Assembly: GCA_965225945.1 (NCBI GenBank) | Contig: CBDDBZ010000039.1 | Coordinates: 384,001 to 448,000 of the forward strand | Length of the DNA stretch: 64,000 bases | Reading direction: 5' to 3' | From: Alphaproteobacteria bacterium | Lineage (GTDB): Bacteria > Pseudomonadota > Alphaproteobacteria > GCA-2731375 | Part shown: one piece after another, positions 1 to 64,000 of the stretch | Layout: each line of letters starts with the position of its first letter | Numbering within the stretch: position 1 is the first letter of the stretch | Made by a program: the position numbers and the translations under genes | Notes under the pieces: generated by a model | The model's database searches: none | What the model was told of the DNA's origin: nothing | Seen by the model: the letters and a program-made list of their open reading frames with translations, nothing else

Positions 1-11
1 CGCGCGCGGCT

Positions 12-3000
12 TCAGATGGTGAAGTATTTGGCCTGCGGGTGGTGCAGCACGATGGCCGAGGTCGACTGCTCGGGGTGGAGCTGGTCCTCCTCGCCCATCT
101 CCAGGCCGATATCGTCGGCGGCCAGCAACGCCAGCAAATGGTGCTGGTCGGCGAGGTTGGGGCAGGCCGGGAAGCCGAAGGAATAGCGCGAGCCGCGGTA
201 GCCCTGGCTCAGCAGCTTGTCCTTCTCGCGCGCGTCCTCGTGGCCGAAGCCCAGTTCGGCGCGGATCCGGGTATGCACGTATTCCGCCATCGCCTCCGCC
301 ATCTCGACGCCGAGACCGTGCAGGTAGAGGTAATCGCGGTAGTGGTCGGCATCGAACCATTCCCGCGCGGCCTCGCTCGCGCGCTGGCCCACGGTCACCG
401 CCTGCAGGGCGACGACATCGCGTTCCGGGGCCGAAACGTCGCGCACGAAGTCGGCCATGCACAGGCCGCCCTGGCGGCGCTGGCGCGGCAGCGCGAAGCG
501 GGCCACCGCGGCCTCGCCGTCGGCGGCGAACAGCACCAGATCGTCGCCCTCGCTCGCCGCCGGCCAATAGCCGTAGACGGCTTCGGGCGCCAAGATCTCC
601 TCGGCCTCGCAGCGCGCCACCAGGTCGAGCAGGATCGGCTTCACCTCGGCCTCCGCCCAGGCCATGTATTGCTCCAGTCGGCGGCCCTGCTTGCGGTAGC
701 CCCAGTGGAACTGATAGAGCATCCGCTCGTTGAGATAGGGCAAGAGATCGCGGATTCTCAAGCCCTCGATTCGCCGGGCGCCGAGGAAGGGGGGGCTCGG
801 CACCTCGGTCTCGGCCGCCAGCTCGTCGCGCCGGAGGCGGATCTCCTCCGCGTCCACCGGGCGCAGCATGGCCGAGCCTTCGGCCAGTTTGGCGCCGTTG
901 ACCCGCGGGTGCCGCTTGGCCTGCTGCTCGGCGAGATGGAAATCAAATTCGCCCGCGATCACGCGCGCCATGATGTGGAGCCCGGCAAAGGCGTCCTGGG
1001 CGTAGGCGACCCGACCGTCCTCGCCGTAGGCGGCGCGGCAATCCTCCTCGACATAGCGCCGGGTGAGCGCGGCGCCGCCCAGCAGGACCGGGATATCCAG
1101 CCCCTGGCGGGCCATCTCCTGGAGGTTCTCTCGCATTACCACGGTCGACTTGACCAGCAGGCCGGACATGCCGATGGCGTCGGCCCCGTGCTCCCGCACC
1201 GCCTCCAAGATATTGGCGATCGGCTGCTTGATGCCGAGGTTCACCACCTCGTAGCCGTTGTTGGTGAGGATGATGTCGACCAGGTTCTTGCCGATGTCGT
1301 GCACGTCGCCCCTGACCGTGGCGACGACGATGGTGCCCTTCCGCGCGCCCTCGCTCCGGTCCATGTGGGGCTCCAGGTAAGCCACCGCCTTCTTCATCGT
1401 CTCGGCCGATTGCAACACGAAGGGAAGCTGCATTTGCCCGGAGCCGAACAGCTCGCCGACCACCTTCATGCCGTCGAGCAGGAATTCGTTGATGATGGTG
1501 AGCGGCGGATGGCGGCTGAGCGCCTCGTCCAGATCGGTCTCCAGGCCCAGGCGCTCGCCATCGATGATGCGGCGCGTCAGCCGATCCTCGACCGCCGCCG
1601 GTAGCGGCACCTCCACGCGCGGTCCCTCGCGATCCTCAAACAGCGCGATGTAGGCATGCAAGGGATCATAGTCGGGGCCCCGTCGGTCGAAGATCAGGTC
1701 CTCGGCGATGCGCCGGTCTTCCTCCGGAATCGCGTGCAGGGGACGGATTTTGCTCGCGTGCAGGATCGCCCCGGTCATGCCGCGCTTCAGGGCATGGTCG
1801 AGGAACACCGAATTGAGAACGTGGCGGGCCGCCGGCTTCAGTCCGAAGGAGATGTTGGAGAGGCCGAGGATGATCTGAGAGCGCGGCATCTCCCGGGCGA
1901 TGGCCTCGATCGCCTCCAAGGTCCACAGGCCCAGCTTGCGGTCGTCCTCGTTGCCGGTGCAGATGGTGAAGGTCAGCGGATCGAACAGCAGATCCTCCGG
2001 CGCCAGACCGTGTCGCTCGACGGCGAAAGCGTACAGCCGGCGGGCGATCCGAAGCTTCGCGTCGACCTCTTTCGCCATGCCGTCCTCGTCGATGGTGAGG
2101 GCGATGACGCCGGCGCCGAATTTGGCCGCGAGCTCGAGGCGACGGGCCGGCGGGTCCTCGCCATCCTCGAAATTGATCGAGTTGATCAGCGCCTTGCCGC
2201 CGTAGAGCTTCAGGGCCGTCTCGATCACCACCAGCTCGGTCGAGTCGATCACCAGCGGCGCGTCGACCGAGCCCCTGAGCCGCCGCGCGGCCTCGGTCAT
2301 GTCGGCGATCTCGTCGCGGCCGACGAAGGCGGTGCAGAGGTCGAGGGCGTGGCTGCCTTCCCGCGTCTGCTTGCGGCCGATGGCGACGCAGGCATCCCAG
2401 TCCTCGGCCGCCTGGGCCTGGCGAAACTTCCTCGAGCCGTTGGCGTTGCAACGCTCGCCGATCGACAGGAAGGCGTTCTCCTGGGCGTAGGTCACCTGGC
2501 CGTAGAGCGAGGCGATGGCCGGCTGCCAGCGGGGCGAGCGGGCGGCCGGCACCGGCCGTCCCGCCGGCTCGATCTCGCGCAGCAGGCCATCGAGCCTGGC
2601 GGTGTGTTCCGCCGTGGTGCCACAACAGCCGCCGACCATGTTGACCCCGTCCTCGCGGACGAATCGCTCGAGCCAACGGGCCATTTCGTCCGCCGATAGC
2701 GGATAGTGCGGCCGGCCGTCGACCAGTTCCGGCAGACCCGCGTTGGGCTGCACGGAGATCACTCCCGGCCAGTTGCGCCCCAACCAGGCGACATGTTCCG
2801 CCATCTCTTGCGGGCCGGTCGCGCAATTGAGGCCGAGGGCCTCGATCCCGAGCGCATGGACGATGGTCGCGGCGGCCTGAATATCGGTGCCGACGAGCAG
2901 CGTGCCCGTGGTCTCGATCGTGACCTGGCACAGTATCGGAAGTTCGCGCCCGGCCTCGCGGAGCGCCGCGCGGGCGCCGTTCACCGCCGCCTTGAGCTGC

Positions 3001-3491
3001 AGCGGATCCTGCACCGTCTCCACCAGGAAGCCCTCGACGCCGCCTTCCAGCAGACCCGCCGCCTGGATCTGGTAGGCCGCCTCCAATTCGTCGTAGGCGA
3101 TCTGCCCGAGGCTCGGCAGCCGGGTGCCCGGGCCGATGGCGCCGAGCACGAAGCGGCGGCGTCCGTCGCCGCTGTGCGCCTCGACGCTTTCCACCGCCAA
3201 TTCGCCCGCCCGCCGGTTGATCTCGCGCGCGCGGCCGGCCAGGTCGAATTCGCCCAGCGTGATGGGCGAGCCGCCGAAGCTGTTGGTCTGCACGACGTCG
3301 GCGCCGGCCTCGAGATAGCCCCGGTGGATCTCGCGAACGATGTCGGGACGCGAGAGATTGAGGACCTCGGTGCAGTTCTCGCACCCCAAAAAATCCGCCT
3401 CGATATCGAGGTCGAGCATTTGCACTCGGCTGCCGACGGCGCCGTCGCACAGCAGCACGGTATCGCGCATGGCGCTCAGGATGTCGCTCAT
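12..3491 (-). CDS. metH: B12-dependent methionine synthase
   Basis: Hcy-binding GGCCGT, pterin domain (IGERCNANGS), B12-binding DVHDIGKN, C-terminal reactivation domain ending AKYFTI; ATG overlaps the metF stop. Confidence 0.97.
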   Translation of the reverse strand: MSDILSAMRDTVLLCDGAVGSRVQMLDLDIEADFLGCENCTEVLNLSRPDIVREIHRGYLEAGADVVQTNSFGGSPITLGEFDLAGRAREINRRAGELAVESVEAHSGDGRRRFVLGAIGPGTRLPSLGQIAYDELEAAYQIQAAGLLEGGVEGFLVETVQDPLQLKAAVNGARAALREAGRELPILCQVTIETTGTLLVGTDIQAAATIVHALGIEALGLNCATGPQEMAEHVAWLGRNWPGVISVQPNAGLPELVDGRPHYPLSADEMARWLERFVREDGVNMVGGCCGTTAEHTARLDGLLREIEPAGRPVPAARSPRWQPAIASLYGQVTYAQENAFLSIGERCNANGSRKFRQAQAAEDWDACVAIGRKQTREGSHALDLCTAFVGRDEIADMTEAARRLRGSVDAPLVIDSTELVVIETALKLYGGKALINSINFEDGEDPPARRLELAAKFGAGVIALTIDEDGMAKEVDAKLRIARRLYAFAVERHGLAPEDLLFDPLTFTICTGNEDDRKLGLWTLEAIEAIAREMPRSQIILGLSNISFGLKPAARHVLNSVFLDHALKRGMTGAILHASKIRPLHAIPEEDRRIAEDLIFDRRGPDYDPLHAYIALFEDREGPRVEVPLPAAVEDRLTRRIIDGERLGLETDLDEALSRHPPLTIINEFLLDGMKVVGELFGSGQMQLPFVLQSAETMKKAVAYLEPHMDRSEGARKGTIVVATVRGDVHDIGKNLVDIILTNNGYEVVNLGIKQPIANILEAVREHGADAIGMSGLLVKSTVVMRENLQEMARQGLDIPVLLGGAALTRRYVEEDCRAAYGEDGRVAYAQDAFAGLHIMARVIAGEFDFHLAEQQAKRHPRVNGAKLAEGSAMLRPVDAEEIRLRRDELAAETEVPSPPFLGARRIEGLRIRDLLPYLNERMLYQFHWGYRKQGRRLEQYMAWAEAEVKPILLDLVARCEAEEILAPEAVYGYWPAASEGDDLVLFAADGEAAVARFALPRQRRQGGLCMADFVRDVSAPERDVVALQAVTVGQRASEAAREWFDADHYRDYLYLHGLGVEMAEAMAEYVHTRIRAELGFGHEDAREKDKLLSQGYRGSRYSFGFPACPNLADQHHLLALLAADDIGLEMGEEDQLHPEQSTSAIVLHHPQAKYFTI

Positions 3492-4444
3492 GGGTTGGCG
3501 TCCCCGCTTTGCGCGGCGGCACCCGCCGTCGCCTCCACCGTTGCCTCCCCTGGCGCCCGCATGCCGAGGATGTGACAGATGGCGTAGACCAGGTCGGCGC
3601 GGTTGAGCGTGTAAAAGTGGAACTCGTCGACGCCGGCGCACTGGAGCTGGCGGCACTGTTCGGCGGCGACGGTGGCGGCGATCAACTTGCGGCTCTCGGT
3701 GTCGTCGTCCAGGCCCTCGAAGAGGTGCGCCAGCCATGCCGGCACGCTCGCCCCGCAGGTGGCGGCGAAGCGAACCACGGTGCGGAAGTTGGTCACCGGC
3801 AGGATGCCCGCCACGATCGGCACCCAGATACCGCTCACCCGGGCCCGATCGAGGAAGCGGAGATAGCTCTCGGCGTCGAAGAAGAACTGGGTAATCGCGC
3901 GATCGGCGCCGGCGTCGATCTTGCGCTTGAGGTGGTCGAGGTCGGCCTGCGAGGAGGCGGCGTCGGGATGGATCTCCGGATAGGCGGCGACCGAGATCTC
4001 GAAATCGGCGATTCGCTTCAGTCCGGCCACCAGCTCGGCGGCGTCGGCGTAGCCGTTCGGGTGGGGCGTGAAGGCGGACTGTCCCTCGGGCGGGTCGCCC
4101 CGGAGCGCCACGATATGGCCGACGCCCGCCTCGCGGTAGGCCCGGGCCACCTTATCGACCTCGGCCCGCTCGGCGCCGACGCAGGTGAGATGGGCGGCGA
4201 CGCCCAGATCGGTCTCGCGGACCACGCGGGCGACGGTGCGATGGGTGCGCTCGCGCGTCGTGCCGCCGGCGCCATAGGTTACCGATACGAAGCGCGGCCC
4301 GAGCGGCGCCAGCCGGGTGATCGCCCGCCACAGCGCGGCCTCCATCTCCGGCGTTTTCGGCGGAAAGAACTCGAACGAGACCTCCGGCGGGCCGCCGAGC
4401 GCGGCCAAGCTCGGCCCGGCCGGGCGGGGCGGGGAAAGCGACAT
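3488..4444 (-). CDS. metF: 5,10-methylenetetrahydrofolate reductase
   Basis: SFEFFPPK, SVTYGAGG, ALRGD, ITQFFF and HFYTLN motifs. Confidence 0.96.
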   Translation of the reverse strand: MSLSPPRPAGPSLAALGGPPEVSFEFFPPKTPEMEAALWRAITRLAPLGPRFVSVTYGAGGTTRERTHRTVARVVRETDLGVAAHLTCVGAERAEVDKVARAYREAGVGHIVALRGDPPEGQSAFTPHPNGYADAAELVAGLKRIADFEISVAAYPEIHPDAASSQADLDHLKRKIDAGADRAITQFFFDAESYLRFLDRARVSGIWVPIVAGILPVTNFRTVVRFAATCGASVPAWLAHLFEGLDDDTESRKLIAATVAAEQCRQLQCAGVDEFHFYTLNRADLVYAICHILGMRAPGEATVEATAGAAAQSGDANP

Positions 4445-5415
4445 CAGGCGGAAATCTCCTGCTCGGCCCCGACCCGTCGAGAGCCCGTCACCGGGCGCCG
4501 GGCGGGCCAGACCTTCACGGTGAGCGGATGGCCGGCGAGGCCCACCGGCGCGCGGGCCTCGAGGCCGGCGCCGAGGAGCCACTGGGCGACGTCGGCATCG
4601 TCGAAGCCGAGCCAACGATGCTGGTGATCGCGGCGCAGGAAGTCCTCGCCATGGGCGGCGAAGTCGACGACGGCGAGGTGCCCGCCCGGCCGCAGCACCC
4701 GCGCCGCCTCCTCGATCGAGGCCCGGGGATCATCGAGAAAGTGCAAGACCTGGTGGACGACGACGGCATCCTGCGTGGCGCCGGCGAAGGGCAGGTTGTA
4801 GAGATCGCCGTGCCGGACTTGGCAATGGCGAACGTCCACCTGCTCCAGCTTGGCGCGGGCGACGCGCAGCATCTCGTGGCTGAGATCGATGCCGACGCCG
4901 CGGCCGATGAGGGGTGCGAAGATCTCCAGGATCCGCCCGGTGCCGGTGCCGATGTCGAGAAAATCCTCGATTTTCTCGTCGGCGAAGATCTCCAGCAGCA
5001 CCGCCTCGACCTCGGCTTCCGGCACGTAGAGGCCGCGAATGCGGTCCCAGCTATCGGCGTTGGCGCGGAAATAGTCGGCGGCGACGCGGGCGCGGGCGGC
5101 CTTGACCGCCTCCAGCCGCTCCATGTCGAGCGCCAGGACGGCATCGTTCTCCGGCAGGAGGTCGATCAGGACGTGGGCGAGCTCGGCGCAGGCGCCCTGC
5201 TCGGACAATCGATAGAACGCCCAGGTGCCCTCCCGGTGACGGGTCAGCAGCCCCGCCTCGCACAATAGCTTCAGATGGCGCGAGACCCGTGGCTGGCTCT
5301 GCCCCAGGATCTGGGTCAGTTCCGTCACCGTGAGTTCGGCATAGGCGCTGATCGCCAGCAGGCGCAGCCGGGTCGGCTCCGCCGCCGCCTTCATTGCCGA
5401 TAGGATACGCTCCAT
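4444..5415 (-). CDS. sahR: ArsR-HTH / SAM-methyltransferase-fold regulator of the methionine cycle (SahR type)
   Basis: N-terminal ArsR HTH (QSQPRVSRHLKLL) plus LDIGTGTG; first gene of the metF-metH operon. Confidence 0.85.
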   Translation of the reverse strand: MERILSAMKAAAEPTRLRLLAISAYAELTVTELTQILGQSQPRVSRHLKLLCEAGLLTRHREGTWAFYRLSEQGACAELAHVLIDLLPENDAVLALDMERLEAVKAARARVAADYFRANADSWDRIRGLYVPEAEVEAVLLEIFADEKIEDFLDIGTGTGRILEIFAPLIGRGVGIDLSHEMLRVARAKLEQVDVRHCQVRHGDLYNLPFAGATQDAVVVHQVLHFLDDPRASIEEAARVLRPGGHLAVVDFAAHGEDFLRRDHQHRWLGFDDADVAQWLLGAGLEARAPVGLAGHPLTVKVWPARRPVTGSRRVGAEQEISA

Positions 5416-5462
5416 GCTTCTCTCCACCCCGGAGCGCCATCCTTCGCCCCACGACACAGCAA

Positions 5463-5484
5463 GATATAAAGATATTTTTATATC
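5463..5484. promoter_or_regulatory. AT-rich palindromic operator, likely SahR box
   Basis: GATATAAAGATATTTTTATATC, near-perfect 22-bp palindrome about 50 bp upstream of sahR. Confidence 0.75.
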
Positions 5485-5950
5485 ATTGGCAAATGATTAA
5501 TGCCGATTGACATAATCGCGGGCACCGGAGTCGCCCGGACGGGACCCCGCGAGCCAAGGGCAGCGGCTCCCGGCCGGTGGCACCGGCGCGCAACTCGATC
5601 CCGTCGATGGCGAAAATGTCCCTCGGCTACGCCTTGGTATGCTTTATTCCGGGTTGATTTGGCCAAATCCGCCCTCGAGGCGGCTCGGCGGACCGATTTG
5701 CGAGCTTCCGGGCAACTCCGGCCCGGTAATTTGCAAACCGACAGAGACATGAAAATTCGGCCCGGGCCGCCCCGGGCCGCGGTTCCGCCGACTCGAAAAG
5801 GTGGGGAAGTATCCCGAGCGCGGCGAAGGACGGCTTCACCGGGATCGATCTAGCCACGCGGGGGGAGATGTGTTAGCACTTTCTTGGGCAAAGTCGTACA
5901 TGCTGGGAGAGCGTGGGGCCGCGGTTGGCCCGAGTTTGGAGGGAGATCGG

Positions 5951-6841
5951 ATGCCGGTCGTACGCCGACGTCATGGCGATGTCTCGCGTGATGTCGCCCC
6001 GTCGCCTCTCGGCGTGCCGCTTCGCTGGCTGGCCCTCGGCTTGGCGCTGAGCTTGGCCGCGTGCGCGACGCCGCCGCCGCTGGACGACGAGGTCGCCATC
6101 GCCGCCTATGAGGAGGCGAACGATCCCCTGGAGCCGATGAACCGGACCATCTTCGAGATCAACCAGGGTCTCGACGCGGCGATATTGAAGCCCCTGGCGC
6201 TGGCCTATCGGATGCTCTTTTCCGACGACATTCGCAACGGCGTGCGCAACATTACCCGCAATCTCAACACGCCGCGGAACTTTATCCACGACGTGCTCCA
6301 GGGCGAGCCGGAACGCGCCCGCGACAGCGCCGCACGCTTCGCCGTCAACAGTCTGGCGGGTGCCGGTGGCATGCTCGACGTGATGGCGATGGACACCGGC
6401 GTCGAGGCCGAGGCGATCGCCTATCACGACGAGGATTTGGGTCAGACGTTCGGCGTCTGGGGCATCGGCGAGGGCCCCTATCTCATGCTGCCGCTGTTCG
6501 GGCCGTCCAACGTCAGGGATGCCGTCGGGAAGGTCGGCGACATCTTTCTCGATCCCTTCCGCTACCTCATGCCCAACAACGTAGACACCGCTTTCAGCCT
6601 CTCCCGCAGGATCGCCGGCGGCATCGATACGCGCAGTCGACTGATCGAGGCGCTGGACGAGATCGAGCGCACCTCCATCGATTTCTACGTGACGATCCGC
6701 AGCCTCTATCGCCAGCATCGCGCGGCCGAGATTCTCAACGACGCCGATGGCGCCCTGGCGCCCGCGCCGGATATCGCCATCGAGTTCGAGGAAGACGAGG
6801 AGGTCGATCGAAAGCGGGTCTCACGGGCAACCACGAACTGA
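5951..6841 (+). CDS. mlaA: VacJ/MlaA family lipoprotein
   Basis: Lipobox LSLAAC, DPLEPMNR, EDLGQTFGVWG, GPYLMLPLFGPS; start uncertain. Confidence 0.9.
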   Translation: MPVVRRRHGDVSRDVAPSPLGVPLRWLALGLALSLAACATPPPLDDEVAIAAYEEANDPLEPMNRTIFEINQGLDAAILKPLALAYRMLFSDDIRNGVRNITRNLNTPRNFIHDVLQGEPERARDSAARFAVNSLAGAGGMLDVMAMDTGVEAEAIAYHDEDLGQTFGVWGIGEGPYLMLPLFGPSNVRDAVGKVGDIFLDPFRYLMPNNVDTAFSLSRRIAGGIDTRSRLIEALDEIERTSIDFYVTIRSLYRQHRAAEILNDADGALAPAPDIAIEFEEDEEVDRKRVSRATTN

Positions 6842-6853
6842 TCGAGGCGCGAT

Positions 6854-7468
6854 ATGCGGCGTATCCTGGCTTATTTCGTTCCCATCCTGGTCCTGCTGGC
6901 GGTGGCGCTGGCGAGCGACCCGGCGCGCGCCATCGCGCCGGGCGAAGCCAGCAAGTTCGTCGACGATCTCGGCGGCAGCGCGATCCGGACCCTCGGCGAC
7001 ATCGGTTTGAACGACAAGCAACGTCAGGCGGCGCTCAGGGAATTGCTACGCCAGGGCTTCGCCCTCAAGGGCATCGGCAAGTTCGTGCTGGGGCGACATT
7101 GGCGGGGCGCCAGCAAGGCGCAGCGCAAACGCTACCTGAAACTCTTCGAGGCCTTCATTCTTGACAGCTACGGCGCGCGCTTCTCGCAGTATTCCGGCCA
7201 GACGATCGAGGTGGTGGGCGAGCGGGCCGACGGCGCCAACGGCCGTGTGGTCACCAGCAAGATCCGCCGTGGCGACGGCTCGATCCTCAAGGTCCAATGG
7301 CGGGTCCGCGAGGCCAGGTCGCGGCTGATGATCGTCGACATGGTGGTGGACGGCGTCAGCCTCGCGATCACCCAGCGCGCCGAGATGGCGGCCGTGATGC
7401 AGCAGAAGAAGGGCAACCTCGACGCCCTGCTCGACGAGATCGAGAGCAAGATCAAGGACCTGGAGTAG
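6854..7468 (+). CDS. mlaC: MlaC/Ttg2D phospholipid-binding protein
   Basis: Signal peptide, VLGRHWR, IVDMVVDGVSL...QRAE; follows mlaA. Confidence 0.85.
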   Translation: MRRILAYFVPILVLLAVALASDPARAIAPGEASKFVDDLGGSAIRTLGDIGLNDKQRQAALRELLRQGFALKGIGKFVLGRHWRGASKAQRKRYLKLFEAFILDSYGARFSQYSGQTIEVVGERADGANGRVVTSKIRRGDGSILKVQWRVREARSRLMIVDMVVDGVSLAITQRAEMAAVMQQKKGNLDALLDEIESKIKDLE

Positions 7469-7544
7469 CTCCCCGTCAATTATCCCAACCGACGTAAGGC
7501 GTGACCGCATGGCCGGCGCCCCGCGCCGGGTGTAGGCTCGTCCC

Positions 7545-8483
7545 ATGGAGCTCGTTCACGCACGCTCGAAGCTGTTGCCGGCGGATATGGTTCGGGCCTT
7601 GGCGGCGCGCTCGGACGGCGCGGCGGCGGTACGGCTCGGGCTCCACCTGGCCTTGCTCGCCGCCGCCGGGACGCTCACCTGGCATGCCCTCGGCACCTGG
7701 CTGTTGTTGCCGGCGATGGTCAGCCAAGGCGTGCTGCAGGTCTCGCTCTTCGCCGCTCTGCACGAATGCGTCCATCGCACCGCCTTTCGCTCGCGCCGGG
7801 CGAACGATTCCGTGGCTGCGGCAATCGGCCTCATAGCGGTGCTGCCGGCGGGCTTCTTCCGCCGCTTCCATTATGCCCACCACCGCTTCACCCAGGACCC
7901 GGCGCGCGATCCGGAACTGGCGGCGCCCAAGCCCGAGACCCCGGCCGGGTACGCCCGCCAGGTCTCCGGCTGGAACTATTGGCGCGACCGGGCGCGGGAG
8001 TTGGTCGGCCACGCCCGAGGCCATGTCGGCGCCGATTTCGTGCCCCGGGCCGAGCGCCGGGCGGTCGTGGTGGAGGCGCGCCGCCATCTCGCCCTCTACG
8101 CCGTGGTCGGCCTCGCCGCCCTCCTGCTCGGCCGGTGGGAACCGCTCGCTCTCTGGCTGGGGCCGGCGATCCTGGGCCAGCCCTTGCTTCGCCTCTACCT
8201 GCTGGCGGAACACACCGGCTGCCAGCTCGGTCCCGACATGGTGAGGAACAGCCGCACGACGCTGGCCGGCTGGCCGACGCGCCTGTTGATGTGGAACATG
8301 CCCTATCACGTGGAGCACCACGTCTACCCGGCGGTACCGTTCCATGCGCTCCCGCGCCTGCACGCCCTAATGGCCGACCGACTGATCGAGACGGCGCCCA
8401 GCCATGCCGCCTTCCACGTGCGCTACTGGCGGGCGATCCGCGCCGGCACGGGCGCCCATTTCACCCGCTGGGTCCGCGGTTGA
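7545..8483 (+). CDS. Membrane fatty-acid desaturase family protein (MocD-like)
   Basis: Three His boxes HECVH, HYAHH and HVEHH; TM segments. Confidence 0.85.
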   Translation: MELVHARSKLLPADMVRALAARSDGAAAVRLGLHLALLAAAGTLTWHALGTWLLLPAMVSQGVLQVSLFAALHECVHRTAFRSRRANDSVAAAIGLIAVLPAGFFRRFHYAHHRFTQDPARDPELAAPKPETPAGYARQVSGWNYWRDRARELVGHARGHVGADFVPRAERRAVVVEARRHLALYAVVGLAALLLGRWEPLALWLGPAILGQPLLRLYLLAEHTGCQLGPDMVRNSRTTLAGWPTRLLMWNMPYHVEHHVYPAVPFHALPRLHALMADRLIETAPSHAAFHVRYWRAIRAGTGAHFTRWVRG

Positions 8484-8523
8484 GGCGCGCCGCGCCAAAT
8501 TCCGAATCAGAGGAATCGCCCCG

Positions 8524-10198
8524 ATGACCGCGCCCGACCGCTTCGACAATACCCGGCGGATCTGCAGCCCTCGGGGCTCTACCCTCGACTGCCCGGAGTT
8601 GGCTCACCGAGGCGCCGCTCCGCATGCTGATGAACAATCTCGACGCCGAGGTCGCCGAGCGGCCGGAGGAGCTGGTGGTCTATGGCGGCATCGGCCGTGC
8701 GGCGCGCGACTGGGCCTGCTACGACGCAATCGTCGCCTGCCTCGCGGAACTGGCGGCGGACGAGACTCTGCTGGTGCAGTCGGGCAAGCCCGTCGGCGTC
8801 TTCCGCACCCACGAGGACGCGCCCCGCGTGCTGATCGCCAACTCGAACCTGGTCGGCCAATGGGCGACCTGGGATCACTTCCATGAATTAGACCGGGCCG
8901 GTCTGATGATGTACGGGCAGATGACGGCGGGATCGTGGATCTACATCGGCAGCCAGGGGATCATCCAGGGCACCTACGAGACCTTCGTCGAGGCCGGCCG
9001 CCAGCACTATGGCGGCGATCTTGCCGGCCGCTGGATCCTGACCGGCGGGCTCGGCGGCATGGGCGGCGCGTAGCCCTTGGCCGCGACCATGGCGGGGGCC
9101 TCGATACTCTGTGTCGAGGCCAGGGCGGAGCCTATCGAACGGCGGATCGCGAAGGGCTATCTCGATCGCTGGACCGCCGACCTGGAGCAAGCGCTGGGCT
9201 GGATCGAGGCCGCGTGCGCGGCGCGCGAGGCGGTCTCCGTCGGCCTTCTCGGCAACGCCGCCGAGGTCTTTCCCGAGCTGGTGGCGCGTGGCGTCCAGCC
9301 CGATATCGTCACCGACCAGACAGCGGCGCACGACCCGCTGAACGGCTACCTGCCGGCCGGCTGGACGGTGGCCGAGTGGGAGGTACTGCGGAACAGCGAG
9401 CCGGCCCGGGTGATCGCCGCCGCCAAGGACTCGATGGCGCTGCAGGTGCGCGCCATGCTGGCCTTCCACCGGGCCGGCGTGCCGACACTCGATTATGGCA
9501 ACAACATCCGCCAGTTCGCGAGGGAGACGGGGGTCGCCGACGCCTTCGACTTTCCCGGCTTCGTGCCGGCCTATATCCGGCCGATGTTCTGTCGCGGCCG
9601 GGGCCCGTTCCGCTGGGTGGCGCTCTCGGGCGAGGCAGCGGACATCCACAAGACCGACGAGGCGGTGAAGGCGCTGGTCGACGACCCCCACCTCCACCAT
9701 TGGCTCGACATGGCGCGGCAACGAATTCCCTTCCAGGGACTGCCGTCCAGGATCTGCTGGCTCGGCTTGGGCGAGCGGGCGCGGGTCGGCCTCGCCTTCA
9801 ATCGGCTGGTGGCCTCGGGCGAGTTGGCGGCGCCGATCGTGATCGGCCGCGACCATCTCGATTCGGGCTCCGTCGCCAGCCCCAACCGCGAGACCGAGGC
9901 GATGCGCGACGGCTCCGACGCGGTGGCTGACTGGCCGCTGCTGAACGCGCTGCTGAACTGCGCCAGCGGCGCCACCTGGGTCTCGATCCACCACGGCGGC
10001 GGGGTCGGCATCGGCTATTCGCAACACGCCGGCATGGTGGTGGTGTGCGACGGCACCGAGGCGGCAGCCCGCCGGCTGGAGCGGGTGCTGAGCAACGATC
10101 CGGCCAGCGGCGTCATGCGCCACGCCGACGCCGGCTACGAAGACGCCATCGCCTGTGCCCGCGAACACGAGCTGAACCTGCCGATGCTCGATGGCTAG
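8524..10198 (+). pseudogene. hutU: Urocanate hydratase with a +1 frameshift (~8592) and an in-frame TAG (9071-9073)
   Basis: [11 protein letters not shown].../[51 protein letters not shown]. Confidence 0.9.
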
Positions 10199-10232
10199 TG
10201 GAGCGGGCGGCCCGGGCGAGGGAGAGCTATCG

Positions 10233-11042
10233 ATGATCGCGAAACTCGAGGCCGTCGAGCGGGCCGCGCTGGAGGATATGGTGGCGGCCGCGCCGGCCGA
10301 TCTCGCGACCCGTCTCGGCATCGAAGGCGCCGAGGTGGGAACGGCTTACCTCGCGCTGGCGGCCAAGCTGCCGGCCTCCGCCGTGGTCGTCAACCGGACC
10401 ATCGGCCTCGGCATGGGCGGCCCCGCGAGCCGCGAGGAGGTGGCTCTGATCGTCCGGCGTTACCGCGAGGCCGGGGTCGCGCGCCATTTCCTCCATCTCC
10501 ACCCCGAGGCCCGGCCGGCGGAGATCGCCCAATGGTGCGCGGCCGAGGGGCTGGAGCGGGCCCGGGCCTGGGTCAAGTTCGCCCGGGGCCGCGAGGCGCC
10601 GCCCGACGCGCCGACGGAGTTCGACATCCGCCTCGCCGGCCCGGCCGAGGCGCCGGCGGTCGGGCGGATCGTCGCCGAGGCCTTCGACCTGGGCGCGGCG
10701 GCGGCACCTTGGCTCGCCGCCCTGGTCGGCCGCCCGGGGTGGCGAATCTACGCCGGCATGGACGGCGATAGGCCGGTCGGGTCGGGGGCGATGTTCGTCC
10801 GCGATTCCGTCGCTTATCTCGACTGGGGGGCGACGGCGCCGGCGGCGCGCGGGCGCGGCTGCCAGAGCGCGCTCCTGCGGGCCAGGGTGCTCGACGCCCT
10901 CGACTTTGGCTGCGAGCTGATCGCGACCGCAACCGGGGAGGAGGTGGCGGGCGATCCCCAACACTCCTATTCGAACATCCTGCGCACCGGCTTCCGGCCC
11001 GAGGTGACGCGCCTCAACCTGGCGCCGCCGAGACCCGTATGA
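10233..11042 (+). CDS. GNAT family N-acetyltransferase
   Basis: C-terminal ATAPAARGRGCQSALL acetyl-CoA motif. Confidence 0.75.
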   Translation: MIAKLEAVERAALEDMVAAAPADLATRLGIEGAEVGTAYLALAAKLPASAVVVNRTIGLGMGGPASREEVALIVRRYREAGVARHFLHLHPEARPAEIAQWCAAEGLERARAWVKFARGREAPPDAPTEFDIRLAGPAEAPAVGRIVAEAFDLGAAAAPWLAALVGRPGWRIYAGMDGDRPVGSGAMFVRDSVAYLDWGATAPAARGRGCQSALLRARVLDALDFGCELIATATGEEVAGDPQHSYSNILRTGFRPEVTRLNLAPPRPV

Positions 11043-11066
11043 CTTCGCGCCATCCCGCACTATAAT
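11039..11066 (+). promoter_or_regulatory. Putative sigma70 promoter
   Basis: ATGACT-N16-TATAAT upstream of a GAGGAGG RBS. Confidence 0.4.
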
Positions 11067-11103
11067 TCGCCGTCTGAACGGCGCCCGGCCGCGAGGAGGG
11101 ACC

Positions 11104-11562
11104 ATGCTGAGCGAGGAGATGAAGCAACTGATCGCCACCACCCGGCTCTGCTTCGCCGCCACGGTGAACGCGGACGGGACGCCCAACCTCTCGCCCAAGG
11201 CGACGCTGATGGCGCTCGACGACCACCGAATCGCCTTCGCCAACATCGCCTCGCCGACGACGATCGCCAACCTCAAACGCAACCCGGCGATCGAGATCAA
11301 CATCGTCGACATCTTCCGCCGTCGCGGCTACCGCTTCGCCGGCAAGGCCGCGCTCGCCGAGCCGGGCGCGGCGGAATTCGAGACGGTGGCCGGCAAGCTC
11401 TGGGCCGCCGTCGGCCGAGATTACCCGGTGCACCAGGTCGTGGTGGTGACGGTGGAGCGGGCGCTTCCCGTCCTGTCGCCGGCCTATACCTTCGGTGGTG
11501 CCAGCGAGGACGAGCTGATCCCGCACTGGCAGGGCAACTACGGCGTGCGGCCGGCGGAGTAG
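11104..11562 (+). CDS. Pyridoxamine 5'-phosphate oxidase-like FMN-binding protein
   Basis: ATVNADGTPNLSPK, NLKRNP, RRRGYRF. Confidence 0.85.
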   Translation: MLSEEMKQLIATTRLCFAATVNADGTPNLSPKATLMALDDHRIAFANIASPTTIANLKRNPAIEINIVDIFRRRGYRFAGKAALAEPGAAEFETVAGKLWAAVGRDYPVHQVVVVTVERALPVLSPAYTFGGASEDELIPHWQGNYGVRPAE

Positions 11563-11587
11563 TCGATCGTCAAAAGTCCCTCGGCCG

Positions 11588-12373
11588 CTATCGGATCGCC
11601 CGGCCCTTGCGCTGGATGAACTCCGGGAAGGCATCCTCGGCCCGGGCGCCCGGGACCACGTCGCGGGTATAGACCCGCTCGTGGCTCCATTGCGTCTTCA
11701 GGTCGGCGCCGAGGTCCCTGAGCAGCAGCGCCTTCACCCCCCGCACCGAGGCGGCCTTGTTGGCGGCGATCATGCGCGCCAGTTCCATGGTCTTGGCGCG
11801 CAGCTCGGCGCGCGGCACCAGATGGTTCAAGAGGCCGATTGCGTGCGCCTCCTCGGGCTCCACCACGCGGCCGGAGAACAGCAGTTCCTTGGCCATCGGC
11901 CAGCCGACCTGGTTGGGCAACGTCCAGGTGGCGTTGATCCGACCGTAGGCGGCGGCGAGAAAGCGGAACTTGCTTCCCTCGCAGCCGATCCGGATGTCGA
12001 GCGCGGTGGCGAGCACGCTGGCGCCGCCGTAGGCGAGGCCGTTCATCATCCCGATGGTCGGCTTCGGACAGGTGGCGACGTCGTAGGTGCCCTCGGCCAG
12101 TATGACGCCCCGGGAAGCGCGCTCGGCCGGCGCCAAATTGACGTCGTTCTCGCGCTGCTCGTGGATGTCGCCACCGGCGGAGAAGGCCTTTTCGCCGGCT
12201 CCGGTGATGACGATGCAGTCGACCTGATCGTCGCGGCCCATGCGGCGGACGGCGTCATGCAGCTCCGAGGTGAGGCGGAAGTTCATCGCGTTCAACACCT
12301 CGGGCCGGTTCATGGTGAGGATCGCTACCCCGTCCGTCTTTTCCACCAGAATATGCTCAAATTCGCTCACCAC
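11588..12373 (-). CDS. Enoyl-CoA hydratase/isomerase family protein
   Basis: NRPEVLNA, AFSAGGDI, NGLAYGG. Confidence 0.9.
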   Translation of the reverse strand: MVSEFEHILVEKTDGVAILTMNRPEVLNAMNFRLTSELHDAVRRMGRDDQVDCIVITGAGEKAFSAGGDIHEQRENDVNLAPAERASRGVILAEGTYDVATCPKPTIGMMNGLAYGGASVLATALDIRIGCEGSKFRFLAAAYGRINATWTLPNQVGWPMAKELLFSGRVVEPEEAHAIGLLNHLVPRAELRAKTMELARMIAANKAASVRGVKALLLRDLGADLKTQWSHERVYTRDVVPGARAEDAFPEFIQRKGRAIR

Positions 12374-14070
12374 GCCTCTCCTCTCGCCGATAGTCGGGCC
12401 GGGTTATAGTCTCGGGTGTAGTAGCCGGCGAGGCGGTCGGCCTCCAGGTCCTCGGGCGCCCGCTGGCTCACCGGACCGAAGCCGGCGCCCCCCGCTGAGC
12501 AGACCTCGATGATGTCGCCGGCGGCAAGCGGAATGCGTTCGTCCTTGGTCAGCAACGGCGGCGTATAGATCTCCCCGTCGCGCCGCCGTATTCGGAAGCG
12601 CGTCAGCGCGCCGTCGTCTCCGCCGTCGTGGCCGCGCGGCGGAAAGCGGCCGCGATCGCCCAGCAGCGAGACCACGGCCTCTCCCCTCAGTAGCTCGATC
12701 GCCATGTCGACCCCGAAGCCGCCACGCCGCCGGCCCCGTCCGCCCGAATTCTCGCGCAAGCGAAAGTGACGCACCCGGTAGGGATAGCGGCTCTCGTAGA
12801 TCTCCATCGGCGTCATTCGCGCGGTCGAATGCAGCGAGCAGCCGTTGCTGATTCCATCGCCGTGTTCGTGGCCGCCGTAGCCGCCGCCGAAGTATAGATA
12901 GAGCACGTAGTCGCCGATTTCCTCGTCATGGCCGCCGACGGTGACGTTGACGGTGCTGGAGAAGCAGCCGGCGGTGATCCGCTCCGGCACCGATTGGGCC
13001 AGCGCGCCGAACACCACGTCGATGATCCGCTGCGAGACCTCGGCCGTGGAGCCGGAGACGGGTCGCGGCGGGTCGGCGTTCAGGAAGGTGCTCTTGGGCG
13101 CGATGACCTTCACCGGCTTGAAAGCGCCGGCGTTTATCGGCACCTCCGTGAAGACGTGCTTCAAGGCGACGTGACAGGCCGAGACGGTCGACGACCAGAC
13201 CGAGTTGAAGGGCCCCTTGCAGGGCGGCGAGGACCGGGAGAAGTCCAGCGTCATATCGCTCCCCGAGACGGTCAGGCGGAGGTGGATGTCGAGGGCCCCT
13301 GGGTCGACCCCGTCGCTGTCCATGTGGTCGAGATATTCGTAGACGCCGTCGGGAAACTCCGTGATGTGGGAGCGCATGACCGCTTCCGCGCGGGCAAACA
13401 TCTCGTCGACCGTGCGCTCGATGACGTCGCGCCCGAAGCGGGCGACCAGGCCGTCCAGCCGGTGGGCGCCGAGACGGAGCGCCGTCACCTGGGCGTGGAT
13501 ATCGCCGAGCCGGGGCTTCGGCACCCGGACGTTTTCCAGGATCAGCGTCACCATCTCCTCGTCCAACTCGCCCTCGCGGTAGAGCCGGACCGGCGGCAGC
13601 ACCAGGCCTTCCTGGAAGATCTCGGTCGCCCGGGCCGGGAAGCCGCCGGGGACCGAGCCGCCGATGTCGGGCCAGTGGCCGGTGTTGGCGAGAAGCGCGA
13701 ACAGCTCGCCCTCGACGAAATGCGGCATCACCATCTTGACGTCCATCAGATGCGTGCCGCCCAGGTAGGGGCTGTTGACGATATAGATGTCGCCCGGGCT
13801 GAACCGGCGCCGGCCCTCGATGCTGGCGAGGACGCCCTGGGCCGTGTGCTGCATGACCGAGACGAAGAGTGGCAGGCTGTCCTCGCCCTGGGCGATCACC
13901 TCGCCGGTCCGCGGGTGATAGAGGCCGCTTGCCACGTCCTTGCCCTCGGCGATGATCGGCGAGAAGGCGGTGGAGACGAAGGCGGTGTCCATTTCCGTCG
14001 TCAGTTCTTGAAGCGCGCCTCGGACCACGGCGAAAGTCAGGGGATCGATCGCATCGTACGCTTCCGTCAT
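12367..14070 (-). CDS. Hydantoinase B / oxoprolinase family protein
   Basis: AFSPIIAEGKD, GGTHLMD, HWPDIGGSVPG, GGFG. Confidence 0.92.
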   Translation of the reverse strand: MTEAYDAIDPLTFAVVRGALQELTTEMDTAFVSTAFSPIIAEGKDVASGLYHPRTGEVIAQGEDSLPLFVSVMQHTAQGVLASIEGRRRFSPGDIYIVNSPYLGGTHLMDVKMVMPHFVEGELFALLANTGHWPDIGGSVPGGFPARATEIFQEGLVLPPVRLYREGELDEEMVTLILENVRVPKPRLGDIHAQVTALRLGAHRLDGLVARFGRDVIERTVDEMFARAEAVMRSHITEFPDGVYEYLDHMDSDGVDPGALDIHLRLTVSGSDMTLDFSRSSPPCKGPFNSVWSSTVSACHVALKHVFTEVPINAGAFKPVKVIAPKSTFLNADPPRPVSGSTAEVSQRIIDVVFGALAQSVPERITAGCFSSTVNVTVGGHDEEIGDYVLYLYFGGGYGGHEHGDGISNGCSLHSTARMTPMEIYESRYPYRVRHFRLRENSGGRGRRRGGFGVDMAIELLRGEAVVSLLGDRGRFPPRGHDGGDDGALTRFRIRRRDGEIYTPPLLTKDERIPLAAGDIIEVCSAGGAGFGPVSQRAPEDLEADRLAGYYTRDYNPARLSARGEAW

Positions 14071-16103
14071 GTCGCCCCCCACTCTCGGCCGACCCGCCCG
14101 AGCCCCAGGGTGCCGCCGGCGAGCACGCGCGCGCGGAAGCCCGGCGCCACCAGGATCGTCGCATCCGATTGCGCGATGATCGCCGGGCCCGCCACCGCCG
14201 CCCCCTCCACGAGCGCGCTCCGCGCGATCACCGGCGCCCGATGCCAGACACCTCGCCAGCGCACCTCGCGTTCGCTCACCGCGCTCGGCCCCGTCGCCAC
14301 CGGCCTGGGGAGCGTCCGGTCCGGGCGAAGGCCGCGAACGGTGGTGCGAATCGCGGTGATGGTCACCGGAAATTCGCTCAGCACCGTCGTGAAGCGACGG
14401 CGATAGGTCTCGGTGAAGGCCGCTTCCAGGCCGGCCACGTCGATCTCGGGTCCGGCGGCCACGACGTCGACGGCGTGCGCCTGACCCAGATAGCAGCAGG
14501 CCACGGCGTGCTCGACCTCGATCGAGCGGAGCGGCGCCCCGGCGCCGGCGACGCGCTCGCGGCCGAGATCGGCCTGCCGCCGCCAGCTCGCGCGGACCTC
14601 CTCGAGGCTCCGCTCCGTCAGCGGCAACATCGCCGTCCGGACGAAATCCTGGCGCAGGTCGCAGATCAGACAGCCGAGCGCCGAGGTGGCCCCCGGATAG
14701 GACGGCACCAAGGCCGTCGGCGCGGCGAGCTCGTCCATCAGGCCGCAGGCATGGAGCGCGCCGGCCCCGCCGAAGAGCACCAGGGCGAAATCGCGCGGAT
14801 CATGACCCCGCTCGGTGGAGATCCTGCGAAGCGCGCCGGCCACGTGCTGCTCGGCGACACCGACGATGGCCTCGGCCGCCGCTTCCAACGACAAATCGAG
14901 GGCGGCGGCGATCTCGCCCACCGCCGTCGCAGCCGGCGTGCGCCTGAGGTTCGGCCCGCCATGGGTGCCCAGCACCGTCGCCTCGCCGAGCCGCCCGAGG
15001 ATGAGCTGCGCGTCCGTCACGGTCGCCCGCGCGCCACCCTGGTCGTAGCAGGCGGGACCGGGTTCGGCGCCCGCGCTTTCCGGCCCGACGCGCAGCAGCC
15101 CGCCGCGGTCGATCCAGGCGATGGAGCCGCCGCCGGCGCCGATCGAGCGCACGTCGACCATTGGTCGCCAGATCGGCAGGCCGAACTCCAGCTCGCTCTG
15201 CGCCCGCATCGAGGGCAGGCCCGCGTCGATCAGCCCGATGTCGCAACTGGTGCCGCCGATATCGCAGCCGAGCGCTTTTTCGAAACCGGCCTCGGCGGCG
15301 ATGCGGGCGGCGGCGGCGACGCCCGCGGCCGGGCCCGAGAGGATCGAGGCGACCGGCAGCCGGGCCGATTCCGACCAGGGGACGGCGCCGCCGTTGGACT
15401 GCGCGACCAGCAGATCGTGGCGAAAACCGGCCGCGCCCAGGCGGTCCGAGAGCGCGCCCAGATAGCGCGCCATCACCGGCTGCACATAGGTATTGATCGC
15501 CGCCGTCGTCGTCCGCTCGAACTCCCGCGCCTCTTCCGAAATGTCGCTCGCCACGGTCAGCCGGTCCGCCGGCCAGCCGAGCGCAACCAAGCGGTCCGCC
15601 AGTCGTCGTTCCTCGGCGCCGTTGCGGTAGCCGTTGAAGAGGCTGATCACCAGCGCTTCCGCCTCCACCTCGCGCAGGCGATCGACGATTTGCCTGAGTT
15701 CCGCGTCGTCGGCTCGGCTCAGGACCCGGCCCGAAGCGTCGAGCGCGACCGAGGCCTCGAGCCGGCGGTGGCGGGGGATCAGCGGCGTGAATGTCGCCTT
15801 CAGGCCATAGGCGTTCGGCCGGTCGCGGCGCCTGAGCTCCAGCACGTCGCGGAAGCCTCGGCTGGTCAGCAGCGCCGCGCGGCAGCCCTTGCGCTCGATC
15901 AGCGCGTTGACGGCGACAGTGGTGCCGTGCACGGCGGCCTCGATTCCGCCGACGTCAATGCCGGCGCCGTCGAGCGCGGCCATGAAGCCCAGCGACTGAT
16001 CGGCCGTGGTGCTCGGCACCTTGGCGACGCGGATCGCGCCGTCGGCCGGATCCACGGCGACGAGATCGGTGAAGGTGCCGCCGATGTCAACGCCGATCTC
16101 CAT
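14067..16103 (-). CDS. Hydantoinase A / oxoprolinase family protein
   Basis: GVDIGGTFTD, HGTTVAVN, SGPAAG, DIGGTS, SIGAGGGS. Confidence 0.93.
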   Translation of the reverse strand: MEIGVDIGGTFTDLVAVDPADGAIRVAKVPSTTADQSLGFMAALDGAGIDVGGIEAAVHGTTVAVNALIERKGCRAALLTSRGFRDVLELRRRDRPNAYGLKATFTPLIPRHRRLEASVALDASGRVLSRADDAELRQIVDRLREVEAEALVISLFNGYRNGAEERRLADRLVALGWPADRLTVASDISEEAREFERTTTAAINTYVQPVMARYLGALSDRLGAAGFRHDLLVAQSNGGAVPWSESARLPVASILSGPAAGVAAAARIAAEAGFEKALGCDIGGTSCDIGLIDAGLPSMRAQSELEFGLPIWRPMVDVRSIGAGGGSIAWIDRGGLLRVGPESAGAEPGPACYDQGGARATVTDAQLILGRLGEATVLGTHGGPNLRRTPAATAVGEIAAALDLSLEAAAEAIVGVAEQHVAGALRRISTERGHDPRDFALVLFGGAGALHACGLMDELAAPTALVPSYPGATSALGCLICDLRQDFVRTAMLPLTERSLEEVRASWRRQADLGRERVAGAGAPLRSIEVEHAVACCYLGQAHAVDVVAAGPEIDVAGLEAAFTETYRRRFTTVLSEFPVTITAIRTTVRGLRPDRTLPRPVATGPSAVSEREVRWRGVWHRAPVIARSALVEGAAVAGPAIIAQSDATILVAPGFRARVLAGGTLGLGRVGREWGAT

Positions 16104-16291
16104 GCCCCGCCGTCCCCGCCGCCGTCTCCGGAGCCAGCCTAGCGCGTTATCGGCGCGGACTGAACCGTCCGCTTCCTCGGGGGCTAACAGCGTTGGACAT
16201 GAACCTCGACCACGTCGGCTCGACGGCTTGGCGATCGCGGCCGTTGGCCTATCATCCGAGCCGACGGCGGCAAACAACCAGGGGAGGTCGA

Positions 16292-16939
16292 ATGACTCAA
16301 TTACGCGTCGGATTCGTCGGCGACAGCATCACCAACGGCACCGGTGACGAGACCCTGCTCGGCTGGACCCTACGACTGGGCCAGGCCGAGCGGGCGCGCG
16401 GCCACGACGTCACCGTCTATAACCTGGGGGTTCGCGCCGATACCTCGGAAATGGTCCAGGCGCGCTGGGAGGCCGAGTGCGCGGCCCGGCTGCAACCGGC
16501 TTACGCCTGCGCCACCGTCTTCGCCCTCGGCATCAACGACAGCGCCCACGAAAAAAGCGCGGACAACGACGGCTTGCGGGTTCCGCTGGAACGCTCGGTC
16601 GAGATCATCGCGGGCATGGCGAGGGCGGCGCGGCGGTTCGGCCCCGTGCTCTGGATCGGGCCGACGCCGATCGAGGAATCCTTCATGCCGCTTTGGCCCT
16701 TCGCCGGGTTGAGCTTCGCCTTCGAGAACCCGGTCATCGCCGAATACGGCCGCGCCTACGCCGCGGGCGCGGGCGAGATCGACGTGCCCTACCTCGATCT
16801 CTTCGCCGCGCTGGCGGATGATTCGGCCTGGTACGCGATGCTGGGCAAGACCGACGGGCTGCACCCGAACGCCGAGGGCTACGAGCAGTTGACCGCGCTG
16901 ATCGCCGCCTGGCCGGCGTGGCGCGCGCTGCTGGATTGA
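16292..16939 (+). CDS. SGNH/GDSL hydrolase
   Basis: GDSI, NLGV, GIND and DGLHPN blocks. Confidence 0.9.
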   Translation: MTQLRVGFVGDSITNGTGDETLLGWTLRLGQAERARGHDVTVYNLGVRADTSEMVQARWEAECAARLQPAYACATVFALGINDSAHEKSADNDGLRVPLERSVEIIAGMARAARRFGPVLWIGPTPIEESFMPLWPFAGLSFAFENPVIAEYGRAYAAGAGEIDVPYLDLFAALADDSAWYAMLGKTDGLHPNAEGYEQLTALIAAWPAWRALLD

Positions 16940-16967
16940 GCCGGACGATAGCGCTCGGGCCGCGACC

Positions 16968-17426
16968 ATGACCGAGATCTACGTCGACGCGGACGCCTGC
17001 CCGGTCAAGCACGAGGTGCTGCGGGTGGCCGAGCGCCACGGCTTGCACGTCCATATGGTTACCAACCAGGGCTACAACGCGCGCGGTCAGCCGCTGATTC
17101 ATGGCGTCATGGTGCCCCAGACGCCGGATGCCGCCGACGACTGGATCGCCGGCCACATCGGCCCCGCCGACGTGGCGGTGACGGCGGACATTCCGCTCGC
17201 CGACCGTTGCCTGAAGACCGGCGCCCGGGTGCTCGGCCCAACCGGGCGGCGCTTTACGGCGGACAACATCGGCGGCGCGCTCGCCACCCGCGACCTCTTG
17301 GCCCGGCTTCGCGAAACGGGCGAGATCCGGGGCCGAAACCCCGGCTTTTCGCGCCACGACCGCTCGCGCTTCCTGGAGGCCCTGGAGGCGACGGTGCGCG
17401 CCGCGACGGGAAAGAGCGGTGGCTGA
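16968..17426 (+). CDS. YaiI/YqxD (UPF0178) family protein
   Basis: IYVDADACPVK, DAADDWI, VTADIPLA. Confidence 0.92.
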   Translation: MTEIYVDADACPVKHEVLRVAERHGLHVHMVTNQGYNARGQPLIHGVMVPQTPDAADDWIAGHIGPADVAVTADIPLADRCLKTGARVLGPTGRRFTADNIGGALATRDLLARLRETGEIRGRNPGFSRHDRSRFLEALEATVRAATGKSGG

Positions 17427-17875
17427 GGGCGGGCGCGGCTTGAAGAGGAATTTCTGCCCGTTGGCCTCGACCTCGGGCGCCGGCGAAGCAGGCATTGAAG
17501 AAGGCGAGCGTCTCGTCCGTAATGCGTCCCCGCGCCCGCCGGTCGACGCCGAGGGCCTGAAACTCCGCCGCCATCCAGCCGACGCCCGCGCCGACGACCA
17601 GGCGATTGCCGCTGAGTTCCTGGATCGTCGCGATCTGCTTGGCCGTCGCCAGCGCTGCGCGGTAGGGCAGAATCAAGACGGCGAAGCCCAGGGTGACGCG
17701 CGTCGTGATCCCGGCGAGCCAGGCGAGCGTCGCCAGGGTGTCCATATAGCGCCCGCCGCTGCCCTCGGCGTCGTCTGGCGGGATGGCGAGGTGATTGGTA
17801 GTCCAGATCGATTCGACCCCGGCCGCCTCGGCGGCGAGCGCGCAGGCGGCCATCGTCCCGGCCGTCGACTCGCTC
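17427..17875 (-). pseudogene. LLM-class (F420-type) oxidoreductase remnant
   Basis: AAEAAGVESIWTTNHLAIP...LSGNRLVVGAGVGWMAAEF; frameshift near 17480; N-terminus and C-terminal half missing. Confidence 0.75.
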
Positions 17876-18160
17876 CGGCGCGATCGCGCGATCACCCGGC
17901 TTGCGCCCGGTTTGGGAGGCTCGCGCGCGGCGAACCCTCACGAAAATCGGCGATTCACGCGCCAAGACGACGTTTTCGAATGCATACATCTCAGGGTCTG
18001 AATATGCGTGAGACAAGCAAAGCATTGATGGTCAACGCCGTTTGGGCTTCACCCCGGCATGACGGGATTTCGTTTTGCAAAATCGGCGATATTCGGAAGT
18101 ATACAATTATTCCTATATATATCGAAATAGTTTTTAGGCTGCACGCGGCTCGTTGTTTTC

Positions 18161-18338
18161 GTCGAATATCCCGGCTGGCCGAGTATCGCGAACCTTCGCA
18201 TCTCGGGCGACGTGCCCACCCCGTGTCCGAGCCCTCGCCCTCGAACCGCCGCCGCCCGTATCCCGGGCTCGGACCTCTCCTCGAATACGGGATGTCCCGA
18301 CGAGCGGCCCGGGCGATATCTCCTACCATGGGTTCGAC
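18161..18338. repeat. Long imperfect inverted repeat (hairpin H1)
   Basis: Nested arms GTCGAA/TTCGAC, ATATC/GATAT, GGCCG/CGGCC and perfect GTCCGAGCCC/GGGCTCGGAC. Confidence 0.55.
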
Positions 18339-18445
18339 GGTGGGGTGTGGGAAGACGCTATGGTCGGGAATCGGGCGTGGAATTCAATTTTCAAGACGCG
18401 ACCGCCCAGCCTGCGACCCCCCAGCCCGCGCTATTTGCGCCTGCC

Positions 18446-18569
18446 CTTCTCATCTTCAATGGTGAGCGCGGCGCCGAGCACTGTAAAGGCGGAGCCTTCG
18501 GCTCCCCGCTTCGCGGCTTACGGCCTTGACAGCGCCCGTCCCCACACTCCGACGCTCCTCCATGAGAAG
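18446..18569 (-). promoter_or_regulatory. Branched hairpin element A (ssDNA promoter/origin-like)
   Basis: Minus strand CTGTCAAGGC..CCGC-GAA-GCGG-GGAGCC-GAA-GGCTCC-GCCTTTACAG; TTTACA-N17-CACCAT; outer arms CTTCTCAT/ATGAGAAG. Confidence 0.6.
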
Positions 18570-18667
18570 AATGGTGGAGAGTAGACCATGGTATCCATTT
18601 TCTCGGCGACGTGGCGATCCCGCCGCCAATTTCGATCATGTCGAGCAACTTCCATCGGATCCCCTCC

Positions 18668-18824
18668 CCTTCCGCCGCACCGAACCATCGATGGCACGGC
18701 GGAGCGGGAAAGGCGGGCGACGCCGCTAGTCAAGGCCGCGGCCGCGCAGCGGTGGCCCGAAGGGCCAGCCTTTACTCGCGGCGGCGCTCGCCGGATCATC
18801 GAGCACGCCATCGACGGCGGAAGG
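18668..18824 (+). promoter_or_regulatory. Branched hairpin element B (inverted homolog of A)
   Basis: AGTCAAGGC..CCGC-GCA-GCGG-TGGCCC-GAA-GGGCCA-GCCTTTACT; TTTACT-N17-GATCAT; outer arms CCTTCCGCCG/CGGCGGAAGG. Confidence 0.6.
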
Positions 18825-18860
18825 ACGAGCACCTTTGCGGGATCATCGGGCCGATAGTAG

Positions 18861-18945
18861 AGCGGAAAGGGGGTCTTGTACTTTAATCGCCGACGGTGCC
18901 TGGGCTTGTAAAAGTACAACGACACCTTTTTCGATTTCTCCCGCT
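18861..18945. repeat. Inverted repeat (hairpin H4)
   Basis: AAAGGGGGTC-TTGTACTTT (core 18876-18884) ... AAAGTACAA-CGACACCTTT (core 18911-18919). Confidence 0.6.
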
Positions 18946-19072
18946 GGCGGGAACCTCGATCGCCGAACCGATGGCCCGCCATGGTCCCTTCGTCATGAAC
19001 ACCCGTGACGAGCCGACCGCCGCCCTCGACGATTACCGCTCGGGACCCATGGGGACGATCGCGCGGAGCTGA
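18944..19072 (+). pseudogene. Pirin family C-terminal remnant
   Basis: LAGTSIAEPMARHGPFVMNTRDEPTAALDDYRSGPMGTIARS*; GPFVMNT is the pirin C-terminal signature. Confidence 0.8.
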
Positions 19073-19183
19073 CGCACCGTCCCCGCTCTTCCCTCGATTT
19101 TCCGTGCCTGGAGGGAAAAACTCATGCAAGAAGCAAGACCTGACCCTCGAACCTTTGACCCCTCGCAGTTAGGCAAAATCAAA

Positions 19184-20213
19184 CCTGATTACGCACTTTA
19201 CTCAGCCGGATTGATGTGGTATAAATCGTGAACATTTGGTGGTTTTACAGGAGATTCACGATGCCACGCAACAAGGTTCAGTTCCAGAAGGGGCTCAGCG
19301 AGCCGCGTTTTCGTGAGTTGTACGGTACCGAGGAGCAGTGTCGCGAGGCCCTGTTCCGCTGGCGCTGGCCGGAGTGGTTCGCCTGCCCCCGATGTGGCGC
19401 CACGCGCCATTGCGAGATCGCCGGGCGAAAACTTTACCAATGCGCCGCCTGCCGTCATCAAGTTTCGCTGACCGCCGGCACGCTCTTCCACGCGACCAAG
19501 CTGGCGCTGACCCTGTGGTTCTCGGCGATCTATCACATGACCCAATCGAAGAAAGGGATCTCCTCCCTCGAACTCGGCCGGCGGCTCGGCGTCACCCAGA
19601 CCACGGCCTGGAAGATCAAGCAGAAACTGATGCAGTCCATGCTCGAGCGCGATGCCAAATTGCCGCTCACCGGGCGGGTGGAGATGGACGATGCCTACCT
19701 CGGCGGCCGGCGTTCCGGGGCCAAGCGCGGCCGGGGCGCGCCGGGCAAGACGCCGTTCGTCGCCGCCGTCCAGACCACGGCGGAGGGCCAGCCCGTGCGC
19801 ATCAAGCTCCGCCGCGTCAAGGGCTTCCGCAAGAGCGAGATCGCCAAGATGGCCAAGCGCGACCTGAGCCCGCTGGCGACGGTTGTCAGCGATGGGCTCG
19901 GCTGCTTCACCGCGGTCACCGCGTAAGGCTGTGCGCACCATCCGATACCCACCGGCTCCGGACCCGGGGCCGTCGCCGTGCCCGCCTTCAAATGGGTCAA
20001 CACCACCCTCGGCAACCTCAAAAACACCCTGCGCGGTACCTACCATGCGATCCGACCCAAGCATGTGCCGCGCTATCTGGCGGCGTTCCAGTACCGATAC
20101 AACCGCCGCTACCGGCTCGCCGACATGATCGAAGCCCTCGGCCGCGATGCCCTGCGCACGCCGCCCATGCCATATCGGCTCCTGAAGTTGGCTGAGGTTA
20201 GTGCGTAATCAGG
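19184..20213 (+). mobile_element. IS1595-family insertion sequence, copy 1
   Basis: TIRs CCTGATTACGCACT/AGTGCGTAATCAGG; 8-bp target duplication AAATCAAA on both sides. Confidence 0.95.
19261..20208 (+). pseudogene. IS1595 transposase with an in-frame TAA at 19924-19926
   Basis: Zn ribbon CPRC/CAAC, VEMDDAYLGG, SDG, NTTLGNLK, YRYNRR. Confidence 0.92.
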
Positions 20214-20256
20214 AAATCAAATGTAAGCGAGACGGGAATCTACACTGCCGGCTCCC

Positions 20257-20286
20257 TTGAAAGCTTATACACTGACGGTGTATGAT
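20257..20286 (+). promoter_or_regulatory. Putative promoter with embedded palindromic operator
   Basis: TTGAAA-N18-TATGAT overlapping ATACAC-N5-GTGTAT (20267-20283). Confidence 0.55.
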
Positions 20287-20375
20287 TTTCGTCAGCGGCT
20301 CGGAGGGAGATTCCGGGCCCCCGCACGACCGCCGCTACTACCCCGATGCGCGCCCGCCTGTTTGTAGGAGCACAA

Positions 20376-20762
20376 ATGAAGCCCCCCACCCCCTTCGCCT
20401 TGCTACTCCAACATTGCGGACTCTCTCATCGGGAGACCGCCGACTTTCTCATGACAAGCGTCGACGCCGTGAAGTCCTGGTCCTCCGGCCGCAACCGGCC
20501 GCCTGCTTTCGCGACGGGCAAACTGGCCGATCTCGCGCTAGGCATCGACGAAGAGGCCCGGGGCTGGTTCCACATGATCGAGGATGGCATCGACCCCGAC
20601 AACGTCACGCCGGACGTGATCGAGTTGGAGATTGCCCCTGACGACAATGAGGCTCGCAAGCACGGCAAGCCCTGTGCTGCGGTCGAGCGCGCGGTCCTGG
20701 CGCGCGTCGTCGCCTGGGGTATGTGGAAGGGACTGAATTTCCGAATTGTCCCGCGATTGTAG
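20376..20762 (+). CDS. Phage-like XRE/Cro-type HTH protein
   Basis: AGGAG RBS; CGLSHRETADFLMTSVDAVKSWSSGRNRPP matches an HTH pattern; C-terminal domain not recognised. Confidence 0.7.
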   Translation: MKPPTPFALLLQHCGLSHRETADFLMTSVDAVKSWSSGRNRPPAFATGKLADLALGIDEEARGWFHMIEDGIDPDNVTPDVIELEIAPDDNEARKHGKPCAAVERAVLARVVAWGMWKGLNFRIVPRL

Positions 20763-20913
20763 TCGCGGCGCTAGGGCCCCCGCGTGAGCCGGAGCAAGCC
20801 GGTGTCCGGCACCAGCGAGAATATTCTGGGTCACCCATTGGGCGTCTGTTTGCAAGAGCATGCATCTTCCCTTTCCTCCAGCGACGTGCCGGCAGGTAGT
20901 TTGGGTTTCCTAG

Positions 20914-22539
20914 CAGCCTGTCGGACTTGAGCCGAGGGGTGTGATCTGATTCGATGGCATCGATTGATTCGCCCGCGATTGATGGAGGCCGTGATGAGCA
21001 ACTTCCGAGCGGTGGACCGCGAGACGGGGTTTCTGCTGCCGCCGTCGGTGGATGAATGGCTTCCCGAGCGGCATCTGGCGCGCTTCGTGGTCGAGGTGAT
21101 CGAGCAGTTGGACCTCTCGGCGTTCGTGAAGGCCTATCGCGGCTCGGGCTCGGCGTCCTATCACCCGAGCGTGCTGCTGGGGCTTCTGGTCTACGGCTAC
21201 GCCACGGGAGTGTTTTTTAGCCGCAAGCTGGAGCGCGCGAGCTATGATTCGGTGGCCTTCCGCTTCATCGCCGCCAACGACCATCCCGACCACGACACCA
21301 TCGCCAGCTTCCGGCGGCGCTTTCTCGTTTCGATCGAAGGGCTGTTCGTCGAGGTGCTGCTGCTGGCTCGGGAAACCGGGCTGCTGAAGCTGGGCACGGT
21401 GGCGCTGGACGGCACCAAGGTGCATGCCAACGCGAGCCGCCACAGTGCCTTGTCGTGGAAACACGCCTGCGAGATCGAAGCCCGGTTGAAGGCCGAGGTG
21501 GTGGAACTGATGAGGCTGGCGGAGGCGGCCGATGCGGCGGATGTGCCGGACGGGATGTCGGTACCGGAAGAACTGGCCCGGCGCGAGGATCGTCTGGCCC
21601 GCATCGCCGAGGCCAAGGCGGCGATCGAGGCGCGGGCGCGCGAACGCCATGAGCGGGAGCGGGCCGAGTACGAGGCGAAGCTCTAGGCGCGCGCGGAGAA
21701 GGCCGAGAAGACGGGCCGCAAGCCGGGCGGCCGTCCGCCCAAGCCGCCGGTGGCCGGGCCCGGGCCGAAGGACCAAGTCAATCTGACGGACGCGGACTCG
21801 CGCATCATGCCGGTGGCCGGCGGTGGCTTCGAACAGTCTTACAACGCCCAGGCCACGGTGGCGGTCGACAGCCTGCTGGTGGTCACCAACGATGTGGTCC
21901 AGGCCCCCAACGACAAGCAACACATCGAGCCGGCGCTGGAAGCGCTCGAGCGGCTCTCCGAGGCGCTGGGCGCGCCCGAGACCCTGCTGGCGGACAGCGG
22001 CTACTTCAGCGAGGCCAACGTGAAGGCCTGCGCCGAGGCCGGGATCGCGCCGCTGATCGCGCCCGCTCGGGAGCACCATCATCTCTCCTGGAAGGACCGC
22101 TTCGCCGGAGCACCGCCGCCCCCGGAGAACCCGACGCCGCTGGAAGCGATGCGCCATCGACTGGCCTCGCCCGAGGGCCGGCAACTCTACGCCCTGCGCA
22201 AGCAAACGCCGGAACCGGTGTTCGGCATCATCAAATCGGTGATGGGCTTCCGCCAGTTCTCGCTACGCGGCCTGGACAAGGTCAGGGGCGAATGGAACTT
22301 GGTGACCCTGGCTTGGAACATCAAAAGAATGTTCACCCTGCAATACGCGTGAGCAAGCGGCCGTGAGCAAAGCGGCAACTCCGTGTCCTCGCGAAAGGGC
22401 CTAAAGTGTATGCTCGCCTCGCGATACACGCGAGCAAGCGGCCGGACGCCATGTCCTCACGAAAGATGCCCGAACCCATGACCTCTCCACATCCCGATCC
22501 GTCCACACCCCTTCTCGCGGACCTCAGTCCGACAGGCTG
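20914..22539 (+). mobile_element. IS1182-family insertion sequence
   Basis: TIRs CAGCCTGTCGGACT/AGTCCGACAGGCTG flanked by duplicated CTAG. Confidence 0.92.
20994..22352 (+). pseudogene. IS1182 transposase with an in-frame TAG at 21684-21686
   Basis: LLPPSVDEWLP, PDHDTIASFR, DGTKVHANAS, NLTDADSR, LADSGY, RKQTPEPVFGIIK. Confidence 0.9.
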
Positions 22540-22718
22540 CTAGCTCCCTCGATGCGGCGTGGCATGGTGGGTTTCTTCAAGTTTGGTGTCGGCTGATGAA
22601 GCGCGCACCAGTCACCCATCAGGATCAAGACCGTTCCCCCGCTTGGCGCGCCGCCGCTCGAGGGAGGGCCCCTGGCGCCCCAGAAATCCTCTTGTGCCAT
22701 GCCGTCTCCAATGGATCT

Positions 22719-22746
22719 CACGCACCAGGGGTCCACGCACCAGGGG
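22719..22746 (+). repeat. 13-bp direct repeat x2
   Basis: CACGCACCAGGGG at 22719 and 22734. Confidence 0.7.
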
Positions 22747-22896
22747 GCAGGTCTTGCTTCTTGCAATGGTGCCCCAAAACACCTGATCGGGGTCGTGCTC
22801 GTCACGCAGCCGGTGCCCTGTCGGACGACTCGCGCGCGGCCCTCGTGACAACCCAATGGACCCAACCGTCGCCGGCCGGGCCTCGTCAAAAAAAAT

Positions 22897-23925
22897 CCTG
22901 ATTACGCACTTTACTCAGCCGGATTGATGTGGTACAAATCGTGAACAAATGGCGTTTTTTCAGGGGGTTCACAATGCCACGCAACAAGGTTCAGTTCCAG
23001 AAGGGGCTCAGCGAGCCGCGTTTTCGTGAGTTGTACGGTACCGAGGAGCAGTGTCGCGAGGCCCTGTTCCGCTGGCGCTGGCCGGAGGGCTTCGCCTGCC
23101 CCGATGTGGCGCCACGCGCCATTGCGAGATCGCCGGGCGAAAACTCTACCAATGCGCCGCCTGCCGTCATCAAGTTTCGCTGACCGCCGGCACGCTCTTC
23201 GACGCGACCAAGCTGGCGCTGACCCTGTGGTTCTCGGCGATCTATCACATGACCCAATCGAAGAAAGGGATCTCCTCCCTCGAACTCGGCCGGCGGCTCG
23301 GCGTCACCCAGACCACGGCCTGGAAGATCAAGCAGAAACTGATGCAGTCCATGCTCGAGCGCGATGCCAAATTGCCGCTCACCGGGCGGGTGGAGATGGA
23401 CGATGCCTACCTCGGCGGCCGCCGTTCCGGGGCCAAGCGCGGCCGGGGCGCGCCGGGCAAGACGCCGTTCGTCGCCGCCGTCCAGACCACGGCGGAGGGC
23501 CAGCCCGTGCGCATCAAGCTGCGCCGCGTCAAGGGCTTCCGCAAGAGCGAGATCGCCAAGATGGCCAAGCGCGACCTGAGCCCTGGGGCGACCGTTTTCA
23601 GCGACGGGCTCAACTGCTTCACCGCCGTCACCACGCGGGGCTGTGCGCATCATCCGATATCCACCGGCTCCGGACCCGGGGCCGTCGCCGTGCCCGCCTT
23701 CAAATGGGTCAACACCACCCTCGGCAACCTCAAAAACACCCTGCGCGGTACCTACCATGCGATCCGACCCAAGCATGTGCCGCGCTAACTGGCGGCGTTC
23801 CAGTACCGATACAACCGCCGCTACCGGCTCGCCGACATGATCGAAGCCCTCGGCCGCGATGCCCTGCGCACGCCGCCCATGCCATATCGGCTCCTGAAAT
23901 TGGCTGAGGTTAGTGCGTAATCAGG
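22897..23925 (+). mobile_element. IS1595-family insertion sequence, copy 2 (transposase pseudogene 22974-23920)
   Basis: Same TIRs as copy 1; A-rich target AAAAAAT on both sides; 1-bp deletion in the C-run near 23100 and TAA at 23786-23788. Confidence 0.95.
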
Positions 23926-23933
23926 AAAAAATT

Positions 23934-24010
23934 TGGTGGGCCCGGCAGGGCTCGAACCTGCAACCAGACCGTTATGAGCGGCCGGCTCTAACCAGTTGAG
24001 CTACGGGCCC
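23934..24010 (-). tRNA. tRNA-Ile2 (CAT anticodon, lysidine type)
   Basis: GGGCCCGTAGCTCAACTGGTTAGAGCCGGCCGCTCATAACGGTCTGGTTGCAGGTTCGAGCCCTGCCGGGCCCACCA; CAT followed by AA and position downstream of rpoD favour Ile2 over Met. Confidence 0.9.
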
Positions 24011-24038
24011 CGAGGCGCGAGCGGTCCGGAGGCGAGCC

Positions 24039-25961
<1,923 letters not shown>

Positions 25962-26061
25962 TCGCCACATCGCTCCCCGATCGCGCCACGAGACGCCGTG
26001 TCCCGCGTGCTCTACCCCGCCCGATCCACAACCGCCGACGCCGGCTAGGGCGTCGGCGTAG

Positions 26062-27885
26062 CTATGCTACGCCGCGACGCGCCTTGTCGAGTTCCGTGCG
26101 CACCGCGTTCAGCCGCGCCAGATTGCCATCCGTCATTTCGTCACCGTACGCCACCACCGCCGTCCGTAGATCCGCCTCCAGATCTTTCAGCCGATGACCG
26201 CGACAGGCATCGAGCCAACCCTGTCGGGCCACCTCTCGCTCGGCGTCCGAGTACGCGAAGGAGGGAAATCGCACGCCGCCCCCACCGGTCAGCGCGTCGA
26301 TCGCGTCCGCCACGTCCTGGTCGCTCAGATTGTGCCGAAGATGCTCCACATCAAGGGTCCGCGCCATCGCGAGAGTTTCTATGATCAGCCCATGAAGCCT
26401 GTCAAGCGCGGGCGCCCGGAAGGTCAGCTCGGCGAAGGCTTCGAAGAACTCCGGTTCCTCCAACAGATCCGGGTGATTGAGCGGGACCGCCAGCAGCAGC
26501 GGCTCGCGCCGAACCTCGCCCTGCTCGAGATCGTAGCGCCGCGCGAGCGGCCGATCGTCGCGCCAGAACGAAGCCGCGCGAGCCGGCCTGCGCCCGTCTT
26601 CGGCCGGCCGGCGTCGGCCGGCGCCGAAGAGGCGGTCGACGGCGTGGCGAAAGTGCGCGCGGTAATAAACCTTGACCGTCTCGTCCTGGATCTGGCCGGC
26701 GAGACGGCCGAGGTCGCGGCGCAGCCCCGCGCGGCGCTCGGGCGTGTCGAAATTGCGGCCCTCCAGCGCGCCTTCCCAGAGGACCTCGACCAGCGGCCGG
26801 GGGCTGGCCAGCATCTCGCGAAGCGCGGCCCGGCCGCGGCGCGCCAGCAGACTGTCCGGATCCTCGCCCGGCGGCAGGGTGACAAAGCCGAGCGAGCGGC
26901 CGGGCCGAAGCTGCTCCAAGGCCCGCTCCGCCGCGCGGCGGGCCGCCCGGGCGCCGGCCGCGTCGCCGTCGAAACAGAGCACCGGCTCCGGCGCCAGGCG
27001 CCAAAGCTCGGCGAGCTGCGACTCGGTGAGCGCGGTGCCGAGGGGGGCGACCGCGTGGTCGACGCCGGCCCGCGCCAGGGCGATGACGTCCATATAGCCC
27101 TCGGCCACCACCACCGTGCCGGCTTGGTGCGCGGCCTCGCGGGCCGGCGCGAGGTTGTAGAGCGTGCGGCCCTTGTCGAACAGCGGGCTCTCGGGCGAGT
27201 TCAGATATTTGGCCCGCGCCTCGCCCAGCGCCCGGCCGCCGAAGGCGATCACCTGGCCGCGCCGATCGGCAATCGGGAAGATGATCCGGTCGCGGAAGAA
27301 ATCGTAGCTCTCCCCTCCGTCGTCCGGCCGGCCGACCAGCCCCGTCTCGATCAGCCCCGCCTCGGCCCGGCCCCGCGCCAGGAACGCCGTTTTCAGCCGC
27401 TCGCCGCCGGCGGGCGCGTAGCCGAGGCGGAAGCGGGCGATGGTCTCGCCGTCGAGGCCGCGGCCGGCGAGATAGGCGCGGGCCTCGGCCCCCGCCTCTC
27501 CGGCGAGCTGGTGCTCGAACCACTCCGCCGCCTGGCCCAGGAGTTCGCCCAGGCTCTCCCGGGCGTCGCGTCGCGCATCGGCCTCGGGATCGGGGGCCGG
27601 CGGGACCATTCCGACGCTCGCCGAGAGCCGCTCCACCGCCTCGGGAAAGCTCGTGCCCTCGGTTCCCATCACGAAGTCGATGGCGCTGCCGTGCGCGCCG
27701 CAGCCGAAGCAGTGATAGAAGCCCTTGGCTTCGTTGACCGTGAACGACGGCGTCTTCTCGTCGTGGAAGGGACAGAGGCCGGACCACTCGCGGCCCCGGC
27801 GGCGCAACTTGACACGGCGCGCGATCAGGTCCGCCAGACCGATGCGGTCCTTGAGTTCGTCGAGATAACCTGGATCGAAGGCCAT
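26062..27885 (-). CDS. dnaG: DNA primase
   Basis: [38 protein letters not shown]. Confidence 0.97.
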
Positions 27886-28227
27886 GCCGCCACCCCGCCG
27901 CGCCGGCGCCGGCGAATGGCGCCGATTCGCGAGCAAGGTATTTTATGCCAACCGCCACGGGACACGACTCTTTCATGCTGGCTGCGGCCTGGACGGCTAG
28001 TATGACCTGCCGGCCCTGGCGGATCGGCGCAATCACTTCGTCGCGGACCCGGATCGTTCCGGCGGCGGAGTCTCGGGCAGACCGGCTGCTCGAAGCGCCG
28101 CCAGGAATTTGGCCTGCTGCGCCGGCCTGGCGTGGAGATGGATCCTGGCTGCCGCTTGCAAGCTAAAACGCGGCACCGCGCTCCGCAACGCCTCCACCGT
28201 GACACGCGCCAGCCCGGCGGGGCGGGA

Positions 28228-30099
28228 TCAGCGGCGGAGCGGTATGCGGGCGAGGCCCCGTCGCGGGGCGCCGTCGTCGCTGTCGAACAGCTCCGCCAGC
28301 TTCTCCATCATCGCGCCGCCGAGCTGTTCGGCGTCGACGATGGTGACGGCGCGGCGATAGTAGCGGGTCACGTCGTGGCCGATGCCGATGGCGATCAGCT
28401 CCACCGGCGAGGCGCTCTCGATCCACTCGATGACCTGGCGGAGATGCTTCTCCAGGTAGTTGCCGGCGTTGACTGAGAGCGTGCTGTCGTCGACCGGCGC
28501 GCCGTCGGAGATCACCATCAGGATGCGGCGCTGCTCGGTCCGGGCCAGCAGGCGCTCATGCGCCCAGAGCAGCGCCTCGCCGTCGATATTCTCCTTCAGT
28601 AGCCCCTCGCGCATCATCAGGCCGAGGGCGCGCCGGGCGCGCCGCCAGGGGGCGTCGGCCGGCTTGTAGATGATGTGGCGCAGGTCGTTGAGGCGGCCCG
28701 GGTTGGCCGGCTTGCCCTCGCGCAGCCAACGCTCCCGGCTCTGCCCGCCCTTCCAGGCCCGGGTGGTGAAGCCCAGGATCTCGACCTTGACGGCGCAACG
28801 TTCGAGCGTGCGGGCCAGGATGTCGGCGCACATCGCCGCCACCGTGATCGGGCGCCCGCGCATCGAGCCGGAGTTGTCCAACAGCAGGGTGACGACGGTG
28901 TCGCGGAAGTCGGTGTCCCGCTCCATCTTGAAGGAGAGCGGGTTCATCGGATCGACCACGACGCGGGCGAGCTTGCCGGCGTCCAGCAGGCCTTCTTCCA
29001 GATCGAACTCCCAGGAGCGGTTCTGCTTCGCCATCAGGCGGCGTTGCAGGCGGTTGGCGAGGCGCGCGACCGCGCCCTGCAGATGGTGCAGTTGCTGATC
29101 GAGATAGAGCCGAAGCCGGCCGAGCTCCTCCAAATCGCAGAGCTCGGCGGCGTCGATCACCTCGTCGCAGTCGGCGCAAAAGGCGTGATAGGGCGGCTCG
29201 TTGTGGCCGGGCAGGCCATCGCCGGGGCGCCACTGGCGGCGGCCGCGGCCGGGGTCCTCGCTCCCCATGCTGGTCATCGATTCGTCGGCGTCCATGGCAT
29301 CGGCATCGGCCGAGTCGTCGGCCTGGCCGTCCATCGAATCGGCGTGCCGCGACTCGCCGTCGTCCGCGCCGCCCTCGGCGCCCTCGCCTTCGCCCTCGCC
29401 GCCAGCTTCCGGCTGCTGCTCGGGGTCGGCGTCGGGATTGTCCTCGTAGTCGTCCGATTCCTCGTAGTCGTCCTCGCCGATGTCGAGGTCGGCGATCAAC
29501 TTGCGGGTGAGGCGCGCGAAGCTCGCCTGGTCGCGGATATAGGTGCCGATCTGGTCCAGTTCCTCGCCGGCGTGGCTCTCGATGAACTCGCGCAGCCCAT
29601 CGACCATCGCCTCGGCATCGCTCGGCGGCGTCTTGCCGGTCAGCCGCTCGCGCACCAGCATGGCGACGACCTCCGGCAGCAGGGCCTCGCCCGGATCGGT
29701 GATCGAGCCATAGCCTCGGGCCCGGCAGCGCTCTTCCAGAAGTGCGTCGAGGTTGCTCGAGACACCACGCATCCGATTGGCGCCGATCGCCTCGACCCTA
29801 GCCTGCTCCGCCGCCTCGAACACGGCACGCGGGATCGCCGAGCGCGGGCGAAACCGACTATGCAGACGATCGTCGTGATGGCGGGTCCAGAGCGCCAACG
29901 CGTCCCCGGCGCCGCGCACCTGCGCCACTTCATGGGCGGGAAGTGCGCGCGAGGGCAGCGGCAGACGGGTCTGCCCGCTCCGCCCGGCGGCGCCTTCCGC
30001 GCCGAAGCTGACTTCCAACTCGGAATCGGCCGCGATCGCGCGGACCGTGGCGGTGACCGCCCGCTTGAAGGGCTCGACGGGGCTTTCCGGCGTGCTCAT
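28228..30099 (-). CDS. cobT: Cobaltochelatase subunit CobT
   Basis: Acidic linker, v[34 protein letters not shown]. Confidence 0.95.
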
Positions 30100-30108
30100 C
30101 GCCCGCAG

Positions 30109-31128
30109 TCAGACCAGATCGGCCCGGGCGGCCGATTCCGGCAGCTCCTCTCCGAGACAGCGCTGGTAGTATTCGGCGATGATCGAGCGCTCCACCTCGT
30201 CGCAACGATTGAGGAAGCTCAAACGGAAACCAAAGCCGATGTCGTCGAAGATCTCCGCGTTCTGGGCCCAGGTCAGCACGGTCCTCGGCGACATCACGGT
30301 AGAAATGTCGCCGTTCATGAAACCGGAGCGGGTCAGTTCGGCGACCGCGACCATCGCCTCGACGGTCTTGCGGCCCTTCTCGGTGTCGTAGTTCTTGGCC
30401 TTGGCCAGGACGATCTCCTGCTCCATGCCCGCCGGCAGGTAGTTGAGCGTGGTGACGATGTTCCAGCGGTCCATCTGGCCCTGGTTGATCTGCTGGGTGC
30501 CGTGATAGAGCCCGGTGGTGTCGCCGAGGCCGACGGTGTTGGTGGTGGAGAACAGGCGGAACGAGGGATGCGGCCGGATCACCCGGTTCTGATCCAACAG
30601 CGTGAGCTTGCCCTCGACCTCCAGAATCCGCTGGATCACGAACATCACGTCGGCGCGGCCGGCGTCATACTCGTCGAACACCAGGGCACAGGCGTGTTGC
30701 ACGGCCCAGGGCAGGATGCCCTCGCGAAACTCCGTCACCTGCTTGCCGTCCTTCAGGACGATGGCGTCCTTGCCGATCAGGTCGATCCGGCTGATGTGAC
30801 TGTCCAGGTTGACGCGGATGCAGGGCCAGTTGAGGTGATGGGCGACTTGTTCGATATGGGTCGACTTGCCGGTCCCGTGATAGCCCTGGATCATGACCCG
30901 GCGGTTGTAGGCGAAGCCGGCGAGAATGGCGAGGGTGGTGTCACGGTCGAAACAATAGTCTTCGTCGTGGTCCGGGACCAGTTGCGAAGGCTGGGAGAAC
31001 GCCGGCACGACCATGTTGCTGTCGATGCCGAAGGTCTCGCCGACGTTCACCGTGGTGTCGGGGACATCGGTGTCGGGGACATCCAAAGTTTGCGCCGTCC
31101 GCGCGTCCGCGGCCAAAATCGCCGTCAT
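30109..31128 (-). CDS. cobS: Cobaltochelatase subunit CobS (AAA+)
   Basis: [28 protein letters not shown]. Confidence 0.95.
31054..31083 (+). repeat. 15-bp tandem duplication inside cobS
   Basis: GGTGTCGGGGACATC x2, encoding [10 protein letters not shown]. Confidence 0.85.
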
Positions 31129-31177
31129 GTAACTCGTCCTGCTCCAAGATTTTCGTGAAGTGAGCGCGGATCCGCAC

Positions 31178-31750
31178 TCACGAGACGCCGTCCGATACCA
31201 AGAAGTTGTAAGCCTCGTTGATCGACTTGAAACGCTCTTCAGCCGAGGTATCGCCACCGGTAGCGTCGGGGTGAAACCGTTTGACCAGTTGCTTATACCG
31301 CATTTTGATCTGTTGCAAGTCGACGCTGGGCTCCAGGTCCAGCGTGGCCAACGCGCGCAGCCGCGCGGCCGAGACCCCGTTGCGGTCGTCTTCGCCGGGT
31401 TCGGCCCCGCCCCGGGCGAAAAAGCCGAACGGATCGCGCGGCAGACGGCCCATCGCGGTGCCAGGGCCGGAACCGAGTCGCCAAGTCGGCCGGTGCCCGA
31501 TCACCGCGTCGCGGCGAAAGCGTTCGATCTCGGCCTCGCTCATGCCGCGAAAATAGTCCCACGACGCGTTGTAGGCGCGGACGTGATCGAGACAGAACCA
31601 GTAGAAGCCGCCGTTCTCGCCCCGCTTGCGGGGCGCGCGAAACTCACCCGCCTGCTCGCAGCTCGGATGCTCGCAAGCGCGCATGCCGTGACCGACCGTC
31701 TCGGATTCGGCCACGCGGGCCAGGGGGATTTCGCGACCACGCTTGCGCAT
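31178..31750 (-). CDS. J-domain protein
   Basis: [12 protein letters not shown]-domain and C-terminal HPD motif; usual neighbour of cobS. Confidence 0.9.
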
Positions 31751-31978
31751 CCCGGAAGTATGGATACAGGCCGATGTCGGCGCAACCGCGCGCACCACCC
31801 GAGCCGACCGCGGAAGCCGATCGCTCCGCCGTGACCGCCGAACTGGAGAATAGCCTGCTCACGTATAGAGATGTATCGGCTCTCTTGACTCTACTAAAAG
31901 TTACAATAATATCAAGATATAAATATTTTTTTGAATAATGACCCGATGGGCCATGTGACTGAAGCAAGCGCGGCATCG

Positions 31979-32317
31979 ATGAGCAGCCTGGTATGCCGCA
32001 ATATCCGCATCAACGGGCGGCGGACCAGCATCAAGCTCGAATCCTCGATGTGGCATGCGCTGGAAGACATCTGTCGACGCACCGACAGCAGCCTCCATGA
32101 CGTCTGCTCCACCGTCGAGCGCGAAACGGCGGCCGGGACCTTCACCTCGCGCATGCGGGTCTTCATTCTCGACTACTTTCGCGACGCCGAACGTCGGGCC
32201 CGCGGGTGGCCGGGCCGGGTCCGGGCTCGCGATCCGACATCAAGCCCGCCTCCGCCCGCTGCGCCGCCCTCGCCTCATGACGATGGCCTCGGCCACACCC
32301 GGACCCGCGTGACCTGA
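31979..32317 (+). CDS. Ribbon-helix-helix domain protein
   Basis: RNIRINGRRTSIKLESSMWHALEDI...FTSRMRVF; start uncertain. Confidence 0.8.
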   Translation: MSSLVCRNIRINGRRTSIKLESSMWHALEDICRRTDSSLHDVCSTVERETAAGTFTSRMRVFILDYFRDAERRARGWPGRVRARDPTSSPPPPAAPPSPHDDGLGHTRTRVT

Positions 32318-33549
32318 TTGCGCTCGCGCGCCACCACGTCGAAGACGAAGCCCGCGACCTCGAAGCTCTCGCCGACCTCGGGAAGGCGCCTGGCCTCGTG
32401 GATCACCAGACCGGCGACGGTCGCCGCCTCCTCGTCCGGCAGGGTCCACTCGGCGAAGCGGTTGAGGTCGCGCACGGTGACCGTGCCCTCGACGACGTAG
32501 CCGCCGGCGGGATCGCGGCGAATGGCCCGGGTCGCGACGTCGTCGTGCTCGTCGACGATGTCGCCGACGATTTCCTCCAGGATGTCCTCCAAGGTAACGA
32601 GGCCCTGCAGCACGCCGTATTCGTCGACGACCAGCGCGAAGTGGGCGCGGCGCTCGCGAAAGGCGTTCAACTGCTCGATGAGCGAGGTGGTTTCGGGCAC
32701 GAACCAGGGCGGTCGCGCCAGCGCGGTAATATCGTCCGAACTCAGCCCCTCGCCGTGGCGATGCAGCGCGGCCAGGAGATCCTTGGCGTGCAGGATGGCG
32801 ATGATATTTTCCGGCTCGTAGCGCCAGAGCGGAAATCGCGTGAAGGGGCTTTTGAGAACCTGCTTGACGATTTCGCCCACCGGGCGAGCGGCGTCGATCA
32901 TCGTGATCGCGGTGCGATGCACCATGATTTCGTCGACCTGGACGTCGGCTAGATCGAGGATCCCGCCAAGCATGTCCCGATCGGTCTTCGCCATGCGGCC
33001 TTCGCTGATATGCAGATCGACGGCGCCGAGCAACTCCTCGCCCGGGCTGAGCAGCGGAGCGTCGCCGGTGATCTGGACGCCGAAGAGACGCAGGATGGCG
33101 CCGACCATCGCCTGCACCACCCTGACCAGGGGGCCGAACAGCGCCACCGCGGGGCGAATCAACGGCGCCACCACCAGGGCCGAGCGATTGGCGTTGTGAA
33201 GGGCGTAGGTCTTCGGCATCACCTCCGCGAAGATCAGCACCAGGGCGGTCATGATGACGGTGGCATAGGCGACACCGGCATCGCCGAACACCGCGATCAG
33301 CAGGCTGGTGGCCAGCGCCGAGGCGAGGATGTTGACCAGGTTGTTGCCGAGCAGGATGGTGCCGATCAACCGCTCGCGCCGCTCGATCAAGTCGTTCACC
33401 ACTCGGGCGCGACGATTGCCGCGCTTGGCGAGGTGGTGCATCTGCGCCCGCGAGGCCGTGGTCAACGCCGTTTCCGAGCCGGAGAACAGCGCCGAGAGCA
33501 ACAGCAGCACCACGATCAGCGCGAGCCAGAGCAGCAGTTCCCAATTCAT
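32275..33549 (-). CDS. HlyC/CorC (CNNM-CBS) transporter
   Basis: SALFSGSETAL, GNNLVN, VVDEYG, TLEDILEEIVG. Confidence 0.93.
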   Translation of the reverse strand: MNWELLLWLALIVVLLLLSALFSGSETALTTASRAQMHHLAKRGNRRARVVNDLIERRERLIGTILLGNNLVNILASALATSLLIAVFGDAGVAYATVIMTALVLIFAEVMPKTYALHNANRSALVVAPLIRPAVALFGPLVRVVQAMVGAILRLFGVQITGDAPLLSPGEELLGAVDLHISEGRMAKTDRDMLGGILDLADVQVDEIMVHRTAITMIDAARPVGEIVKQVLKSPFTRFPLWRYEPENIIAILHAKDLLAALHRHGEGLSSDDITALARPPWFVPETTSLIEQLNAFRERRAHFALVVDEYGVLQGLVTLEDILEEIVGDIVDEHDDVATRAIRRDPAGGYVVEGTVTVRDLNRFAEWTLPDEEAATVAGLVIHEARRLPEVGESFEVAGFVFDVVARERNQVTRVRVWPRPSS

Positions 33550-33568
33550 CGTCGCCGCACCATCCCCC

Positions 33569-34696
33569 TCATGCCGCCAGCGCCGTCGCCAGAAAGGCCT
33601 CGAACTCGCCCCGATCGACTTCGCGGCTGAGGAAGGCCTCGCCGATGCCACGCGCCAGCACGAAGGCGAGGCGGCCGTCGCGCACCTTCTTGTCCTGGCG
33701 CATGTGCCCGATCAGGCGCGCTAGATCATCGCGGCCGAGGCCGGCGTCCGCCGGCCGCGTCGGCAGCCCCACCGCCCGCAGATGGCCGAGGGCGCGCGTC
33801 GTGTCCTGGCCTGGGCAGTGGCCCAATCGCGTCGAGAAAGCGAAGGCCATCGCCATCCCGATCGCCACCGCCTCGCCGTGCAGCAGGCGGTCGGAGAAGC
33901 CGGTTTCCGCCTCCAGCGCGTGGCCGAAGGTATGGCCGAGGTTCAACAGCGCGCGAAGGCCGCCCTCCCGCTCGTCGGCGCCGACGAAGCCGGCCTTGGC
34001 ACGGCAGCTCGTCTCCACCGCCCGGGCGCGGAGCGCCGCGTCGCCCGCCAGCAGATCGGCGCCGTGGCCCTCCAGCCATTCGAAGAACTCGGAATCGCCC
34101 AGCAGCCCATACTTCACGACCTCCGCGTAGCCGGCCAGGAGTTCGCGCCGGGGCAAGCTCTCCAGCAAGGCGACGTCGGCCAGCACCATGCGTGGTTGGT
34201 GAAAGCCGCCGATCAGGTTCTTGCCCCGCTTGGCGTTGATCGCGGTCTTGCCGCCGACCGCGCTGTCGACCTGGGCCAGCAACGTGGTCGGAATTTGCAC
34301 GAAGTCGATGCCGCGGCGCAGCACGCTCGCGGCGAAGCCGGCGATGTCGCCGATCACTCCACCGCCGAAGGCCACCAAGGCGTCGTCGCGGGCGATTTCC
34401 AACTCGATCAATCGGTCCAACAAGCTCTCGAGCTGGGCGAAGCTCTTGGTCGTCTCGCCCGGCGGCAGCAGGATCGTCTCGGCCTCGACGCCGCCTGCCG
34501 CGAGGCCGGCCAGGAGTGCATCGAGATAGAGCGCGGCGACGCTCTCGTCGGTAACGACGGCGACGCGGCGGTGGCGCAGTACCGGGGCGATCAAGTCGCC
34601 CGCCCGCGCCAACAACCCGGTGCCGATGACGATGTCGTAGGAGCGCTCGGCGAGCTCGACGCGGAGACGGCTGGCCTCGGCGCCCACCTCGCTCAT
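33569..34696 (-). CDS. aroB: 3-dehydroquinate synthase
   Basis: GGGVIGD, PTTLLAQVDSAVGGKT, LNLGHTFGHA. Confidence 0.96.
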   Translation of the reverse strand: MSEVGAEASRLRVELAERSYDIVIGTGLLARAGDLIAPVLRHRRVAVVTDESVAALYLDALLAGLAAGGVEAETILLPPGETTKSFAQLESLLDRLIELEIARDDALVAFGGGVIGDIAGFAASVLRRGIDFVQIPTTLLAQVDSAVGGKTAINAKRGKNLIGGFHQPRMVLADVALLESLPRRELLAGYAEVVKYGLLGDSEFFEWLEGHGADLLAGDAALRARAVETSCRAKAGFVGADEREGGLRALLNLGHTFGHALEAETGFSDRLLHGEAVAIGMAMAFAFSTRLGHCPGQDTTRALGHLRAVGLPTRPADAGLGRDDLARLIGHMRQDKKVRDGRLAFVLARGIGEAFLSREVDRGEFEAFLATALAA

Positions 34697-35265
34697 CGCA
34701 GGTCCACCCGATGGCTCTGGGCGGCGGCGAGCCCGCGTTCGCGCAGGGCTTTGATGACGGCCTCCACCACCTTTTCGTGCGGGCCGTCGGCGCTGTCGAC
34801 GACAACGTCCGCCTCGCCGTAGATCGGGTAACGCTGTTCCATCAAGCGGGCCATTGTCTTCTCCGGGTCGCCCTGCTGCAACAGCGGGCGATCGTGGCGC
34901 CGGCGAACCCGCTTCATCAAGGTCTCCAGATTGGCGCGGAGCCAAACCGAAATTGCGGCGGCGCGTACCGCCTCGCGGGTTCGCGCGCTCATGAAGGCGC
35001 CGCCGCCCGTCGCCACGACCCGTTCCGGGCCTTGCAGCAGGCGAGCGATCACCCGCTCCTCGCCCTGGCGGAACTCGGCCTCGCCGAAGCGCTGGAAGAT
35101 GTCCTCGATGGTGCAGCCGGCGGCGGCCTCTATCTCGTCGTCAGCGTCGACGAAGGGCAAGCCGAGGCGCTGGGCCAGACGTCGGCCGATCGCGCTCTTG
35201 CCGGATCCCATGATGCCGACCAGCACGATCGATCGGTCGATGGAGTCAGGAGGGGAATGGCTCAT
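34693..35265 (-). CDS. aroK: Shikimate kinase
   Basis: GIMGSGKS, ATGGG, RPLL. Confidence 0.95.
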   Translation of the reverse strand: MSHSPPDSIDRSIVLVGIMGSGKSAIGRRLAQRLGLPFVDADDEIEAAAGCTIEDIFQRFGEAEFRQGEERVIARLLQGPERVVATGGGAFMSARTREAVRAAAISVWLRANLETLMKRVRRRHDRPLLQQGDPEKTMARLMEQRYPIYGEADVVVDSADGPHEKVVEAVIKALRERGLAAAQSHRVDLR

Positions 35266-35291
35266 CGGCGGCGGAAGTCGAATGATTCGCT

Positions 35292-35359
35292 ATATTGCGG
35301 CAATGCCACGACGCCAGCCGTTGTCATATTGCGGCAATGCCACGACGCCAGCCGTTGTC
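35292..35359 (+). repeat. 34-bp perfect tandem duplication upstream of aroK
   Basis: ATATTGCGGCAATGCCACGACGCCAGCCGTTGTC x2. Confidence 0.9.
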
Positions 35360-35532
35360 AGGTCGGGTGTCGAGGGATAGACTGCCCAAATTCCGCCATG
35401 ATTTCAATCTATTCGATCAGGTGATCGGCGTTTCGTGACGAGGGCGGCGCGGAAGGGGATAAGCGAGCCGTCGATCGGATGGAATTCCACGGTCGCGCGC
35501 CTCGAAACGGGGGAGACGGCGTCTCGAGGGCG

Positions 35533-35673
35533 ATGAAGAGAATCTGGCTGGCCGCGATTTTGATCATTGTCTTCGCCCTCGCCGGCCTGGCGGTGTTCAT
35601 GACCTTTTGGGACATTCCGCCACCGACGGCTCCGGTCGAGGTGGAGATACCCAATGACCGCTTCCCGAAATAG
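35533..35673 (+). CDS. Small membrane protein
   Basis: One TM segment then WDIPPPTAPVEVEIPNDRF; resembles the small gene often seen upstream of xerD in Alphaproteobacteria. Confidence 0.7.
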   Translation: MKRIWLAAILIIVFALAGLAVFMTFWDIPPPTAPVEVEIPNDRFPK

Positions 35674-35719
35674 AGCTTGGACGGCGGGCTGGGCGGCGCG
35701 CTTGGGCGCGGCGGCGCCG

Positions 35720-37534
35720 ATGGCCGTCGTGCTCGCCCTCGCGCTGAGCGCGATCGCCGCCCAGGTCGCCTCGGCCCAGCAGGGCGAGCGGCGCCTCGGC
35801 GCGCCGGTGCAGCTTCACCCGAACCAACCGCGGGAGGCCGGGCCGCGGACGCCGAGCCGAGCCGAGACGCCGAGAAAGCCCGCCGGCGCCGGCCTGGAGG
35901 CTCGACGCCTGCCCGGTCGCGCCGTCGAGGGGACGCGAGTCCCCGAGGGAATCCATGTCGATCGGTTGCGCGCCGTGGATCCGGCCTCGGTCGGCCTGCT
36001 GGGGGAAGGCGAAGGCGGTCTCGGACCCGACATGTGGGCCGGCAGCCGTCTCGACGTCGTCGTCGCCCTGTTGGCCCGCCTGCCGATGGACGGCAACTCG
36101 CCGGTGACCCACGACCTCGCCCGTCGACTGTTGTTGACCAGCGCGCGCGTGCCCAAGGGGCCGAAATCCGACGCTCCGAGCCTGCTGACGGTCCGCCTGG
36201 ATCGGCTGGCCGCCGCCGGGCGAGCGGAAGAGATCGCCGCACTGCTGCGCCGCGCGCCCCAGGCGTTGGCGGCGCCCGCGCTGAACCGGGCGCGCCTCGA
36301 CGGCCTGTGGCTCGGCGGCGATCACGACGGCGCTTGCACCCTCGCGCTCGCCATGGTCGAGCGCTCCAACGCGCCGATCTGGTTGAAGTCGGCGGCGTTT
36401 TGCCACGCGCTCGCCGGCGACGTCGACCGCGTCGCCCTCTATGAGGAGCTGCTGCTGGAGACGGAACACCAGGACGAGGCCTTCCATGCCCTGCTCGGCG
36501 CCGCGAGCGGGCGGGGCGGAAAGCCGCTCGCCAGCCTGCCGGCGCCGGAGCCGCTGCACGTGGCGATGCTCCGCGCCAACAACTGGCCGGTGCCGGTGGA
36601 CGCCATGGCCGGCGCGTCGCCGAGCGTCGCCCGTCATCTGGTCGATAGCGAGAACGTGCCGGAGGGGTTGCGCCTCGAGGCGGCGGAACGGGCCGCCGAG
36701 AGCCGGGTGCTGCCGATCTCGCGCCTGCGCGAGCTGTACGCATTGGCCGAGTTCGGCGCGGTCGAACGGCGCGATGCGGCCGCTTGGGCACGAAAAAACC
36801 CGGGCGCCCGCGCCGACGCGCTGCTCTATCAGACCGCGCGGGCCAGAAAGCGGCCGATCGACCGGGCCGAAATGCTGGCCGCCGCGCTGGCCGCGGCACG
36901 GGCGGCGGACCGCTACATCGTCGTCGCCCGCGCCAACAAGACCGCGCTCGAGACGCTCCGACCGGTGCCGGGGCTGCTCGGCTTCACGGCGGAAGCCGGC
37001 CGGGCGTTGCTCGCCTGTGGCGAGCCGGAACTGGCGCTCCAATGGTATCGGATGGTCGAGCGAGGCGGCGACGCCGAGCGCGAGGCGGCGTGGCGGGCGC
37101 TCTGGCCGCTGCTGCTGGTCGCCGACGCGCGGGCGCGACTGCCGCTGGATCCCGCGCGCTTCAAAGCCTGGTGGCGCGATTCCTCGAAAGCGTCGACGCC
37201 TGAACATGCGCGCCGGGCCGGTCTGCTCTTGACGGTGCTGGAAGCATTGGGGCACACCGTGCCCGAGGAGACGTGGTCGCTGCTCTACGCCCGGGCGGGA
37301 CGGACGGCGGAGGCGACCTCCTCGCCGGCCCTGCTTAGGGGGTTGGCGCGCGCGGCCGAGTCCGGACGCCGGGGCGAGACGGTACTGCTCGCGCTGCTGA
37401 GCCTGGGCCGGGCCGGGCCAGGCGGCGCCAGTGCGACGACGCTCGCGGCGGTGATCCGGGCGCTCGGACGACTGGGCTTCGAGGCCGAGGCGCGCGCCGT
37501 CGCCCTGGAGGCGATGCTGGCGCAAGAATTTTGA
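35720..37534 (+). CDS. Exported helical hypothetical protein
   Basis: Signal peptide, GGLGPDMWAGS; co-oriented with xerD; start uncertain. Confidence 0.7.
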   Translation: MAVVLALALSAIAAQVASAQQGERRLGAPVQLHPNQPREAGPRTPSRAETPRKPAGAGLEARRLPGRAVEGTRVPEGIHVDRLRAVDPASVGLLGEGEGGLGPDMWAGSRLDVVVALLARLPMDGNSPVTHDLARRLLLTSARVPKGPKSDAPSLLTVRLDRLAAAGRAEEIAALLRRAPQALAAPALNRARLDGLWLGGDHDGACTLALAMVERSNAPIWLKSAAFCHALAGDVDRVALYEELLLETEHQDEAFHALLGAASGRGGKPLASLPAPEPLHVAMLRANNWPVPVDAMAGASPSVARHLVDSENVPEGLRLEAAERAAESRVLPISRLRELYALAEFGAVERRDAAAWARKNPGARADALLYQTARARKRPIDRAEMLAAALAAARAADRYIVVARANKTALETLRPVPGLLGFTAEAGRALLACGEPELALQWYRMVERGGDAEREAAWRALWPLLLVADARARLPLDPARFKAWWRDSSKASTPEHARRAGLLLTVLEALGHTVPEETWSLLYARAGRTAEATSSPALLRGLARAAESGRRGETVLLALLSLGRAGPGGASATTLAAVIRALGRLGFEAEARAVALEAMLAQEF

Positions 37535-37562
37535 GCCCGACGGCTCGGAGGTAAAAATTGCG

Positions 37563-38462
37563 ATGAGCCCGAGCGCGGAAGGTTGGATCGAGGCGTTCCT
37601 GGAGATGCTGGCGGCCGAGCGCGGCGCGGCGGTCAACACCATACTCGCCTATAGCCGCGACCTCGCCGATTTCACTGGCCATCTCGGGGGCGATATCACG
37701 CGAGCCGAGAAAGAGGATATTCGCGCCTATCTCGCCAAGCTCCGGGAGAGCGGCAAGGCGACCTCGACGGCGGCGAGACGGCTCTCGGCGCTGCGCCAGT
37801 TCTATCGCTTCCTGCATGGCGAGGGCGCGAGAGTCGACGATCCCACGGCGGGGATCGACGGCCCCAAGCGCGGCCGGCCGTTGCCCAAGATCCTGAGCGT
37901 GCAAGAGGTCGAGCGCCTGCTGGAGGCGGCGCGCGACTATCCCGGACCCGAGGGCGTGCGCTTCGTGGCGCTGATGGAGATCCTCTACGCCACCGGCCTC
38001 AGGGTGAGCGAACTGGTCTCGCTGCCCTATCCGGCGGCGACGCCCGAGCGGCCCTTCCTGGTGATCCGAGGCAAGGGCGGGCGCGAGCGGATGGTCCCGT
38101 TGAGCGAGCCGGCCAAGGCCGCGCTCGAGGTCTACGAGGGCGTGCGGAATCGCTTTATGAAACGCCTTGCCGACGCTAAGTGGCTATTCCCCTCCCGGTC
38201 CAAGGGCGGTCACTTGACGCGTCAGCGCTTCGCCCAGTTGATTGGCGAGTTGGCGCTGCGCGCCGGCGTCGACCGGCGCCGGGTTTCGCCCCACGGCCTC
38301 AGGCATGCCTTCGCCAGCCACCTGCTGGCGGGCGGCGCCGATCTCCGCTCGCTGCAGCAGATGCTGGGCCATGCCGACATCTCGACGACGCAGATCTACA
38401 CCCATGTCCTGGAGGAGCGCTTGCGCGCGCTCGTCGAGGAACACCACCCACTCGCCCGCTAG
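37563..38462 (+). CDS. xerD: Tyrosine recombinase XerD
   Basis: YATGLRVSELV, GKGGRER, HGLRHAFASHLL, LGHADISTTQIY. Confidence 0.93.
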   Translation: MSPSAEGWIEAFLEMLAAERGAAVNTILAYSRDLADFTGHLGGDITRAEKEDIRAYLAKLRESGKATSTAARRLSALRQFYRFLHGEGARVDDPTAGIDGPKRGRPLPKILSVQEVERLLEAARDYPGPEGVRFVALMEILYATGLRVSELVSLPYPAATPERPFLVIRGKGGRERMVPLSEPAKAALEVYEGVRNRFMKRLADAKWLFPSRSKGGHLTRQRFAQLIGELALRAGVDRRRVSPHGLRHAFASHLLAGGADLRSLQQMLGHADISTTQIYTHVLEERLRALVEEHHPLAR

Positions 38463-38512
38463 AAGGGCGCCGCCCCGCCGCGCGCTTCGCCCCCGAGTCG
38501 CCCGGAGCCATC

Positions 38513-39334
38513 ATGCCCCTCGATATCGCGCCCGCGGTTCTGAGCTATCCCGAGATCGATCCCGTGCTGATCTGGATCGGGCCGATCGCGATCCGCTGGT
38601 ACGCGCTCGCCTATGCGGCGGGACTGTTCCTCGGCTGGCGCTACGTGCTGGAGCTGAACCGGCGCCGCGCGCGCGTGACGGACGATCGCGGCGTCGACGA
38701 CCTGCTGCTGTGGATGACGCTGGGCGTGGTGGCGGGCGGGCGGCTCGGCTATGTGGCGTTCTACAAGCCGGGTTACTATCTCGACAATCCACTCGAAGCG
38801 ATCCAAGTCTGGCAGGGTGGCATGTCGTTCCACGGCGGCCTCTTGGGCGTCGCCGTGGCCCTCTGGCTGTTCGCCCGGCGGCGCCGGATCGCGCCGCTTC
38901 GGCTGGCCGATCTGGTCATGCCGGCGGTGCCGATCGGGCTCTTCTTCGGACGTCTGGCCAATTTCATCAACGGCGAACTGCACGGCCGGGCGAGCGACCT
39001 GCCCTGGGCCATGGTGTTTCCCCAGGGCGGACCGGTGCCGCGCCATCCGAGCCAGCTCTACGAGGCGGCGTTGGAGGGCCTGCTGCTCTTTCTCCTGCTC
39101 TCCTGGCTGGCCTGGCGCACCAGGCTATTTGAACGCCCCGGCCTGGCGACGGGTATTTTCCTGATCGGCTATGCGCTCGGCAGGACCGTCGTCGAGCTGG
39201 CACGCGAGCCGGACGCCCATCTCGGCCTGCTGCTCGCCGGCACGACGATGGGGCAGTTACTGTCGCTGCCGATGCTGCTCGCCGGTCTCTGGCTGGTGTG
39301 GCATGCCCGGCGCGGCGGCGCGGCGACGCCGTGA
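38513..39334 (+). CDS. lgt: Prolipoprotein diacylglyceryl transferase
   Basis: GGMSFHGG, GRLANFINGEL, RHPSQLYE. Confidence 0.96.
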   Translation: MPLDIAPAVLSYPEIDPVLIWIGPIAIRWYALAYAAGLFLGWRYVLELNRRRARVTDDRGVDDLLLWMTLGVVAGGRLGYVAFYKPGYYLDNPLEAIQVWQGGMSFHGGLLGVAVALWLFARRRRIAPLRLADLVMPAVPIGLFFGRLANFINGELHGRASDLPWAMVFPQGGPVPRHPSQLYEAALEGLLLFLLLSWLAWRTRLFERPGLATGIFLIGYALGRTVVELAREPDAHLGLLLAGTTMGQLLSLPMLLAGLWLVWHARRGGAATP

Positions 39335-40416
39335 GTGGTGCCGCGGAAAGCCTGCGTCGACTGATCGCCCATCAGGGGCCGATCCCCGTCTCCCGCTTCA
39401 TGGCGGAAGCGATGGCGCATCCCGAGCACGGCTATTACGTCAGGGGGGAGCCGATCGGCGCGCTGGGCGATTTCGTCACCGCGCCCGAGATTTCACAGAT
39501 GTTCGGCGAGCTGATCGGCCTCTGGCTGGTGGACGTCTGGCGCCGCGCCGGGGCGCCGGCGCCGGTCCGCCTGGTCGAGCTGGGCCCGGGGCGGGGCACG
39601 CTGCTGGCGGACGCGCTTCGCGCCGCGCGGGTCGCGCCGGACTTCGCCGCCGCGATTCGGCTGCATCTGGTGGAGATCAACCGAAGCCTCAGGGAGCTGC
39701 AGGCGCGCGTGCTGGCGGCCCACCGGCCGCGCTGGCACGCGCGCCTCGAGGAGGTGCCGGCGGGCCCCATCCTGCTGGTCGCCAACGAATTTCTCGACGC
39801 ACTTCCGGTGCGCCAGTTCCAGCGCGGTGCCAGGGGTTGGCACGAACGCATGGTGGTGGCGAGCGAGGACGGGTTCGAATTTCGCCTCTCGCCGGAAAGC
39901 GTGCCGCCGAGCCTGGCGCCCGCCGCCTTCGAGGCGACGGAGGAGGGCGCGATCGTCGAGCGCGGACCGGCGCGCGACGCGCTGGTGGCCGAGCTCGCCG
40001 GCCGGATCGCGGAGGCCGGCGGCGGCGCCCTGCTGATCGACTATGGCCCCGAGACGGGGCCACCCGGCGACACGCTCAGAGCGGTGAAGGCGCACCGGCC
40101 GCAGGCGGTGTTGGGTGAGGTTGGCGCCGCGGACCTGAGCGCCGACGTGGATTTCCACGCCCTGGCGGCGGCGGCGCGGGCGGCCGGCGCGGCGGCACAT
40201 GGACCGGTGAGGCAGGGCGACTTGCTGCGGGCGCTGGGAATCGAGGCGCGGGCGGCGCGGCTCGCCGCCGCTTCCGACGGGCAAGGTGCTGCGGGGATCG
40301 CCGAGGCGCGAGATCGGCTTTGCGAACCTGGGGGCATGGGGCGGCGCTTCAAGGCGCTGGCGATCACCGCCGCCGACGGCCCGGTCCCCGCCGGTTTCGA
40401 GGCCAGGGCGAAATGA
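39331..40416 (+). CDS. MidA/NDUFAF7-like SAM-dependent methyltransferase
   Basis: GDFVTAPEISQMFGE, ELGPGRG, ANEFLDALP. Confidence 0.92.
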   Translation: MSGAAESLRRLIAHQGPIPVSRFMAEAMAHPEHGYYVRGEPIGALGDFVTAPEISQMFGELIGLWLVDVWRRAGAPAPVRLVELGPGRGTLLADALRAARVAPDFAAAIRLHLVEINRSLRELQARVLAAHRPRWHARLEEVPAGPILLVANEFLDALPVRQFQRGARGWHERMVVASEDGFEFRLSPESVPPSLAPAAFEATEEGAIVERGPARDALVAELAGRIAEAGGGALLIDYGPETGPPGDTLRAVKAHRPQAVLGEVGAADLSADVDFHALAAAARAAGAAAHGPVRQGDLLRALGIEARAARLAAASDGQGAAGIAEARDRLCEPGGMGRRFKALAITAADGPVPAGFEARAK

Positions 40417-41204
40417 CGCCGAGCCCCCTCCAGGCCCCCGGCCTCGCTGCCCTGGACGGCATCCGTCACGGCTTCTTCACCCGTCGCGGCGGGGTCAGCC
40501 GGGCACTCTATGCCGACCTCAATTGCGGCTTCGGTTCGGGTGACGATCCGGGCGCGGTTGATGAGAACCGCCGCCGGGTTGCGCGGGCGATCGGCGCCGA
40601 GGTCGCACTCGACACGGTGCACCAAGTGCACGGCACGAAGGTGGCGCGGGCGGTGGGACCCTGGCCCGGGGGCGGCTCGCCCCGGGCCGACGCCATGGTC
40701 TCCACCACGCCCGGCGTGGCCCTCGGCGTTCTAGCGGCCGACTGCGCGCCGATCCTTCTCGCCGATCCCGCCGCCGGCGTCGTCGGCGCCGTGCACGCCG
40801 GCTGGAAGGGCGCGCTCGCCGGCGTCACCGACGCGACGCTTCGGGCGATGGTCGCCCTTCTCGCCCGGCCCGAGCGCATCCGCGCCGCCGTCGGCCCTTG
40901 CATCGCCCAGGCGAGCTACGAGGTCGGGCCGGAACTCCGCGCGCAATTCCTCGACCACTCGCCCGACAACCGGCACTTCTTCCACGCCGGGCAACGCGAC
41001 GGCCACCACCATTTCGACCTTCCGGGCTACCTCGAGCATCGGCTTCGCCGGGCCGGCGTCGGCGCGGTCGAACGGCTGGACCGCGATAGCTACGCCGAAC
41101 CGGAGGACTTCTACAGCTATCGCCGGGCGACGCATCGGGGCGAGGCGGACTATGGTCGCGCCATTTCGGTAATCATGCTGGCTGGCGAGGGGCAGGGCGC
41201 CTAG
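40413..41204 (+). CDS. pgeF: PgeF/YfiH family protein
   Basis: HGFFTRRGGVS, HQVHG, ADCAP, HAGW, FYSYRR. Confidence 0.93.
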   Translation: MTPSPLQAPGLAALDGIRHGFFTRRGGVSRALYADLNCGFGSGDDPGAVDENRRRVARAIGAEVALDTVHQVHGTKVARAVGPWPGGGSPRADAMVSTTPGVALGVLAADCAPILLADPAAGVVGAVHAGWKGALAGVTDATLRAMVALLARPERIRAAVGPCIAQASYEVGPELRAQFLDHSPDNRHFFHAGQRDGHHHFDLPGYLEHRLRRAGVGAVERLDRDSYAEPEDFYSYRRATHRGEADYGRAISVIMLAGEGQGA

Positions 41205-41270
41205 ATGCCCTACATGATCATCTTCACGGTGCTGCTTCTGGTCGGGCTTCTCGCCACTTGTTTTTTCTGA
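41205..41270 (+). CDS. Putative 21-aa membrane microprotein
   Basis: MPYMIIFTVLLLVGLLATCFF*; ATG directly after the pgeF stop; host-like codons. Confidence 0.4.
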   Translation: MPYMIIFTVLLLVGLLATCFF

Positions 41271-41359
41271 CGAACCGGCGCCGGCGGTTTGCCGCGACGC
41301 CGATGAGCCCCCTATGCTCCCCATGGTCCGAGGTAATTCCCCGAGAGGAGAGAGCGAGC

Positions 41360-42874
41360 ATGAGCGAGGCGAGCCAGACGGAGAAGCTCTCGGTGGTGAT
41401 CATCGGCGCCGGGCCGGCCGGCCTGACCGTCGCCCATGAGCTCACGCTGCACGGCCACGAGGTGGTGGTGCTGGAACGCGATGCCGTCTATGTCGGCGGG
41501 ATCGCCAAGACCGTGCGCTACAACGGCTATCGCTTCGACATCGGCGGCCACCGCTTCTTCTCGAAGGCCCAGGAGGTGGAGGATTTCTGGCGCCGGATCC
41601 TGCCCGACGACTTTCTCGATCGGCCGCGCAAGTCGCGAATCTTTTACAAGGGCCAGCTCTTCAGCTATCCCCTGAAGCCGATGGACGCGCTGACCAAGCT
41701 CGGCCTTTTCGAATCGATCCATTGCGTGGCGTCTTACGCCCTGGTTCGTCTGCGCCCGATCCCCGAGCCGCGCAACTTCGAGGAATGGGTCATCAACCAG
41801 TTCGGCAGGCGGCTCTTTTCGATCTTCTTCAAGACCTACACGGAGAAGGTCTGGGGCATGAAATGCACCGAGATCTCCGCCGACTGGGCGGCCCAGCGGA
41901 TCAAGGGCCTGTCCATGAGCAAGGCGATTTTGAACGCGATTTACAGCCCCAAGCCCAAGGATCGCGGCGCCGTCATCAAGACCCTGATCGACAGCTTCCG
42001 CTATCCGCGCCGCGGCCCCGGCATGATGTGGGAGCGGGCGACCGAGTTGGTCGAGGCGCGGGGCGGCCGCGTGGTGATGGACCGGACGGTAACGGCCGTG
42101 GCCCTGGATCGGATAAGCGGCAAGTGGCGCGTCGAGGCCCGGGACGGGGCAGGCCACACCGACGCCTATGAGGCCGACCATGTGATCAGCTCCATGGCGA
42201 TGCGCGAGCTCGTGGCAGCACTTCTGCCGGCGCCGGAGGCCGCCATGCGCGCGGCGGCCGAGCGGCTGAAGTACCGCGACTTCCTGGTCGTGGCCCTGAT
42301 CATCACCGAGCGCGAGCAGTTCGACGACAACTGGATCTACATCCACGAACCGCACGTCAAGGTCGGCCGGATCCAGAATTTCAAGTCCTGGTCGCCCGAG
42401 ATGGTGCCGGAAGCGGGGCGCAACTGCTACGGCCTGGAGTATTTCTGCTTCGCCGGCGACAGCCTTTGGGAATCGAGCGACGAGGCGCTGATCCGCCTGG
42501 CGAGCGACGAAATCGTGACCCTCGGTCTGGTCCGCCCGGAGGACATCCTGGACGGCCACGTGGTACGCCAGGAAAAGGCCTATCCGGTCTACGACCAGGA
42601 CTACCAGAAGAACGTCGACGTCGTCCGCGAGGGAATCGAGCGGGACTATCCCAAGCTCCACCTGGTCGGCCGCAACGGCATGCACAAATACAACAACCAG
42701 GACCACGCCATCATGACGGCGATGCTGACGGTGGAGAACATCCTGGCCGGCGAGTCGCGCTACGACGTCTGGCGGGTCAACCAGGACGCCGAATACCACG
42801 AGGCGGGCGAAGCCGGCGCGGAGCGCGCGCTCGGCGCCAGCGGCGAACGCATGGTGCCGCGCCGGGTCTCGTAG
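41360..42874 (+). CDS. FAD-dependent oxidoreductase (HemY / UDP-galactopyranose mutase-like)
   Basis: IIGAGPAGL, FDIGGHRFFSK, GRNGMHKYNNQDH. Confidence 0.85.
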   Translation: MSEASQTEKLSVVIIGAGPAGLTVAHELTLHGHEVVVLERDAVYVGGIAKTVRYNGYRFDIGGHRFFSKAQEVEDFWRRILPDDFLDRPRKSRIFYKGQLFSYPLKPMDALTKLGLFESIHCVASYALVRLRPIPEPRNFEEWVINQFGRRLFSIFFKTYTEKVWGMKCTEISADWAAQRIKGLSMSKAILNAIYSPKPKDRGAVIKTLIDSFRYPRRGPGMMWERATELVEARGGRVVMDRTVTAVALDRISGKWRVEARDGAGHTDAYEADHVISSMAMRELVAALLPAPEAAMRAAAERLKYRDFLVVALIITEREQFDDNWIYIHEPHVKVGRIQNFKSWSPEMVPEAGRNCYGLEYFCFAGDSLWESSDEALIRLASDEIVTLGLVRPEDILDGHVVRQEKAYPVYDQDYQKNVDVVREGIERDYPKLHLVGRNGMHKYNNQDHAIMTAMLTVENILAGESRYDVWRVNQDAEYHEAGEAGAERALGASGERMVPRRVS

Positions 42875-42882
42875 GCGAGCCG

Positions 42883-43713
42883 TCAGTCTCGCTTTAGGGC
42901 GGCGTTCAGGGCGGTTCCGACGACGATCATCTGCTGAATGGCACCGGAGGCGAAGCGAGCCAACGCCGGCGCCACGATCTCCGCTACCCGCGCGGGTGGC
43001 GGGCTCGGTCGGAGGTCGCCCGACAAGCGGCTCGCCTTCCCCCGGGCTACCGTCTCGAGCGATCGCGCCGCGGCCGCCAGTCGGCCGTCCGTCGCGACGG
43101 GTGCCAGGCGCTGGTCCACCAGTGCCGGCAACCCCGGCCAGCAGGCGAAATGCAGGTAGAGGCTGGGCACCGCCCCGGTCGGGAATTCGCGATGATGTTC
43201 GGCGAGACGGCTGACGACGGCGGCAAGCGCCGGCTCCAGCGCCGCGAGGCGCGGCAGCGGTGGCAACGGTGGCAACGCGGGCGGATTTCCCAACTCGACC
43301 ATCTCATCGCTCGCCGGGGTGACCGACGGCTCGTGGAGTCGATGCAGAAGGCTGGAGAAGCCGACGAGGTTGAACGAATTGCCCCGGTTGTAGACGGCGA
43401 GCAGATTCGCGAACGCCGTTCTATCCCCTTCGTCGAGCCCAATGGCTGCCAGTTCTTTCACGCCGATCGGCGCCAGGGCGAGGTCATCCGAGGCTTCCCG
43501 AAGCCGCGCCGCCGCGCCCGCCACGGCGCCCGAGCGATAGTGTGGTCCCAGCACGTCCCAGACCCAAGGCAAGACCTCGGGCAGCGCCGCGAAGTGGCGC
43601 CAGCCCAGGTTGACCAGCGGCAGCCCAGTCGCCGACCGTATCTCACGATAGATCGCCGCGACGTCCGCCGGTGCGTCCGCCTCGCGAATTTCGGGCATCG
43701 GGCGCGCGGTCAT
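42883..43713 (-). CDS. Hypothetical protein, possibly DehI-like fold
   Basis: EIREADAPADVAAIYREIR..VNLGWRHFA; the second half echoes the first (VPSLYLHFACWP). Confidence 0.55.
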   Translation of the reverse strand: MTARPMPEIREADAPADVAAIYREIRSATGLPLVNLGWRHFAALPEVLPWVWDVLGPHYRSGAVAGAAARLREASDDLALAPIGVKELAAIGLDEGDRTAFANLLAVYNRGNSFNLVGFSSLLHRLHEPSVTPASDEMVELGNPPALPPLPPLPRLAALEPALAAVVSRLAEHHREFPTGAVPSLYLHFACWPGLPALVDQRLAPVATDGRLAAAARSLETVARGKASRLSGDLRPSPPPARVAEIVAPALARFASGAIQQMIVVGTALNAALKRD

Positions 43714-43735
43714 GACTCCAGGCCCGCCACCGGAC

Positions 43736-46132
43736 TCAACGCTGGTCGGCGAGGGCGCCGTCGGGCGCGGCGCCGATCCGCGCCGCGACCCCGGCGCCGC
43801 CGCCCGCGGCCTCGGGATCGGGCTCCGGCGCGTTGTCGCCGGCGGCCGTCCTGACCATCACCTGGCGGCCGGCGAACTCGACCCCCATTTCCGCGAACAG
43901 ATCGCAAATCCGCTGGTAGGCGACCCGGCGCAGCACGAACTGCTCGCGCGGCAGGCACATGAACTTCGTGCGCAGGATGATCGCGGTCTCGTCCATCCGT
44001 TGGATGCCTTGGCTCTTCAAGGGTTGCAGCAGCTTCGGCCCGTGCGTCGGATCGGCCAGCAACTCCTCGCCCAGCTTCTTGATCGCCTTGCGAATCTTCT
44101 CGATGTCGACATCGTGCGGCAGGCGGAATTCCATCTTGTAGATCACCCAGTCGCGATTGTAGTTGGTGACCGTGCGCAGCTCGCTGAACGGCACCGTGTG
44201 CACCGCGCCCCGGTGATGGCGGAGCCTGAGCGAGCGGAGCGAAATCGCCTCGACCTCGCCCCTGAGATCCTCGAATTCGATGTATTCGCCAATTCGGAAG
44301 GCGTCGTCGATCAGGAAAAAGATGCCGGAGACGATGTCCTGGACCAGCTTCTGGGCGCCGAAACCGATGGCGAGGCCGATGATGCCGGCGCCGGCGATCA
44401 GCGGGGCGATGTTGATTCCGGTGTTGGCGAGCGCGATCATGATGGCGAAGACGACGAGCACAATTTTCGCCGTCGTCCTGAGCAGCGGCATCAGGGTCTC
44501 GAGCCGGGTTTGCGGCGCGCCCGCGCCCTCGTCGTCCGCCGTCGACCGGCGCTCGCCCGGCATGTGGGGATTGATGAAGGAGGCGAACAGCCGCCAGAGC
44601 AGGTAGGAGACGGCGAAGGTCGCGAAGAGGCTGAACAGGATCGAGAACAGATGGGCCTGCGCCGCCTGGGCGCCGAGTCCGGTGAGGTCGATACCGACCA
44701 GGCTCGAGACGAAGAAGGCGACGAGCAGCGCCACCACCACCCGCAGGGCCTGCTGGGCGATCTGGACATAGCGTTCACGCGCCTCCACGCGGCCGCTCGC
44801 CTCGGCGATGGCCGGGGAATATGCGCCTTCCTCCGCGATCGCCGTCGCCTCGCCCGCCACCGGTGGCTCGTCCTCGGGTGGCCGGCTCGCCTCCGCTTCC
44901 TCCCGTACTAGCTCGGCCCGCGCCTCTTCCACCGCGAAGAGCCCTCGCAAGGCCTGATCGCACCAGCGATCGATCGCCGGCAGACTGGCGAGGAAGGCGA
45001 TTCCGGCCGCCGCCGCCCAGATCCCCGTCGCTTGCCGCATCAACATGCCGTCGGCCCAGTGCAGCCAGACCGCGACGACATAGCCGATCAAGACGTAGGG
45101 CGCGAGGCGGGCGAGCCGCCGGCGCGCCAGCGTCTCCCGCTCGCCCACGATGGCTTGCCCGAGCATGCCCGAGCCGCGTAGCACCATCGCGATCAGTCCC
45201 ACCGCCATCGCCCCACCGGTAAGCGTCACCACCGTCAGATGGCTCGGCAGTGTCATTCCGGCCAGGATCACCAGCCCGGCGGCGAGCCAGAGCACGATGG
45301 CGACGCCGGCGAGCGCGGTCAGCCAGCGGGCGAGAAAGACCGCCATGGGGTCCGATATCGGCAGCAGTCGCAAGCCCGGAGCGCGCGGCGCCAGGACGAA
45401 GCGGACCAGATAGGCGACCACCATCACCAGGAGCACGCCCGAGATCACGGTCACCACGAAGTTTCGCTCCGCGCCGCCGGCGGAATAACCGATCGTGACC
45501 GCGCCCAGCGACAGGGCGGCGAAGGCGAGGATCGGCAGGAGGTTCAGAAAGGCACGGTAGATCGCGCCCCCGACGTGGGCCAGGACGGCCCGGGGCAACT
45601 CGGCCCGAAGCATGGCGCGACGCCCTCGGGTCGCCCAACTCGCCGCCAGGTACCCGGCGAGGCCGAGCGCCAGGAAACCCAAGGCATGGAGCAAGAGGGG
45701 GCCCCAGCCGGTATCGCCCGCGATCTGCTTCAGGGATTGGGGGAGCTCGCCCGGCAGCCGAGCATAGCCCAATTGGAGCGTCTGCATATGACCTCGGATG
45801 CGTTGCGAGAGTGCCTCCAAACCCTTGCGAAAGCGGACCAGGGCGACGCCCAAGCCCCCGTCACCGCCGCCGCCACGGGCGCGCGCCTCGGCTCGCTCCG
45901 ACAGGACCTCTAGGAGACCGGCGCGGGCCTGCGCGTCGGTCAGTCCGGCGACCAGGCCCGCCACCGCGTCGGGCGCGATATCCTCGGGAAACTCGATGGC
46001 CTCGGATGCCTTGCCGCCGCTGGCGACCCAGCCCGGCATTTGCGCGAGCGCGGCTTTCGACGACGGCGCCAGGGCGACGAGCAGCGCCACCGCGCCCAGG
46101 ATACGAGCGAAGGATGCAGCCGCACGCGCCAT
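43736..46132 (-). CDS. Large MscS-family mechanosensitive channel
   Basis: Many TM segments; GLAIGFGAQKLVQDIVSG, AFRIGEYI, GEVEAISLRS. Confidence 0.9.
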   Translation of the reverse strand: MARAAASFARILGAVALLVALAPSSKAALAQMPGWVASGGKASEAIEFPEDIAPDAVAGLVAGLTDAQARAGLLEVLSERAEARARGGGGDGGLGVALVRFRKGLEALSQRIRGHMQTLQLGYARLPGELPQSLKQIAGDTGWGPLLLHALGFLALGLAGYLAASWATRGRRAMLRAELPRAVLAHVGGAIYRAFLNLLPILAFAALSLGAVTIGYSAGGAERNFVVTVISGVLLVMVVAYLVRFVLAPRAPGLRLLPISDPMAVFLARWLTALAGVAIVLWLAAGLVILAGMTLPSHLTVVTLTGGAMAVGLIAMVLRGSGMLGQAIVGERETLARRRLARLAPYVLIGYVVAVWLHWADGMLMRQATGIWAAAAGIAFLASLPAIDRWCDQALRGLFAVEEARAELVREEAEASRPPEDEPPVAGEATAIAEEGAYSPAIAEASGRVEARERYVQIAQQALRVVVALLVAFFVSSLVGIDLTGLGAQAAQAHLFSILFSLFATFAVSYLLWRLFASFINPHMPGERRSTADDEGAGAPQTRLETLMPLLRTTAKIVLVVFAIMIALANTGINIAPLIAGAGIIGLAIGFGAQKLVQDIVSGIFFLIDDAFRIGEYIEFEDLRGEVEAISLRSLRLRHHRGAVHTVPFSELRTVTNYNRDWVIYKMEFRLPHDVDIEKIRKAIKKLGEELLADPTHGPKLLQPLKSQGIQRMDETAIILRTKFMCLPREQFVLRRVAYQRICDLFAEMGVEFAGRQVMVRTAAGDNAPEPDPEAAGGGAGVAARIGAAPDGALADQR

Positions 46133-46317
46133 GTCGCCACCTCGCCGCTTCGCGACCTGTCGTCGAGCCCGCATCATCGACGTCCCGCCGCGCAGGTTCA
46201 AGCTCCGGGTGCCGGCGCCACCGCCGCGCGCGCCGCTTCCGCCCGGGCCTCTTTGGTCCCGCACGAATCGCGCCTATTCTCGCCTCGGCGAACAATTCAG
46301 TGGACGGGGGATGATCC

Positions 46318-47295
46318 ATGCGGGCGATGGTGTGCCGGGTCTGGGGCGCGGTCGAGGCGCTGGAGTTGGATGACGTGCCGGCGCCGACGCCGGGCGACGA
46401 CGAGATCTTGATCGAGGTCAAGGTGACGGCGGTGAATTACGCCGATTCGCTTCTGGTCGCCGGCAACTATCAGACCAAGCCGGCCTTCCCCTTCAGCCCG
46501 GGCTTGGAAACCGCGGGCGTGGTGGGCGAGGTCGGCGCCCAGATCACCCGCTTCGCCCCGGGGGACCGGGTGATGGCGGTGCTGGCCCATGGCGGCTTGG
46601 CGGATCGCGTCCTCGCCAAGGAGGCCGAATGCTTCTCCATCCCCGAGGAAATGGGTTTCGTCGAGGCCGGCGCCTTTCCGGTCTCCTACCTCTCGAGCCA
46701 TGTCGCCATCCGCTGGCAGGGCCGCCTCGAGGCGGGCGAGAGCATGCTGGTGCTGGGCGCCGCCGGCGGTGTCGGCATCCCCGCGGTCGAAATCTCCAAG
46801 GCGATGGGCGCCCGCGTCCTCGCCGGCGCCAGCACGCCCGAGAAGCTGGCCGTCGCGCGGGCCCATGGCGCCGACGAGCTGATCGACTACGCCCGCGACA
46901 ATCTGAAAGACCGGGTGATGGCGCTGACCGACGGCAAGGGCGTCGACGTGGTGTTCGATCCGGTGGGGGGTGACTTGTTCGATTCGGCACTCTCTTCCCT
47001 CGGCTGGGGCGGGCGGATCTTGCTGGTCGGCTTCGTCGGCGGAATCCCTCGCATTCCGGCCAATCGCCTGCTGGTCAAGCACCGCTCGGCGCTGGGCTCG
47101 GCGCTGCGCTACTTCCGCTGGCATGCGCCGGAGAAGCTGGCACGCTCGGCCGAGGAACTCATGCGCTGGTACGCCGAGGGCAAGTTGAAGCCGCTGGTCT
47201 CCGAGCGCTATCCGCTGGAAGAGAGTGCCAAGGCGATCCGCCGCCTGACCGAGCGCCAGGCCCACGGCAAGGTCGTGGTCGTCGTCGCCGAGTGA
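46318..47295 (+). CDS. NADPH:quinone oxidoreductase (zeta-crystallin/MDR family)
   Basis: PGLETAG, LGAAGGVG, DPVGG, GKVVV. Confidence 0.92.
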   Translation: MRAMVCRVWGAVEALELDDVPAPTPGDDEILIEVKVTAVNYADSLLVAGNYQTKPAFPFSPGLETAGVVGEVGAQITRFAPGDRVMAVLAHGGLADRVLAKEAECFSIPEEMGFVEAGAFPVSYLSSHVAIRWQGRLEAGESMLVLGAAGGVGIPAVEISKAMGARVLAGASTPEKLAVARAHGADELIDYARDNLKDRVMALTDGKGVDVVFDPVGGDLFDSALSSLGWGGRILLVGFVGGIPRIPANRLLVKHRSALGSALRYFRWHAPEKLARSAEELMRWYAEGKLKPLVSERYPLEESAKAIRRLTERQAHGKVVVVVAE

Positions 47296-47315
47296 GTCGG
47301 GGAAAGGTGAGGGCG

Positions 47316-48071
47316 ATGGAGATCCGAACCCACGAACACGGCGCCCATATCACCGTGGTCACGATCGACAATCCCCGGGCGATGAACGCCATGAGCCGCG
47401 AGATGCTGGGCGATCTGGCTAAGCTTTGGGATCGCCTCGAGGATTCGAAGTGCCGCGTCGTCGTCGTCACCGGCGCGGGGAACCGCGCCTTCTCCGCCGG
47501 CGCCGACATGGCGGGCGATCTCGGCGCGAGCGAAGACTTGGCCCGCGACATCAACCGAGGCCTCCTGAAGACCAGCGGCTTCTCCCGCCCGATCGTCGCC
47601 GCCGTCAACGGCGATTGCGTCGCCGGCGGGTTGGAACTGCTGCTCTCGACCGACATCCGCATTGCCGCCGAGCACGCGCGCTTCGGCCTGCCGGAGGTCA
47701 AATGGTCGATCTATCCCTTCGGCGGCGCCACGGTGAAGCTCATCCACCAGATCGGCTATGTCCACGCCATGGACCTGCTGTTGACCGCCCGGCTGATCGA
47801 TGCCCAGGCCGCCCAGCGGATCAACCTGGTGAACGAGGTGGTGGCGGGCCCGGAGGTGCTGGCGCGCGCGCTGGCAATCGCCGAGACCATCGCCGCCAAC
47901 AGCCCGAGCGCGGTGCAGGCGGTACGTCGCCAGATCAGCGAGACCATCGCCGAGCACGCGCTCTCTCGCGAGGCGCTGGAACAGCTGCTGGGCGATCAGG
48001 TCCGCGCCAGCGAGCATTTCAAGGAGGGCGTCGCCGCCTTCCTGGAGAAACGCCGGCCAAACTACGAATAG
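47316..48071 (+). CDS. Enoyl-CoA hydratase/isomerase family protein
   Basis: AFSAGADM, AVNGDCVAGGLE, FGLPEV. Confidence 0.92.
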   Translation: MEIRTHEHGAHITVVTIDNPRAMNAMSREMLGDLAKLWDRLEDSKCRVVVVTGAGNRAFSAGADMAGDLGASEDLARDINRGLLKTSGFSRPIVAAVNGDCVAGGLELLLSTDIRIAAEHARFGLPEVKWSIYPFGGATVKLIHQIGYVHAMDLLLTARLIDAQAAQRINLVNEVVAGPEVLARALAIAETIAANSPSAVQAVRRQISETIAEHALSREALEQLLGDQVRASEHFKEGVAAFLEKRRPNYE

Positions 48072-48102
48072 GCGCGCGCCGCACTGAACGAGGAGGGTCC
48101 CG

Positions 48103-50025
48103 GTGATGAAGTCGTACGGCCATACCGCCCTGGCGCTCTTGGGGGGCGTGCTCGTGGTTGGTCTCGTTTCGGCGCTATTCACGCAGGCCCCCGGGCCTGG
48201 TATTTCCACGCCGCCAGCGGACACCGATTCCATCGCCACGATCGGCGAGCCGGACGAGAGGCGCGCTGGCCCCGCCGCGACCGGTGCGTCGCCCGGGCAG
48301 GGTGAACCGGGCGGCCGGGAGGCCGGCCTGAGCGTGGTGCCAGTCGAGCGGTTCATCGCCCCACCTCCGCCCGTGCGCGACGCGGCACCCGCTTACCCCG
48401 AGGTGGACCCGAGACCCGAGCGCCGGAAGACGGTCCTTGGCAATCTTTTGTTCGTCATCCGCGATTATCACGAGGTTCCGCTCCCCAGGGTTCTCATCAG
48501 GCTGAACTCGGAGTTCGGAGCGGAGACGGCGCTCACCGGGAGCGGAGGCGAGGCGGCGTTCGGCGCGCTTTTTGCCGGTCGGTATTCCTATCGGGTCGAG
48601 GCCCCCGAGCGACCGGAGCTCGCCGCCGCATCGCTCGCACTGGCCGAGGGCGAGGAGCGGATGGTGGAACTGTGGCTCGGGGACTACGACCGCAGCCTCG
48701 AGGGCCGCATCCTGGATCAGGACGGTAAGCCGGTGGCTGGGCTGACGGTGACGGCGCGGCCGTACCACGGGCCGGCGGCCACGGACTCGCTCGTGGCGAG
48801 GGAGCAACGGGCCGAGAGCGGTCCCAACGGGTGGTTCGAGCTCACCGGGCTCGGCGCGGGCGAGCATGAGCTACGCACCCTTGCCACCGACCGCTACGCT
48901 TCCGCGAGGACGATCGTGCGCGCGGGCGCCGACGGCGCGGTTCTTTTGGTCACCGAACGCCGGACGTTGAAGATCATCGGCCAGGTCACCGACGCGGCGG
49001 GGAAGCCGCTCGCCGGGGTCGAGGTATCGGAACTCTGGGGCCGGGGTCGGCGAACGCGGAGCGATGCGGTGGGAGAGTACTCACTCTCCTTCGAAGCCTC
49101 TGGGTCTAGCGGCCACCACCGTTTTCGCTTTGAGTTGAAAGGTTACCGGCCAGAGCACCTGGCTCTCGAAGCGGCGGCCCGTCGCGATGAGGGGCCCATG
49201 CGGCTCGATGCGCGCCTCGAGCCGATCGAGCAAACGCTCGAAGTCGCGGCCTACCTGATGGATGAACAGGGCGTACCGGTCGTTGGTGAACGGATGCATC
49301 TGTATTCGCGGCGATTGAATACCCAGTACCAAGGAATGAGCGACGCGGAGGGTAGGGTCGTTTTGCCCGCGGTGTTGCCGAGTTCGGACTACCGGCTGTC
49401 GGTCCTGCCGAAGGCGCGCTACGAGACCATCTTGTGGCCGTCCCTCGACCTGATGGTCGAGCCGCCGCCGCTGGAGATCGTGCTGAAATCACGCGCGACG
49501 GGCGGGTTGAGGGGCCGGATGGTGGATGTGGGGGGAGAGCCGGTACCGCACTTCAGCATGTGGCTGCACAGCGACCAAGCACGGGGGCAATGGACCAAGG
49601 TGGTGGGGGATGGCTCCGGGTACTTCGAGGTGACGGACGTGCCGGACGGCCGTCTGACGCTGCAGACACGCTCGGAGCCGCAGTTTCGCACCACCGGGAT
49701 CGAGCTCGCCGCTGGTTCCGAGGCTTACGTCGAGATCGTGCTCGACTGGGGCGAATATTTTCTCGAACGACGGATTGTCAACGAGAAGGGCGAGCCGCTT
49801 GCGGGGGCTCGGATCCGCTTGGACTGGCTCGACGGGGAGTGGCTGGTGGGTCAAAGTTCCATCCGACAGTCGGTCACCGACAGCACCGGCGCTTTCGTGC
49901 TCTCTCGGCTCGGTGGCGGCCCCTACGGGCTGAGGGTCAGCGCCGCCGGTCACGCTACCAAGCAACTGGGATTGGGGTTCGGCGAGGAATGGGTCCAGGT
50001 GCGGCTCCTCTCGCTCGAGCAATAG
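48103..50025 (+). CDS. Membrane-anchored protein with tandem carboxypeptidase-regulatory-like beta domains
   Basis: N-terminal TM, then repeated G(R/Q)(I/V)xDxxGxP(V/L)AG...(T/S)DxxGxF motifs. Confidence 0.75.
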   Translation: MMKSYGHTALALLGGVLVVGLVSALFTQAPGPGISTPPADTDSIATIGEPDERRAGPAATGASPGQGEPGGREAGLSVVPVERFIAPPPPVRDAAPAYPEVDPRPERRKTVLGNLLFVIRDYHEVPLPRVLIRLNSEFGAETALTGSGGEAAFGALFAGRYSYRVEAPERPELAAASLALAEGEERMVELWLGDYDRSLEGRILDQDGKPVAGLTVTARPYHGPAATDSLVAREQRAESGPNGWFELTGLGAGEHELRTLATDRYASARTIVRAGADGAVLLVTERRTLKIIGQVTDAAGKPLAGVEVSELWGRGRRTRSDAVGEYSLSFEASGSSGHHRFRFELKGYRPEHLALEAAARRDEGPMRLDARLEPIEQTLEVAAYLMDEQGVPVVGERMHLYSRRLNTQYQGMSDAEGRVVLPAVLPSSDYRLSVLPKARYETILWPSLDLMVEPPPLEIVLKSRATGGLRGRMVDVGGEPVPHFSMWLHSDQARGQWTKVVGDGSGYFEVTDVPDGRLTLQTRSEPQFRTTGIELAAGSEAYVEIVLDWGEYFLERRIVNEKGEPLAGARIRLDWLDGEWLVGQSSIRQSVTDSTGAFVLSRLGGGPYGLRVSAAGHATKQLGLGFGEEWVQVRLLSLEQ

Positions 50026-50101
50026 CGCGCCCCTCGAACGACCAGAACCTCCACGCGCTCGCGCGACTCGCGGCGTTCTTCGCTTCGCTCCGCGCGAATT
50101 T

Positions 50102-51043
50102 TTACCGATCAGATGGATCGGCGCGCGCCGAGAGGATCGATTCGTCCTCCGCCGCCATCGCCAGCATCCAATCGACGAAGGCCTCGACCTTGGCGCTCTC
50201 GAGGGCGCCGGGCGGCAGCGCCACGTAGTAGGCGAAGCTCGCCGGCAGCGCCACCTCGAAGGGCTTCACCAGGCGGCCAAGGGCCAGGTCGGCCGAGGCG
50301 AGCGCGCTTCGCCCCAGCGCCACGCCCTGACCCTCGACGGCGGCCTGGATGATCATCGAGGAATCGGTGTAGCCGGGACCCCGATCCGGATTCACGCCCT
50401 CGACGCCCGCAGCCATCAGCCAGGCCCGCCAATCCTGGCGCATGTCGTCGTGCAGCAGGGTGTGGCACGCCAAGTCCTCCGGCCGGCGGAGCGGCCTGGG
50501 ACCTTCCAGCAGGCGCGGGCTGCAGACCGGGAAGAGGTCCTCGTCCATCAGCTTGATTACCTCGACGCCGGGCCATTTTCCGTTGCCCATGCGAATGGCG
50601 AGATCGACGTCGTGGCGGGCGAAATCGACCAGCCGATCGTCGGCGCTGATGCGGACGTCGATGTCGGGATGGAGCGCACGGAAATCGGCCAAGCGGGGCA
50701 GCAGCCATTTGGCGGCGAAGGAGGGGATGGCGCTGACCGTGAGCGGCCCGCGCGGATCCAACAGCGCGAGGCGGCGCGTCGCCTCGGCGATTATGTCCAG
50801 CGCCTCGCGCACCGGTCCGAGGTAGCTCTGCCCCTCGCGCGTCAGGTAGATCGCCCGGGTCTCGCGATGAAACAGGCGCACGCCCAGCCAGCCTTCCAGT
50901 GCCTTCACCTGATGGCTGACCGCCCCCTGGGTCACGGCCAATTCGTCGGCCGCCTTGGTGAAGCTCAGATGGCGCGCGGCGGCCTCGAAGGCACGAATCG
51001 CGTTCAACGGCGGCAGGCGCCGTCGGGGAGTCGGATCATACAT
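50102..51043 (-). CDS. gcvA: GcvA-like LysR transcriptional regulator
   Basis: LPPLNAIRAFEAAARHLSFTKAADELAVTQGAVSHQVK. Confidence 0.85.
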   Translation of the reverse strand: MYDPTPRRRLPPLNAIRAFEAAARHLSFTKAADELAVTQGAVSHQVKALEGWLGVRLFHRETRAIYLTREGQSYLGPVREALDIIAEATRRLALLDPRGPLTVSAIPSFAAKWLLPRLADFRALHPDIDVRISADDRLVDFARHDVDLAIRMGNGKWPGVEVIKLMDEDLFPVCSPRLLEGPRPLRRPEDLACHTLLHDDMRQDWRAWLMAAGVEGVNPDRGPGYTDSSMIIQAAVEGQGVALGRSALASADLALGRLVKPFEVALPASFAYYVALPPGALESAKVEAFVDWMLAMAAEDESILSARADPSDR

Positions 51044-51048
51044 TATAT

Positions 51049-51071
51049 TTTCTCAGTCATATGATGAGAAA
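51049..51071. promoter_or_regulatory. Palindromic site between the LysR and DUF1127 genes
   Basis: TTTCTCA-N9-TGAGAAA immediately upstream of the LysR start. Confidence 0.5.
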
Positions 51072-51153
51072 CCATGCTTTGTATTGCACCGCGACAATAG
51101 CTAAGTTTATCCCATGGAAACAGTCGTTGACCCGCATTAGTGGAGGTAAGGCC

Positions 51154-51357
51154 ATGATCCGTACGAGCACAATTCGCATGACCACGTTTGATCCTATTCG
51201 GATGCTGGCGGCGAATTTCGGCACCCTCTCGACCTGGCACCAGCGGTTCCGTCAGCGCCTCGCCTTGGCGAGCCTGGAGCCGAGGATGCAGCGCGACGTC
51301 GGCTTGACGCCGGGCAAGGCCGCGATCGAGGCGGCGAAGCCCTTCTGGCTCGCCTGA
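51154..51357 (+). CDS. DUF1127 small protein
   Basis: WHQRFRQRLALASLEPRMQRDVGLT...EAAKPFW; GGAGG RBS; divergent from LysR. Confidence 0.85.
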   Translation: MIRTSTIRMTTFDPIRMLAANFGTLSTWHQRFRQRLALASLEPRMQRDVGLTPGKAAIEAAKPFWLA

Positions 51358-51390
51358 GGCGTTTCGCCGGCGCAGTTCCCGAAGCCCCCG

Positions 51391-51448
51391 ACCCCGGACC
51401 CCCGGCCGCGCGACCCCGCAAAAAGGCGCGGCTGGAGCGGTCCGGGGT
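51391..51448. terminator. GC-rich hairpin between convergent units
   Basis: ACCCCGGACC/GGTCCGGGGT and CCGGCCGCGC/GCGCGGCTGG. Confidence 0.45.
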
Positions 51449-51490
51449 GATTTTCACCGCAGTCGCGGTGCAAGCTCGCGCGGCTCGGTT

Positions 51491-51658
51491 CCAGCGGCGC
51501 TTCGAGGCGATGCGCGCGCCCTCGGCGAGCGAAGCGAGCTTGGCCCAGACCATCGAGGGCACGACCGCGTTTTTCGGTCCGGCGAAGCTGGCGAAGCCAC
51601 GGTCGGTGCCGCCGATCGCCCGCTCGCGCCCGACGATTCGGGCGTAATTCTCGAAGCG
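51491..51658 (-). pseudogene. MetE-like (methionine synthase II family) C-terminal remnant
   Basis: RFENYARIVGRERAIGGTDRGFASFAG...VWAKLASLAEGARIASKRRW; the family DCG motif reads DRG. Confidence 0.75.
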
Positions 51659-51735
51659 CCATGTCGTCGGTATGCGGCCCGGTCGACCCTGATAAGGGGC
51701 TGGGAGCGGGACGGGTCGAGCCGATTTTGAACGCT

Positions 51736-52641
51736 CTAAGCGGGGACCACTCTGCCGTCCCAGCCGGCCGAGGTCAGGATGTCCTTGTCGATGATGAGGC
51801 GCGCCGCCATGATCGGCCGTGGCGAAGTGCCGATGCGCAACTCGGCGACGATGCCGAGCAACATATAGGCCTCCTGGGCGCTGAGCCCGGTGTGCTCGGC
51901 GACGAAGCCGACGGCGGCCTGGGAGGCGTCCTCGGTCGCCGCCTCGACGGTCGGGCCGGTGCCCAGGATCTGCACCGTGTTCTCGAACTCGATGATCGGC
52001 CGGTCGATCGGGCTCGCCCGATGCAGGTCGATCCGCGCCCTGACCCGGGCCGTGCACTCGACGCCGGTGCCGCTGATGATGCCGTCGCTGACCGCGGCAT
52101 GGGGATCGGCCATGAAGACGAGCGCCTCGTCGACCATGACCGGCAGGTGCACGGTGGCGCCGACGGCGACGTCGCGCTGGTCGAAGTCGCCGCCATAGGC
52201 GCCTGCGTATGAGGGCTGATAGCCTTCTGGCGGCATCGTCGAGAGGGTGCCGAGATTGGGTCGGAGCGGGATCGGCACCCGATCGCCGAACCAGGCGTGA
52301 CCGTCGCGGATCGGGCAGGCGACGATGGCTGGTTCTTGGAAGGCCTCCTTCAGGACGCCGAAATTGCGCATGATCGCGTTCGAGCCGACGCCCTCAGGCT
52401 GCATCGACTTGATCTCGATGGCGACGCTGTCGCCGGGCTTGGCGCCGCGAACCGCGATCGGGCCGGCGATCGGCGCCAGGGGATGGCCTTCGCATTCAGG
52501 CGTGAACGGCGTCGGCACCGCGTTTATGTCATCGACATCCTCGAACGCGCCTTCCACGGTCACCTCGACCTCGCCGCCGGCGTCGATGATCATCATCGGC
52601 GGGGTCGATGGCCCGACGGAGAACAAATAAGTCTTGCTCAC
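51736..52641 (-). CDS. Acetamidase/formamidase family protein
   Basis: GPIAVRGAKPGD, YGGDFD, LPVMVDEA..DPHAAVSDG; AGGAG RBS. Confidence 0.85.
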   Translation of the reverse strand: MSKTYLFSVGPSTPPMMIIDAGGEVEVTVEGAFEDVDDINAVPTPFTPECEGHPLAPIAGPIAVRGAKPGDSVAIEIKSMQPEGVGSNAIMRNFGVLKEAFQEPAIVACPIRDGHAWFGDRVPIPLRPNLGTLSTMPPEGYQPSYAGAYGGDFDQRDVAVGATVHLPVMVDEALVFMADPHAAVSDGIISGTGVECTARVRARIDLHRASPIDRPIIEFENTVQILGTGPTVEAATEDASQAAVGFVAEHTGLSAQEAYMLLGIVAELRIGTSPRPIMAARLIIDKDILTSAGWDGRVVPA

Positions 52642-52718
52642 CACTGTCTCCTTTTCGCTGCTTTGCAACCACCCCATCATCGAGGCCACGCAAAACGGAT
52701 GCAATCGGCCGGGCGCCG

Positions 52719-52832
52719 CTAAACATTTTCGATATTCATCGAATCGCCGGCCTCCGGCGGCGCCAGCAGGTCGTGGGCACGCGGCAGGCTGGCGACGTGG
52801 GTCGTCACTATCCGCGCGCGGCTCGTTTGCAT
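52719..52832 (-). pseudogene. MetE-like N-terminal remnant
   Basis: MQTSRARIVTTHVASLPRAHDLL (family pattern RILTTHVGSLPRP). Confidence 0.7.
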
Positions 52833-52849
52833 GCCGACCCGCGCGCCCT

Positions 52850-53395
52850 TCAGGCGACCTGTTCCAGCGCCTCTTGCTCGATCTCGAGCTGCAGCACGTC
52901 GTTGAAACGGTTGAAGGCGCCGCAGAGCGCGATCCGCCAAGTGAGCTCAACGATCTCCGGCTCCGAGAAGTGCTCGCGCAGGCGAAGGAACATGGTGTCG
53001 CGGACCCGGTGGAAATCGTCGGTGACCTGGATCGCGTACTCGACCACCAGCTTGTCAACCTCGTCCAGCTCCGGGTGCTCGGCGTAGTCGGGCAGCCGCT
53101 CCACGCCTTCCGGCGAGACGCCCTCGATCGCGAGGAACGGCCCGTGATGGGCGAGGCAATAGTCGCAGGCGTTGAGCTTGGAGACGGTGACCAGCGCCAG
53201 CTCCAGATGGCGGCGGTTCAACACGCCCTCCGCCTTCAGGTCCAGCAATAGGCCGAAGACGTGTTCCAGCATCGGGCCCCGATGGGCCATGGCGCCGACC
53301 AAGCTGGCGAACGGCCCGTAGGTCGACATCTGCTCATAAAGCGGGCGCAAGCGCTCCGCCACGTCCTCGATGGGCACATGGGATACCCGCGCCAT
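52850..53395 (-). CDS. Carboxymuconolactone decarboxylase/AhpD family protein
   Basis: VSKLNACDYCLAHH, EIVEL, FNRFND. Confidence 0.88.
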   Translation of the reverse strand: MARVSHVPIEDVAERLRPLYEQMSTYGPFASLVGAMAHRGPMLEHVFGLLLDLKAEGVLNRRHLELALVTVSKLNACDYCLAHHGPFLAIEGVSPEGVERLPDYAEHPELDEVDKLVVEYAIQVTDDFHRVRDTMFLRLREHFSEPEIVELTWRIALCGAFNRFNDVLQLEIEQEALEQVA

Positions 53396-53546
53396 GATCA
53401 ATCTCCCTCGAATCGGTTTGCTCGGCTTCCTCGCCCGCGAGACTACCCGAGCTGGGCCCAAGTCGAAAGAATTCACCACGCCCTTGTGATAAGCGTGACC
53501 GCATGAGCGGCCAAGGAATTCTGTCAGCAGCTTTCCGCGCACGCCC

Positions 53547-54653
53547 CTATGCCGCCCGCAAGGCCGACATGTGTTGGCGGAAGCGGGGCATGACTTCCTC
53601 GACCAGGCGGCGCATCGAGGCCTCGTGCAATTCGGCGTCGTGGAATTCGTGTGCGGTGAGGGTGAGGACGCCGAAGTCGCCCACCACGTCGCGCAGCCAC
53701 ACCAGCTTGTCGAGCACCGTGCGCGAGGTGCCGTACGCCAGCATCGAGAGCGCGATCTCGTGCCACTCGACGTCCGCCGCCTCCTCCCGCCCATCGGGAC
53801 GGAGGAAGTGCGGCACCCCGCGCTGGGCGAAGGCGCTCATCATGTAGCGGTAGAAATAGCGGAACGGGCCGTCGGGATCGGCGATCAGATCCGTGGCCTC
53901 GGTCTCGCTCTCGGTGATCAGGATGGATCGCGCGACCCGCCAGATCGAAGGCTCCGCCTTGCGCCCGGCCGCCGCTGCGCCCTCGAGGTAATTTTCCCAA
54001 TGGCTGGCGATATAGCGCGGCTGCACCAAGCTCGCGCCCGAAATCGGGATGTAGCCGCGCTCGCCCGCCGCGTAAGCGCTGCCGGAGCCCGGCGACAGCA
54101 GGGAGACGGCGAGCGGCGGGTGCGGCTTCTGATAGGGCTTGGGCAGCGAGCCGACGCCGAACTCGCTGCGGCTCGTGTCCAAAATCGAAATGTCCCAAAA
54201 TTCGCCCTTCAGCTCGTAGGGCGGCTGGCCAGCCCAGAGCTTCAAGATCATGTCGATCGATTCGCGCATCATCCGGCCCCGGTCGACGTCGCCCGCGACC
54301 TTGAACAGCTCCAAATCGCTCGACAGCCCGCCGGTGCCGATTCCCATCTGGAAGCGTCCCCGGGCCAAATGGTCGAACATCGCCGCCTCCGCCGCGACGA
54401 CCGCCGGATGCTTGATCGAGAGGCAGAAGACTCCGGTGCCGAGCTGGATCTGCTTGGTCTCTTGCAGCAGCGAGGCGAGGAAGACGAGCGGCGAGGTGAT
54501 CGGCTCCGTCGTCGCCGCGATGTGTTCGCCGATCCAGCACTCCCGAAAGCCCAGCTTGTCGGCCAGGATCACCGTCTGGCGGTCCTGCTCCAGGATTTCC
54601 GTATAATCGCGGCGGGTGTCGTGAACCGGTTGCATGAAGAGGCCGAGTTGCAT
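53547..54653 (-). CDS. LLM-class flavin-dependent oxidoreductase
   Basis: GLFMQPVH, WIGEH, GRFQMGIG, KPYQKPHPP. Confidence 0.9.
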   Translation of the reverse strand: MQLGLFMQPVHDTRRDYTEILEQDRQTVILADKLGFRECWIGEHIAATTEPITSPLVFLASLLQETKQIQLGTGVFCLSIKHPAVVAAEAAMFDHLARGRFQMGIGTGGLSSDLELFKVAGDVDRGRMMRESIDMILKLWAGQPPYELKGEFWDISILDTSRSEFGVGSLPKPYQKPHPPLAVSLLSPGSGSAYAAGERGYIPISGASLVQPRYIASHWENYLEGAAAAGRKAEPSIWRVARSILITESETEATDLIADPDGPFRYFYRYMMSAFAQRGVPHFLRPDGREEAADVEWHEIALSMLAYGTSRTVLDKLVWLRDVVGDFGVLTLTAHEFHDAELHEASMRRLVEEVMPRFRQHMSALRAA

Positions 54654-54753
54654 GGCGCGGCTCCTTGGACGGTCGTGGCGAGCCACTCTACACCTGGCCG
54701 GAAAGGCACGCCAAAGGGACGCCAAGGGACCGCCGGACCGCTATAGTCGCGCC

Positions 54754-57486
54754 ATGACCCGACCCGCGCCGAAGGCCGCCGCCGACATTCGCCCGCCCGA
54801 GGCACCGGCCCTGGTGGTGGGCGCCAGGCGGGCCTATTGGCTGTCGCCGGACGGCGAGTTGGAAAGCCTGGACCTGGAGAGCGCGCGGGCCCGGGCGAGC
54901 GGAACCCGGCCGATCCTTTGCCACCGCGTGATGGTGGCCAGGCGGTTGGGGCTCGGCGATCTCGATGCCCTCGACCTGTTGGAGCTCTTCGCCTTCGCGC
55001 ACCCGGCCCGCTTCACCCTGCCGACGCCGGCGGGTCTCGCCCGCGCACTCGGGCTTAGTGTCCCGGCGGGGGCCGAGGACGCGGCGCTCGCGCTGCTCGA
55101 GGTCACCCGGCGCCTGCTGGCCGACCTCGCCGAAGCGCGCGAAGGGGAGGTCGCGGCGCGCATTGCCTTCGCCATGGCCCGGGCCGGATGGGGCTGGGGC
55201 CCGGCGGTGCTGGCCGCCCTCGGTGGTCCGATCGACGACGGCGCGGGCCTGGACGGCCTCGACGTCTGGAACCGGCTCGAGCCGATCGAGGAGGAGGCGC
55301 CACCGCCGCCGCCGGGCGAGGCCTCGGTCAGTGAGGCGGAGGCCCGCCAGAGGCTCGCGCGGCTGCTCGGCGAAGGCGCCGAATCGCGCCCCCGGCAGAG
55401 CGACTATGCGGCGCTCGCGAGCCGCGCCTTCGCGCCGCGGGACGAGGCGGGTCAGCCCCGCGTCGTCCTCGCCGAGGCCGGCACCGGGATCGGCAAGACC
55501 CTCGGCTACATCGCGCCGGCGAGCCTCTGGGCGGAACGCAACGGCGGCACCGTCTGGCTCTCGACCTTCACCCGCAACCTGCAACGCCAGATCGACCAGG
55601 AGCTCGACGCCCTCTACCCCGAGCCTAAGACCAAGGCCGCCCGCGCCGTCGTGCGCAAGGGGCGGGAGAACTACCTCTGCCTCTTGAACCTGGAGGAGGC
55701 GGCGCGGGGGAGCGGCCTGGGCGCGGCCTGGGCGGTGCCGCTTGGCCTGATGGCGCGTTGGGCCGGCGCGACGCGCGACGGCGACATGGTCGGCGGCGAC
55801 TTTCCGGCCTGGCTGATCGATCTTTTGGGACCGTCGCGTACCGTGGCGCTGACCGACAGCCGGGGCGAGTGCATCTATTCCGCCTGCCGGCACTACCGGC
55901 GCTGCTTCATCGAGAAGGTGGCCAGGCGCGGACAACGGGCCGACATCGTCATCGCCAACCACGCGCTGGTCATGGTGCTGGCGGCGCTCGGCGACGATCC
56001 GAGCCCGCCGCTCCGCATCGTCTTCGACGAGGGCCACCACGTCTTCGATGCCGCCGACGGCGTCTTCTCGACCGACCTATCCGGCCGGGAAACGGCGGAG
56101 CTTCGTCGCTGGCTGGCCGGCGCCGGCGCCAGGCGTGGCCGCGCCCGGGGCCTGGCCGAGCGGGTGGGCGACCTGGTCGCCGGCGACGACGAGGCGAGCC
56201 GAGCGCTCGACCAGGTCTTGCGCGCGGCCCGCGCCCTCCCGGGCGAGGGCTGGCTCGGCCGGCTCGCGAGCGAGAGCCCGCGCGGCCCGACGGAGGGTTT
56301 TCTCGTCCGCGTCCGGGCTCATGTCATGGCCCGGGTCGAGGATCCGACCATGCCCTACGGCCTCGAGGCCTCGACCCTCGAGCCGGCCGAAACCCTGCTG
56401 GAGGCCGCCCGGGCGCTGGATACGGCGCTGGCCGCGATCGAGCGGCCGCTGCTCGAGCTCGGCCGCCGGCTCGCCGCGCGGCTGGACGACGAGGCGGGCG
56501 AGTTCGACACTCAGAGCCGGATCCGGATCGATGCCGCCTGCCGGGGCATGCGGCGCCGCGCGGGACTCTTCCTCCGGGTGTGGCGCGCGATGCTGGCGCG
56601 GCTCGACGGGCCGGGCGAGGCAGACTTCGTCGACTGGCTGGCGGTGGAGCGGAGCGAGGGACGCGAGAGCGACGTCGCCATGCGGCGCCATTGGGTCGAC
56701 CCGACGGTGCCCTTCGCGAGAGCGCTCCTGGCGCGGGCGCATGGCGCCCTCATCACCTCGGCGACCTTGCGCGACCGGGCGCCGGACGCCCCCGACGAGT
56801 GGACCAGCGCCGAGGTCAGGACCGGGGCGCTGCATCTCCCGGCCGTCGCCGCCCGGGCCAGCCTCGCCTCCCCCTTCGACTACCCGGCCCAGACCCGGGT
56901 GCTGGTGGTAACCGACGTCCGCCGCGACGACGGCGCGCAGGTGGCCGCCGCCTATCGCGAGCTGTTCCTGGCGGCGGGCGGAGGCGCGCTCGGCCTCTTT
57001 ACCGCGGTCCAGCGCTTGCGCGGCGTGCATCGCCGGATCGCCGGACCGTTGGAGGACGCGGGCCTCTCGCTCCTGGCGCAGCACGTCGACGCCATGGATA
57101 CCGGCACCCTGGTCGACATCTTCCGCGAGGAGGTGGATTCCTGCCTGCTCGGCACCGATGCGGTCCGCGACGGGGTCGACGTGCCGGGCCGCTCGCTCCG
57201 CCTGATCGTCTTCGACCGAGTGCCCTGGCCGCGCCCCGACATCCTGCATCGCGCGCGCCGCGCCGCCTTCGGCGGCCGGAGCTATGACGACATGATGACC
57301 CGGTTGCGCCTGAAGCAGGCCTATGGCCGTTTGATCCGGGGCGCCGGCGACCGGGGAAGCTTCGTCATGCTGGATGCCATGCTGCCCAGCCGCCTGGCCA
57401 CGGCCTTCCCCGAAGGCGTGGAAGTCCGGCGTCTGGGCCTGGCCGAGGCGGTGGCCCAGGTCCGGGATTTTCTCGGCCCGGAATAG
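54754..57486 (+). CDS. DinG-family ATP-dependent DNA helicase
   Basis: EAGTGIGKT, KGRENYLC, DEGHH, TSATL, GVDVPG, QAYGRLIR. Confidence 0.93.
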   Translation: MTRPAPKAAADIRPPEAPALVVGARRAYWLSPDGELESLDLESARARASGTRPILCHRVMVARRLGLGDLDALDLLELFAFAHPARFTLPTPAGLARALGLSVPAGAEDAALALLEVTRRLLADLAEAREGEVAARIAFAMARAGWGWGPAVLAALGGPIDDGAGLDGLDVWNRLEPIEEEAPPPPPGEASVSEAEARQRLARLLGEGAESRPRQSDYAALASRAFAPRDEAGQPRVVLAEAGTGIGKTLGYIAPASLWAERNGGTVWLSTFTRNLQRQIDQELDALYPEPKTKAARAVVRKGRENYLCLLNLEEAARGSGLGAAWAVPLGLMARWAGATRDGDMVGGDFPAWLIDLLGPSRTVALTDSRGECIYSACRHYRRCFIEKVARRGQRADIVIANHALVMVLAALGDDPSPPLRIVFDEGHHVFDAADGVFSTDLSGRETAELRRWLAGAGARRGRARGLAERVGDLVAGDDEASRALDQVLRAARALPGEGWLGRLASESPRGPTEGFLVRVRAHVMARVEDPTMPYGLEASTLEPAETLLEAARALDTALAAIERPLLELGRRLAARLDDEAGEFDTQSRIRIDAACRGMRRRAGLFLRVWRAMLARLDGPGEADFVDWLAVERSEGRESDVAMRRHWVDPTVPFARALLARAHGALITSATLRDRAPDAPDEWTSAEVRTGALHLPAVAARASLASPFDYPAQTRVLVVTDVRRDDGAQVAAAYRELFLAAGGGALGLFTAVQRLRGVHRRIAGPLEDAGLSLLAQHVDAMDTGTLVDIFREEVDSCLLGTDAVRDGVDVPGRSLRLIVFDRVPWPRPDILHRARRAAFGGRSYDDMMTRLRLKQAYGRLIRGAGDRGSFVMLDAMLPSRLATAFPEGVEVRRLGLAEAVAQVRDFLGPE

Positions 57487-57570
57487 ACCATGGAAAATCC
57501 GTGGCCGCGCGTCTTGCCGCCTGCCCGGCGTCTACCTATGTTCCGCCGAGGTTCGGCCGAGGACGAGGCG

Positions 57571-57987
57571 ATGACCAGCGACCTTCTCAATCCCCATACC
57601 GCGTTGATTTACACCATGGTGCTGATGAGCGCGGCGGACAGCGACATGACCGACAGCGAGTTGCAACGCATCGGCCACATGACCCGCACGCTCCCGGTCT
57701 TCGACGGCTTCGACCCGGACGACCTGGTGCCGACGGCGGAGGAATGCGCCCGCCGTCTCGGCAGCGCCGGCGGGCTGGAAGCGGTGCTGGACGTGATCAC
57801 CGCCTCGCTGCCGGTGAAACTGTCGGAAACGGCCTACGCCATCGCCTGCGAGGTGGCGGCGGCCGATCTCCACGTCAAGCAGGAGGAGATCCGCCTGCTG
57901 GAGATGCTGCGACACCGGTTCGAGATCGACCGTCTCGTCGCCGCCGGCATCGAGCGCGGCGTGCGCGCCCGCCATATGACGTTGTAG
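57571..57987 (+). CDS. TerB family protein
   Basis: SAADSDMTDSEL, ETAYAIACEVAAAD. Confidence 0.8.
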   Translation: MTSDLLNPHTALIYTMVLMSAADSDMTDSELQRIGHMTRTLPVFDGFDPDDLVPTAEECARRLGSAGGLEAVLDVITASLPVKLSETAYAIACEVAAADLHVKQEEIRLLEMLRHRFEIDRLVAAGIERGVRARHMTL

Positions 57988-58001
57988 AGGTTCGCCGTGC
58001 T

Positions 58002-58781
58002 TCAGGCCCCGGTGGTGAATTTGTCGTAGAGCCCGGCCAGCTCGTCGGCGGCGAGTTCACAGAGTTCCTTGCCGGCCTCGGGATTGGCCTGCCAGGGATG
58101 CGAGCCGATGCGGCCGTCGGGAAATCGGCGGCGATAGTCGGCGGCGTCGGTCCAGCCGCCGCGATGCGGCGAGGGCGGTCCCATCGCCTCCGTGCCCTGC
58201 TTCACGTGATCGGGAAAGAGGTACTGCGTCACCGAGATTTCGGAATTGGTCGCGTGCATGCCGTCCTTGTCGCCGAAGAGCCGCTTGATCGCCGCGTTGG
58301 TCCGCGGGCCCTGCCACCAGTTCCTCAGTTCCAAGGCGATCGCCTGACGGTTGTCGCCCGCCTCGGCGCCTTGGGGTGTCTGGCCGGGGCGGCGGCTCTG
58401 CTCGGTATAGAGCTCTTGGAAGGCGGCGTTGATGGTGGTGATGTTGCCGCCGTGGCCGTTGATGAAGAAGAACCGGTCGAAGCCGTGATGGGCTAGGCTC
58501 TCGACCCATTCCTTGATCACCAGGATCAAGGTCGTCGGCTTCAGCGTCATCGAGCCGGTGAAGGCCATGTGGTGCTGCGCGACGCCGACGTTGATCACCG
58601 GCGCCACCACGGCGTTCGCCCGCTCGCCCGCCGCCTTGGCGATGTATTCCGCCACCACCGCGTCGGTGCCGACCAGGCCGTTGGGCCCGTGCTGCTCGGT
58701 CGAGCCGATGGGAATGATCACCGCCGTGCAGCCTTCCAGATGCCGCTCCACCTCGGCCCAGGTCATCATCTGCAAGACCAT
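58002..58781 (-). CDS. Creatininase family protein
   Basis: PIGSTEQHGP, NGHGGN, GMHATNSE. Confidence 0.92.
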   Translation of the reverse strand: MVLQMMTWAEVERHLEGCTAVIIPIGSTEQHGPNGLVGTDAVVAEYIAKAAGERANAVVAPVINVGVAQHHMAFTGSMTLKPTTLILVIKEWVESLAHHGFDRFFFINGHGGNITTINAAFQELYTEQSRRPGQTPQGAEAGDNRQAIALELRNWWQGPRTNAAIKRLFGDKDGMHATNSEISVTQYLFPDHVKQGTEAMGPPSPHRGGWTDAADYRRRFPDGRIGSHPWQANPEAGKELCELAADELAGLYDKFTTGA

Positions 58782-59055
58782 CCCGCCACCTCTGCCTCGC
58801 CCGCGCGCCACTTCATCCCACGCCCGACGACCCCTGTCCAGGCGGCCGCCACCCGTCCGGGGAGCGGATATGGTGTGCAATCGTGGCTTCCGGGCTGGAA
58901 CCGGCGACTCGGCGGTTGACGGTCCGGGCGCCCGTCGTCATGTTGGCCGGACCTTCGGCGTGGCCGTTCCGAAGGGCGGCGGCGGCTTGGTATCAAGATG
59001 ATTTTCCAGCTTCGGATTCCGGCGAATTCGGGGAACTTTCGATCCGAGAAGGCTC

Positions 59056-61056
59056 ATGTCCGCCAGCGCAAAGGTCGAGGTCGAGGTCAGCCACGTCGAC
59101 TTGGCGAATGCTATCCGCGCGCTCTCGATGGACGCGGTGGAGGCCGCGAAGTCCGGTCATCCCGGCATGCCGATGGGCATGGCCGACGTCGCCACCGTGC
59201 TGTTCCGGCGCTTTTTGAGCTATGACGCCTCGGCCCCCGAGTGGCCCGACCGCGACCGCTTCGTGCTCTCGGCCGGGCACGGCTCGATGCTGCTCTATGC
59301 ACTGCTCTACCTCACCGGCTACCCGGACATCGACCAAGCCGAGATCGCCCAATTCCGCCAGCTCGGCAGCCGCACCGCCGGCCATCCCGAGTTCGGTCAC
59401 GCCGCCGGCATCGAGACCACCACCGGGCCGCTCGGCCAAGGCATCGCCAACGCCGTGGGCATGACGATCGCCGAGCGGGTGATGGCGGCGCGTTTCGGCG
59501 CCGATCTCGTCGACCATTACACCTATGTCATCGTCGGTGACGGCGACCTCATGGAAGGGCTCAGCCACGAGGCGGCCTCGCTCGCCGGCCATCTCGGCCT
59601 CGCACGGCTGATCGTGCTGTTCGACGACAACAGGGTCTCGATCGACGGTTCGACCGCGCTTTCGGTTTCCGACGACACGACCGCCCGCTTCGCCGCCTAT
59701 GGCTGGCAAACGAACGCGGTCGACGGTCACGACCCGGAAGCGGTGGCGGCGGCGATCGAGGCGGCCCGCGCGAGCCCCGCGCCCAGCTTGATCGCCTGTC
59801 GCACCACCATCGGCCTGGGCGCGCCGAGCAAGGCCGGGACCGCCGCCACCCATGGCGCGCCGCTCGGGCCGGAAGAGGTGGCCGGCGCCCGCGAGCAACT
59901 GGGCTGGCCGCACCCGCCCTTCGAGGTGCCGGCGCCCATTCTCGCCGCATGGCGCGTCGCCGGCGGGCGGGGCGCGGAGGCCCGGCGCGGCTGGGAAGCG
60001 CGGCTGGCGGCGGCGGGCGAGACGACACGAAGCGCCTTCCGCGCCGCGCTCGATGGCGCCGTGCCCGAGGCCGTGGGCGCGGCGTTGGACGACTTCAAGC
60101 GGCAAATCGTCGAGGCCGCGCCCACCATGGCGACGCGCCAGGCCTCGGGCGAGGTGTTGGCGGCGATCCAGCCGCTGATGGCGGAACTGATCGGCGGCTC
60201 GGCCGACCTCACCGGCTCCAACAACACCCGGCTCGCCGGGCACCGGGCGATAACGCGACACGATTTCGCCGGCGGCTATCTGCACTACGGCGTGCGCGAG
60301 CACGCCATGGCGGCGGCGATGAACGGCATGGCGCTGCATGGTGGCCTGGTGCCCTATGCCGGGACCTTCCTGATATTTTCCGACTATTGCCGGCCGTCGA
60401 TCCGCCTGGCCGCGCTGATGGGCCGCCGGGTGATCCACGTGATGACCCACGATTCGATCGGCCTCGGCGAGGACGGACCGACCCACCAGCCGGTCGAGCA
60501 TCTGGCGAGCCTGCGGGCGATCCCCGGCCTCCGGGTCTTCCGCCCCGCCGACGCGGTGGAGGTGGCGGAGTGTTGGGCCCTCGCGCTGGCCGACGTGGAC
60601 CGGCCCTCGGTGCTCGCGCTGACCCGCCAGGGGGTGCCGACGGTGCGGACCGCGCAAAGCTCGGACAATCTTTCGGCGCGCGGCGGCTACGAGCTGGCGG
60701 CGGCCGAGGGCGAGGCTCGGGTGACGCTGCTGGCGACGGGGAGCGAGGTGCATCTGGCGCTCGCCGCTCGGGGTTTGCTCCAGGGCGACGGCATCGCCGC
60801 CCGCGTCGTCTCGATGCCCTGTCACGAGCTGTTCGACGCGCAGGCGGAGGATCTCCGGCGCCAGGTCCTGGGACCCGGCACCGTTCGCGTCGCCGTCGAG
60901 GCGGCGATCGTGCAGGGCTGGGAACGCTACATCGGCCCGGACGGCGGCTTCGTCGGCATGGCCGGCTTCGGCGCCTCGGCGCCGGCAAGTGATCTCTATC
61001 GACATTTCGGCATCACGGCCGAGGCCGTCGCCGAGGCGGCGCGGGCGCGTCTCTAG
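59056..61056 (+). CDS. tkt: Transketolase
   Basis: [33 protein letters not shown]. Confidence 0.98.
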
Positions 61057-61094
61057 ACGGCACGTCGCCGCGAAGCGCAAGAGGGAGCATCGAG

Positions 61095-62102
61095 ATGGCG
61101 GTTCGGGTGGGAATCAACGGTTTCGGGCGGATCGGACGCCTGGTGCTGAGGGCGATCCACGAGTCCGGACGCAAGGACATCGAGGTCGCCGCCATCAACG
61201 ATCTGGGCCCGATCGAGACCAACGCCCATCTGTTGCGCCACGACTCGGTGCACGGCGCCTTCCCCGGCAAGGTCCGGACCACGAGACGCGGGATCAATCT
61301 CGGCAAGGGCACCATTCGGGTCACCGCCGAGCGGGACCCGAGGCAGCTCCCCTGGGGCGAGCTGGGGGTCGACGTCGCGCTCGAATGCACCGGCTTCTTC
61401 GCCTCGAGGGAAAAGGCCTCGATGCATCTGGAGGCCGGCGCCAGACGGGTTCTGATTTCGGCCCCGGCCAGCGGCGCCGACCTCACCGTGGTCTACGGCG
61501 TCAACCACAAAAAGCTCCGCAAGGCCCACAAGGTGGTCTCCAACGCGTCGTGCACGACCAACTGCCTGGCGCCCGTCGCCTCGGTGCTGAACAAGGCGAT
61601 CGGCATCGAGAAGGGCTTCATGACCACGATCCACGCCTACACGGGCGATCAACCGGTGCTCGACACGCTGAATGCGGATCTGCACCGGGCTCGGGCCGCG
61701 GCCAGCTCGATGATCCCGACCTCTACGGGTGCTGCCCGCGCCGTCGCCCTGGTGCTGCCGGAGCTCGCCGGCAAGCTCGACGGCACGGCGATCCGGGTCC
61801 CGACACCTAACGTCTCGCTGATCGATTTCACCTTCGAAGCCAAGCGGAAAACCTCGGTCAAGAAGGTCAACGGGGCGATCGTCAAGGCCGCCAAGGGGCC
61901 GTTGGCGAACATCCTCGCCACCTCGGCGGAACCGCTGGTCTCCATCGACTTCAACCATAACCCCGCGAGCGCTATTTTCGATCTCTCCCAGACCCAGGTG
62001 ATCGAACGCGGCTTCGTGCGCGTGCTCGCCTGGTACGACAACGAGTGGGGCTTCTCGAACCGGATGTCGGACACCGCCGTCGCGCTCGGCAAGCTCGGCT
62101 GA
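61095..62102 (+). CDS. gap: Glyceraldehyde-3-phosphate dehydrogenase
   Basis: [27 protein letters not shown]. Confidence 0.98.
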
Positions 62103-62107
62103 GGGCG

Positions 62108-63301
62108 ATGGCGCGGCGGACGCTGGACGATCACGCGCTCGCCGGCAAGCGGGTCCTCCTTCGCCTCGACCTGAACCTGCCGATGCGGGACGGCCGGGTG
62201 GCCGACGCCACCCGGATCGAGCGCGCGGTGCCGACGCTCCGGGCCTTGATCGAGGCCGGCGCGCGCATCGTCGTGCTGTCGCACTTCGGCCGCCCTAAGG
62301 CTAAGCGGCGGGCCGATATGACGCTGGCCCCGGTGGCGCCAGCGCTGGAGGCGGCGCTCGACGGGCACCCCGTCCGCTTCGTCGAGGATTGCATCGGCGA
62401 GGCGGCCGAGGCGGCGGCGGCCGAGCTCGGCGACGGCGAGATCCTGCTGCTGGAGAACCTTCGCTTCCACCCCGGCGAGGAGGCCAACGATCCCACCTTC
62501 ATCGACGCGCTGGCGCGGCTCGGCGAGGTCTACGTCAACGACGCCTTCTCCTGCGCCCACCGCGCGCATGCCTCGACGGAGGGACTGGCGCACCGTATGC
62601 CGTCGCTGGCCGGCCGCGCGATGCAGGCCGAGCTGGAGGCGCTGGTTCGGGCCATGGAGTCGCCGGCGAGGCCGTTGATGGCGGTCGTCGGGGGGGCCAA
62701 GGTTTCCAGCAAGCTCGCCGTCCTCGGTCATCTGATCGACAAGGTCGACGTGGCTCTGATCGGTGGTGGCATGGCCAATACCTTCCTCCACGCCCAGGGC
62801 CACGACATCGGCACCTCGTTGTGCGAGGTGGAGATGGCCGGGGAGGCGCGGGAGATCCTGGCGCGGGCCCAGGCCACGAATTGCCGCATCCTGCTGCCGC
62901 GCGACGTGGTCATCGCCACGACGCTCGCGCCCAGGCTCGACACCTCGAGAGTGATGGTGGAGCGGATGCCGAACGACATGATGATACTCGACATCGGCCC
63001 GAGGAGCGTCATGGACGGCGAGGCGGCGCTGGCGGCGGCCGGCACGGTGGTGTGGAACGGTCCCCTCGGCGCCTTCGAGACCCCGCCCTTCGACGCGGCG
63101 ACGACGCGCCTCGCCCGGGCCGCGGCTCAGGCGACCCGGGCGGGCGAGCTGGTCTCCCTCGCCGGGGGCGGCGATACGGTGGCCGCCCTCGACCACGCGG
63201 GCGTGCTGGCCGACTTCAGCTATGTCTCGACCGCCGGCGGCGCCTTCCTCGAATGGCTGGAGGGCCGGACGCTCCCCGGCGTCGTCGCCCTGGAGGACTA
63301 G
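62108..63301 (+). CDS. pgk: Phosphoglycerate kinase
   Basis: RLDLNLP, LLENLRF, GGAKVSSK, STAGGAFLEWLEG. Confidence 0.98.
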   Translation: MARRTLDDHALAGKRVLLRLDLNLPMRDGRVADATRIERAVPTLRALIEAGARIVVLSHFGRPKAKRRADMTLAPVAPALEAALDGHPVRFVEDCIGEAAEAAAAELGDGEILLLENLRFHPGEEANDPTFIDALARLGEVYVNDAFSCAHRAHASTEGLAHRMPSLAGRAMQAELEALVRAMESPARPLMAVVGGAKVSSKLAVLGHLIDKVDVALIGGGMANTFLHAQGHDIGTSLCEVEMAGEAREILARAQATNCRILLPRDVVIATTLAPRLDTSRVMVERMPNDMMILDIGPRSVMDGEAALAAAGTVVWNGPLGAFETPPFDAATTRLARAAAQATRAGELVSLAGGGDTVAALDHAGVLADFSYVSTAGGAFLEWLEGRTLPGVVALED

Positions 63302-63763
63302 ATGATTTCCAAGGGCGAGGGGCCGCCCGTCATCCGTTTCCACGATTTGGCGCAGGCGCTGGCCGCGCTCCGGGTGGCCCGCGAAACCGGCCGGCCTTGC
63401 CTGCTGACCACGCCGCCGGGTGGCGTGGCGTACGCGGGCGCGCCCTTCTACCAGGCGGTGGCGGCCCGCGCGCGGCGCGAGGTGGCGGGCGCGCCCGTGA
63501 CCTTCGTGCTCGATTGCGGCGGCGACGCGGCGGTCGCGGGTGAGGCGCTTCGGGCGGGTTGGCGCGATCTCGTCCTCGACAGCTCGGCACCGGCGCGAGA
63601 GAATGTCGCCGCGATCGCCGAGGCGGCCGGCGCCCGCCTGCATGATCGCGCGCCAGTCGCCTTGGATCTCGACCGTTTGGCCGATCCGGAGGCCGCTTGC
63701 CGCGATATTTTGTCCCGCGAGGCTTCCGAAGCGTTGAACGACGACGGTGCTTGCGCTACCTAA
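63302..63763 (+). CDS. Hypothetical protein between pgk and fba
   Basis: Abuts the pgk stop; VLDCGGDA motif; host-like codons. Confidence 0.6.
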
Positions 63764-63795
63764 TTCAGGCAGGACACGATGGAGAGGACAGGACT

Positions 63796-64000
63796 ATGAG
63801 CGCGGGCGACCTGGCGGCGACAGCCCGGGCGATGGTGGCGCCGGGCAAGGGCATTCTGGCGGCCGACGAGAGCACGGGCACGATCCAGAAGCGGCTGGAG
63901 TCGATCAACGTCGAATCGAATGAGGCGAACCGCCGCGCTTACCGCGAGTTGCTGTTCACCACCGCCGGCGCTGGCGATCATATCAGCGGCATCATCCTGT
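63796..64000 (+). CDS. Class I fructose-bisphosphate aldolase (partial, runs off the window)
   Basis: [17 protein letters not shown]...RRAYRELL. Confidence 0.93.

Follow-up and report, generated by a model that had tools for sequence, protein, structure and literature searches.

Analysis of the window, the whole stretch of DNA under study with a length of 64 kb, revealed a non-coding repeat of about 400 bp that is built as an inverted dimer of two long hairpin units. The pair is real, structured and non-random, and sequence searches showed that the hairpin core of the repeat belongs to a family spread over many phyla. This unit family is tentatively interpreted (with a probability of roughly 0.4) as an initiation cassette of the sso/ssi/Frpo kind, which would fold in single-stranded DNA (ssDNA) and which would be present in the window as a relic. 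The element in the genome of the window is most likely a relic or passenger. The features of the repeat are the following, in window coordinates.

18437-18839, no strand assigned: non-coding repeat of ~400 bp, inverted dimer of two hairpin units (BLAST against its own genome, 4 further full copies)
18443-18585, minus strand: unit A, a long imperfect hairpin with basal stem, internal loop, 19-position stem and three-way junction (ssDNA fold)
18483-18530, minus strand: module A, GTCAAGG / CCGC-GAA-GCGG / GGAGCC-GAA-GGCTCC / CCTTTAC (pattern match; covariance model R1)
18459-18487, minus strand: -35-like TTTACA (18487-18482), 17-nt spacer and -10-like CACCAT (18464-18459) in the 3' arm of unit A (read from the sequence)
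18586-18661, no strand assigned: spacer between units A and B, variable in length and poorly conserved among copies
18662-18826, plus strand: unit B, a long imperfect hairpin with a basal stem of CCTTCCGCCG (18668-18677) and CGGCGGAAGG (18815-18824) (inverted-repeat search; ssDNA fold)
18729-18775, plus strand: module B, GTCAAGG / CCGC-GCA-GCGG / TGGCCC-GAA-GGGCCA / CCTTTAC (pattern match; covariance model R1)
18771-18799, plus strand: -35-like TTTACT (18771-18776), 17-nt spacer and -10-like GATCAT (18794-18799) in the 3' arm of unit B (read from the sequence)

The initial annotation of this region described two inverted copies of a hairpin, and this description was found to be correct. The pattern GTCAAGG-N5-8-CCGC-NNN-GCGG-N15-17-CCTTTAC matches 18483-18530 on the minus strand and 18729-18775 on the plus strand, while 100 dinucleotide-preserving shuffles of the 64-kb window yielded a mean of 0.00 matches and a maximum count of 0. 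The pair was also found by an inverted-repeat search, as 35 nt with 80 % complementarity, and model R1 scored module A at 79.7 bits (C39:402471-402542, equal to 18471-18542 of the window) and module B at 81.8 bits (C39:402717-402787, equal to 18717-18787). Three finer points of the annotation were confirmed as well. The 6-bp stems (GGAGCC/GGCTCC and TGGCCC/GGGCCA) differ in sequence and each of them pairs fully, the same C·T mismatch inside GTCAAGG/CCTTTAC occurs in both modules, and the outer arms of A and B have no sequence relation to each other, with 19 paired positions in A and 17 in B when G·T is allowed. The loops on the module strand are GAA and GAA in module A, and GCA and GAA in module B. 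Each unit, measuring 145-165 nt per half of the dimer, was shown to be a long hairpin with a basal stem, an internal loop, a stem of 17-20 positions and then the GTCAAGG/CCTTTAC helix carrying two mini-hairpins on a three-way junction.

Folding as ssDNA favoured the strand on which the modules read. Unit A (18441-18587, minus strand) reached -35.4 kcal/mol versus -26.1 +/- 3.0 for its shuffles (z -3.08), compared to a z of -1.4 for the complement strand. Unit B (18660-18828, plus strand) reached -54.4 kcal/mol versus -43.9 +/- 3.1 (z -3.39; none of 200 shuffles was as low), compared to a z of -2.3 for its complement. Folds of the whole element gave z values of -4.6 and -6.3 against dinucleotide shuffles. 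Pieces of 90-100 nt reached only -0.2 to -1.7, because their boundaries were wrong. When 27 modules were aligned together with their 12-nt flanks, 90 % of the cells were paired and 18 of the 29 pairs changed on both sides, a result that none of 500 shuffles attained; slid controls were paired for 24-49 %. As P1 and P2 are dictated by the search pattern, the evidence is confined to the outer stem, P3 and the pair at columns 20/54, all of which vary with compensation. Selection for pairing in the hairpins is supported by these data. In the outer stems of the copies in the window's genome G·T outnumbers A·C by 13 to 3 on the strand that reads from GTCAAGG to CCTTTAC (about 10 to 2 when counted as independent events); in the Bradyrhizobium stems the ratio is 26 to 5, of which 22 of the G·T represent one inherited site. 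The G·T excess, together with the better fold of the module strand, points to the single-stranded form of one particular strand. The loops on this strand are GNA triloops closed by C-G, and their complement reads as UUCG-type loops, so that the loop type does not separate DNA from RNA.

The annotation had regarded the pair as a unique divergent device. This had to be abandoned, as the pair is one copy of a dispersed repeat of ~400 bp, and elsewhere the unit stands single. BLAST of the window against its own genome revealed five full copies of 18437-18839 including that of the window, the other four (C33:279787, C22:18860, C35:209382 and C39:319196) showing 75-78 % identity. The full copies are spread over four contigs and their ends map to 18437, 18440 or 18446 and to 18828 or 18839. 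A further copy (C32:215285) is cut after 137 bp by another insertion, and four variant copies lack module A, their first 31 nt being joined straight to ATGAGAAG (a junction of 18475 with about 18562). With a covariance model of the module, exactly 11 modules were detected in the 6.27-Mb assembly, all within the known full and cut copies. CACCAT is kept in 6 of 6 A-type copies and GATCAT in the B-type copies compared. The open reading frame at 18588-18857 of the window copy is not kept in other copies and this region of the repeat had no Pfam match. The window repeat has imperfect inverted ends; no terminal inverted repeat (TIR) or target-site duplication (TSD) could be defined for it, and no target-site duplication was found among the copies. 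Three of the five copies are nested within another palindromic repeat.

The repeat lies among broken genes and insertion sequence fragments (a truncated luciferase-like gene, IS1595 pieces, an IS5-type element), with rpoD, dnaG and cobST downstream on the chromosome and no transfer genes near it in the window. A profile search of the 96.6 % complete genome revealed no MobA/MobL relaxase and no VirD4/TraG-type coupling protein (T4SS-DNA_transf). The sole check for other relaxase families, a tblastn search of the genome with two ICE protein queries, gave weak helicase matches only. Metatranscriptome contigs over 17900-19400 span 17900-18183, 18881-19142 and the insertion sequence from 19183; none lies on 18437-18839, which is uninformative either way. 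The five dimers of this genome are most readily understood as relics, or as copies that hitch-hike in junk DNA rich in insertion sequences.

Relatives of the hairpin were searched for in a much wider set of genomes. The strict pattern was found at 28 loci among 185,579 species genomes. Two of these were rejected as chance matches, lying inside long open reading frames and lacking the second hairpin. Bradyrhizobium, Afipia or uncultured alphaproteobacterial genomes account for 23 loci, and the remaining three are on Acetobacteraceae, Terracidiphilus and Myxococcaceae contigs. A looser pattern, GCTGTCAAGG-N25-45-CCTTKACAGC, retrieved at least 113 loci with at least 102 distinct hairpins, coming among the matches listed from Alphaproteobacteria, Actinobacteria, Acidobacteria, Firmicutes, Verrucomicrobia, Bacteroidota, Aquificota and others. 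In nearly all hairpins listed, the flanks are complementary and the conserved arms enclose two or three mini-hairpins, and most of those listed were scored by model R1. The core of the family consists of GTCAAGG/CCTT(T/G)AC and two or three mini-hairpins. The viral contigs of the collection held 10 loci, of which about 5 are apparently true members. By blastn, neither the window element (against 72,556 plasmids) nor the Bradyrhizobium unit (against the plasmid collection) gave a match, and the element gave just two 35-nt matches in 40 relatives. Hits at contig ends were encountered in relatives. No Rfam 15 family matched 17000-20500 of the window at E values up to 1, and 13 related loci returned sub-threshold hairpin look-alikes only. 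Literature searches with sequence strings found primers only. The family appears to be undescribed in Rfam 15 and in the searchable literature.

One genomic context is provided by ICEs (integrative and conjugative elements) of the Bradyrhizobium type. At all 23 of these loci, which represent a single lineage with one shared orientation, the distance from the end of alpA to the following module is 55-90 nt, with the module on the strand opposite alpA; at 19 of the 23 the end of a MobA/MobL-helicase traA gene is within the 1.5-kb flank. Three 20-kb views of such ICEs displayed the gene order traD/traC, intergenic oriT, traA, alpA, module. The module is followed in one ICE locus by a tyrosine recombinase gene (int), and in another by a fragment resembling, by eye, a tRNA 3' end, 440 nt past the module. 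In origins of the RSF1010 type the repeat is located 5' of the nick, and transfer of the nicked strand begins with its 5' end. The traA-traC spacer of locus L042 carries on its minus strand a 6-bp inverted repeat followed by ATAAGCGCGCCCTCCC, and by the RSF1010-type polarity rule the minus strand would be the transferred one. At L042 this putative transferred strand also templates traA and carries the module in its reading direction. The available text of PMC4700958 likewise places the oriT of such elements, RSF1010-like, between traA and traC. A leading-region position as in Frpo was not seen for the ICE module, which lies some 3.4 kb away from where the 3' end of the transferred strand is presumed to be.

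Other mobile DNA harbours the unit as well. On the Terracidiphilus contig the module is 75 nt upstream of a DUF6650 gene, which is followed by nikA-like, coupling-protein (T4CP) and TrwC genes. At locus L135 it is 86 nt upstream of ardC and its strand is the ardC template. Neighbours within about 1.3 kb in the wider set, among the matches listed, include IS110 transposases (5 loci), SSB, ParA, ArdC, a pSAM2-type RepSA, a rolling-circle Rep with a serine recombinase, a relaxase and restriction-modification genes. In mycobacteria, 69 plasmids share a conserved local version of the unit; 42 of these plasmids are typed as mobilizable, and the unit is located in unannotated spacers beside parA-type and small unnamed genes. 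The neighbourhood of oriT or relaxase genes, ardC and ssb that had been predicted for the hairpin was thus encountered, but about half of the wider-family loci listed (a rough count) sit between ordinary housekeeping genes. Judged by eye, the genes beside T-variant hairpins have no common orientation. The proteins encoded upstream of the module at loci L044 and L045 are unrelated to each other, that of L044 being an ISKra4 transposase.

The initial annotation had further proposed that the 3' arms present -35 and -10 boxes at exactly 17 nt from each other. TTTACA-17-CACCAT and TTTACT-17-GATCAT are indeed present in the window but are weak, agreeing with the sigma-70 consensus at only 8 of 12 positions. 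This spacing is not general, however: in units from the same genus the TTGACA box and CACCAT are 26-27 nt apart, and CACCAT is there simply part of the basal stem. A simple promoter scan and a terminator scan of 18300-19000 found 0 and 0 sites. A general -10 box did not emerge from the wider family either. TAnnnT-type hexamers, with A at position 2 and T at position 6, occur at 17 nt in 13 of 200 flanks, which is no enrichment; the maximum for A at position 2 and T at position 6 is 22 of 200, at 16 nt. No -10 consensus was found in this family at a fixed spacing, nor when the hairpins were aligned by stem end. The -35-like box is invariant and located within a duplex. The specific promoter reading, with a -10 box, an exact 17-nt spacing and a unique divergent pair, was not borne out. 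The more general idea of an ssDNA device is supported by the relatives on conjugative DNA.

Among 98 distinct hairpins of the wider family, the ungapped stem past ...ACAGC ends at 15-21 positions in 37 (mode 17), versus about 5.4 expected with shuffled flank partners, this peak drawing on perhaps 15 independent lineages. The distance from the TTGACA-like box to the stem end is usually 17-23 nt, which places this end at the expected start of a -10 element. In 43 orientable hairpins, pairing drops from 56-86 % to 30-40 % past the stem end and the A/T content climbs to 53-60 %, and beyond this A/T-rich patch there is a second duplex. The asymmetric apex was found in either orientation relative to the stem loops among related copies (L112 versus L119).

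It is proposed that the unit acts once its DNA is single-stranded. Folded, it would offer a duplex TTGACA-like -35 box and after it a duplex spacer, in most cases running for 17-23 nt up to an unpaired patch rich in A/T, with a second duplex beyond, which would be the layout of a pre-melted promoter. RNA may then be started on the 5' arm by the RNA polymerase of the host or by a primase, and this RNA would prime complementary-strand synthesis or provide an early transcript. The unit would do for elements with an ssDNA stage what single-strand origins and initiation sites of the sso, ssi and Frpo kinds do. In the Bradyrhizobium-type ICEs it lies directly after the relaxase operon, on the putative transferred strand, and the inverted pairing in the window places one correctly oriented unit on each strand. 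As each unit is predicted to direct RNA to its own 5' side, and so through its partner unit in the dimer, the two predicted start sites on folded ssDNA would fire towards each other and not outwards. The constancy of TTGACA across phyla would most simply be explained by one reader of TTGACA that is common to all bacteria. It has also been considered that the hairpin core is a portable, host-independent ssDNA start cassette, which would retain a duplex TTGACA box and a stem of fixed length because it recruits a factor common to all bacteria, RNA polymerase of the sigma-70 type. ICEs, plasmids and MITEs of many phyla would have picked it up for second-strand priming or early expression, and the window dimer would be its strand-symmetric version, able to work on either exposed strand; this broader proposal is doubtful. 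Against the cassette reading in general stand the lack of a canonical -10 box, the 26-27-nt spacing in the same genus, the housekeeping loci, the variable apex orientation and the lack of a common orientation of neighbouring genes. An IS630-like MITE carrying the unit in high copy number is not predicted by origin function either.

This MITE was encountered in two Hyphomicrobiales genomes (G054 and G055), where the unit forms the centre of an element of ~290 bp whose TIRs measure 30 bp and whose TA duplication falls within CTAG, a combination that is the signature of IS630-type MITEs. Long copies number at least 31 in G054 and at least 41 in G055. Such numbers are what would be expected if the family were a selfish palindromic MITE or REP-like repeat, its hairpin being recognised by the enzyme that moves or copies it and its presence on ICEs and plasmids being passive. 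The 23 Bradyrhizobium-type loci would then descend from a single old insertion, and the repeat would have accumulated in mobile DNA generally. This explanation, the main rival and in our view possible but rather unlikely, also fits the multiple copies in the window's genome, the nesting of three of five in another palindromic repeat, the matches at contig ends in relatives and the presence or absence of a module within one unit. Genes of IS110, IS3, IS21 and ISKra4 adjoin family hairpins, and in Acidobacteria the non-coding end of an IS110-family element replaces one basal arm of the unit, which makes the hairpin the target of that element. MITEs, however, conserve their ends, whereas this family conserves its centre across phyla, the TIRs being those of the local carrier, and the window element itself has neither a definable TIR nor a TSD. 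The fixed position at 23 of 23 ICE loci and the conservation in 69 plasmids also argue against a merely selfish repeat.

Furthermore, no partner enzyme tracks the hairpin. An Ssn nuclease was rejected as partner, as two of the five carrier genomes inspected (G054 and G002) have no small GIY-YIG protein and show solely a match of UvrC size, in an open frame of 650-700 amino acids. A REP/REPIN system with its RAYT was rejected likewise: Y1_Tnp is present in three of the five carrier genomes and is absent from G055, with its at least 41 copies, and from G042.

It is improbable that the family is an RNA element, that is a processing or stability signal or a small RNA acting in transcripts, like REP, ERIC or Correia elements. 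The covariation and the G·T bias are as compatible with RNA as with ssDNA, the complement-strand loops read as UUCG-type tetraloops, and the multi-branch shape recalls bacterial Y RNA. YrlA was indeed the best Rfam match; its score of 34.5 bits versus a cut-off of 69, and the occurrence of Ro60/TROVE in none of the five carrier genomes, led to its rejection. Moreover, 17000-20500 of the window and the 13 related loci are without an Rfam family at E values up to 1, the strand favoured in the ICEs runs antisense to traA-alpA, and the units of the window would need divergent transcripts from a 75-nt spacer that is without a promoter-like site. A double-stranded regulatory palindrome, with either two back-to-back outward promoters or an operator for a dimeric protein, is very improbable: the TTGACA-like boxes do face outwards on both strands, but a duplex gives no reason for compensatory changes between arms or for conserved mini-hairpins, and no -10 box is enriched.

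To our knowledge, second-strand synthesis and early-gene expression of ICEs and of most plasmids outside the enterobacteria are largely unknown, and the ssDNA promoters and origins described so far form families that are narrow in sequence. If the initiation cassette is what the family represents, a structure-defined element found across Alphaproteobacteria, Actinobacteria, Acidobacteria, Verrucomicrobia and Firmicutes would be a searchable marker for transferred strands and would provide a testable route for the establishment of elements in distant hosts. If the family is a selfish repeat, it would be a rare palindromic repeat of which the centre and not the ends is conserved across phyla, and also a shared landing pad for the RNA-guided IS110 recombinases.

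Several known systems resemble the family in part. Ssn-related motif (SRM) hairpins, including NTS/dRS3, are cut by GIY-YIG Ssn nucleases and, as far as the accessible part of the paper describes, act as ssDNA (PMC11893778). They share with the window family a GC-rich hairpin repeat, a GTCA-type tag and a spread over phyla. The module nevertheless falls outside the published SRM search pattern, having by eye an A where Y is required after GTCW, and was rejected as an SRM; the carriers G054 and G002 moreover have the UvrC-sized GIY-YIG match alone. MITEs (IS630/Tc1 type; Correia elements) and REP/REPIN sequences are, like the family, short, non-coding, palindromic and multi-copy, and IS110 elements insert next to the family hairpin as they do next to REPs. 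Unlike in MITEs and REPINs, conservation lies in the centre and not in the ends, unrelated carriers from different phyla have this centre in common and no RAYT tracks the hairpin. MITE/REP biology accounts for the copy numbers and for the targeting by IS110, but not for a centre conserved across carriers and phyla.

The oriV of RSF1010 contains two initiation hairpins close together, ssiA and ssiB, one per strand. These are sites of about 40 nt for the plasmid primase, located beside iterons and rep genes. The window pair is likewise on opposite strands and close together, although its units measure 145-165 nt and there is no replicon. In the Frpo/ssi elements of IncF and IncI plasmids, a large ssDNA stem-loop rebuilds promoter boxes (Masai and Arai 1997, as cited in the available parts of PMC11541004 and PMC12672017). 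These elements, proposed as an early promoter and primer source on conjugative DNA, are described there as located in the leading region, as having recognisable -10 boxes and as having been found by homology (PMC11541004; PMC12672017). The large stem-loop, the -35 box in a duplex and the relatives on conjugative DNA are shared by the window family. It differs in having no sequence similarity to Frpo/ssi by blastn of the window element against 72,556 plasmids and no convincing -10 box, in the three-way junction at its apex, in the position of the ICE module at the trailing end of the inferred transferred strand and in its additional dispersal in chromosomes.

Known sso types are from Firmicutes plasmids, whereas one conserved helix marks the window family in Alphaproteobacteria, Actinobacteria, Acidobacteria, Verrucomicrobia and Firmicutes, and the two are likened by features and not by homology. 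Orientation signs of the sso type are seen in the strand bias of wobble pairs and fold energy, and all 23 ICE loci (one lineage) are alike in orientation while the apex orientation varies in other lineages. By analogy, sso1 of ICEBs1 appears to be the closest functional parallel. According to the consulted part of PMC4595007, sso1 starts 6 bp after the relaxase gene nicK, comprises three stem-loops, works in one orientation only and helps stable acquisition of the element by transconjugants. The units of the window family similarly consist of several stem-loops, and the ICE module follows traA-alpA as sso1, in that description, follows nicK.

The element, a non-coding repeat of ~400 bp at window 18437-18839 built of inverted hairpin units A and B, belongs to a wider hairpin family, in which related copies differ in the orientation of their apex. 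In alphaproteobacterial loci, comparison of L112 with L119, as well as the loci L160 and L169, revealed an asymmetric apex whose orientation with respect to the two different internal-loop sequences is reversed between related copies. The inverted apex is a flip/flop state, which is expected from recombination between hairpin arms.

Window 16900-23800 is an IS graveyard within a chromosomal region, followed directly by rpoD and dnaG, both of which are intact. Its features are:

17254-17895, truncated luciferase-like monooxygenase
19228-20208 and 23051-23788, IS1595-family fragments
20964-22352, IS5-type element

The IS load of the genome harbouring the window is extreme throughout, with more than 40 near-identical copies of a 2.1-kb element, at least 15 copies of a 2.43-kb IS66-type element and at least 25 copies of a 1.17-kb element (examples at contig coordinates C30:141500-143593, C35:210123-212553 and C35:213096-214261). 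Elsewhere in the window, urocanase is split between two adjacent ORFs (8624-9073 and 9077-10198), pointing to either a sequencing error or disruption of hutU.

A second palindromic repeat, unrelated to the element and of the type TGGCGATCCAG ... CTGGATCGCCA, flanks three of the five copies of the element in this genome and also occurs solitarily. It was found at:

C39:68132-68267
C38:218246-218368
C24:29444-29592
C36:208288-208375

Immediately right of the element, at window 18866-18929, lies a separate 19-nt inverted repeat (AAAGGGGGTCTTGTACTTT / AAAGTACAACGACACCTTT), overlapping sequence that was found in one metatranscriptome contig. Words sampled from window 17900-19400 were present in two public runs labelled sponge metagenome, at fractions of 0.68 (X9) and 0.59 (X11).

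A variant of unit A lacking the conserved core module was found at C30:144278-144523 and in three further places (L007-L010). It is bordered on either side by 65-bp direct repeats of 85% identity and is located ~270 nt past an IS110-family transposase fragment. In Acidobacteria, the conserved hairpin is abutted by the long non-coding end of IS110-family elements at five loci (L086, L126, L129, L134 and L179), where it is without one basal arm; at L134 one half is duplicated. From this arrangement, the IS110-family elements appear to target the hairpin in an RNA-guided manner.
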